Shown: piece by piece, positions 1 through 64,000 of the stretch
How positions within the stretch are numbered: the stretch's first letter is position 1
How the letters are laid out: every line of letters starts with the position of its first letter
From: Oculina patagonica
Taxonomy: Eukaryota
NCBI RefSeq assembly: GCF_052425735.1
Contig: NC_135759.1
Span: 45,260,001-45,324,000, forward strand
Reading direction: 5' to 3'
Length of the DNA: 64,000 nucleotides
The notes under the pieces: model-generated
Databases searched by the model: none
Told to the model about the DNA's origin: nothing
The model's input: only the letters and a program-made list of their open reading frames with translations
Made by a program: the position numbers and the translations under genes

Positions 1-15883: not shown

Positions 15884-18800
15884 ATGAAGCCAGGCGAAGG
15901 TAAGCGAGTGATGGTATTCCTATTTTCAGGGCAATTGCTGACGTGTTTTTACATGAATGTTGAAGCTAGATTTGCCTCTTTTTAATGCACTTTAACGCCA
16001 AATCTTCTGTAAAAATTTATGGCATTTATAAGGTAAGCTGTATTAGTTTTACAAAGTCATTTTATATTCGAACGATTCACCAGTGGTGAGAACATTCGAC
16101 CTGAAGCTTATGTAAATTTCTTCTTAGGAAAACCCGAAGTTTATTGATGTGTTGTGTTCGCAACCAATTAAGCTTACTCCCGTCAGATTTGTGTACATAC
16201 AGCGAGCCATTAAATCACACTGCAGTTTGAGTCTAGCATGGCACTGTTAGGTTACTAGAGTAGCACTTCCCTTGAATATAAACTATGTCGTTATGCAAAT
16301 CTGCAGGTACAAGCATGTTTTCTTGCATGAAATATTCTTCATCCTGTAAAGTGTATGTTTGCTCGCTTGTGTTAAGCTTTTAACATACATAAGGCCGTTT
16401 GGGGGTTATATAATACACTTTATTTTGATTTTGGCAGCTCTAGTTTCTGGATAGAACAGTGCTCTTTATTAAGAAAAAAAATAAAGAAGCTGCAGTCATC
16501 AGTGATATAAAACTTGCATGAAGACAGACCATTAATTAGAATGTAGCTTATATATATTGTGATGTCTGGTTTGTATTATGCATACATGAGTCATACGCCT
16601 TTGAAAACAGATAACACTACATTGTAAAATGTTCTCAATTATCCATGTACATGTCAGGACATACATCCATGAAAAATCATTTATAAGAAAATAATAAAAT
16701 TACAAGATAAATTCCAGAAGATACAAATATATAAATTGATAAGGACTCTGAGGAAAAAAACATATAATCCAGGCCCGTAGGGTGGGGGGGTTCGAGGGGT
16801 TCGAACGAACCCCCTAAAATTGTTGAAGTCGGCATTTTGGGGGGGTTGAAAAGATAAAAAAAATTACACAAAACAGTCAAAAGACTGTGGCCGGTCGATA
16901 ACACGGACGACTGTACATTCCTTGCCAGGATTATCGGAGGTAGCCTCAACATTTTGACACTATAATGAGAAGTTCTAATCTTTTGGATTGGTTAATGAGG
17001 CCTTCCAAGGAGTTTTGGCAACAGGCGACATTGCTCCAAAATTGCTAAAAAGTAGTGACAATCTTGTTCAAGAGCAACGACAAGCAACAGAAACTAGCAC
17101 TAAAAGGATGTATATTTGGGACAGCGACAACGTTTCCCTCACCAAATAAGCGACTGGTGGGTTAAAAATGAGGGACATAGCAATCTCAGACAACCCCTTG
17201 GAAGGCCTCGTTAATTGATGTTCGTCTTGCTTTCCATCCTCGTCGTGGCGCCCGCGGCAATCAGAACTAGCAGTTAGTTGTCTGGATAAGCAAGCATGCG
17301 CATTTGTCAGAAACCAAATTTTCAAGATGTCTAAATGCACACACTCATTTCTTAACTTTTAAGAATATTTTTAGAATGAAAATTTCTTTCCGACGAGTAA
17401 ATATTTAAGGAAAATGCATCCCACCTCAGAATGATGTCAAAATGCAGTAAATGGCACTTGAAAGAACCTAAATTTGCAAAATTTCCTGGGGGGGGGGGGG
17501 GGGCTCGTGCCTTCGGCGCTCGTGTTAGTGCCTCCGGCGCTAAAAAATACCTCCCAAAAATAAAAGAACCCCCTTTAATAGAATCCACCCTACGGGCCTG
17601 TAATCCCAGATAAGAGAGCCTCTATGTTGGGACAAAGGTCAAAATCATTAGCATACATGTATGGTTCAATTTTCAAACAGGGACTAGACTTTTGGCCTTA
17701 TTTCCATCAATCCCTATTTCTGTCGTATTTTGCTATGCTAAGCAGATTTTGGTCTCCAACAGCGTTAGGTAAATGTCAAAATCCATTAGATTTTTTCAGG
17801 GAAATAAATAGATAGTTAAAATAAAGGCGGAAAATTATGTAAGGATCCACATGATACATCTACACAATTTGGCTGCCACTCAGTGGGATAACGTAGACAG
17901 GTTCTGACTGGTCAAGCCATGAAAATGTGTTGTGTTGTCCTTGCTTTAAAAATTAGTGGAAAAAGCAGGGCTTGAAAAAATATTCTCTGGCTATTTTTTT
18001 TTTGTTTCAATATCAGCTTAAAGCTGTTCCATCTAAATTGAAGTTGATATCTTTGCCTGTAATAAGCTCTCTTTCATTTGGTGGAATAAGCAGGGAGCTG
18101 GTTCTTGGAGGTATATACATTCCTAAGATTTCAAGGCTGTATTTTAACGATTATTTAATATTATTCAACGAAAGTAAGTTGAAGTACACATTTTGCAAAT
18201 AAGTAAAATAAAGTTCATTGTTTGCTAGTTCTAACAGGGCCAGAAAGTGAGGTTGCAGAGGAGATGGAGTGCGAGATGCAAGCCAGAGACTTCTTTGTTC
18301 ACATAGGAATGCTTATAGTGGAAGGACGGACACCCCAGCACTCCGACAAGGGAAGGGTTGAAGGGCCTCACTGTCTGTCTCTGTTTAGTGTGGCTCCTCA
18401 TGTGTGTGACCCTCAACGGGACTATAATGTAAGTGTGCTGTAACTTTAAAAAGTCTACTGACTGACTGATCAGTTGATCAAAAGAGAATTTTATTGTTAT
18501 TTAAGCAGTTGAAAATAAAGCCTGAAAAATTCAGGCTGGGTATAAAATTTATAGAACTCAGAAAAAATAAGTTAATAAAAAATAAATACAGTTTAGGTAC
18601 ATGAAACTAAATTGTAGAACTTGACTAGTCTGCTGTCTTGACGTTGACTACTTGTAGCTCCCAGTAAGTGCATAGCTCGTAGAGCATATGCCCAGGAATC
18701 GCAAACATTTGTGACATTTGTTATGGGTTAAAAATCTGTTGTACAGACTAAGCTTTGTTCAAATTTTTATCTTCAAGTTGATTCATGTACCTTGAACTAC

Positions 18801-21800
18801 GGGATAATTAGATGCTTATGGGCATTTGCTATTTTTCGAATACATTAATTTTGTGGATTTTTGTATTTTTCTAGTGTCAGAAAGTATTTGAAAGGAAAGA
18901 AAAGATGAATGTATTGTGGCAGAACAGCTCACCCATGGTCATAACTGTACTGACACAAGCACCTGATGATAACAGTTTGATTTTACTAGAAAGATGGACA
19001 GTTGAAGCAGTTGATGGGTAAGCTATACTGCTCTCACTGGGTATAAATAATTGTAACTGTTGAATTTACATGTAGCTTATTGTAATTTAGGCAAGGTTAA
19101 CTTCAAGACAATGCCAGTCAGCAGTTCCCCCTCCTTGTGACCTTTGAGCCCACTGCTGGGAGCACCTCATGGTTTGCATTCACATTTGCTTGCTATTGCC
19201 TTACTGGCATTCAATAATTATTATGGCCATTTTGCCAGCCAAATTATCAACTTTTTCCCTCTCTGCCCTTTGGTTAGTATCTGGCTTAGTAAGTTTTCCA
19301 TTGACTGGTTCAGTGTGATGGTGTCTTTGGTGGTGATCGCTTGCAGGGTTACCATGGATACATCCACATGCCCAACTGCTGTCTGGCTACAGGGATTGGG
19401 TGTCTGACTGGGAACAATGTCTGTTGTGACTACAGGTGGAGTCCGATGCAGGAGTGACAGCCCCTGCCGCAAGTGCGTTCAGGTGAAAGCTGAGGCTGTA
19501 ATGTTTGTCACTAAGACTCGGACGCACACAGCGACATCTTGAATTGTTTATTCAACAACACAACTGGTCACGTGCAACATAATGTATTCTAATTTATGCA
19601 AGCTTAAACATGACAGAGGCTATCTCTTAGCTGGAGGCTGGGCCTTCCTGAGGAGTCATTTCTCTTCAGCTTTCTGCATCAGCTCAGTTTCAAACTGGGT
19701 GGGTCACTTTTGCACTTCAAGTTTCCAGGCAACTCTATCTGTCTGCAGCAACTGCCTCCCAGGTGTTGACGTTGATGCCAAGTGCTTTGAGGTTGCATAA
19801 AATAATTTGCATCTTTGAATTGCTGCTGGGGTCGATCTTGCTATTGGCCTTTTCCCTTGATCTGCCAACCCTCCATAAAGGAGGTCCTTGGGGATGTGGC
19901 TGTCCTTCATGCGTGTGACAAGTACCCACCAATTTATCCATCTCTGTTATATATGCTTGCAAAAGATGGTCACATGCGCAAGCAGTTTCTGTGTCGTTAA
20001 TATTGCAGTCATGTAATTCCAGTGATTTTTGTTAACAGTGGGTTTTTTTCTCCTGTCAACAGGGCAGATGCTGTTCAGGGCTGTAGTGGAAGCATGCTGA
20101 TTCAAGCCATCAGGTCACACATTCATTTTTCTCAGCTCAGTGCTTGGTTGAGCAGAAGTAAAGGTTCTATTCCTTCTCACATCATCTACAGGTCAGTATT
20201 TACAGCATTAACTACATGAAATTATTCTGATGCAACTAGTACACGAGACTTACACACAAACTTTATAGTCCACGTGCACCTTAATCTAATAACCGAGGTT
20301 GATGGCAGGCAACTCTCCAGACTGTATAAATTTTAGGGTCTGATAATTTACAAATAATGTACAGAGGCATTATGTATTTTGGCAGTAATGGTTAGCATGT
20401 TGGAAAAGTCAGTTAGTTTGGGTTAAGCGCTGGGTGGGGTCACTTTGTTGTGTTCTTGAGGAAAAAGTTTACTTATCTCTCAAAGTGTCCAGGATTGTTA
20501 ATGAGTACCAGTCCCTAGTGGATTTAAAGAACATGGAAACTGGATTTAAAGCACCAGATTGTAATTTTTGGAGTCACCTTAAGTTTTCTTTATTACGAGC
20601 AAGACAGCTATTTTAGACTGCATGTTAAATGTTTCTTTTTACCTTCACAGCTCTGTAGATGTACAATGTACTTGTTCATCAACTTTTGGAAACTTATTTC
20701 TAACTCAAAACTAAAAACTAAACTCAGTACTCCAATGGACAAAATAATGTTGGAACTGATGCTTATATTGTTTGTTATCTACCTGGGCATAATTTAATTA
20801 CAAAACCTGCCTTCAAGGGAAGGGTGATGGTTGACAAGCAAGGTGGCATGTTTAAGGGGTCAGTTGCACCTTAAAATAAAATTAAAAATATTTTACAATA
20901 CACTGTTTTTCAAATTTTACACTTACAAGTTAATTCTGCACTGAGTAATTACAATTTTCTTAACTTATTGTTGCCAGAATATGTGAGACTGGAGATGAAT
21001 CACCACCAAGCTGGCTTTACAAAAGATTCTGATTGTCATGTATTTCCATTGGCAAATCTTCATAGCAACAGAGTCCTGCGTGTCAGTGTTCAATCCTTAC
21101 CAAGATGTGACATCTACAACTTTACTGATGAAATCCTGGCATCTAAGATCAATCTTCTTAGCGCTGGCCACAAACAGAAAAACAAGGAAAGCAAAGACTT
21201 GCCTAAGACCGCGGACTCGAATGATGAATTGTTGAGTTCTCCGTTAAAGAAGAAATCGTGCATCAAAGAACTTGAAACCAATCATCATTTACAGACATTA
21301 AATGACAATAATCTTACTAATAAACAGAATAGTTTTAAAGACTTTTCAAAACCTTCAACAAGTAGAACTTTGGTTGAGCAAGTAGCAAGAACCTGTGACC
21401 AGAATTTATTAATATCTCCAAAGATCTCTCAAGACTGTTTAAAAGGAAGTTATTTGAAAATTCGCAGCCTTAGTGAAGGAACAGCTGGAGCCAAATTACA
21501 CGGACAAACAAATCAAAACAACTGCATTAACAATGTACATCAACCTACACACAATTTAGAAATAAAGCAGGTAAGGTTACTTATGTTAGTCTGTTATGCA
21601 TTTATTTGACATGTAAGCTCAGAATGAAAATGCACCAGCTAAGTGGCCTTTTAATGAATTTCACCCCATAATAATTATGTGCTCTTCAAAACAACGTTTT
21701 AACAATAAAATGAAACTGATTTTAACTTGCTGAATTTTAGCAAAACTGTGATCACAAGAAATTTTCAGATCAGTGTCAAACCTCCGCAAATGTCACAATT

Positions 21801-24800
21801 CCCAAAGGAGTCCTTCAAGCACTTCAAAGCCGGCGTGTTGGTGCAGGAACTCTTCCAATCTTCAATTCAAGAACAGGGCTGCCTGTTTCATCCAGCCCAG
21901 TAAGTTAGTCTCATTTTCTAAATGTATCTTTTTTTAGTGCAGAATGCACTATTGTGATGGTTTGTTGGGGCTGTCGTCCGCTAAACCCCTAAAGCCCTAA
22001 ACCCCTAAACCCCTAAAGCGCTATGGTGTAAACTTTAATAGTCAATTAATTAATTAATATCAATTAATTAATTATTCCTTGTGGAGGGGGTGGGGGTGGG
22101 GAGCACCTGACCGTACCCCTAGGTAAAACCTGGAGCACATCTACGTTACTTTCATATGAAGATCTCAAAGGTATATATTTGTTTCAGAAAACCCTTTGCT
22201 CTCCTTGTGGTATACTACTCGACGTTCTAGGGCAACGTACTTTACCCCAAACGCATGCGCACTTTAGTATACGTTTTTTGCTGGAACTCTCATAAACATC
22301 GCTTGTATTGCGTGTTTGTTGTTGGATTCCTGCAGACTTCGTGGCGCCAAGTGAAAACCGCAAATTAATTAAATTAGATTTTTAGACTTTCACAGCACTT
22401 TCAAAATTAGGAATGCAAAAACTTGCACCGAGATTTTCGGCGTGAAAATCCTGATAACCAGGAAACAAATATCCTAGCTTTACTGCGTTTTAAAAAACCT
22501 TTCGAAAGAGATGTTTTTTGTCTAGATTTGCTCTTTACTTTTTGAGAAACGTCTTTCGTGCGGTTTTATCCGCAACTTAATTAAATTTAAGTGAAATAAT
22601 TGGCTTTATTATTGAAAGGAAGACAAATGCCATCGATTTCGCCGTGAAACAAAAAAAAAGAGACAAACGAACAAAAGGTCACGTTACGGCATTTTCAAGG
22701 AAAACAACCAAAGTATCTTGTTACAAAAAAACAGAAGTATCGTGTTACGTTTGCAAAGATTAGCGTAACAAAAACCCGGGAAGGAATACAAGTGGTGTTT
22801 CAGCATCTAATTGCAAAAAAATAAGGCAAATAAACACGAACATAAAACAATACTTTCAATTGTCGACTCCATTGCATTCTGCACTGTCCTTTGAGTCTCT
22901 GAGTTCAAATTATTTTCAACTGATTTTTAATGTATGCAATTTTGTTTATTGTCAGGCCCCTCTTCGGCGCTCAGCTACAGATTTGGACATTGAGGATGAT
23001 AACAAAGAATTAGCAAAGTATGCTTCGTACAATTAAATCATAAATCTGAGTTAACTAAGTTATAAGTAGACCTGTTGGTGACTGACATCTTGACAACCTG
23101 AGCAGAAGTCATCTTCAGAGTCAACAACTTAGTGGATTTTCTTCACTTGACTCTGAATTGAAGGTGACTTCCGCTCAGGTTGTCGAAACTTCAGTCACCA
23201 ACAACAGTTCTTCTCTCAGAACTTCTCTTACCTGAACAATCACACTATACAACCGAGGGCTTTGTGTAGTTAAAAATTGATTTGAACAATGTAGTTTAAT
23301 AAATCAAACATGATGATTTTATCTTTTCAACAACACAGTGGATTTCCAAACAAGTCAAGCAACAGAGACCTAACGGCCATACTCAGTAAAAGTGCACCAG
23401 CTTCTACAACACAGAGTCTGCTTGGAAACTTTGAGGTAATCTGTGGGTGGCATGAGTAGTGACAAGAACAGTGATACTCTAGTCAGGGTTTCATATAATT
23501 GAGGGTTGTCACAAAGTGCGAGGCAGCAGGGCATGTGATCCATTCCGATAAGCCTACATAGCACTTCTGTCAGTTAGCCTTATTTGTAGTTGTCTCGTAC
23601 GCCTTGCTGCCTTGCACAAGTTTTTGTAAGACTCTTTAATGGACCTCAGTATATAATAGTTAAATGCCTCGAGGACACATGAAGGATGAGGTGATCAGTA
23701 GTAAATTAGGAGGCTCTTCAGGCAAAACCTGAGATGTTGATGGAAATCAGCTAAGGTTTCAGAACATAGCTTTGTGCAAGAAACGTAGATTTTTCTGCAT
23801 GTGAAGACACTTGAAGCCATTTTGGAACATACAGACTGTAAAGGCTTGGACTGAACTAAAATGACAATCTCTTTGTAGATGTTTGCATATCATACACAAC
23901 GATAAGCCAGTGTCCCTGTATACAGTGGAACCCCGATATAACGATATGCCAAGGGGGCAGTAAAATTATATCGTTATATCGAGGAATCGTTATATCGGGG
24001 TTCCGTCCCATACATTTTACTATTGCCGGGACATAACATATTCATTGTTATAATTATCGGGAATATCGTTATATCGAAGATCGTTATATCGGGGTTCCAC
24101 TGTATTTGAATGACAGTGAGCATGTAAGAAACGAAAGAGTAATTTGAAAGCAACTCATGCAAGCACAGAATAGGCCATAAAAACAAACCAACGAAAAAAG
24201 CAACTAAAACACAAACTAAGCAACTGTAAATCTGGAAGCAGCAATCAATCCTCAGGTGCTGCCTTCTGTCAAGAACCCTGCATTGTATGCTAGGTGCCAA
24301 TCATGTCCATGGCTACTGACAAAATGTAAGGGAACCAATAAAACTGCTGTTACGGTTATTTGTGATGTTATATCTCTCTTCATCATTTTTCAGGAATCTG
24401 TGTTAAATGGTAGAATGGAGCCATTAGGAACTGTTGAGGTAATGTTTAGTTTATATCCATGTACGTCTACTTTCTAAATAACAGGCCATACTTGTTTTGT
24501 TGTTCAAAATTTTCAATAACCTGTGCAACCAATGAACTTTAGAACTGCATGTGTGTCTCATAATCAGTCCTTTTTGGTGATTGAGTACAAACGGTACATA
24601 TTTGGTGCATTTCATAACAAAGTTCACTCACCCAGATGGCGACAACTGTCAAAATTAAATAAAAGTTAGTTATGAATTAATAGAATTCTTGTGATAATAA
24701 GTCTGGATCTGTAATAATATTAAACAGAGAAAGTTAATATTTCTATCCTGAGACTAACTAAAGGTTCCTTTGTACTTTTATTGCTATACACAGGGATTCA

Positions 24801-27800
24801 CAGCTGAGTTAGGTGCCAGTGGTTGTTTCTGTCCTGCTCACGTCACGCTTCCTGTCAAAGCATATTTCTTCAGTCTCTCTGACGACAATGCTCCATCTCC
24901 TTATTTGGTGAGCTTCTGCCTAGTGTGTAACAAAACAGCAAGCCGTTCAAGAGTAATAGCTTTGAAATGTAAATGCAGTACATGACATCATCAAAATTCT
25001 GAAACCTAATATCTGTTTTATCCTAGGCATTATAAACCGGGTGGGGGTTTGGTGTCCCCCGGTTCATAATCTACCTTCGGTTTTTTTTTTTAGTTTTTTT
25101 GTCGCAAAAATAGAATTGCTGCTCAGTTAGAAATGACCAGTACGACATATAATTGAAAGAATCAAGTTATATATTATGTGTTTTAAATGTAGAACGAAAA
25201 CAACTCTGATATCTCTATCTACAAAGTCTTCAAAAGCGATCAAAGTGCCTTTGACCTTTAATACTGACGGCCGAGTATCGTATATCGCATGTAACGCTTC
25301 AACATAACGCACTTCTTGTTGAACAGCAACAAAAGGAAATAAAACGCTACTGGGTATACGTCTAAAAGCCTTAGGCTTTCTTGTTAGCTAAAAGAGTGGT
25401 TAAACATTAACCACCCGGTTTTGAGCTACTAAGTAGCTTCTTGTTGAATTAAATTGGTCTTGATATTTAGACCTTCACTGGCTGGGAGGGGGGCTTCTAG
25501 AAAAAAAAATGAGAATTTGTGAAGGGGCAGGGAAGTTTACATTGTACAGTTTGGGGGAGGGAGGCAGGAGATTGAGGGGACTTTTGGGAGGTGACCACTA
25601 GACAAAATATGTGTTGATCCGGCCAGGCGCGTAGCAGAGGTTTTTGGAAGGGTGTTCGTATTTACAGGAATATTTTTTAAGGGGGGGTTATATAATATGA
25701 GCACCGAAGGCGCGAGCTTCTAGGGGGGTCTGGGGGCATGTCCTCCCAGAATATTTTGAAATCTATTTTCAGCCGGAAAATGCTATTTTCAGCATTGTGC
25801 ACGTCAATATTTCAAACTGTCAAAGTGTAAAATAACACGTATTTTTAGTCATAACAACAATATTTCTGGCATTTTGTTAACTTGATACATTCATACATAC
25901 ATACCGGCTTAGTACACTAAACGTTTTACAAAAGCTTGACGTGTGCTGCAAAGGCATCTCAGGGTAAAAGGTTAATTAGCCCCCACCCCCCGGCTCCACC
26001 GTCAATGTACTAAAAGCCGCGTCAAAGCGTCAATATGCACTAAATACACGTATCACCTGGGTCCCCCGAAAATTATTGTAATCACCGCATTTCGTCTATT
26101 GATACTCCATTTATGAAATCCCGAACGCCTGTTAAGGAAATATTTTTTCAACGATGGGATTATTTTAAATACATATAATACTAGGTCACTAGGATCCATT
26201 CTCCTAACAATTTAATACTTTCCCGATACTTTTAGCGTTTTCTTGCTGGGTAATTTAAAAGCTGCAACACTCAAAGTTTGTTTTCCATTCCCCAACTATT
26301 TGCTTAAATCTGAAAATCAACAGTTTGTGTTTTCAGTCCTCCATCATTGACCTCCAAAGGGGGTTCGAAGGAGGCGAGGAGGTACTACCTGTATCTCAGT
26401 ACATGTACACAACGATAACATTCAATTTGTAAATAATTGTTTGCTATGTGAACTGTAGGGCTACATAAGTCTGGATGATCCACAAATCAGTCGGAAAGGC
26501 TACCATGTACCAACCAAGGGAACTGTACAGCTTGTAAGTATGAAGTGTTACTACAATCCACAACAGCACAGAATACAAAATGTATTGTTCACTCATGATC
26601 AGTTCAGTCATCCAGCTTGACTCAACAACAACAATGACAGGAAACATTATTTTTATTTCTTCTAAGCATTAAGTTACGTTTCATTAATTTGACTTCCCAT
26701 AATTAGCAAGCTGCCTATTCGAGGTGAATAATGTAAAATGAGAAACTCTTAGACACTAGATCTGTCTGTCGACGTAGGGAGCTGTCTGCTTAAGAGGGAT
26801 TTAGGGTAACCTGGTTGGACAACCACAATATGGCTTAAGGTCATTGCCCTGAAATAGAACTGAACACAATTTTTTAACCAAACTTCGCCTACTGGTTTAT
26901 TACTTTAAGGAAACTTAAATTTTGAAATAAAAAAGGAGGGTCACCAGATTCGTTTAGGAGCAGGAAGACCTTGTATATTCCATATAATTCCTTTAAAATT
27001 CCTCTGCGAGTACTAGCAAAGTACACGTTTTTAGTGATAATTTATTTTTCAAACACAAGAATTGATCTGTTTTCATTTTACAGAAAGAATTTGATCGCTA
27101 CACCCAGAATATGAGAAAAAATTGATAGGTCACCAGACTCGTTTACGAGAAAGCGACAATTTACTTCTCTCGCGGACTAAGCCACATAGAAAAAAGCCGC
27201 CATTTTGTTTCGCTTATTACCCATAAAATACTGCGCAGTAAGGATGCGCAATGCAATACAGGGCAATGACCTTAACTCACTGTGCTGTAGTACATTTAAG
27301 GCAGCTAAATAAATGTAGTAATGAAATTGCTAGTTTTATTAAGAAATAAGAACTAAGCCACATAGAAAAAAGCCGCCATTTTGTTTCGCTTATTACCCAT
27401 AAAATACTGCGCAGTAAGGATGCGCAATGCAATACAGGGCAATGACCTTAACTCACTGTGCTGTAGTACATTTAAGGCAGCTAAATAAATGTAGTAATGA
27501 AATTGCTAGTTTTATTAAGAAATAAGAACGTTACTCTGGTTAAAAATTTTGTAGTAAAATGTTCGTAAAATATCTACAATGTCCCAACGTTTCGGCTTAA
27601 ACTAAAGCCTTCATCAGGGGAAAGTGATAAGTGAATACAAAAAGCACGTTCTTATATAATATGCAAATCGAGAGCTAATGTTTGTCCCTAAAGGCTAAAT
27701 TTAGAAATTTCTAAATTTAGCCTTTAGGGACAAACATTAGCTCTCGATTTGCATATTATATAAGAACGTGCTTTTTGTATTCACTTATCACTTTCCCCTG

Positions 27801-29826
27801 ATGAAGGCTTTAGTTTAAGCCGAAACGTTGGGACATTGTAGATATTTTACGAACATTTTACTACAAAATTTTTAACCAGAGTAACGTTCTTATTTCTTAA
27901 TGAATCAACCACCTGGTTACAGGTCCATTTTTAAAATCATTGCTAGTTTTATTGCTTCTCTCTCTGGATGGCAATTTTATAGTGTATTAACCTATTTTGT
28001 TTTGGTGTGATTTCAGACTTTGTTCAACCCAAACAAAACTGTTGTTAAAATGTTTGTTGTGCTGTATGACTTCAGTGATATGCCTCCTAAAGCACAGACA
28101 TTTCTACGGCAAAGAACATTTTCTGTATGGAGACATGCTTGTCAATCAGATGAGGTACTGAGGTGTACTCCTTTATAATTTGCCTGTTTGTAAGACCCTA
28201 CACTGCACTAATGTTTTGTTGTCATCTTAATGTTTTTTTGTTTCCTTTTCTGACCTTTTTCTGACCTTTTACTGCAATCCACAGTTTCATTGCAATATAC
28301 CAGTATACCATTGTCAGTCTGCTACAGGCCTTTTAGTTTTAGCATTTATTTAATTATGTTGTTATACAATTAAATTAACATAAAACCTGGATTTGTGATT
28401 AACGAATTTATCAATAGTAGCAGTAGATATAATTTAAATATAATTGTTCGTTATTGTTGTCATTGCAGGGTCAAAATTCCTTTCATTATTTAATTCATTT
28501 GAGGTAAGATTTCTTACAAAACCTTCTACTACAGTGGAGCCTCAATTTAGGAACCTAGAGCTATATAATGAAGTCCTTAACAGTATAACGAACAATGTTC
28601 TTTGTCCCAGGAATAATAAAATATAAAATGAACCCTGATATAACAAAACCTTGTTATAGCAAACAAAAGAAATTATTTATTTACCCTAATCCTTGCTGTG
28701 AGGCCTCATGCATCCCAGGGCGTGACAAGGAAGCGTGATTCCTTTTGTTGTTTTTTTTCCCTAAACCTCAGTTCTTTGGTTGGGTTGTGAACTCAGATAC
28801 ATGGGATATCACCTAATTGATGCAGGTCTTTCTATAGATCCCTTAATTCAGTCTCACACAGCGTTTGTGCTAAATGCATATAAACATTTATTTTATAAAA
28901 TTTACATGTTGAATATATATGGGTCATATTGAGGTGCAGTGACCTAATGGTTAGACGTTCCGAGTTTGAGCTCTGGCAGGGATCTTGGGCGTGTTCTTGG
29001 GCAAGACACTTTACTGTCATAGTATACCATTCTCACTCATTAATTATGCCGCTCACTGTCCGGCGTCAAAAATTCGCCCGGACTTCCCAGGTTGTGTATC
29101 TCTTTCGAAAGGCGCCGAAACTAAAGGGATCTTTAAATACGACGATTGTGCATGTGTGGTGATTAAGCATTACCTAACGCAAGTATCTATAAACAAACAG
29201 GGTTATGTAATCCAAGCACTTCTGAATTCTGCGTCATAATTATGAATGAGAATAGTGCCTCTCTCCACCCAGGTGTATAAATGGGTACTGGCAAAATAAT
29301 GCTGCCCAGGGGGGAGGGGGGTACCCTGCAATAGACTAGCACCCCATCCAGGGGGGAGTAGAAATATTCCTAGCTGCTTAATGCTATTGAAACCGGGATA
29401 AGCTCTGGCAGTATGCGTCACTTGGCTTGAGGCCGCACAATATATATTATGTATGTTGTGGTTCAATTTTTTAACCCTTGGTACAATCTGACCTGGATAT
29501 AAAATTTCCTTTGTTTTATATTCATTAATTATCATACATGACCATACACCAGAACAAAGAAAAAATTGTACCAAGGGTAAATTGAACCACAGCATACATA
29601 TTTACATGAATATAAATGTATTCAGCCATAGAAACATGCAATGTTAACAAGGGCTTTACCACAAAGTGTTTATTTCTGTTTCAGATTTGTTAGTTCCAAG
29701 TCTGGAAGACTGTATCTTCACACTGACATCAGAGTGATATTTGCTCGTCAGCCTCCTGACCTCCCTAGTGGAGTCAAATATTGTACCGTGACTGATGGGC
29801 CTACAGAACCTCGATACACACTTTAA
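15884..29826 (+). CDS. ATOSA: Atos homologue (FAM214 family; DUF4210 plus C-terminal chromosome-segregation domain), 14 exons, one apparent frameshift near 21009
   Basis: Exons 15884-15899, 18238-18428, 18875-19017, 20063-20191, 20978-21570, 21741-21899, 22956-23017, 23339-23435, 24394-24438, 24794-24907, 26459-26533, 28017-28154, 28469-28503, 29685-29826. Motifs MKP, LIVEGRTP, LLERW, FSQLSAWL, VSVQSLPR, SLLGNFEESVLNGR, GFTAELGASG, TLFNPNKTVVKMFVV, YLIHLRF and SKSGRLYLH match ATOSA/FAM214A as I recall it. Confidence 0.92.
16770..17600. mobile_element. MITE with 16-bp TIR and 5-bp TSD
   Basis: TAATC|caggcccgtagggtgg ... ccaccctacgggcctg|TAATC. Confidence 0.8.
19400..20000 (-). mobile_element. 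Degraded RTE-clade LINE 3' fragment in ATOS intron 3
   Basis: Frameshifted pieces read MKDSHIPKDLLYG, LKALGINVNTWEAVAADRVAW and ASAFT-x-TH-CGRGCHSCIGL, typical of an RTE ORF C-terminus. Confidence 0.75.
19497..19615 (-). mobile_element. 119-bp solo-LTR-like insertion inside the RTE fragment
   Basis: GAGGC|TGTAATGTTT ... AAACATGACA|GAGGC: TG..CA ends, 9/10 terminal inverted match, 5-bp TSD, AATAAA on the minus strand. Confidence 0.75.
21936..22885. mobile_element. TIR element filling ATOS intron 6, with a short (CCCCTAAA)-like array
   Basis: agtgcagaatgca (21936-21948) is inverted at 22873-22885. ctaaacccctaaagccctaaacccctaaacccctaaa lies at 21981-22017. Confidence 0.55.
23072..23255. mobile_element. 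Degraded Penelope-like inverted-repeat insertion with decayed hammerhead motifs
   Basis: Arms 23072-23124 and ~23147-23205 are inverted copies. CTGAAGA-stem-GAAA-like core remnants are present, followed by a unique 3' tail. Confidence 0.6.
23923..24102. mobile_element. Tc1/mariner-type MITE (TA TSD); degraded relative at ~28531-28660
   Basis: TA|cagtggaaccccgatataacgat ... atcgttatatcggggttccactg|TA. Confidence 0.85.
26839..27271. mobile_element. MITE with TTAA TSD (Kolobok/piggyBac-type)
   Basis: TTAA|ggtcattgccctg ... cagggcaatgacc|TTAA. Confidence 0.75.
27176..27529 (+). repeat. Exact 176-bp tandem duplication
   Basis: actaagccacataga...aagaaataaga at 27176-27351 repeats at 27352-27527. 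Confidence 0.9.
27582..27621 (-). ncRNA. Minimal hammerhead ribozyme (inverted copy)
   Basis: Exact reverse complement of 27794-27833. Confidence 0.75.
27794..27833 (+). ncRNA. Minimal type I hammerhead ribozyme (Penelope type)
   Basis: TCCC-CTGATGA-A-GGCTT(tagttt)AAGCC-GAAA-CGTT-GGGA: 4-bp stem I, intact core, 5-bp stem II, stem III reduced to palindromic ACGT, GUU cleavage triplet. Confidence 0.78.
28925..29420 (+). mobile_element. tRNA-derived SINE with CORE-like domain, interrupted by a ~230-bp TIR element (~29027-29256)
   Basis: A-box-like gacctaatggttag, then gtgttcttgggcaagacactttact / gtgcctctctccacccaggtgtataaatgggtac. Homologous to 38576-38850. The insert is bounded by attctcactcattaattatg / cataattatgaatgagaat. 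Confidence 0.75.
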
Positions 29827-32460
29827 CAACTGTGAATTAATAGGACAATAACTACTATTTAGCATAATTTATTATAAACTATTAAAATTATGATAATTGA
29901 ATGAAACATTTATAATATAATAATTTATTGCAATTGATTTGTAACCATTGTTTTTTTATGAATAGCTACTGTATTTATGGTAACAGTAACACTTCGCATT
30001 CTAGGTAGGTTTTTTTTTTAAATTTCTTCTCTTTATTTCTTTAACTTAAAGTGAAAGTTATTACCAGAGTGAGTATGACTTAGAGCAATTTTCAATTGAA
30101 TGTTGTAAAACCAAAACCCAAGTAATCAAAAAGGGTACAGACAATCTAGTGAACCAAACAAAACAAGTGCTGTAAAATGCATGCAAGCAAGTCATGATTG
30201 GTTTTTGGTTTTGGTTTCACGGCTGAAAGAATGTGACATGAGTCACTAAGCAAACATGAATTATTTTGACACTCAAGTGAAAACCGCTCTAATTACGGAT
30301 TAACTCAACAACCTCAACAAAAGTTCTATTCACCATATATATACTAGGGTAGTCAAGCATTGGTGGATCCAGACATTCCTACAAGGTGGGTCCCAGAGTA
30401 AAATGCTTGGGAGCAGGGTGAGTAAAACACTGGAGGGCTTGATTAACAAAAATACCCAACTGAAAAAATGTTTTCGTCCCTTGAGCCTCACTTTTCAACA
30501 GAAAAGGTGTCCCCCCTGGATCTTCCATTGTTAAAATTATTTTAAGCTTTTGTAATGTTTACGTATTTAGTAAAAATGCATACAAGAATAGATGAATGCA
30601 AGATATGAGCGATTATCAGGAAACTAGTATTCATTACTTAGTAGGCTTTTTCTGATACTGACTTCACTTCTTTTACTCAAGTCCTTAGTGGTGATCATAA
30701 TTAACATCTCCCTACCCTTTTGAAACAAATTCAAGTAGCCAGGTTATAAGAAACCAAGACCTGATAAATTCAGCAAAATCAACATCTTGAGTTTTTACTG
30801 GAGAGAAAAGGTTACACTTAGCATTTCATTTACTGAATCATTAATTTTTGAAACAAATGATTTCTATTTTTGTTTTGATAATATCATCAATTTTTGATAA
30901 TACAGTAGCAGATATTTGGGTTACAACTTTCTATTTTTTTTTCATGTAGCAGCTCATAATAATAGCTTTTTGAATTGTTTATATTTGTAGATAGCTATGT
31001 AATGCTCCATTGTCAGAGACTCAGGGGCTTGCTAACTTCTAGCCCCTGGGTCTCTGAGGATGTGCAATGCTCTAAAGCGCGCGCGTTATTTAAACAAGGC
31101 TATAAGTCTTTATTGCTTTATAAAATCAGCGAGGAAGAAATTGCCTGTGGCAAATAGCCACTAAATAATTCTTAATAAATATAGTTCTTCATGAAAGCTT
31201 TAGTAATAGCCTATTTTATGCTTAATATTGAGGATAAATAAATTGCATTCGGATGATATTGATTTTTTTTTAAAAAATAGCTCAAAATTAAACATAAGGC
31301 TTTGGAATGTTTTGATTTTTTTTATTCTGACTCGTGCAGTAACCACGACATCGCAAAATACTTGACCGTGGTGTTCAGAACTTATGTGCCTGCAGTTGAG
31401 TTACATTACAATAATTAATATATTATGATGATATAATATAAATATGATACAAATAAAATGCTTTCCGTTTACAGTTTGAATTGGCTGTGATTTATTTTCT
31501 CTGTCCCTTTCATCCTGAAGACAGGACAAGAATGCGTTACCAGGACTTTCAAGGACTTTGTGGGTGCCTAACCTTTTTAAACAGCTTATCTAAGTCCGTG
31601 TTACTAGAAATCTAATCGAATTATGATAGCTTCATTGAAGGCCAAAATTGTTTGACCTTATTTGGTCGGGTCTTGTGGACCCACTTCTCAATAACATTTT
31701 AAAACTGTTTCAGTTTATTTGTTAAGTTTTAATAAATCTTCCATAATCCTCAGAAATTGTTACGTATGTCAGGTCGAATATCCAGAGAGCTTTTTTCCCA
31801 AAGTCATCGTTTATTTTCTAGTAATTTACGTTGCTATGGTAACTCGGATAATGATGAAACTGGCCTTCTTAGCTGTTTAGAGTTATCGTCATTTAAAAGT
31901 CTGATCGAGCCACCTAACGCTAGCCTGCGTTTGGTTTTGTTCGTCTGCAACGCAGGCTACCTGACGCAGATTTTAGTTCGATACTGTGGTACAGGTAGCG
32001 CTTCCATGTGTATCCAGTATCCTTACCCTTGCACTATTCACAACATAGCGGAAAGATTTATGCGTGTTGGAGGCAAACAAGAGTTAACAACTTCAGTAAA
32101 TGCCAGGCAGTTTGTTGAAAGTGACACCGCTAAGTTTGTGGGAGAGTCAGTCTAGTCTTATTACGTCTTTAATACGCATGCGCAATTAAGGAACGCAAAG
32201 TATTCTAACTTACATTGAAAACATTGGTGTGGATTTCCACTCCAGGTTGGAAAAAACTCTTTTTCGCCCGATGAGAAATGAAATGAAGAAAACAATTATG
32301 ATTTTGTTAGCATTTGATCTCAGCTTAGCCACTGATCGTCTGCTGAATTTATTTTGCATTTTGGCTACCCCCATTTGGACTGAATGGTATTTAACCTGTC
32401 CGATCACAAGAGGCAAGAACAAGAAAGGATTAGAAACGGGTCGGCTAGATCAGTTTAGTG

Positions 32461-32673
32461 GAACTGGTAATAGTCATGTTAACCCGTGCCAGGATTGCGT
32501 CCGTTTGGCCGTACTTAAGCTGAGTTTGGTTGCGCTATTTTCAGACGATCCAATCAGAGGGCGCAAAACGTAAGTGGCCTCTCATTGGCTAAAAAAACAG
32601 AGCGACTAAACTCGGCTAAAGTACGGCCAAACGGGCACAACCCTGGCACAGGAAACATGACCATTACCAGTTC
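32461..32673. mobile_element. Hairpin MITE
   Basis: gaactggtaatagtcatgtt...cgtttggccgtactt is inverted as aagtacggccaaacg...aacatgaccattaccagttc. Confidence 0.7.
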
Positions 32674-32838
32674 AACTTAATAAAACTTTATTTTAACACG
32701 ATAATAATAAAAGCTAAAAGCTTGTGGGGTCGTGTTTTTAAATTCAAATTAAGATTAAATTTAGATTAAAATTACAATTAAAATATCTAGAATTACAATT
32801 CTTATATTAACAGTAAAAATAATTATTTAATTAATTAC

Positions 32839-33009
32839 TAGACTGTCCACAGCCTCTCGATTTTTCAACGCAAAAAAGCATACAAAGCGAGCGCGGGGCG
32901 CCCCTCTCTTGCTTCTTCCGTTTTGCGCTGGCATCCAGTTCTCTCGCCGTTCGCACCGCGCGCTCATCGATCGAAAAACACGAAAAAATAAAGGGCTGTG
33001 GACAGTCTA
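32839..33009. mobile_element. MITE with 9-bp TSD (Mutator-like length)
   Basis: ATTAATTAC|tagactgtccacagcc ... ggctgtggacagtcta|ATTAATTAC. Confidence 0.8.
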
Positions 33010-33049
33010 ATTAATTACTAACTAGAACTGTTACTATACTAGATGATTA

Positions 33050-33430
33050 CAATAAACTAACTAAAAACTAATTATATATAAAATCACTGTGTCTGTGGCG
33101 GGTTGTTGAAGCCGACAAGGCGTTAAAATTAAAATCTTCATTTTAAAATATGCTCTATTTACAACATGCTTTCTTAGCTCTAAAAAACTTGAAAAACTCT
33201 TCTGTTGATTGTGGTATTTAACAATGTTCCAAAGAACAGATCCCTTGTATCTGAGTGATCAATGAATCCTTCATGAATCGCGAGTTGAATCTTGGTATCG
33301 AAGATAGTTGTTTTCCTCGGAGCGAATAGCCGTGACTGGAGTTGTAAATACAATTCTAGGATAGGATAGGCTTTTGCACATAAAAGAACATCTCTCACCA
33401 GAGAAAAGTTAAAAAGGTAGGGGGGCACTG
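33050..33430 (-). mobile_element. Degraded LINE 3' fragment
   Basis: Frameshifted IPRFNSRFMKDS / RYKGSVLWN, resembling a LINE ORF2 C-terminus. Confidence 0.45.
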
Positions 33431-36231
33431 ATATTATGTTTTGATAAAATGATGATTTTCCTGCCAGAGATTTATCTTCATAAAAATAAAATTCAAAATT
33501 GTAGCTTCGAGGCTTAAAATCTGAGTTATTCGCAGTAGGTACAGATTAAATAATAATAATAAATTTTATTATAGTGTCAAAAAGGTTACACTTAGCAGAA
33601 AAAAATCTACTAATTGGTGGACACTAAAATCTAGCCAAAAATTTACTTACATATTAGATATAATACACATTTTTTGTTAGCTGCTTTCGAAAAGGAAATC
33701 CGACGGACCCTCAACCTTCCTCCCCCGAAAACTAGATGATAAATAATAAAAGATCCACAATAACGGCTTAGAATAATTTTTTGCTTGATATAGAATACAA
33801 ATTACCTATTTTTTGTGGTTTTCAGCAAGTCAAAAATAGAACTATAAGTGTATTTAGAGAAATTGCATTGGAGAAGTCATGTTCTGCCTTGGCGCCATTG
33901 TCATGAATTCAAAGTGCGGCAAAGTTATTCATCCTGGGCCGTAAATTTCAGATGAGATATTTGCAAAACTTCCCAAATGTTTGTCTGTTGTTTTAATGAT
34001 CCTGTGTTGCTGACAAAATCAATTCCAATGTATTGGATAATCGTTAACAGGTTAATCTACGATGATTCCATAGCAGGAAGCGACCAGAGGTATCGCTAAT
34101 TCCCTGGATGTGATGCTACCCCAATTTTGGCAGCTTTTAATGAAAAGAAAAGGAGGCCTGATCGCAGGTTAAGTCTAACGCGGATCGCCGATGGAACAGA
34201 GGTGTCAAATTATTTTCCAAGGGTTAACAGTTTTTAAGAACATCAGCCGACAATTTCCGACCATTTGCCGAAAATGTCCGAATATTTTCGACGATTTTGC
34301 AAACGTCGTTTGAATGTTTCCAATCGATTTTCCAACACTACCAAAGATATTCCTAATCGATTTTAAGCTTAGCCTACCCGTTTATCTCCAATTTCTTGAT
34401 TTTCAAGTGATGTCATCAAAATTTTGAAACCCAGAATCGCAAGACCCCTGAGTTTGTATTCTTCACTGGCTATTAGACGTCCTTAATATATATCTTCTTA
34501 AAGGTCTTTAGTTCGATAGCATTCGCCATCTTTAAGATAGAGCATTTTGAATTTCGGAGTTTCACGCCACACGAGATCAAAGATGGCCGCCAGAAGGCTG
34601 TCACATTTTCTTAAAAAAAATGCTTCATCCTGCGACTTTAACAATCTGAACAGTTGAGGTTTTGCGAGATGTGTTTATGTGAATGTTTACTTGTTCATGA
34701 GGGTGATCTGACCGCTTTTTGTAGCAGAATTTAATGTCAGCCATAAGCCAGATTTTCCGGCCGCCATGTTGGAGCCCAAGCAGTTGGGCTCCAGCATGGC
34801 ATTTCCATACTGTGCTCTCTAAATTTGCGTGAAACATTTTGACGGATAACTCAATTCCGGAATAACGCACGGACCTGAGACTTGGACAAGTAGTTTATAG
34901 CAGCTTTCTACAATCTGTAATATTCTTGATTTTTTTGACTCGATAGCTTTGGATTTATTTTTTCGCGGCGTGACAGTGAAAACCGACTTGAATGTGAACG
35001 AACTATAACCATACAAACTGTTGAGTTACAGTTCATCAGAGAACTGAAACAATATCTGCAGTATAATCAAGTGCTTTATAGTTACGTTTGGTATTTTTTA
35101 TCAAAATTGTGGCCTGCGCAAAGGATTATTTTTCCTGCGGGCAAAAAGCGCGTCCTGCAAAATAAACCGCCTGTTCTTCAGGCCATCAAAATTGGGGACA
35201 TAAATAACGTGGCTTTCCTTTATGTAGCAGAAAAGAAACCTCCAATTTTTATTCCTTCCAAAGTTATTATAAATTTAGTTTTTTTTTCGGCGTGACGCGT
35301 TAAAAGCTTAATACCGTATTTATTCGATTTAGCGCCCTGGACGCTTATTAAATTTTTGGACCTTGAGAGTGGGCGCTTATTTGAGACTTGACGCTTATTA
35401 AGTGTTTGGACCTTGGGAGTGGGCGCTTATTCGAGACTGGGTGCTTATTAAATTTTCACCATTTTTAGTAAGTAGTACGTTTATTTTACAAAAAAACAAC
35501 ATTATAAGAATTCTGTAAAATACTAAGAAAACTCGGTCTTCTGAGTAGTCTCTTAGTAGTACTTAGTCAATTTCAATCTCAATTTCATTAATAATCCAAT
35601 TTAAATTTACAGAACAGGCCTATCAAATTATTTCTAATAGCCTATGTAAGTGTGAAATTGGAAGAGTTGGAAATAATTGAATTTAAAATCCCATGATTTT
35701 ACCAAAATAAAATAAATAATTTAAAGGACCTTATGAGACACAGATCTCTGGAGTCAATGACTTAAAACATGTTTGTTTTTTAATGTACACTGGACAGGTA
35801 TGTTTTTAAGTCATAATTATGCACTTGATAAAAAAGAATAAATTACACTCAACAATCTCATATTCCACTTTGACACACCATTTGCACATAATATTTAGAA
35901 TTCCACTCGCACTAACCAAGTGAACATGAATGAATATTGCAATGCAATTTCTGTGTAGTTAAAACATGTTTACAATCAAGCCATGCTTCAAGATTCACAT
36001 TCTTGATTTAGCAGAAGAGAACTTGTTCTGCATGAAACCGAGACAGAACAAATCATTTGCCGCTTGCTTGCACTTCACTTCAGATTCCACTGTCCAATCA
36101 CATACTCAGCTATCGTGCTACATCAGTTGAAATGAACACGAATTGTACCACTGCCATCTCGTTCTTAGCGAATTTCCTTTCACATAGACCACATAGAATT
36201 CCATCCATAAAACTGTCATAATTCTCTTGCC

Positions 36232-39200
36232 CTAATCCATGATTTCTAATGCCTGTGAGCTTGGCCATGTGTGGACATCACTTGTTGGCCACACCCCTGA
36301 TGTGTTGTTACAAATGTTCCTCAATACTGCTTCAGTTGTAGCATCATCCAGTGTATTTAGATCAGATAGAGTCTCGTCATTTTCATGACTGAGATCTGCA
36401 AATGTTAAGTTGGTTTCCAGAATTGTCATTTCATGGTCCTCCCCTCCCCTGGTGGTGGTGTTTGTCCTAACGTGTGACACCCCCCAGTTTGAAGGATTCA
36501 CATTTGCATGTTCAGCATTAAGCATAGGTGTAAGATTTCTACGTGCTGAAAACGCACTCTCTGGTGTTGGCCTTGAGCCATTGTTATTGACATCGCCGTG
36601 GAGAACTCTGTTACGCAGCTCCTTTAAACCGTTCAAATGTTGATTAGATGATGTATCCATGGGTGATGGCGTGAGGTGTCGTGGGCGAGAATTGGACTGT
36701 GGTGTCAGGGGATGAAATCTTTGATCTGCCAGTGCATGCTGGGTTAAGGGGGGTACTGACTGGCTACGTTGGTATGATGGTGGAGGCATCTGGCCTGAAG
36801 AGGTTGTGACTTGGTTACATATTGACTCTAGTTCAGGTGAATAATCCATTGTCTGGACTATAGAGGCTTGTTGCATGTGCCCATTATCTGAACCATTGCT
36901 GTATCGGCAGGATTTAGGAACAATCCCTGTACCCCTGAAAAATATGCAAAGAAAACTGTTAGCATTAATAGTAACCTCTGTTTTACCGTCAGTACAGATA
37001 CATTGTATCTTTACATAGTGTTTTTGGTCTCTCCTTGCTACATGTAAAAGTTCATACATGAAATCTCGTTTGGATTAACTAGGGTCAACTACAGGGGAAA
37101 AATCAGCTGTGGGATGGCTTGACAGAAAACTTGAAATCTATCCTTGAAGTCACCAAAATACATCAGCTGCAACCCACAAAAATACATTACAAATGGCACA
37201 TCAGCTCAAGTGTCATAAAATTATTTATGATGACTGGATAGAACAAAATTTTGTATGGTACCCAATCTCCACAACATAAACAAGAAGAGATGCTATGAAG
37301 GGACATTATCACATTGTACTTAATTTAAGGGATAAAAATATTGTAGACAAGTCATATCCATAACCCTTCCTTCTGAGACATAACACTGATCAAATTGTAA
37401 TTTCTTCTCATATTATCGATGGAAAATGGGAATAAAGGTTGTAAGGATAAAGATACTGATCAGCAAGTGCAAACTGTATTGCCTTGATACAGAAAGTAAA
37501 AAGATTTTAAATAATTTGTCTAAAGAAATAAGCAACTATCAGGGGGGGTTATTATTTTTCTTGTCGCACCGTGCCTAACTTACCCTTGCTTAGAATGTTG
37601 TTGAGACATATGCACATCAGCAGAAGATGATGGTGGACTGGTCATGTTCACACCCTGTGAGAACCCTGTTTGAGCCATATTCTCAACATTGGTTATCGCT
37701 AATGGAAGCATGAATTCCTGTCCTCGCTGTGCAACATTAGGAGAGATAGGGTTCAGTTGCCGACCACACCCAGGAGAAGCCATTGTAGGGGAAGTGACAT
37801 ACTGCTGAGGTGCTATGCGTTGAGGAGTCCTTGGTGATGGCAAGGGGTATGCAAACGAGCCAGGTCTGCGGTTAGATGTTGGAGTTGACGGTGGATTCTG
37901 ATTTATCAGTCTTGGCTGTTTACTAGGTGACATTGGCACGTCATTGACTCCCATCTGAGATGCTCCTTGCTGGGACCAGTCACTGCTCATCAGCTGGCTA
38001 GGGTGAGTAGCAGTTGGTCGCAATGTGGGTGGGCTTGTTTCTCCTCTGGTCACCCTCTGTTCTTGAGAACTATTTGGTATTGGCGTGAAAAGAAACCGGG
38101 TTGGTTCCGCTGAGTTTGGCGTGTGTCGAGGGGTTGCACTTCCTGAACTCGGTGTAACTGGACGATTTTGTGGTGTTCCAGGAGTGTTGAACTTTGGCGA
38201 TGACTGGAAAGGTGATGGTGTTTGCGGCACTGCAGGTTGGATGGGTGTCGTTGGGGATATCATTGATGGAGTTATGGGTCTTATCTTGGTTGGATAGCCA
38301 CTGGGCGGGGTGGTAGGGTTGCCCGTAGGCTGCTGTTGTGAGTAAAACTGTCCCATCTGAGCAGGGGGACTCTGAAGGGCAGGCTGTATTGGTTTTGGTT
38401 GGATGTGTAATGGCTGCTTATGGACAGGCTTCTGTTGATTTGATATGCTTACCTAAAACAAAACAGAAAGCAACTTCATGTCATCTTTTTTTTTACATAA
38501 TTTCAAGGTGGTCTTAAACATTCTTTCAGCTCGATCACCATCAACATTTGAGTGATTTCTTAGTTTACTATGTGTGAGGTGTGGCAGCCTAATGGTTAGT
38601 GCGCTGGACTCAGGATTGAGCCTTGGCTGGGGTCATTGTTTTGTGTTCTTGGGCAAAACACTTTACTCTCACAGTGCCTCCACCCAGGTGTATAAATGGG
38701 TACCAGTGATTTTAATGCTGAGGGTAACCCTGCCGGCCGTGGACTAGCATCCCATCCAGGGGGGAGTAGAAATGTTCCTAGTCGCTTCATGCTACTGAAA
38801 CCAGGATAAGCATGGCCTTATGGGCCACCAAGCTGTATACAGACTTTTTTTAGTTTGCTATTCCATAAAAACTTAAGTTGGCAATTCATAAGATGACCTC
38901 AACTGATGAAATTTCAAATTCTCCCAGATAGAGATGCCAAAACTACCAGTACAGTGTATGTGGAATTAGCAGTGGAGAAAATATTGATGTTCATTTGGAG
39001 GTCAAACTGTATGCTAGGAATGCTAGGACAAGATTTACCTGTCTCATAATGTGAAAATCGCTAATTTACAAACAAGCCTTGACCTACTCCATTTTAATTT
39101 TTCTGTAGCCTTATAGTCCCAAGTTTTAAATGTTTAACTTTTTATAATATTGTTCGCCATAAAGGTATAATAAGCACATATTCAGTTATTTCTAAGAATT

Positions 39201-42200
39201 TCATGGTGCATTGAATTCAAGTTTTGGGCTTGCCAAGCAAGTCTCAAATTTTTCATTGCCTGGGCCAGCTAAGTGCTTACCTTAGTTTAATTTTTTGTTG
39301 CAAAATCCTAATTTACATGTAACTGGCAGACAGCTTGCCTGGGTCCTTACCAATTGGACAAGTTAGAATGAAAGGTTGCTTGCCTGACCGAAAAAATACC
39401 TTAGAGGTTCATGGTTCTACTCTACTCAACAATGGACTGATATTGGACTAAAGTTGATCAGTCTTACCAGTGTTTTATGATTCAACAACTGCTGTGGTGT
39501 GTTACACATGGCTTGGCCTTGCTGTAACATGGCATTACCAGGAATTTGTTGAATCTGTTTCTGCTGTTGTCGTTGTGGCATCTTCTTTGGTAACTGTTGT
39601 GACTGGCGTCGTTTCTGCGTCAGCAGCATTTGCTCCTCGACTTGTTTTAAAGGAGTAATCAATGACACTAACGAGTGGCCAATCTGAGGCGTGTTTAGAT
39701 CATTGCTGGACATTACAACAAATGCTGCCATAGACTTGCTGGAAACATAACTTCCGCCAACAAGAAATCTGGCCAGCTCAATCAATGTGCTAAAAACTCT
39801 GCCTAGAAGTTTGTTTGCCCATTCACACACAAGTAAACATGCCGCAGACAAAGTTTGGTCTTCCTCAATTTTGTCCCCTCCAGTCAAATTGTTTGCTGTA
39901 TTTGTTGAACTCTAAAAGCCAAGAGAAATTCAGGTTAAAATTTAGAGAGTTGACATGTAAAAAAGTGATTTCATGCTAATGATTTAGAAAAACTGAAGTA
40001 AAGTAAAGTAAAGTAACCCTACCTTATCTTTCTCATTTGCTGAAGGAACTTGAAGGGATGGGAGGGTGGGTGGTTTCACATTCTTTTTTCTTTGGATACC
40101 ACTGTAACAGTATTTAAGAATGGTTAAGGAGTTCATAACATACATGTAAGAACATGGGCAGAAAAGGAGTGCACAAGGTTTTATAATGGGTCGTATAATA
40201 ATTGTTTTCCAGAATTGTCTGAGCATCTCTATGGGTACCCACGGTCTTTGTTTGCAAATCTTTGTTTTTTAATCAGATCTTCATTTTATCTTCGTTTATT
40301 TTTTTCATGAAATTTAGTCAAATGCCAAAACTCAGAAATTACAGATATTTTTTGTAATGTTTACGAGTTTTGACAGTTTTATATCATAGTGTTCAATTTG
40401 ATCACGCCAATTTTGGGCAATTTCAGATCTTCGCTTTTATCTTGACATCTTCGTTTTTCAGCGGTGATCTTGGTGTCTTCGATTTCTTTGGAAATACCCA
40501 TAGAGAGGCTCACTGCAGTCAAGTCAGATTTGAGGCTAGAATATAGACTATTCTGGTGAGTCATGTCATTAAAATAGGAAAATTATCAGAAGAATAGTTT
40601 ACAAACACATAACATTCACAGAAACAGACACCAACAGTAAAGTTAAACAAGACAAGGCTACAGAAATAAAAAGAAGATGTCAGTCGTAAATTCTTTTTAA
40701 ACACAGTCTGAAAGGATATTTTGAATTTCCCCGAGTCCCAAGTCTTCTAGCTTTTACTCTTGGGAACACGCACTTGATGATTTTACCAAAGTCAGGTGCA
40801 CTCAACGTCCGTGCAGCATTCATACTCTCACAGTGAGCTCTGAAGAACAAATAATATTTTCATCATTTTAATGATTGCAATATAATCAGCTAATAACATT
40901 TGCTAAGAATGACCAACTATTAGACAAAACTCAACATTTTCCAAAATCTTCATAACTTAGATATATGAAAAATATTTTGATGACCATGGTCACTCGATGT
41001 AACAAACTCACACCAAAGATTCCAACCCCTTTTGAAGGAAAATAAGGAGTATTTTTTTAGTGCCAAAGGCGCAAGCCCCAAGGCGGTCTGTTGGCATGCT
41101 CCCCCAAGATATCATGAAAATTTAGGTTCTCTCAAGTGTGATTTCCTGCATTTTTGACATTACTTATGAGACATTACACAAGAAAAAAGTGTAATATGTA
41201 ATGTTAAACACTCAAGCCGTAAAAAATACAAAAGATGAGCAATTTTTCCTTGTCTTCAGAATTTCATTATAAATTGGGAGAATTTGATAAAAATCAGAAG
41301 AGCGGGAGACAAGACATCAAAACGGGAGACTCCCGATCAAATCAATAGGGTTGGAATGTCTGTCATACTTAAGGTTACATTCACAGTATCTTACTTGTAT
41401 TCGTCATACACCTCATGTTTAGGCAGAGTTGAGTTGTTGTCACACTCCTCCAAATGACAGCGAATCCTGAAATAAAAGTGATGCAAACTTTCAATTGTTT
41501 GAAATCATAAGGTCTCCAAACTACAGTACAATGCAATACAGTACAAACTTTATTGACATCTCCATGAAAAAGGCTTTTTTCAGTGACAAAAACAATCCAA
41601 CTGGTTGAATTGTTTTTCAATAATTGTGTGTTAACAAGACTTGTCATGGTTGATGATGATGACGACGATGACAATGAAAACAATGACAACTATGATTACT
41701 GATGAGCGTTGGGCTGTAATGACACTTTACAAACAGCTATGATCATGAGCAAATGCCTGATGTATCCACCAACTCACCAATGGAAAGCTTGTGTTTGCTC
41801 TGCTCTTGTTGTGGAAATTGGAAGAGCTTGATTGCTAAGGAGAAACAATAATTATTTTATTGCAATCTTAACATTTTAGTTTGACTGATCCTATTTTAAT
41901 ACTAAAATCTGCATTGATTCCCTTGCCTATGTGGTTCTAAGCTCTTATCTCTCATAGTAGAGGTACTGGTAGTTGTTTAAGAGGACAACGGTGCTAGCTG
42001 GAAAGGAATCAAGAGAATCTTGAATGCTGCAGTCTATACGTGCACTCGTCTAGGCAGACTGGGGTAGCATCAGGCTATTTTTCAGCAGCACCTACATAAA
42101 AGGGCATATTATCTCTTCAGGGAGTGGCAGATTACAGGGGAATGCTGATTTCTTGAACTCTTGATATCTCAAACCTCCTGATTATTTAACTTACTGTCGA

Positions 42201-45200
42201 TTGCATCCCATCCATCAATTAATTTAGTGGGTCTCTTAGGAAACGGAAGTTCACTTCAGGGAATTTAAAAGGCCACGTCTGTGAGTTGTGATCGGTAGAT
42301 TTCCATCCTTTACAATTCCGAGTAACAAAAATGGAATAGTCGGTTTTGAACATTAGAGTTCATGTGTTGTTGAAAGGAGCAGTAAAGGGAACCTTGCTGA
42401 TGATCAACAGAAAAAAAAGATATAATATACTTACTTGTCAAAGTCATCTTTAGAATCTGATGCTGTCTCTCCAGGTAGTCGAAGGTAAAGTAATAATTTC
42501 TCAGTGTCAGACAACTGTTGTACCTCTTCCTGAAAAACATACATGTTTCACATCATCTAAAGTGTCTACAGTAATTTCTTTGTAGAAGGCACGCATCTAC
42601 CTTAATAAACTTAAAACTGATAATCAACCAAATTAAACAGTGTTTAAGTATTTGCAGCTTACAGAAGAAAAGAACCCAATTATCCTCAGCACATTTCAAA
42701 ATAAATTTTAGTTCAACAAACTTTTCACGTTTTGGAAAACAACAGCAAGAGTTAGCCAGCTAACACAATGAACTGTAAATTAAACAAACTAATTAACTAC
42801 CGATAGATCTCATTATTTATTTAATACTAACATTAACTATGTAAATTATGTTACATTAGTGAAGATAAAACAGTTTAAAAAGAAAGTTACCAATATTTTT
42901 TGGATCCTTTCTTGTATTTCTTTGCTGAAAGGAAAAAAAGATTTCAAGATATATGTCAATCCCTCAGATTTCAAAGCTGCAGTTTTCTAGTCTAGTGGCT
43001 CATAAGGAGGGTCAAGTCTGAGTAGTTTATAAAACAGTAAATCCCCTACACCTCCCACACACAAAAATACAATAAATGATTTTAATTAAATTTCTTAGTA
43101 ACATCCAATAGATGAACTTTTATAAGTATAACCATAAAAGAGTTGACTAATAATTTCACAATAGAGTTTGTGTCTTATTATGTATATTAGAAAGCAAAGA
43201 CGTCTTAATTTCTATCACATTAATGTGTACTTTCTACATCTCAGAAAAGGTATAATTCTGTGTTGTCCTCAACCAAATGAGCAACAATGTACTTGAAAGA
43301 CAATTTTTTTCACTCAAAAACCTTATGGAACTTCTTTCTACAAAAACTTTAGAGTGCATTGATAGAAATCATTTGTCCTTTCATGTCAAAGTTGGTCAAA
43401 TTTGCGCAGCAAAAAAAGCTTTCACAACATTTGCCACTTAAACAACAAAAGCACATTTTCTTTAGACAGGTGAGCTATTAATATCTAATGAAGTTAGAAT
43501 ATAAAACACCTGGCTCTGTTGTTGATGGTTTTAAAGATAACACATGAATACTATTAATAGGCAATCCTTATTCTTTAGAATCCCACTTATGGACTACTTT
43601 ACACTATTTCTTTTCAAGATTAACTGATAACATTATGCTTAAAACTGCAATCATGATTTCAAGAAAAAAAAAAAAACAATTGACAGGTTTCATACACATG
43701 TGAAATGAATTGCCCTGATGAAAGGAAATTGCTAAATAAAACTTTTTTTTTAAGTAAACAGTTTCAAAGTGATTTATAGTAAGCAGAACTTGTCAAATTT
43801 AAATTACCTCCTTAAACAAAATTTTACAAAACAAAAATATAATTGAAAAAGTCTGATTTTTGATGCAAATATCCAAATTATCAAATGTTGAAACCATTAA
43901 ACTACCCTTTTAAAACTTGAAACATAAACATTTGAAATTGAAATTCGCGATTACTTATTTACTTTAAGTCAAATATTTATCACATCCCATTACTGCTTTC
44001 TAATTATGATTGATGGCGACATGTCTTATTCACCAATTATGAATTAATTATCTGATGAGTAAAGTCTTTTAAATCAAAATTTGCGAGGTTTATTAAGTGA
44101 GGTTATTTCTCACTGTCAATGTGCACAAACTATAACTAACAGTGTTGAAACGCTTGAAGTCTAAATAAACCCTGTTACAATAGATCTTCAACCAACATTT
44201 TGCAAGTGAATATTTTTTTTAACAAAACGACAGGCAGCTGGCAAATGTATTTTTATTTTCTTTTATAAGTGAAAGAGAAGTCTCCAAATGGCATATTTTG
44301 GTCAACACGTCTCGCTAGCAGACAGTAGAGCAATAACTTCTTTAAAATATTTCGTGGTGAACAATGCGTAGGCTGTTCCCACGACCCGATGGATCGTTAA
44401 ACACAAGAACACATGGCAAAACAAAGCCTGCAGACATGGCGCTATTCCACAACGCGCCTGTATATTGTCTTTATATTTGCAATAAAACCTTTCGTCGTTT
44501 TATTCCCAAACACGAAATAAACAACGTTGTCAATTTCAACACCGACATTTGAAGTCTAACATTCAAGTAAGATCATGATGTCTCAAAGGAATTCTTTGCT
44601 TTTAATCTTTATTGTAAAAAAATGATGAATTTAAAATTACCCGAGAACGATGTTGCAACTCAACACGCTTTCTAAAATGCCAAACTTTTGTTTCAAGCAA
44701 CAAAAAAATTAACACGGCGAGCTTTTTAACTTTTCCCGCGAAATATTCCCGCAAAAATTTTCTTCGCCCCTACATTTACCCTAAATTGTTATCTTTCCGT
44801 AAAAGGCCCCTCCGCAAAAACGGCGCTACAAAGAAGAGCGTTTCACCTACAGGATGACCTATATACCGTTCCGTTTTATTTTCACAGATCGTAAAAAATC
44901 CCGCCCAAGTGAAAATGCATTTCAAAGTAATTGCTCGCATGAAAAGCTATTATATCGTGATATTTGACCAAAGCACCTGACTTTTAGCCGTCCTAATCGC
45001 GATCACACAATTCTAATCTACACGTGTTTCATTGAATTCGATCGCATGTGAAATGCACCTACGATGCCGACTTTATGACAGCGTGTTTGTTTTACAAGCC
45101 TGGAGTTTATTACCTCGCCAATCACGAACATTTCACACGGCTAAAATGACAAATTACTGGGAAGGTCCTCTTTTGTGAAATATTAGCGTGGAATGGATTC

Positions 45201-46581
45201 ATGGAGTTATATCGTTTGGTACACTGAAATTATTCCTGCTATCCAATGGAATTACACTCCGTAGGGGTCACTACTCGACCCGCTGTGGACGAAGTAACGC
45301 AGTGTGAATTTACGTCATATAAACTAATATACAGAAAAGTCATTGCACCTTCAAGTATATTCCGTGCCGGCATGATCTTGATAGTTTGCGAACAAGGTCG
45401 CCGATCAAACGTTCTAGACAAATGTTACCCGCAGATAATAAATAAAAGCGTTATGTAAAAGGTTTCGCTTGACCACCAGTCATTTATCACGCTTCAATGA
45501 ACAAATCAAAAACAACTCAAATCATGCAGTCACAAAACTTAAGCCGGGAAATGATTTGCATCCCATTCATTTAAACGAAATAGCGTTTTTAGCAAAAAGA
45601 AAGTAATGAAAACTTCAAAAGACTTCAAGGCTACATGCATAACGAAATTGCCACCTCACTAAAAGGGGGTAAAGGAAACTTCATATTTTTGCCTGGTGAA
45701 ATAAACGTTTTCTGTGTTTACAAAACAGAAACTCGTGCTTATGTCAGCGATCGAGCTGTGCACTTTATACACTTCTGATAATTACAACAATCTTGTAAAC
45801 ACATATAAAGATTTCGTTCGATCTCTGCTAAGTTGGTATATCATCTCAACGATCGATGGCTAAGTATTTGCTCCGAAATTCCTAAATCGTGCGAAGTTTG
45901 CGAATGAATGAAATATTTTTCAAGGCCACGTGCAAAACGGAAAAACAGTGAAGCGACTTCCCGCATTCCTGCGTCACATCTGCCCAAAGCAGAAACCCAC
46001 ATGGCTTCAGTAAATCGACAATTCCTCGACAAAAACAAACTCAAATTAAACACTTTCATCAGCTAATCTAGTTTACACCTAACAATCATCCAAATTATGC
46101 ACAAAGTCAAAAAGTCGTAATGCGGTGATGTTAAGACCTGCCTATATCAACCACAAACCCGGAGGGCTTCAAAATGAAACACGTAATAAATTTAAAAACG
46201 CGCTTTTACTCGAGATTAAAAAAGAACAACATTCATTGGGCAGGCGTGATTACAAACCAGCTGCACGCGACACATCCCGCACCAAGCCATTTCCAGAACG
46301 TGCTTAGTTAATTGATCAATAAATCAACTTGATCAACGTACGTACCTTACGAAGGACTGCAACGCTTGCTCGAGCCCAGCGTTAGGATTGTCTGCTTCCT
46401 CTAGCTCGCAGTCCACTGGAGTTGGAGAGGAAGAGGACTTTAAAGACAACGAGATCGCAGCGGATTGAAGAAGCTCGCCATGTCCTCCCGGGGTTAAGTC
46501 AACAGAGGCTGAAGTACTCACGACAAGCTCACCGCCAACAGGCTTCGATCTGTCCATGATCACTTCACTAGAACTCTGCAT
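36232..46581 (-). CDS. RFX7: RFX winged-helix transcription factor, RFX7/RFX5 subfamily, 10 exons
   Basis: Exons 46581-46346, 42924-42891, 42529-42435, 41834-41778, 41466-41395, 40839-40720, 40113-40023, 39911-39468, 38452-37584, 36934-36232, with consistent phases. Motifs [65 protein letters not shown] and AACLLVCEWA..LIELARFL..KSMAA. Confidence 0.92.
38576..38850 (+). mobile_element. tRNA-derived SINE with CORE-like domain
   Basis: gcagcctaatggttagtgcgctggac head, then gtgttcttgggcaaaacactttactctcacagtgcctccacccaggtgtataaatgggtacc. Same family as 28925-29420. Confidence 0.8.
40114..40719 (-). other. U12-type (minor spliceosome) intron with AT-AA termini
   Basis: 5' site ATATCCTTT (40719-40711), branch site TCCTTAAC (40130-40123). 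The in-frame junction SK|YCYSG requires the intron to end ...TTCTTAA. Confidence 0.88.
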
Positions 46582-46724
46582 GGCCGTAAGCAGATAATCT
46601 GAGCCGTAACCTCCTTGCTCCGAGTTCCACAGCGTTCTAGCAGCTCATAGCCTGTCCGCGATCACTCAAATATACTCTTGAACATCATAACCCTGGTTAT
46701 TAATCACACAGCACATGGATCATC

Positions 46725-46835
46725 CACTAGAACGCATGCGTGAGCGCGCGTTCCAAATGAAGCTTGACAGAACAAGGTGTTATGAGCCAATAGAAAGCGC
46801 CCCCATAATTAGCATTGTGCTTTATCCAATGATGT
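46725..46835. promoter_or_regulatory. Putative RFX proximal promoter
   Basis: NRF1-like ACGCATGCGT (46732-46741) and two CCAAT boxes (~46787, ~46826), 150-250 bp upstream of the ATG. Confidence 0.45.
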
Positions 46836-49800
46836 TTTGTCATTAAAATTACACGACACCGACAACTGCTAATTTAATTTTTGATACGCGCCGAGAAAAC
46901 ATCAAACCAAAGTACCGCATACGCACCTTGCAGATTGTGCTTTTTCAACACCACAATTTCGAGTCGTCATGCGCGCAACAAGAACAGTCTTCGATCGAGC
47001 GTTTTTTGCGCAAGATTAGTTTACTAGAATTATGATGTTGACTGTCAGTAATCAATGTGATTGATTAGCTAAGCTTGATCCAGAGGTAGTTCCACGCCTT
47101 TTTTGCGCACACAGTTGCACGCTGGAGACGGGGGGGCGTAAAGCGAGTCATTTGCACAGCCCCAAGGGCTGTAAGGCGTTGGTCTCGTGGGATTTTATTG
47201 TAAACTGGACTCCTCCACTCATCAAACACTGATGTACTTCTCAACAACCATGTATAAATTTGGGAATGCCTAAAAAAGTTCCTGTTATTATTGAAAAATT
47301 AATCCAACAAAATGCGTACGTGACTTTGTGCTTTACAAAGTTTTTAGAAGATATAAAAATTTTCTTTTAATATATGAAAAGATTTAAAAGTTCCAGGAGT
47401 TTGGATAGTTAATTTTAGAACACTGAAACAGAAGGTTTGGCAAACGCTTTGAATTTGACTTGTGGCGGTCGCACGCATTCAGCTCAAAAAACAAACGCAA
47501 ATTACCAACAACATAAGATGCTGTCCCAAAGGGTTTTTAACCGCATACCGAAAATTCAATGGATGCTATTGTAAAGGCGAGCTGGACGCTTACTCTCGCA
47601 TAGTTTATGAAATAAGTTATGGCTGGAATTTCGAGTGACAACAACCAAATAATCTGGCCTTTATTTTCTGGCAGGGTAGGACATGCAAGAATTAAACTTC
47701 TCGCGTCCAAAAAAGGCTCACTTTTTGCTGTGCGTGCAGAGAGAGAACGTGGAATGTACAAAAGGCAGGAAACTCTTTTTCAAAAGGTTCTGCTTCATTT
47801 CATCCAGCACGCGCAGTTCTTTGAAGTTTCTTTTGCATCAAAATTGATAACCAAGGCAACAAATGCACTTTGTGGTCGGAATGTCTTCGTCTTCAGGACT
47901 GACCAAGTAACGCAACGTACACTGAGCCCGTATTGTTAGTTTATTGGTTTATTGCAATCGGCAATTGCTCGGGAATTTTAATGAGGATTCGCTGAAAGCA
48001 GCAACCCTCGTTCCCGACTGAAAAAAAGAATTTTTACTTTTCATGTTACAAATAACTCTGCACGCGTTTTTCACTCCAGGCAAAAAAGATTCTCACACAT
48101 GTAGAAACGACAGACAGTAAAAAGGAGGCAAGGTCTTTGCAGTTCGCGGGAGTTGACCTGGGAAAAGATGGCTTAATTTCCAAGGAATTGTTTAGAAAAT
48201 AAAAAGTCACATTGCCTCGAAAGCTTCCTGAGCTTGATTTTTAACACAATTCACCCATCCATTCAATGTTGCTTAATTTTGACACCGAGTTTCTAATAGT
48301 CATCATCGCATCACAGCTAAATACCGAGCCAGGACTCGAGCTTAGGATACGAGCCAGGATTCTAACAGCGCTTCGGTTAGCCTCTACGAGGACCGGTAAG
48401 CTTTCACTCCGGTTTGCTTGCGTTTAGCTTTCATTTCGGTTTTTTTGCGGTTAGCATTTATTTGTTGGTTGAGGCAATGCTATATTTATTTACTATATAT
48501 AGTGTAAAAATAACATGAATATCATAGCAACAAAAGCTTTTACATAAAAAACCCCCTAAAAAAACAACTTAAAATAGCTCGAGTCCAGAGCTCTAATCCT
48601 GAGCTCGATGTCCTGGTGTTGACTGTAGTCGTCATAGCAACATTGACCAGACAGTATAAGTTTCCACACCTTTCTCGAACTGATGTGAGAGGCATATTTC
48701 GCGCATTCGCCACGAACTGCGAGAAAGCCTGGACTCTTTTTCGTATTTTGGCTCCCTAAGTCGTTTCTCTTCCAAGGTAAACTGGGAACAGCGTTGGCAT
48801 TCTCAGCACAAATCCAACAATATTAAGAATTTTCTTGTTCTCGAAACAAAAACTCTACATCTACATGCCACATTACACAACAGAAAACAACTTGTCAATG
48901 CAATCTTGTTGAAGACTTGACAAGTGTATCAGCACTTTTTCGCGCTATTCCTAAATTAATTTAATTAATTCATATACATGTCTGTCTCTTGATATAAAAA
49001 TATAACATTGAAATTTCATTTACAATTAACATTCAAATATATTACTATTAAGTGGGAGCAGGGGTGAAGAAAGTGAGTCTATACAATTTTTTAAAATTAA
49101 TACAAAAACAAATTGTTACAAAAATGCAAGTATAAAGGTCTTTAAAAATTGGATAATTCTACCTACAAAAAAATTCCTTTATGAATCAGTTTTTTAAATC
49201 TTCATCTTGCCTTTTTAGAGTGATAATGATAATGATAATGAGTCAAACAAAAACTCCTCTTTATACTAATACTTGCGGCATTTCATTTTATGATAACAGG
49301 ATTGGTATAGAGAACATTCATACGGAATAAAAGCTTAAAATAATAGTTTACTAAACTAGCAAAGGACGATACATTATGTAGAGATAATAATAAACAACCA
49401 ACAAGGAGCAAGGGAAGGGGAAGAACGAGATGGAACACGAATGACTGAACAGTGAAAAAGTGCACTAAATTTAACGTGTGCACGGGTCTCAAAAGAAATG
49501 TTAAATTGGAAAAATAATGGCCACTTGTACTAAAATTGCGATTGTAATTTCTGAGAAACATTATAGTGACGAAGTCAGCGTTATGCTTTCCTTGAATCCG
49601 CATGTTTTGATATTATGGCTGAAGTTCACGCTATTTCATCATTCTACTTCTGTAGGATAAAAAATCTTAACCTAAACCTAAGAGTTTTCTACAGCCTAAG
49701 GTTGTGTAATTTGTGCTATAAAGGCATTCAAATTCTCGCGATTATAAAGCGGGAACTATCGCTAAACATTCTATAACCCCCTCCGCACGAGGATAATCCT

Positions 49801-49883
49801 CTAAAATTTAAGGGAGAAATGTGTAGCATTTTTTTTTGTTAAACGAACAATATTCTTGTCGCAAGGTCTGAAAAGTTTATAAG

Positions 49884-49920
49884 CGAAGCTTTCGACTGTA
49901 TCGCACAGTCTTCATCAGCG
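49884..49920 (-). ncRNA. Minimal hammerhead ribozyme 40 nt after the GIY-YIG stop codon
   Basis: CG-CTGATGA-A-GACTGT(gcgat)ACAGTC-GAAA-GCTT-CG: perfect 6-bp stem II, palindromic AGCT in place of stem III, stem I only 2 bp. Confidence 0.7.
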
Positions 49921-50239
49921 ATTGAAATTAGCTCACGTTGTCTCGTGAATGCAAATTGTTTAATCACGTGACCACAGATGGTCAAAAATGGCGGGAAGAT
50001 CATAGCCCCCTTCTCTGTTCAGCGTTGGGCGTTGACGTCTGATATGGATGGCTTCCTTGATTTTCCTTTTGACATCTACCGACTCTTTATCAAGAATCTT
50101 GACTCCTTCCCAGTCGATCTGGTGGTTGGCCTGAGACTGGTGTTCCTGGATCGCAGATGTTGTTTGTCTCTGATGTTCACCCAGTCGCTTCTCCAGAGTT
50201 CTCGCTGTCTCGCCAATGTAATGTTCACCGCAATCATTG

Positions 50240-50617
50240 TGTCGGAGACTAGGACTTTGAATACGTGACGAAATGAATGACATTTGAATTTAATTAGTTT
50301 CTAAGTGATGATCGGTGTGAAATAAGTGAGAACGATATGTGTCAAAGACCGGATGCTTACTTTTGGCCCGTCTGCATGCAATCCGTAGTATAAAATGAAA
50401 CGCCCAGTGATTAGTATGAGTCGTATGTTTTGAGCCATTGTGAGAGTAGTAGATAGTGAGTAGAAATCCGTGACTTGCTGAGATTGTACCGTGAAGCCTG
50501 TGACGCCAATATTAAAACCAAGAGGACCTGTGAGTATCATATCTGTTTGGTTTGTTTTGTATTTCCTTTTGTCGATTTCGTGGGATTAATCGCTTTGGAG
50601 GCAAGCATTTTCCCACA
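50240..50617 (+). repeat. 5' LTR
   Basis: Direct repeat of 56064-56441. Confidence 0.95.
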
Positions 50618-50675
50618 CCTGGCACCTCCGACGGGACCGCCTAACCGATCTAAAACAAGGAAATTTACCGCGATA

Positions 50676-53600
50676 ATGGAAGCTTTAGAAACCAAGCTAG
50701 AACAGCTGAAGTTAGCAGTGAACAGAAGCGGTTCGATAGTGGAATCAAACAATGAAGCTGCGATAGAGAGGCATCTCTCTGCCATAAAAGCCTTAACAAT
50801 GGAAGCCGACAAATTAAAACGAACTGTTGAAGAACAAAAAATCGCCGAAAAAGTGGAGCTAGAAGAACTTAACCAGTGGAATGCAAGTGTTGATGCCAAG
50901 ATTGTCGCTGCTGACGAGAGCGTCAGGCATCTGAAAACCACCTTAGAGGAATTTCATCAGAAAATGGAGCTGAAGAAACAAGAAAAGGATTTGGAATTCG
51001 AGAAGAAGTTGTTCGAAGCAAAATTGAAGTACCAAGCCGAGCTTCAAGTAGCGAAAGAACAAGCCGAAGCAGCGCAAATAAAAAACAAGCCTACAGATGA
51101 GGGATCAGGCCAAGAGCAAGCAGCAAAGCTACCCAAGCTTCAAATAGCTCGATTCAATGGCACTTATGAAGATTGGCCCAGGTTCTGGAACCAATTCGTG
51201 GAAATCATTGACAAAGCGACCATGCCGGGCGTGACGAAGTTTGCCTACTTGAAGTCTTTCCTTGACTCGAAGGTGAAAAAACCGATAGAAGGGCTACCAT
51301 TTTCACACGAAGGTTACAACAGAGCCAAGTCAGTACTGTTGGACAAGTACGGTAAGGATTCAGAGATAATCAAGACCTACGCCCAGCAGATTTTCGACCT
51401 TCCTATCATACCTAACCAGAATGCCTACCGAATTCACGAATTTTCCGATAAATTGACTTTCGCAGTGCAGTCTTTACAGACAATGGGCAAACTAGAACAG
51501 GTTAACGGTTATGTTGCGATGACTTTGGACAAGTTGCCAGCGATTAGAGGGGACTTGGTGCGAACAGACCCATCGTGGGAAAACTGGACCTTCGACAAGC
51601 TGACAGAAGCGTTGCGCCTTTGGACGCGGAGAAATCCGATCAGTAAACAAGATGATAGAAATCAGCAAGATGACAGAAACCGCCGTGATGACAGGAAGAG
51701 AGATAAGCCCCCATTTCGGGTGTTCAACACCCAACAAAAGAATGGTGCACGCAAGCCATCTTGCGTGTACTGCGACGCGACAGAGCATCGAGCCTTTCAC
51801 TGCCCCAGTGTTGTTGACGTGGCTAAACGACGGTCTATCCTACTTCAGAAGAGGTTGTGTTTCAATTGCACCGGCCCCCACAAAGCTGAATATTGTCAGA
51901 GCAAGATGGTATGTCAGAAATGCAGAAAGAAGCATCACACGTCAATTTGTGACAGCGATCAACAGGATCCAAGGTCTGAAGGATTATTAACGGCCCATCA
52001 ACGTGACAAAACAGAAGTGGTGTACCCTGTGGTTTTAGTCAAGATCAATGGAATTAAAACAAGAGCCCTACTTGACACCGGAGCTGGAAGTTCTTACGCC
52101 TCAGCTCGGCTAATCAACGCCTTGCATACGAAACCGGCCGAAACTCAAACGAAACAAATCGAAATGATGCTGGGCTCCATGACAACCAAAGTAGAAATGT
52201 ACAATGTCAACGTGACATCCCTGAGTGGCGATTTCAGTATGAGCGTGACAGTATCCAAGGTCGACAAACCGGAACTCATGACTCTTGAAAATCCCAAGTA
52301 TGAAGAGTTGACGAAACGGTACACGCACCTGAGTGATGTTTACATGGACGACAAAGATGGCAAACCGAAACTACCCATTCATCTGGTGTTAGGTGCTTCC
52401 GAGTACGCAAGAATCAAGACTAGCACTCCACCGAAGATAGCTTTATCAGGTCAACCTGTGGCGGAGAAGACAACACTCGGCTGGACAATCATGTCACCAG
52501 GCCACGAACACGAAGCCAGTAACACGTTTCTTACCCAGACAACCAGCGTGGACTTCGAACAGCTCTGCCGTTTAGACGTCCTTGGCCTCGCCGACGCCTC
52601 AGCAAACGACCAGGATGTGGTCTACTCTGAGTTCAAGGAACAGTTGATACGTCATCCCGACGGATACTATCAAACGGGTCTCCCCTGGAAAGGAAGCCAT
52701 CCACAGTTGCCCACAAACAAGTCTGGAAGTATTAAAAGACTTCAGCAGCTCGTAAGAAAACTCGATCGCACCAATGCCTATGACCAGTATGACGCCATTA
52801 TTCAGGAACAGAAAGAAGAAGGAATCGTCGAACCAGCTCCGGCCGAACCCAAAGGGACTGAATTTTACATACCCCATAGAGCAGTAGTTCGAGAAAACGC
52901 GGAAACTACCAAGTTAAGGATCGTCTATGATGCCTCCGCCAAAGAAAATCCCAGCCAGCCATCTTTAAACGACTGCCTTCATCCAGGACCACCCTTACAG
53001 AACCTATTATGGAACGTTTTAATCAGAGCTCGTTTCTACCCCGTATTGCTGGCAGGAGATCTGCAGAAGGCTTTCTTACAAGTACGCATTAAAGAAGAAG
53101 AAAGGGATGCCTTGCGATTTCATTGGAAACCACGTGATCAATCAGCCATCGAAACTTACAGATTCACCAGAGCCCTGTTCGGCCTCACCTCTTCACCCTT
53201 TCTGTTGGGTTGAGTTATACAGCAACATCTAGACGCGTGGGAGCAACGAGAACCGGAGTTGGTTGCCCAAATCAGAAAGAGCCTGTACGTTGATGATTTG
53301 ATATCTGGTGCATCAACAGTGCCGCAAGCTCAACAGCAAAAGGAAGGATCGATTAAAATCTTTGGTGATGCCAAATTTGTTCTACACAAGTGGAACTCAA
53401 ATGCACCTGAGCTAGAGAGAGACGGTGACCCTGGTGACAGCGAGGATCTGAGCTTTGCTAAACAACAGTTGGGACCACCAACAACACTAACGAAGCTGCT
53501 AGGACTGCCTTGGGACAAGATTGCCGACACGTTAAGCGTTTGTTTCCCACAGCAACCGGTTGAACCTACCAGAAGAGGAATCTTGTCGCAGCTGGCCAAA

Positions 53601-55889
53601 ATCTACGACCCCCTGGGGTTGGTATCACCCACAACGCTCTGTGGAAAGCTCATATTCCGAGATATCTGCGAGAGAAAGTTACCCTGGGACGTGCCCATCC
53701 CGATAGATTTGGATAAGAGGTGGCGGAAGTGGCTTCGTAACCTGCCAGAAACCTTGAGTGTAAAGCGAGCAGTTGCACCGTTTAGAGAGCCAATTCAGTT
53801 TATCCAACTCCACGCCTTTGGAGATGCAAGCTCACAAGGAGTCTGTGCCGCAGTTTACGCAGTTGTTGGCCAAGAGTCAGGGACCACCCAGGGTCTCATC
53901 ACCTCCAAGTCTCGCCTATCAAAACAGAACCTAACCATACCAAGATTGGAGCTTGTTGCAGGCCACATGGCGGCGAACCTGGCAGTTAACGTTCGAGATG
54001 CATTGCAGAATTGTAATCCAGTTATCCACTGCTGGTTGGACAGCACTGTCGCCCTTTACTGGATAAACGGATGTGGAGAGTATCGCCAGTTCGTTGCAAA
54101 TCGAGTGCAAAAGATTCAGCAACACCAAGGAATTGTCTGGCACCATGTCCCCACAGACCAAAACCCTGCTGACCTAGGAAGCAGAGGCGGAAGTGTGATC
54201 AGCGCACCACTTTGGATGAACGGGCCACCATGGTTACCCTATCCGGATCAGTGGCCCCCCAATATTGAAATCAAGGCCTCATCCGAGTCTCAAGCAGAAG
54301 CCAAGGTGACAAAGGAAATCCTTGCCATAGCCCTACCTGAGAGAGATGTGTTCAGCGAGCTGTTGGAAAAATATAGCCTGTTGAAAACTCTGCGCATTTG
54401 CGCATGGATCGCCAGATTCCTCGCCAACTGCAGAAACCCGAAGCCAAGAGGACTAAAGGGACCACTGACCACAGACGAAATAAAGCACCAAGAAGCCTGG
54501 TGGACCAACCGCACCCAAATTGAAGCCAGAAGTTTGAAGAATTTCCCAGCTGATAAGCTTCAACTAAATTTGCAGCCTAACGATAGAGGAATACTGGAGT
54601 GTAGGGGACGAATCATTGGTGCATACCCCATCTACCTACCTGATGACAGCTTGTTCACCTACAAGTTCGTCCAGCAAGTGCATTTAACGACCCTTCACGG
54701 GGGAGTTACACTTACCATGGCCAAAGTCCGAGAAACCCACTGGGTCCCTCGCCTAAGAAGGTTGACAAAGAAAGTAATCAAAAGCTGTTGGGGTTGCAAG
54801 AGATTCCAAGCTCAGGCTTACCAGTCACCACCTCCAGGTAATTTGCCACTCACACGCACCCAAGGAGAGACGCCCTACCAGACAATTGGAGTCGACTTCG
54901 CTGGTCCCATTAAATATCGATTGACGCGGAAAACCGAGGGAAAGGCTTACCTGGTTCTCTACGCGTGCAGTCTTACCAGAGGAGTGTATCTTGATCTTCT
55001 TCCTAGCCTAGAGACGGACAAGTTTCTCACAAGCTTGAAAGGGTTCATAGCTAGGCGTGGTCGCCCACACGTGATCTATTCCGACAATGGAAGTACGTTT
55101 AAAGCTGCTGCTGATTGGATGAACAAAGTCAGAAAGGATGAGAAATTCCACCACTACCTTGCCCAGCATGACGTTGCCTGGAGATTCAACCTCAGCCGCG
55201 CCCCATGGTGGGGTGGTCAATTTGAGAGGCTCATAGGCGTGTTCAAGTCCGCCTTTCGTAAAGCAGTCGGGAACGGCACCTTATCCTGGAGCGAATTGTG
55301 TGACGTCGTGCTCGATGTAGAAATTGCCATAAATGGCCGACCTCTGAGTTACCTAGAGGAAGATATTGAAATGCCAGTGCTCACTCCAAGCTCTATGCTG
55401 CACCTTCAGCCGACCCAGCTCCCTGAGCTAAGCGCACATCACATACAAGAATCGGATCTGAGAAAGAGAGCTAAGTACCTCCTCCGTTGCAAGGAAGCGA
55501 TGTGGTCGAGGTGGTCAAAAGAATACGTGCGGAGTCTGAGAGAGCGGCACAGCAAGAGCGGAGGAGAACAGACTCCCCACCCTTCAGTTGGAGACGTTGT
55601 TATTATTCAAGACGAGTCTCGAAATCGAAACTCATGGAAACTAGGAATTGTGGATAAGTTGATTGTAGGACGTGACGGAATAGTACGTGGGGCCAAGATG
55701 CGAGCTGGAAAAGGAGTAATGGAACGAGCCGTACAGCACCTTTACCCACTGGAATTGTCTGTCGACCGCACCCCCAAAGCAACCCTGGATCCAACAACAC
55801 CAGCTTTCAAGCCAAAACGAGTTGCAGCTGAAACAGCGAATCTGAGAATCCAGGAGATTGCACAAGCGGAGCAAGCCAGGGACATTTAA
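50676..55889 (+). CDS. BEL/Pao gag-pol polyprotein (Gag, protease, RT, RNase H, integrase) with one in-frame TGA at 53211-53213
   Basis: Three Cys/His knuckles (CVYC..HC, CFNC..H..C, CQKC..HH..C), LLDTGA protease, RIVYDAS/DLQKAF/YVDD RT, FGDAS/WLDS RNase H, VDFAGP/SDNG/FERL integrase. Both ORF-track segments are in the same frame. Confidence 0.93.
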
Positions 55890-56063
55890 AGAACAATAAT
55901 CAAGGACATTTTAACTTTTTGCTTGTTTATTAATCGGTGACATTTAAACTATGAACTGTGAACATTTTAATCTTAAGTTTTGTTAATTAATTGCGGACGT
56001 GATTAACCAGTACCAGTCTCCTAGTGAACATATATTCCTCGAGAGAAATATATGGGGGGAGTG

Positions 56064-56441
56064 TGTCGGAGACTAGGACTTTGAATACGTGACGAAATGA
56101 ATGACATTTGAATTTAATTAGTTTCTAAGTGATGATCGGTGTGAAATAAGTGAGAACGATATGTGTCAAAGACCGGATGCTTACTTTTGGCCCGTCTGCA
56201 TGCAATCCGTAGTATAAAATGAAACGCCCAGTGATTAGTATGAGTCGTATGTTTTGAGCCATTGTGAGAGTAGTAGATAGTGAGTAGAAATCCGTGACTT
56301 GCTGAGATTGTACCGTGAAGCCTGTGACGCCAATATTAAAACCAAGAGGACCTGTGAGTATCATATCTGTTTGGTTTGTTTTGTATTTCCTTTTGTCGAT
56401 TTCGTGGGATTAATCGCTTTGGAGGCAAGCATTTTCCCACA
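56064..56441 (+). repeat. 3' LTR
   Basis: Direct repeat of 50240-50617. Confidence 0.95.
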
Positions 56442-57452
56442 ACTTGCATGTGATGTCGTATACCAGTCTTATACCGGTATCGTATGCCGGTCTTTTTTGT
56501 GGTCGGTGTCTTGTCTTTTGGATGGACTAAGATTGACCTCAGCGTGTTGTAATGCTTGTGGTATGTGTGGATGTCTTGTGCTCTGAAGACTGTGCGATAC
56601 AGTCGAAAGCTTCGCTTATAAAACTTTTCAGACCTTACGACAAGAATATTGTTCGTTTATTTTAACACCAAGGTCAAGAATGAGCGTACATAGTCATTTT
56701 TTTTTTGGTTGTTTTTAAAAAGTGCAAAAGCAAGTTCGATGGCCTTTTGTATCGCATTTTGCATCAGAAAATACACTGATTAACAATTAGATAGCCTGCG
56801 TAGCAAGTATTCCCGTACGATTGATGAGTTTTCCGTATTTTGTAATTTTCGCAATTTCGCACGGCCGAAATGCGGGAACGCTTGCTACATAGGCTAACTA
56901 GACAACAAGCTCAAATTTTCTACGAGGAAATAGTATACGAGCCGCAGCCGAGTTGATTATCACTCATAGAAAACGAGGGCGAGTAGTCTACTTGTTTTAG
57001 TAGACACTAAACAATTTGAAGTATCGTTAAACCAAAAATCAAGAAACAAATTCCCTTTCAAAGCCGGGCAACGTGTGCGTGATCGTGTTCTTACAACGAA
57101 TGAACGACAATCACAGAACCAATGAGATTCGCAGAGAAGTTGGTTATAGGCATAACCACAGTGAAAAACTGATACTGGATCTGTTGCAGAGCTTGATCAG
57201 AAAAATACTAGAGATAAAAAGCAATAACTTGATCCTTACGGCATGGAAAAGGACAACAAACACGTGATTAAATAAACAGTGCACACATATCTCGTTTGTT
57301 TTTCCTCTCCTTACTGTAAGTATAAGTTTGTAATTTTAGACTCCATTGTAGCGTAGGTCTAGAATATTAGTTCGATCTTTTGCTAGAGTCATCGCCTCTG
57401 ACTGCCTCCCTTCCCTCCCCTCCCTACTCTTCCTACCTATCTACCAGTGGCA

Positions 57453-60400
57453 TCAGGATCGCTTGGCATGTAGTCTCGGAGGCACAGGGGGAGCCTCGGG
57501 TTCACTTTCCAGGAGGGAGGTGTTAGTCTGTTCAACGCTTCCATACAGTTCATTAAACGTTATATCAGCTCCCCTGTTAGTCACACCAAGCCCATCATCA
57601 CCATCCATGATTGGTATTTCATCGTCCCTTTTTGATCGTGAATCAACCCGCCGCCGTACTTTGCCACTGTTTGCGTCATAACTCTGTTGCTCCGCTGATT
57701 CGTACAGTGGGCTCACATCAGACGCGCCCTCGTACAGAGGATTGAAATCGCTCTGACTGCGATACGATACAGCGGACTGGTACAGAGGGTTCAAATCAGC
57801 CAAGCTCCCAGATCCCCCACCGACACTTCCAGCCGGGCCTGCTTCGTAAAGTGGGTTCATATCGACATTTGAGATCCCCCTCTCGGGGCCCCCGTCCCCG
57901 GTCTCGTACAATGGATTTTCTTCTTCGAAATCTGCTGCTGTCTGGTAAATTGGATTACTAGCTGCTTTTTCACGCTGTGCTCCAATCGTTAACGTACTCT
58001 CGTAATTTGGGTTATTGATAGATTTCATTGTCATAGATGTGGGTCTGTCTCCTGGGGACTGGATCAAATCCAGGGGAATGGAGTCTGGGTCGGAATGTCC
58101 ATATATGGGATTTACCGAGACGTCTTCTGTCACGTGATCGCCGTCATCGTCTGCCATACTAACTCCATCAAACTCGCTTTCTGAAAAGGAAATGAGAAAT
58201 AAATATTTTTTTCATTTATATTTATTCATTCTAACTCTATAGGAATCAAACATCCGCTAGTATAGCGGTGTGCCAACTGAAAAGGTGACTGAAGGCGCGT
58301 GAACATGGTCGACGGCCAATGTCCTCTATGTATAATATACAGAGCATAACCTCAATTGCATTTGCGTATGGGCTGTGCTAGGCACGCACTGTGAGAAGGG
58401 AAATAAAAAGAGGCCAAGAGAAGTCGAGTTCGACAACTCTTAGCGAGTTAGTGAAAACAAAAATAAGTAAAGTGGGCTGGTCGTAAAGAAGGCAAGGGTG
58501 CGGTACTTCATTACTAAGCGCCACCGAGACTTTCTCAAATTCGTTCGCTTCTCGTTCCCGGTTTAGTACGCGCTCACTTTCGCGCTTCGCGCTCTGCGAG
58601 TCCGACTTGTAGCTTAAGCCTAAGCGCCATCGTGAATACTAATCCCTTTTAATCGACAGAACTTTCAAGCATGGAAGAACATATCTAAAATGCAACTGCA
58701 GTCAAAGTTTTTGTAAGCGACAGCCTCGGGAATTTGAAAAAGTAGTCGCAGGAGTGGGCTCTCGTAAGTGAACACGCTCAGAGACGAGAGCTTTTTAGCA
58801 TAAAGCTTGGGCTATGTAAATGGTTAAAAATAGTATACTCAGTAATAAACAGTTAGTAGTTACTTCCTATCGCAAATGAACACCTCGGTTCACGCATCCA
58901 CAAACGTGTGCAACATGTTAGACCACTAAATGCACAAGAAAAAGTTTTGTATATTATTTATTACAAGTGTTAACAAGGTAATACGAATCAGAATCTTAAA
59001 TCGGTCGCTTTCGAGAACTTAAGAGGCCGTCTTTCTGAAAAACACCCACTCAAATTCGCGACAAAAAATAATTTAACTTTACCCCAATAAAGTGAACCAC
59101 GTTTGAAATTCGCTTCTATTACCACGTTTCGTCATTTCCGTGCGCTGATTGCGTTCATAGCTACTACACAGCACAGGCGAGGCAGTCACACATAACAAGA
59201 CAACTTACTTGGAGTCCTTGGGGATTTTATAAGTTTCCTCATTGACAAACTGAAAAAGAGAGAAAAATACATAAGCCAAGAGTACTTAACTATTAAGCCA
59301 TCGCACCTTAGAAGGCAAAAGATGCAATTAATAGAATTGTGGGTAATAATATTACCGGAAAGAAAAGATCAGGTTTCTATCCTTAAAACAACGTAAAAAG
59401 GAGTTCTAACTGCTATGTTGGCAAAATGCCAAGAGTTAAATTTCCAGGTAAAATAGCAAAGCTTGAGAGAAGCCATAGAGTCTTTGCCTCACCCTTTCCC
59501 TGTCCTGGATATCAAGATATGCTTCTTCCTCAAGTAAACCAACACAATGATAAGAATGATTGCTACCATGGTAACCGCCACAGCAACAACCACTGACGTC
59601 ACCACTGAACTGGAACCACCTCCTGTAGAACGGCCTGAATTGGACGAGTTACTATTATCGGGACTGGGAACAACGGTGCTAAGCTGGGTTACAACTGAAA
59701 CGCAAATCACAATATAAGAGCTAGAAGAGTTCAATTCACAAGACAAGTTAGAACCATTTTTGACAAATACTTCACTAGGTCACTTTACACCTCGTGAAAT
59801 GGGGTTCCCTCCCCTTATTCACTAGCCTGTTCAGGCTCCCGGTAGTTGAAGGAGAAAGCGGAAAACGCAGGCGAGCGAGGGAAAAACGAGGGGGCGACGC
59901 CTTCGTCCCGTCTTACTGGAGAGCAACCTACGTAACAGGACATCAACAACAAAGAAAAGTCAAGTTTGATGCTTGCGCATTCACGCCCAGCAAGGCAGAT
60001 TTTATACCATGTGACGGGTTCAAGGAAAAAAGTCATATTATACTAACAAATTGCATGCTAGAATTTTTCACACTTAAAAAACGCATTTGTTCTTAGTCAG
60101 TCTCCCTCAAGGTTAGAAAAACAAAAAGATAACCAATGCTTTGCACAGTACCCACCCTATAAAAATAACTTAATTGTTTAAATACCTTCTTCACAAAACT
60201 TTCCTTGGAAACCAGGTAAACAATCACAATAACCAAACGCATTATCACATGTTGAATTATTCTCACAAAGGCATTTACTCTCGCATTTAAATCCATAGGT
60301 ACCCTTCGGGCAGGCTGTGAACAAAACAAACTTAAGCAACAATTTAACAACAGAAACTTGGAACTGTGATAAACAACGTAAAAAATATCTCCGAAACGTT

Positions 60401-63400
60401 ACCATCTACAAATATGATAGCACCCCGTCAGAATGCAACATTTTGAAAGTTGACTACTTTGGGTGTATACTGTCAGGAGGCAGACCAGTTATCTAATATA
60501 CCGGATATTGAATATATATATACAGCAACTTTGATAGATGCGACTTACTTTGATTGTAGTATTTATTAGCAGTTACGACATTGATTACAGTATTTACTTG
60601 TAAATACAACTTACTCTGATTGCAGTATTAACTGGTAGATACGACTTACTCTGATTGCAATATTTACTGGTAGATACGACTTACTCTGATTGCAGTATTT
60701 ACTGGTAGATACGACTTACTCTGATTGCAGTATTTACTGGTACATACGACTTACTCTGATTACAGTATTTACTGGTAGATAACACTTACTCTGATTACAG
60801 TATTTACTGGTAGATAACACTCTGATTGCCGTATTTACAGTATTTACTTACTCTGATTGCAGTATTTACTGGTAAATCCAGGCTCACAGTTACATTCTCC
60901 ATTTCTGTAATCACATTCTTTATCCATATTAAGAAATCTACATTCACATTTCTTCTTACACTTGTAACCATAGAAACCAATAGAACAAGCTGCAAGAAAA
61001 GCACACGACTTCCTTCAATCTGATGTCAAGAGAAGAACATTTTACAAACTAATTTGGGGTTATATGCCTGTTCTTTCTTGTACCAATGTTCAAAGAGTTT
61101 AAAGCGGCCTTCACAGGACAAACGAACTGATGGCCAAATTGTGTTGGCAAACTCAAGTTGGTGTGTGTGAATGATGCAACAACGGCAAACAAGTTGGCAA
61201 ACTGTCGGTGACAAATAGAACTTGTCTCTATTCTCGCCAACAGTTTGCCAACTATTGTTGTGTCGTTCACACACACCAACTTGAGTTTGCCAACTTTAGT
61301 TTGTTGTGTGAAGGACACGATTAAGATTAAATTGCGAGTTAAAATATTTTAATCTTGACCAGCAATCATTCTTCGTGGCTCATTATATCTTCTTCTGTTG
61401 TTTCTCCATCTTAGTAAAAATAATATTTTAACCTTCGTTCTGAATTAATAATTTTGTAAAAATGCATACCAAAGACCTAAGACCGCATAAAGTGTTCATT
61501 ATGTTTACACGTCATTTACTTACTCCTATCACATTCATCCCCAGTCCACCCCTCAAGACAGGTGCATGCCCCAGTCACGTGATCACAGTTCTCAGTTGAC
61601 TCCTCCCTGCACTTGCAGTCTCTTGAACAACTTGGACCAAATTTTCCTCTTGGGCAAACTATAAGGGAGAAAAAACGGTTTCTATGTTCTATTTTCTCCT
61701 TGGGGAAAATACCTAGAAGCAGATGAACTACACGGTTATGCAAGCTCAGGGTTGCCACTCATTAGAACCCCAAAAAATTTCCTGACTTTTCTCTGACTTT
61801 TTACTGACCTCAAAACAATTTTCACTGACATTGAATTAATTAATTTGCAGATTCATTTTCGATCTCTTTACGTTTTTCATGGGATTTTGAACGCATGGCA
61901 TTTGACCTTACCAACAAATCCATTTTGTTTTCTTGTTTTTCAGCTGAAATTCCCTGACTTTTCACTGACTTTGACAAGAACTAAAATTTTCCTGACTTTT
62001 TGCAAAATTCCCACTTTTCCCTGACCTTGAAAAAAAATTTTGTTTTTTCCTGACTTTTCCCTGACCGTGGCAAACCTGAAGCTCCTCTGCAAGCCATTGT
62101 CTGAGTCATCACGCCAAGTTACCCTCAGTTTATTGCATGACGTGACAGCCACAGGCCCTGAGCTTGCAAGATATTTTTTAAGGATGTTATTTCTGATCTG
62201 CATTCGCTCAGTGACAGGTATTTTTTTTATCTAATGTACTTACATAGAGTGCATTCTTGCCCAGTCCACCCCGGGTCACAGTTGCATTGTCCATCAACAG
62301 GGTCACATGACATGGTGTTGTTTTTATAACATTGGCAAATAGACTGGCAACCAAATCCATAGAATCCACTATCACATGCTGAAAAAAACAGTGCATCATA
62401 AATGGAAACTTATCAAGATTTTCCAAAAAAAAAAACTGTAAAAAAACATTTTAACGGGAAGGTAAAGAGAGAAGGAATAAAGTAACATTTATCAGGCAAT
62501 GAGTAAAATCAACCAATTGATTTTGATTGAATAAATATTGGCTGAAAGATTGTTAGATTTTCACCATTATACCACCCTCTACAGGTTTATACCTTGCCTG
62601 TCAAAACAGAGCTAATCTTCTATCTGATTTAAAGTAATCGTTCTTGAAGGCAAACTTGAAGACTGTGGCAATTAGGTGTTTAAACCTTACCACAACACAT
62701 AAAAAATACAAAACAAACAGAAGAAAATTCTTTCTGTGGTTTGAAAACTGATTATACATCAGTCGAATTTTTAGCAAATTGAGAGTAGAAGTCCTGACAA
62801 CTGTAATACTAAGCAACAATGATTTCTAAGTAGCTTACATTTGTTGCACCTGAGCCCTTGCCATCCTGCGTTACAGGTGCACTTTCCAGTAATGTGATGA
62901 CACGATGAATCATGCAAACAATTACAGCTGCTGTTACATCCCTGACCATACCAGCCATTTGGACAGCCTGTCAGAAAACAACAACAACAAAACCATCATT
63001 AGTTTGCTCCTCCACCTGGCACCAGAAGTCAACATATCATCATAATCTAATGTGTAACTATCCTTTTCTATCACAGATGGCAAAATTTAAGCTTTTAAAA
63101 TTGGTTGATGTTGCTTGTTTCACGTTTGTTTTCTTGCCCATAGTTCTGTTATTTGCCTGTCTGCCTGTCGATCTGTCTGTCTGTCTGCCTTTCTATCTGT
63201 CTGCATGACTGTCTGTCTTTGTGACTGTCTCCATCTGCCTGTCTGTCAGTGTGACTATCTCCATCTGTCTGTCTGTCTGTCTGTCTTGTCTGTCTGACTG
63301 TCTGACAGTCTCTGTGTGCAACTGTCTGTCTGTGTCTGTCTGACTTTCTCTCTGTGTGACTGTGTGTGTATCTGTCTACATGTCAGTGCAGTCTGAAGAA

Positions 63401-63883
63401 CATGCAAGAGACAGTTTTGTAGTCCTGCTTTCTGTACACCACCACTTTTTCACAGTTCTAGTTATGATGCATCTCAAGACTGATGCTGCCTACCTTGCTC
63501 ACAAAATGTGCCTTGCCAGCCTGCCGTGCATTGACAGGCACCAGTCACCGGATCACATGAAGCACCATTCTGACACTTGCACGTTTCCAGGCACTTGTAA
63601 CCATAGCTACCTGGTGGACACTCTGTTAATCAAAACAAGCAAATCAATCAGTAAACATACACTTCAAAGAAACAATTAAGAGTCTTGGTTACAGAGGAAT
63701 TGCGTTGGGTTAAAACTAAATTCCCCCTTGTTGCAGAATGAGTAATTTGAATCTTACTGTCAGTACAGGATGGCAGCATAACTCCAGCTGGGCAGTCACA
63801 GACACCAGTAACCACATCACATGGGGCACCATTACACTTGCATTTCTTGTCACAATTATTGCCATAATAACCAACTTTACATT
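57453..63883 (-). CDS. Multiple EGF-like-domain single-pass receptor (MEGF10/MEGF11/PEAR1/Draper-like); 5' end lies beyond the window
   Basis: Seven phase-1 8-Cys laminin-type EGF exons: 63883-63758, 63622-63494, 62967-62839, 62378-62244, 61658-61524, 60989-60852, 60314-60186. TM exon 59694-59493, short exon 59249-59209, cytoplasmic exon 58180-57453. All introns are GT-AG and the frame is consistent. Confidence 0.9.
60535..60874 (-). repeat. 35-bp minisatellite (~10 units) containing an exon end and 5' splice site
   Basis: Unit on the minus strand: ACCAGTAAATACTGCAATCAGA|GTAAGTCGTATCT. Confidence 0.92.
61100..61320. mobile_element. Hairpin MITE
   Basis: gttggcaaactcaagttggtgtgtgtgaa is inverted as ttcacacacaccaacttgagtttgccaac. 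Confidence 0.7.
61747..62078. mobile_element. CAGG-terminated MITE with internal ccctgacttt repeats
   Basis: cagggttgccac ... gtggcaaacctg termini. Confidence 0.65.
63153..63385 (+). repeat. Imperfect (CTGT)n microsatellite
   Basis: Runs of ctgtctgtctgt in an intron of the EGF receptor gene. Confidence 0.85.
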
Positions 63884-64000
63884 CTGTAAGATAAATAAAA
63901 CTTCATCACTGTTAGGAGCTGGTGCATTAAGCTGGAAAAAGTTATGCCGAATGTTGCTATATTGTTAAACTACATATATTTTTGTACTGACATTTTACCG

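What the first reader, a model, noticed from the sequence alone, without database searches (positions are those of the whole stretch)
27502..27953. Perfect 388-bp palindrome carrying a hammerhead ribozyme on each strand: a self-masking Penelope-type insertion in an ATOS intron
Seen: 194-bp arms with no spacer and no mismatch found (27514-27901), a 37-nt unique tail, and a 15-bp TSD. Each arm has an intact CUGAUGA..GAAA core with stem III reduced to palindromic ACGU. Known: Penelope-like elements carry minimal hammerheads thought to cleave as dimers, often have inverted termini, and leave a ~30-40-nt 3' tail. Inference: this ORF-less unit arose by fold-back during integration, since each arm ends in the self-complementary decamer CTAAATTTAG next to the centre. 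In the host pre-mRNA the antisense arm is transcribed first and would pair with the ribozyme, blocking cleavage while making 194 bp of dsRNA ~115 nt upstream of exon 12. It could belong to a small non-autonomous ribozyme retroelement (retrozyme-like) family.
Basis: partly seen in the sequence, partly recalled or inferred. Interest (0 to 1): 0.85.

Follow-up and report, generated by a model that had tools for sequence, protein, structure and literature searches.

The report
Truncated head-to-head Penelope retrotransposon insertion
The perfect 388-bp palindrome is real, but it is an ordinary by-product of how Penelope-like retrotransposons insert: a short forward copy plus a mirror-image copy of the 3' end of a young, autonomous coral element, and one of many such palindromes in this genome.

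Summary
A perfect 388-bp palindrome lies at 27514-27901, followed by a 37-nt tail, with a 15-bp target-site duplication. Each strand carries a minimal hammerhead motif.

The arm is not an ORF-less retrozyme-like unit. It is the last 11 codons plus the 3'UTR of an autonomous Penelope-like element of about 2.55 kb. That element encodes an 813-aa RT + GIY-YIG ORF and has at least 40 copies at 96-100% identity. The genome is very probably the coral Oculina patagonica.

In 11 other insertions of the family that I checked, a forward, tail-bearing, 5'-truncated copy sits next to an inverted, tail-less copy inside one TSD. This is the published PLE architecture. It fits the in-vitro result that the PLE protein extends both target strands from two start sites one "tail" apart. 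This copy is simply the case where both copies stop at the same template position.

Eight more short hammerhead palindromes from this and other families were checked. The genome holds 1,577 matches to the hammerhead pattern I searched, against 19 for the control.

Contigs from two other coded organisms show the empty site.

"Self-masking" is physically plausible but untested, and nothing suggests it is selected.

Two side results are worth noting. One sister insertion ends at the predicted ribozyme cleavage site. A perfect 176-bp flank duplication abuts this copy.

The parts
27502..27516 (.). Left copy of the target-site duplication (ATTGCTAGTTTTATT).
   Evidence: A contig of run X3 joins 27325 to 27939 with these 15 nt shared, which is the empty site.
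27514..27707 (-). Inverted, tail-less copy of the element's 3' end (family reference positions about 1694 down to 1499).
27582..27621 (-). Minimal hammerhead motif of the inverted copy, the mirror image of 27794-27833.
   Evidence: core at 27590-27617, minus strand; perfect palindrome
27708..27901 (+). Forward 5'-truncated copy of the element. 27708-27740 are the last 11 codons and the TAG stop of the RT-EN ORF; the rest is 3'UTR.
   Evidence: It differs from reference copy L002 at one base, 27889 C.
27757..27763 (+). TATATAA box, about 30 nt upstream of the position where sister palindrome L066 has its arm ends. Possible pLTR promoter (inference only).
   Evidence: sequence; L066 arm ends
27794..27833 (+). 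Minimal type-I hammerhead motif: helix I UCCC/GGGA, CUGAUGA, bulged A, helix II GGCUU/AAGCC, GAAA, then CG-U-U. The predicted cut is after U27829.
   Evidence: L065 arm ends
27902..27938 (+). 37-nt tail, present only on the forward copy.
27939..27953 (.). Right copy of the target-site duplication.
27176..27527 (+). Two perfect 176-bp tandem units. Each ends with the 15-bp TSD plus the first 11-13 nt of the inverted copy.
   Evidence: A 129-nt contig of run X1 (27251-27379, 0 mismatches) crosses the unit junction.
28016..28146 (+). Host exon (ATOS-like), 62 nt downstream of the right TSD.

Best explanation
This is one retrotransposition event of a young, autonomous, canonical (C-terminal endonuclease) Penelope-like element. 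The element's protein nicked both target strands 12-15 bp apart. One 3' end primed reverse transcription at the distal start site and gave the forward copy with its 37-nt tail. The other 3' end primed at the proximal start site about 35 nt further in and gave the inverted, tail-less copy. Both cDNAs stopped at the same template position, 33 nt before the ORF stop codon, and were joined head to head, which makes a spacer-less perfect palindrome. The hammerhead on each strand is simply the family's 3'UTR (pLTR) ribozyme copied twice. The intronic hairpin is a by-product, not a device. What is shown: the anatomy, membership of the family, formation in a single event (one TSD, an empty site in other samples), and the recurrent architecture. 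What is inferred: the order of priming and the way the two copies were joined.
For: Family. The arm plus tail has at least 41 matches at 95-100% identity (206 candidates).

Connection to the ORF. In 29 of 29 other loci the arm continues upstream into one conserved sequence. That sequence is the end of an ORF with RVT_1 and GIY-YIG hits. A full 813-aa ORF scores RVT_1 30.9 bits against a cut-off of 29.6, and GIY-YIG 19.6 bits. There are 1,045 homologues at E<=1e-10, from corals, ticks, fish and amphioxus among others.

Architecture. Of 20 5'-truncated copies, 17 have an adjacent inverted copy with a variable junction. In 10 of 10 copies where the outer end could be read (this copy included) it lies at reference 1694-1698, so the tail is missing there; L065 and L066 show the same. 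TSDs of 6-15 bp flank the whole composite.

Orientation. In the 66-site census about 26 pairs are all head to head and none tail to tail.

Shared origin of the arms. The private base 27889 C is mirrored in the other arm, so both arms come from one template or one from the other.

Recent insertion. Empty-site contigs appear in runs X3 and X9.

Literature. PMC8557442 describes the adjacent inverted 5'-truncated copy and the one-sided 30-40-bp tail. PMC11167929 reports that a PLE protein cleaves and extends both strands, with two RT start sites that delimit the tail. PMC4209133 already noted dual minimal hammerheads 100-700 bp apart on opposite strands.
Against: The centre of the palindrome was not checked with independent reads. 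Only short-read contigs were available, and they stop at the centre. The GIY-YIG Pfam score is below the gathering cut-off. Twin priming does not by itself explain why both copies stop at the same nucleotide. A snap-back of the first cDNA, followed by cutting at the tail boundary, would give the same product. The 176-bp flank duplication is not predicted by the simple model.
Confidence: 0.9

Rival explanations
1. The palindrome is a member of a small, ORF-less, retrozyme-like hammerhead retroelement family.
For: The copy has no ORF and carries a hammerhead. A 2026 preprint (10.64898/2026.07.22.740005) argues that animal retrozymes derive from PLE pLTRs. In other families of this genome, short palindromes of fixed size exist: L067 and L071 both show 247-bp spacing between TSD copies.
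Against: All 29 other loci continue from the arm into the RT-EN ORF. Truncation points vary from copy to copy. Tandem spacing is about 2.55 kb, not arm length. The arm differs from the autonomous copies by a single base.
Confidence: 0.03
2. The inverted arm is an assembly or fold-back-read artefact.
For: Perfect spacer-less palindromes are a known artefact of long-read libraries. PLE structures are known to upset assemblies (PMC8557442). No read spanning the centre was seen.
Against: Unique flanks lie on both sides with a precise TSD, and other samples carry a matching empty site. An X1 contig contains the flank followed by the first 13 nt of the inverted arm. Nineteen other loci show the same architecture.
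Confidence: 0.04
3. It is a foldback or MITE-type DNA transposon with terminal inverted repeats.
For: It has long inverted arms, a TSD and no ORF.
Against: The arms are the coding end and 3'UTR of a retroelement. The termini are asymmetric, with a tail at one end only. TSD length varies from 6 to 15 bp within the family.
Confidence: 0.01
4. The hairpin has been co-opted. It would mask the ribozyme in the ATOS pre-mRNA and feed dsRNA pathways (editing, small RNAs) or modulate splicing of the next exon.
For: A 194-bp perfect RNA duplex is predicted. It lies in the sense orientation, 62-115 nt upstream of an exon.
Against: The insertion is absent from contigs of two other coded organisms and is essentially undiverged from active copies, so there has been no time for selection. 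Such palindromes are frequent and scattered. Single minimal hammerheads are reported inactive alone (PMC4209133).
Confidence: 0.05

Closest known systems
Canonical EN+ Penelope-like elements (Penelope/Poseidon, Neptune, Nematis), as described by Evgen'ev & Arkhipova 2005 and Craig et al. 2021 (PMC8557442)
   Same: A single ORF with RT followed by a C-terminal GIY-YIG carrying a CCHH motif; heavy 5' truncation; an adjacent inverted 5'-truncated copy; a 30-40-bp tail at one end only; partial tandems; a hammerhead in the pLTR; variable TSDs.
   Different: The clade within PLEs was not determined. This copy is an extreme truncation, keeping 231 nt of about 2,550. Its two copies end at the same nucleotide, so no spacer is left.
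Poseidon of Anolis carolinensis (PAc), in-vitro system of Frangieh et al. 2024 (PMC11167929)
   Same: In that system both target strands are extended, and two adjacent internal RT start sites delimit the tail. The genomic copies here show exactly one tailed and one tail-less arm per insertion.
   Different: In vitro the two strands showed no difference in start site, whereas here each insertion uses the two sites asymmetrically. In PAc the hammerhead overlaps the ORF start; here it lies 58-100 nt after the stop codon.
Minimal PLE hammerheads (min-HHR) of Cervera & De la Pena 2014 (PMC4209133)
   Same: CUGAUGA and GAAA boxes, a bulged base between positions 9 and 10.1, a G10.1-C11.1 pair, palindromic 15.2-16.2 (ACGU), and a 4-bp helix I. 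Dual motifs on opposite strands 100-700 bp apart were already reported there.
   Different: Helix II has 5 bp, against the 6-8 bp typical there. Cleavage was not assayed here. The only indirect evidence is a sister insertion whose arms end at the predicted cut.
L1 twin priming (Ostertag & Kazazian 2001; cited from my own knowledge)
   Same: Both target 3' ends prime on the element RNA, giving an inverted 5' part next to a direct 3' part inside one TSD.
   Different: In L1 the inverted part comes from a region upstream of the direct part. Here the two parts duplicate the same 3' region, and the second primer always starts at one fixed internal site.

Membership tests
Penelope-like element (EN+), insertion of | Reverse transcriptase domain in the family's ORF | tested here: met
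   RVT_1 scores 30.9 bits against a cut-off of 29.6 on the 813-aa ORF at L063:1251-3689(-). The YVDD motif is visible in the translation.
Penelope-like element (EN+), insertion of | C-terminal GIY-YIG endonuclease with a CCHH motif | tested here: met
   The GIY-YIG Pfam hit follows the RT, at E 7e-4 to 1e-3 and 19.6-20.3 bits, below the 22.6 cut-off. The motifs ..IYSIPCQVC..YIGET.. and ..HCFHSGH are readable. Some homologues carry PF01541. This is a weak pass.
Penelope-like element (EN+), insertion of | 30-40-bp tail present at one end only | tested here: met
   The tail is 37 nt (27902-27938). The inverted partner lacks it in 10 of 10 copies where the outer end could be read (this copy included) and in L065 and L066.
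Penelope-like element (EN+), insertion of | Adjacent inverted 5'-truncated copy within one TSD | tested here: met
Penelope-like element (EN+), insertion of | Partial tandems forming pLTRs | tested here: met
   Met for the family: in L010 and L062 the tail is followed directly by the element's 5' end, and same-strand copies lie about 2.55 kb apart. Not present in this particular copy.
Penelope-like element (EN+), insertion of | RT groups with PLE/TERT in a phylogeny; assignment to a clade | not tested
Minimal PLE hammerhead (min-HHR) | Catalytic boxes CUGAUGA and GAAA in type-I order | tested here: met
   The 32-mer is exact in 85 sites and has one mismatch in 11 more.
Minimal PLE hammerhead (min-HHR) | Unpaired base between positions 9 and 10.1, and a G10.1-C11.1 pair | tested here: met
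   The sequence reads CUGAUGA-A-GGCUU..AAGCC-GAAA. The pattern requiring this layout gives 1,577 genomic matches against 19 for the reversed control.
Minimal PLE hammerhead (min-HHR) | Palindromic 15.2-16.2 (dimer-forming helix III) and an H at position 17 | tested here: met
   GAAA-CG-U-U gives the tetramer ACGU and the site GUU. Another family in the window has AGCU.
Minimal PLE hammerhead (min-HHR) | Helices supported by compensatory changes | tested here: met
   A relative at 77% identity changes U-A to G-C in helix II. Across families helix II differs but stays complementary, for example GGGAC/GUCCC against GAGAC/GUCUC. This was read by eye, not scored statistically.
Minimal PLE hammerhead (min-HHR) | Self-cleavage at the predicted site | not testable with these tools
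   Indirect only. In L065 the inverted arm ends exactly at the first base after the predicted cut, and the forward arm within a 2-nt ambiguity. The L026 junction is compatible with the same end.
Rfam hammerhead families (RF00163, RF00008 and others) | Covariance-model score at or above the gathering threshold | tested here: not met
   No hit in the 2.5-kb scan. The best result is 10.6 bits against 48.5. This is expected for motifs lacking helix III.
Animal non-LTR retrozyme | Short (about 170-400 nt) head-to-tail tandem units without an ORF | tested here: not met
   The two units here are inverted, not tandem. The arm is contiguous with the RT-EN ORF in 29 of 29 other loci.
Foldback / MITE DNA transposon | Inverted repeats reaching both termini and a TSD of fixed length | tested here: not met
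   The tail is one-sided, and TSDs range from 6 to 15 bp.

The most novel reading that the evidence does not exclude
The centres of symmetric head-to-head PLE palindromes may record the 5' ends of the template RNAs, because both target strands would be extended to the end of one RNA. On that reading three things follow. L065 shows that a minimal PLE hammerhead cleaves in vivo and that the cleaved RNA can serve as template. L066, and palindromes of other families, mark a transcription start about 7-12 nt upstream of the CUGAUGA box, about 30 nt after a TATA box. And genomes rich in such palindromes become a natural record of the poorly understood PLE integration cycle.
Probability: 0.35. Interest if true: 0.55.

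Novelty: new member of a known kind. Interest (0 to 1): 0.3.

Why it matters
For the host, this is a very recent insertion that is absent from contigs of two other coded organisms. It places a 194-bp perfect hairpin in an intron, 62-115 nt from an exon of an ATOS-like gene. That could be a local source of dsRNA and of DNA fragility, but nothing suggests a function. For transposon biology, the family is a clean, apparently active coral PLE with near-identical copies and intact 810-818-aa ORFs. Its insertions give in-vivo support for the two-start-site, both-strand priming model that has so far been shown only in vitro for a lizard element. One sister copy also hints that the ribozyme really does cut in vivo.

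Tried and rejected
- **Rfam scans.** Scans for a hammerhead gave no significant hit. The miRNA and thermometer hits are simply the long hairpin and were rejected.
- **Read support for the palindrome centre.** The only runs offered were Logan contigs, which break at the centre, and the single read-laying run is used. No RNA evidence could be obtained.
- **k-mer census for 5' ends at the cleavage site.** I compared copy numbers of successive 32-mers. Divergence and A/T-run length variation confound the counts: 96, 66 and 41. I therefore used only site-by-site comparison, which singled out L065 and the inverted copy of L026.
- **Symmetry test.** Symmetric junctions look enriched (5 of 17 with an offset of 45 nt or less; permutation p about 0.003). 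L065 and L066 were picked because they are short, which biases the test, so I treat it as suggestive only.
- **Shared junction at reference 265.** I first read many copies as sharing a fold-back there. This was an artefact of using L002, which is itself a 1.4-kb-arm palindrome, as the reference.
- **Pfam on the 49-aa host exon.** This found nothing.
Full report
**1. The observation**

The region reads as described.
- Extending from the centre 27707|27708, the first non-complementary pair is 27513/27902. The perfect palindrome is therefore 27514-27901, with 194-nt arms, no spacer and 31% GC.
- The 15-mer ATTGCTAGTTTTATT flanks the unit at 27502 and 27939.
- The right arm is followed by 37 unique nt, 27902-27938.
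- CTGATGA..CGAAA occurs once on each strand inside the arms. The window has three such matches in all against 0.27 expected.
- As RNA the unit folds into a single hairpin of -350.5 kcal/mol.

27176-27351 and 27352-27527 are identical 176-bp tandem units that include the left TSD and the first 11-13 nt of the left arm.

**2. What the arm is**

The right arm plus tail is a repeat in the window's own genome, with at least 41 matches at 95-100% identity and 206 candidates. The genome has 529 Mb. It is very probably Oculina patagonica, for two reasons: a homologue named for that species lies on a contig of exactly the length of contig C2, and another is 98% identical.

In all 29 other loci fetched, the sequence upstream of the arm is not a mirror image. 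It is one conserved sequence. That sequence is the end of a 441-aa open frame with RVT_1 and GIY-YIG matches.

Longer copies give a forward unit of about 2,550-2,564 nt and an 813-aa ORF. That ORF scores RVT_1 30.9 bits, above the cut-off, and GIY-YIG 19.6 bits, just below it. Open frames of 810-832 aa occur in at least four copies. The ORF has over a thousand homologues in corals, anemones, ticks, sea urchins, fish and amphioxus.

The window's arm therefore consists of the last 11 codons and the stop (27708-27740) plus the 3'UTR. It differs from a reference copy at one base, 27889. It is a 5'-truncated copy of an autonomous Penelope-like element, not a member of an ORF-less family.

**3. The architecture is the family's rule**

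I mapped each copy on a reference whose 3' end is position 1730.
- Of 20 truncated copies, 17 consist of a forward part starting at a copy-specific position and, directly upstream, an inverted part. The two meet with 0-10 nt of overlap or 2-65 nt of filler.
- In all 10 copies where it could be read (this copy included), the outer end of the inverted part lies at reference 1694-1698. That is about 33 nt short of the 3' end, so the tail is missing there. TSDs of 6-15 bp flank the composite.
- A census of the 32-mer just 3' of the ribozyme found 66 sites. About 26 pairs are all head to head and none is tail to tail.
- Same-strand neighbours lie about 2.55 kb apart. In L010 and L062 the tail runs straight into the element's 5' end, which is the partial tandem (pLTR) arrangement.

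[quoted passage not shown] It also matches the biochemistry of a lizard PLE. That protein cleaves and extends both target strands and starts reverse transcription at two adjacent internal sites, and the tail is the stretch between them (PMC11167929).

The window's copy is the special case in which the forward and inverted parts both stop at reference 1499-1501. The private base 27889 C is mirrored in the left arm and in the upstream duplicated unit. All three were therefore copied from one template, or from each other.

**4. It is a real and recent insertion**

Short-read contigs from two other coded organisms show the empty site.
- X3 joins 27325 to 27939 with 15 shared nt.
- X9 joins 27482 to 27939 with a small variant.

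A 129-nt contig of X1 (27251-27379, no mismatch) contains the flank, then the first 13 nt of the inverted arm, then the restart of the flank. This supports both the left junction and the tandem duplication. X1 may be the sample the assembly came from, and only 26 nt of that contig lie beyond the junction. The centre of the palindrome itself could not be checked independently.

**5. The hammerhead**

The motif reads, in order:
- UCCC (helix I, 5' strand)
- CUGAUGA
- A (bulged)
- GGCUU, a 6-nt loop, AAGCC (helix II)
- GAAA
- CG, U, U (stem III, with the predicted cut after the second U)
- GGGA (helix I, 3' strand)

It shows the features that Cervera & De la Pena list as emergent properties of PLE minimal hammerheads: a base between positions 9 and 10.1, a G10.1-C11.1 pair, palindromic 15.2-16.2, and a short helix I (PMC4209133). 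Helix II has 5 bp, shorter than the 6-8 bp described there.

Rfam's models do not recognise it. That is expected, because helix III is absent.

Further support:
- The 32-mer is exact at 85 sites in the genome. It is more widely conserved than the flanking 3'UTR: 96 sites against 66 and 41.
- A relative at 77% identity keeps helix II through a U-A to G-C change, although its core carries an A-to-U change.
- A pattern that fixes only the boxes, one free base after CUGAUGA (the bulge position), the 10.1/11.1 pair and an S-S dinucleotide at 15.2-16.2 finds 1,577 sites against 19 for the reversed control. These sites have many different, internally complementary helix II sequences.

The same paper already noted dual minimal hammerheads 100-700 bp apart on opposite strands.

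**6. Other short palindromes**

Eight more loci were fetched.
- L066 (same family) has 114-nt arms, a 4-nt spacer, a TSD of about 15 bp, and the tail on one side. Its arms start at reference 1580 and 1583, about 30 nt after a TATATAA box.
- L065 (same family) has 73-nt arms. The inverted arm ends exactly at the G that follows the predicted cut (GUU|GGGAC). The forward arm ends there within a 2-nt ambiguity. The arms are separated by 179 nt of filler, and the last 89 nt of that filler copy the upstream flank. The TSD is 12 bp.
- Six loci of other hammerhead families were fetched. Five are palindromes with 55-107-nt arms, 1-9-nt spacers and TSD-like direct repeats; in L067, which I checked, about 37 extra nt lie on one side only. 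The sixth, L069, is looser: 42-nt arms at 93% with 44 nt between them, and no flanking direct repeat was found.
- Among the first 100 motif sites listed on contig C1, 22 form 11 same-family head-to-head pairs less than 1 kb apart. The only two close pairs in the opposite arrangement (+ then -) join different families.

The finding is therefore one of many.

**7. How it most likely arose and what it does**

Shown: a single event, one tail, a fixed outer end of the inverted copy, and a shared template.

Inferred: both nicked target strands primed on the element RNA, one at each start site. In this copy both cDNAs reached the same 5' end of a broken or short template and were joined. The centre AATT is self-complementary, so 4-nt pairing of two identical cDNA ends is possible, but a blunt join would give the same product.

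A snap-back of the first cDNA onto itself, with later cutting at the tail boundary, cannot be excluded. It would suit the 1-9-nt spacers of other copies. It does not explain the majority of copies, which are asymmetric.

It is absent from the centres of the other palindromes, so it is not required.

In the host pre-mRNA the hairpin would certainly form, and the ribozyme would be buried in it. Single minimal hammerheads are reported inactive without a partner or the element's protein (PMC4209133, PMC11167929). The insertion is also too young for selection to have acted. "Self-masking" is therefore a description, not a function.

**8. The 176-bp duplication**

The unit boundary shares only AC. 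There are two readings.
- An abortive first priming produced 13 nt of inverted copy, followed by a template switch back into nearby target DNA and a second start. L065 also carries a copy of upstream flank inside the insertion, which favours an integration-linked origin.
- A later microhomology-mediated tandem duplication arose next to a fragile palindrome.

I cannot decide between them.

**9. Verdict**

The Penelope assignment and the single-event fold-back are supported. The retrozyme-like and functional readings are not.

It is a new member (a coral family, apparently undescribed) of a well-described kind. The modest added value lies in the clean in-vivo footprint of two-site, two-strand priming, and in one sister copy whose ends coincide with the predicted ribozyme cut.

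Noticed in passing
window 27176-27527: Perfect 176-bp tandem duplication spanning the left junction. Each unit ends with the 15-bp TSD plus the first 11-13 nt of the inverted arm, and the unit boundary shares only AC. An X1 short-read contig crosses the boundary.
   Followed up: partly
window 26900-27460: A very high-copy repeat (summed contig depth about 1e5, against about 30-100 for unique sequence). It ends at 27275 and again at 27451. The PLE inserted about 50 nt beyond its end.
   Followed up: no
L065:114-494 (G000:C2:21392263-21392643): Sister insertion whose inverted arm ends exactly at the base after the predicted hammerhead cut, and whose forward arm ends within 2 nt of it. 179 nt of filler lie between the arms, and the last 89 nt of the filler copy the upstream flank. 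The TSD is 12 bp.
   Followed up: partly
L066:142-431 (G000:C3:3958291-3958580): Second short palindrome of the same family: 114-nt arms, 4-nt spacer, TSD of about 15 bp. The arms share several private substitutions, including one that breaks a helix II pair. The arm ends lie about 30 nt after a TATATAA box.
   Followed up: partly
L067, L068, L070, L071, L072 (contig C1): Short hammerhead palindromes of other families (arms 55-107 nt, spacers 1-9 nt, TSD-like direct repeats at the flanks). L067 and L071 have identical 247-bp spacing between TSD copies and an (ACT)n run at the centre. These could be fixed-length, non-autonomous units.
   Followed up: partly
I confirmed a hammerhead motif at 49890-49918 (-) with a different helix II and AGCU at helix III, a 44-nt inverted repeat (49871-49914 / 56584-56627), and 300-bp perfect direct repeats at 50238 and 56062.
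   Followed up: partly
L008 / L009 (G000:C4:13945065-13951522): Two copies facing each other, both tail-bearing, whose inverted identity (99% over 2,453 bp) continues about 770 bp into the flanking DNA. This looks like a segmental inverted duplication or an assembly problem, not a product of insertion.
   Followed up: partly
window 27933-27943 compared with L010 and L062: The TSD begins with ATTGC, the same 5 nt that follow the tail where copies are in tandem. This could be microhomology between the nicked target and a read-through template RNA, or it could be chance.
   Followed up: no
L002 / L053 (G000:C10:12536440-12541300): A giant near-perfect palindrome of the same family. The arms are at least 1.4 kb, offset by 42 nt, and each carries a 441-aa open frame.
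   Followed up: partly

Follow-up and report, generated by a model that had tools for sequence, protein, structure and literature searches.

The minus-strand intron 40114..40719 in the analysed window, i.e. the whole stretch of 64,000 nt from Oculina patagonica, is very probably a genuine U12-type intron of the rare AT-AA subtype in a stony-coral gene of the RFX5/RFX7 type. A minor-spliceosome intron with AT-AA termini inside the RFX DNA-binding domain had been proposed in the initial annotation, and that proposal is supported by transcripts, by the positions of the motifs, by the snRNA genes and by orthologs. Dependence of the splicing of this intron on the minor spliceosome is what its sequence features would predict.

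Background

U12 introns are defined by their 5' splice site and branch-point sequence, and non-canonical termini are tolerated and spliced (PMC3584512). In 2006, AT-AA introns were catalogued in human (3), mouse (4) and Arabidopsis (1) (PMC1557818, Table 2), and among the non-canonical termini of minor introns AT-AA has been reported as the most frequent in animals and plants, with Acropora corals being rich in minor introns (PMC10639083). The AT-AN or "A-type" introns form a recognised class which is spliced less efficiently (PMC8280824). As for the host gene, RFX5 and RFX7 are known to carry a minor intron, and this intron, which is retained in zebrafish deficient in u4atac and in cells of patients (bioRxiv 10.64898/2026.08.20.745718), is now linked to human and zebrafish phenotypes of minor-spliceosome disease. 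The present case is thus not new in kind, since minor introns with AT-AA termini have already been published, and so has the presence of minor introns in RFX5 and RFX7; its value is mainly for annotation and comparative work, and it brings no new mechanism.

The host gene is of the RFX5/7 type

The intron lies in a gene of ten exons, which were delimited as follows.

36235..46581, minus strand: whole RFX5/7-like gene, ten exons (RNA joints, junction contexts, translation and tblastn)
about 46581-46348, 42926-42891, 42529-42435, 41834-41778 and 41466-41395, minus strand: exons of the RFX5/7-like gene upstream of the domain exon
about 40839-40720, 40113-40023, 39911-39468, 38452-37584 and 36934-36235, minus strand: remaining exons of the same gene
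40720..40839, minus strand: exon encoding AHCESMNAARTLSAPDFGKIIKCVFPRVKARRLGTRGNSK, RFX DNA-binding domain (Pfam PF02257; RNA joints on both sides)
40023..40113, minus strand: exon encoding (K)YCYSGIQRKKNVKPPTLPSLQVPSANEKDK, end of the RFX domain (translation and RNA joints)

The ATG at 46581 and the stop at 36235 were set by RNA joints together with tblastn of the Pocillopora ortholog, and the last junction was placed by inference. All introns of the gene are GT-AG except 40114..40719. The exon 40839-40720 matches the Pfam family RFX_DNA_binding (PF02257) with E=3.6e-12 over profile positions 32-68 of 79. Over its middle 595 residues the protein shares 89% identity with that of Pocillopora damicornis, 85% with Montipora capricornis and 83% with Acropora millepora; these orthologs carry RFX5_N (PF18326) in addition to the RFX domain (PF02257), and the best hits outside cnidarians are proteins named RFX7 or RFX5. 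With PF02257, the KYCYSG wing that appears after splicing, and relatives bearing RFX5_N, the locus is a cnidarian RFX5/7-type gene, and it is the single such gene in the genome. The gene also contains a micro-exon of 36 nt (42891-42926, SKEIQERIQKIL) between exon 1, which ends at about 46348, and exon 3, and this micro-exon is backed by the loose end of a contig mapping to 46348-46375.

Transcript contigs span the junction

The features of the intron itself are given below.

40114..40719, minus strand: U12-type (minor) intron, 606 nt, AT-AA, phase 2 in a Lys codon (RNA joint)
40711..40719, minus strand: U12 5' splice site ATATCCTTT (exact match, 9/9)
40123..40130, minus strand: U12 branch-point sequence TCCTTAAC (motif match and complementarity to U12 snRNA)
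40114..40115, minus strand: non-canonical 3' terminal dinucleotide AA (sequence, unspliced contig and conservation in corals)

The intron interrupts the RFX DNA-binding domain after G-N-S-K and before Y-C-Y-S-G, and it is bridged by contigs of X1, X5 and X10, three runs of three studies under three organism labels. Their type was guessed to be RNA, and the contigs do behave as spliced transcripts: about half the words of a 4.7-kb stretch are present in them, a share equal to its exon fraction, and they carry five or six neighbouring junctions, all GT-AG (CT..AC on the plus strand). A further run, X15, behaves as DNA, with even depth across introns and without joints. In the three transcript assemblies, position 40110 is joined to 40717 (skips 606, both=5), by which KYCYSG is restored. 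The evidence for the junction thus comes from contigs rather than raw reads, and contigs drop rare isoforms.

The joint by itself does not fix the borders. Since AAATA stands on both sides of the gap, the 606 nt can be placed in six equivalent ways, from 40111-40716 to 40116-40721, and the mRNA reads TCA AAA TAC TGT in all of them. On the minus strand the corresponding termini are AA-TT, AA-TA, AT-AA, TA-AA, AT-AT and TC-TA, so that GT-AG, GC-AG and AT-AC do not occur among the six. The intron is called AT-AA by alignment of its start with the donor consensus, 40719..40114 being the only placement which puts it there. Under this placement the upstream exon ends with ...CGG GGA AAT TCA AA and is adjoined from 40719 by ATATCCTTTCAG, while the branch-point sequence is followed by the spacer CATTCTTAA and then by A TAC TGT TAC AGT GGT. 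Joining 40720 to 40113 gives the translation ...RRLGTRGNSKYCYSGIQRKK... / ...KARRLGTRGNSKYCYSGIQRKKNVKPP..., in which GNSKYCYSG is restored; the same motif is found in 8 cnidarian and about 94 vertebrate homologs.

The possibility that the spliced contigs derive from a retrocopy was also considered and rejected: a genome-wide search for the RFX domain gave only this locus for the protein type, and it found no contiguous copy coding for GNSKYCYSG.

U12 splicing signals

Compared with the consensus /RTATCCTTT, the 5' splice site matches at 9 of 9 positions, and ATATCCTTT occurs as a single copy in the 64-kb window, directly at the RNA-defined exon end. Close to the 3' end, TCCTTAAC at 40130-40123 agrees with the branch-site pattern TCCTTRAY. 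The presumed branch A is 40124, at a distance of 10 nt from the last intron base and 11 nt from the first exon base; the optimal distance from branch to 3' splice site is 11-13 nt in U12 introns (PMC3584512), and a range of about 10-15 nt around this optimum was applied in our branch-site test. There is no polypyrimidine tract, neither the spacer nor the sequence upstream of it being rich in pyrimidines. By chance alone, 0.84 copies of the donor and 2.4 of the branch site are expected in the window, and neither motif is enriched there; the motif evidence counts because both are found at the two ends of an intron defined by RNA, where the chance of coincidence (about 7e-6 per position for the donor, multiplied by about 1.5e-4 for a branch site at a permitted distance) is negligible. 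The donor and branch site of the initial annotation are exact, but its remark that no AG lies nearby is slightly inaccurate, for TACAG|T places one at 40103-40102, 12 nt downstream.

The terminal AA is not a base error

Non-canonical termini are a classic sign of base errors, which raises the question of whether the true end might be AC or AG and the AA an artefact of assembly. An unspliced contig of X1 (record 5, 40086-40510) shows five differences from the window, all of them elsewhere in the intron, and therefore confirms the terminal AA independently. The X15 contig also covers 40114 and is consistent with AA among the differences listed (all but 3 of 18). Moreover, AA is found at the same place in four other stony-coral sequences, and the mRNA sequence across the junction is compatible only with a skip of 606 nt. 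Contigs thus confirm the terminal A at 40114, and a sequence or assembly error, to which we would assign virtually no probability, is already refuted for practical purposes.

Minor-spliceosome machinery

The genome encodes all four minor snRNAs, namely U12 (3 copies, 93-97 bits), U6atac (113 bits), U11 (91 bits) and U4atac (61 bits). Its U12 contains GAGTAAGGAAAA, within which GTAAGGA is complementary to TCCTTAAC with one A bulged, the pairing being taken from the established U12 model. Along the established pathway of minor splicing, U11 and then U6atac would pair with the donor ATATCCTTT, and U12 would pair with the branch-point sequence, leaving A40124 bulged out. The 3' splice site would then be set mainly by the short distance from the branch (10-11 nt) and not by an AG, so that a terminal A could be tolerated where other lineages have C. 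Finally, ..TCA AA would be joined to A TAC TGT.., restoring the conserved wing SKYCYSG of the DNA-binding domain.

Alternatively, the major (U2-type) spliceosome might remove a non-canonical intron in which the U12-like motifs are relics. U2-dependent AT-AC introns do exist (PMC1557818), and at the same site Hydractinia and three paralogs of this genome have a U2-type intron. Against this stand a donor that is perfect with respect to the U12 consensus and lacks GT, a perfect branch site at the U12 distance, a junction with neither polypyrimidine tract nor AG, and the presence of the minor snRNA genes; what is more, conservation of the motifs across corals contrasts with an intron interior that varies and a length that ranges from 219 to 606 nt. 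We consider removal by the major spliceosome extremely improbable.

The same site in other species

A comparison of intron position and termini with other cnidarian and vertebrate RFX5/RFX7 genes had been suggested, and an intron of the U12 type is found at this site in bird RFX5, in an octocoral and in stony corals, as listed below.

Pocillopora verrucosa (L023): tcc AA|ATATCCTTT...CACCTTAACCTTCCTTAA|G TAC TGT, AT-AA, 219 nt
Coral contig from a metagenome (L026): ATATCCTTT, CCTT[AG]AC, AA end, 357 nt
Coral contig from a metagenome (L027/L028): ATATCCTTT, CCTT[AG]AC, AA end, 343 nt
Coral contig from a metagenome (L029): ATATCCTTT, CCTT[AG]AC, AA end, 504 nt
Octocoral Dendronephthya (L022): GTATCCTTT...TCTTAAC...AG, U12 GT-AG, 110 nt
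Bird RFX5 (L020): tcg AA|ATATCCTTT...CCTTAAC N10 AC|G TAC TGC, U12 AT-AC, 150 nt
Hydractinia (L025): GTATGT...T-rich...AG, U2-type, 625 nt
Nematostella vectensis (L018): intron absent at the site

The donor 9-mer is identical in the four other stony corals and bird RFX5, and the distance from the branch A to the last intron base is 10 nt in each of the four coral sequences (L023, L026, L027/L028 and L029), as it is in the window. Scanning metagenomes with the exact exon-end pattern of Acropora found nothing, whereas a degenerate pattern of exon end plus donor found four coral contigs; this pattern presupposes a U12 donor and is therefore blind to corals in which the intron has been lost or converted. 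In all stony corals sampled, here the window, P. verrucosa and the coral contigs from metagenomes, the intron has a fixed AA at its 3' end, which is neither an error nor a recent variant; Acropora millepora and A. cervicornis were seen as transcript contigs. The Pocillopora protein is also encoded exactly by eleven intron-free contigs of 2-5 kb. Outside stony corals, three fates of the intron are seen within Cnidaria: loss in Nematostella, the U2 type in Hydractinia and U12 GT-AG in Dendronephthya.

Regarding vertebrates, the coral gene shares with RFX5/RFX7 the gene family, with RFX5_N and the RFX DNA-binding domain. In comparison with bird RFX5, the codon and phase (AA | N TAC TGY) and the donor are alike; the branch site of the bird intron is CCTTAAC, with 11 nt from branch to end against 10 nt in the coral, and the bird intron ends with the canonical AC of AT-AC where the coral one has AA. 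With the same position and phase, and U12 signals in both, sequence comparison identifies the coral intron as an ortholog of the known vertebrate RFX5 minor intron. We infer that the orthology extends to RFX7, where the position was deduced from mis-modelled proteins reading SKYPF. The position is old, its U12 form is common to cnidarians and vertebrates, and the RFX5/7 minor intron predates the cnidarian-bilaterian split.

The AT-AA introns of human and mouse RASGRP4, FLJ21106 and MSH3 (PMC1557818) resemble the coral intron in the AT start and AA end, in a U12 donor and a branch site that fit the consensus, and in the short distance from branch to 3' splice site, while the coral case differs in host gene and lineage. 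What sets it apart from known AT-AA introns is that AA is fixed in at least five stony-coral sequences, with other lineages having AT-AC, GT-AG (U12) or U2-type introns or none. Subtype switching, conversion from U12 to U2 and loss are the fates described by Burge et al. 1998 (reviewed in PMC3584512), and the same fates are met here at one site; nothing differs in kind from that repertoire, to which AT-AA adds a further stable state. In terms of evolution, this one orthologous position offers a compact example, being AT-AA, AT-AC, U12 GT-AG, U2-type or lost.

Among paralogs in the same genome, L008 (C8), L009 and L010 (C4) carry a U2-type intron in the same codon phase (..TCN AA|GTAAG..), and the SK|Y position is therefore older than the RFX5/7 branch. 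In the RFX1-3-like paralog L001 (C14), the split lies three codons further upstream (ACA AG|GTTAGG). At G000:C10:5720687-5720920 (L007) there is an RFX-like domain of divergent sequence (profile positions 8-77), uninterrupted in an open frame of 359 aa, which may be an intronless or retroposed member of the family.

Alternative 3' sites

The initial annotation went on to suggest that the choice between AA and a nearby AC could act as a switch between productive and NMD-targeted transcripts, and this part finds no support: the AA junction is the only one among the joints listed, and the AC is not conserved. A regulated switch of this kind would tune RFX5/7 output by pairing the productive AA site with the AC 4 nt downstream (40111-40110). 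Lying 14 nt from the branch A, the AC is within the usable range of U12 3' sites, and joining to 40109 gives the frameshifted product GNSNVTVVSKEKRM*, with a stop about 40 nt further on and upstream of at least two exon junctions. Moreover, the choice of 3' splice site in U12 introns is error-prone (PMC3584512), and low-level use of the AC is possible for this reason. Yet the skip of 610 nt which it would leave is absent among the joints listed for the three transcript assemblies, all but 26 of the total, contigs being insensitive to rare forms, and the skip of 618 nt is likewise absent there; the latter would correspond to the in-frame AG at 40103-40102, whose product GNSNGIQRKK is four residues short and which is unused among the joints listed. 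Furthermore, the AC simply forms the second and third positions of a conserved Tyr codon, TAC. This codon is TAT, and the AC is hence missing, in the coral contigs L027/L028 and the Acropora transcripts L021/L024, which makes a conserved switch between AA and AC unlikely; the AT-AC intron of the bird RFX5 has the same downstream TAC without needing a switch. With one junction seen in RNA and an alternative site that varies among corals, we regard regulated switching as very unlikely.

Another reading gives a functional role to the efficiency of splicing: as an intrinsically weak A-type intron, the coral AT-AA intron would set the dose of RFX5/7 through retention or through slippage to the AC at +4 or the AG at +12, where slippage to +4 applies only to species whose Tyr codon is TAC. 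This has a slim chance of being correct; if true, it would amount to lineage-specific control, at the level of splicing, of a transcription factor of the ciliogenesis/immune type.

Gene models at the junction

It had also been expected that gene predictors would mis-model this gene, and this proved right in part: this junction is wrong in about 7 of the 113 homolog models of one list, but the NCBI models of Pocillopora, Acropora and Montipora read GNSKYCYSG. For annotation, the wing SKYCYSG comes out correctly only where AT-AA is allowed, and about 6% of the inspected homolog models are wrong there. Three of the mis-models, ..GKSKYPFGLRKK.., ..GQSKYPFASL.. and ..GKSKYPFLGLRKK.., read through into ATATCCTT, and the wrong readings include ..SKYPF.. 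and ..SKYPS..; GNSNGLRKK makes use of the downstream AG, and GKSKYHCYSG.. is likewise wrong at the junction. Public models of RFX5/7 homologs with errors at this point are P0159, P0034 (RFX7-like), P0036, P0079, P0133, P0145, P0206, P0218, P0230, P0251 and P0255, the kinds of error being read-through into ATATCCTT (SKYPF/SKYPS), use of the downstream AG, and errors of one residue.

Repeats in the gene

One repeat lies inside the U12 intron.

40220..40512, strand not assigned: MITE-like repeat, about 293 bp (inverted repeat I1; genome copies)

It is bounded by terminal inverted repeats of 18 nt (TGAGCATCTCTATGGGTA / TACCCATAGAGAGGCTCA), makes up about half of the 606-nt intron, and has at least 40 copies in the genome with 80-87% identity, spread over chromosomes. 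The insertion thus accounts for the intron being longer (606 nt) than in other corals (219-504 nt). An Rfam scan of 38400-40800 matched no family. Within the GT-AG intron 39467-38453, the segment 38591-38787 is a very high-copy repeat, whose summed contig depth reaches 233,620 in X15 and 4,000-17,000 in the transcript-like runs, and it shows many irregular joints and loose ends.
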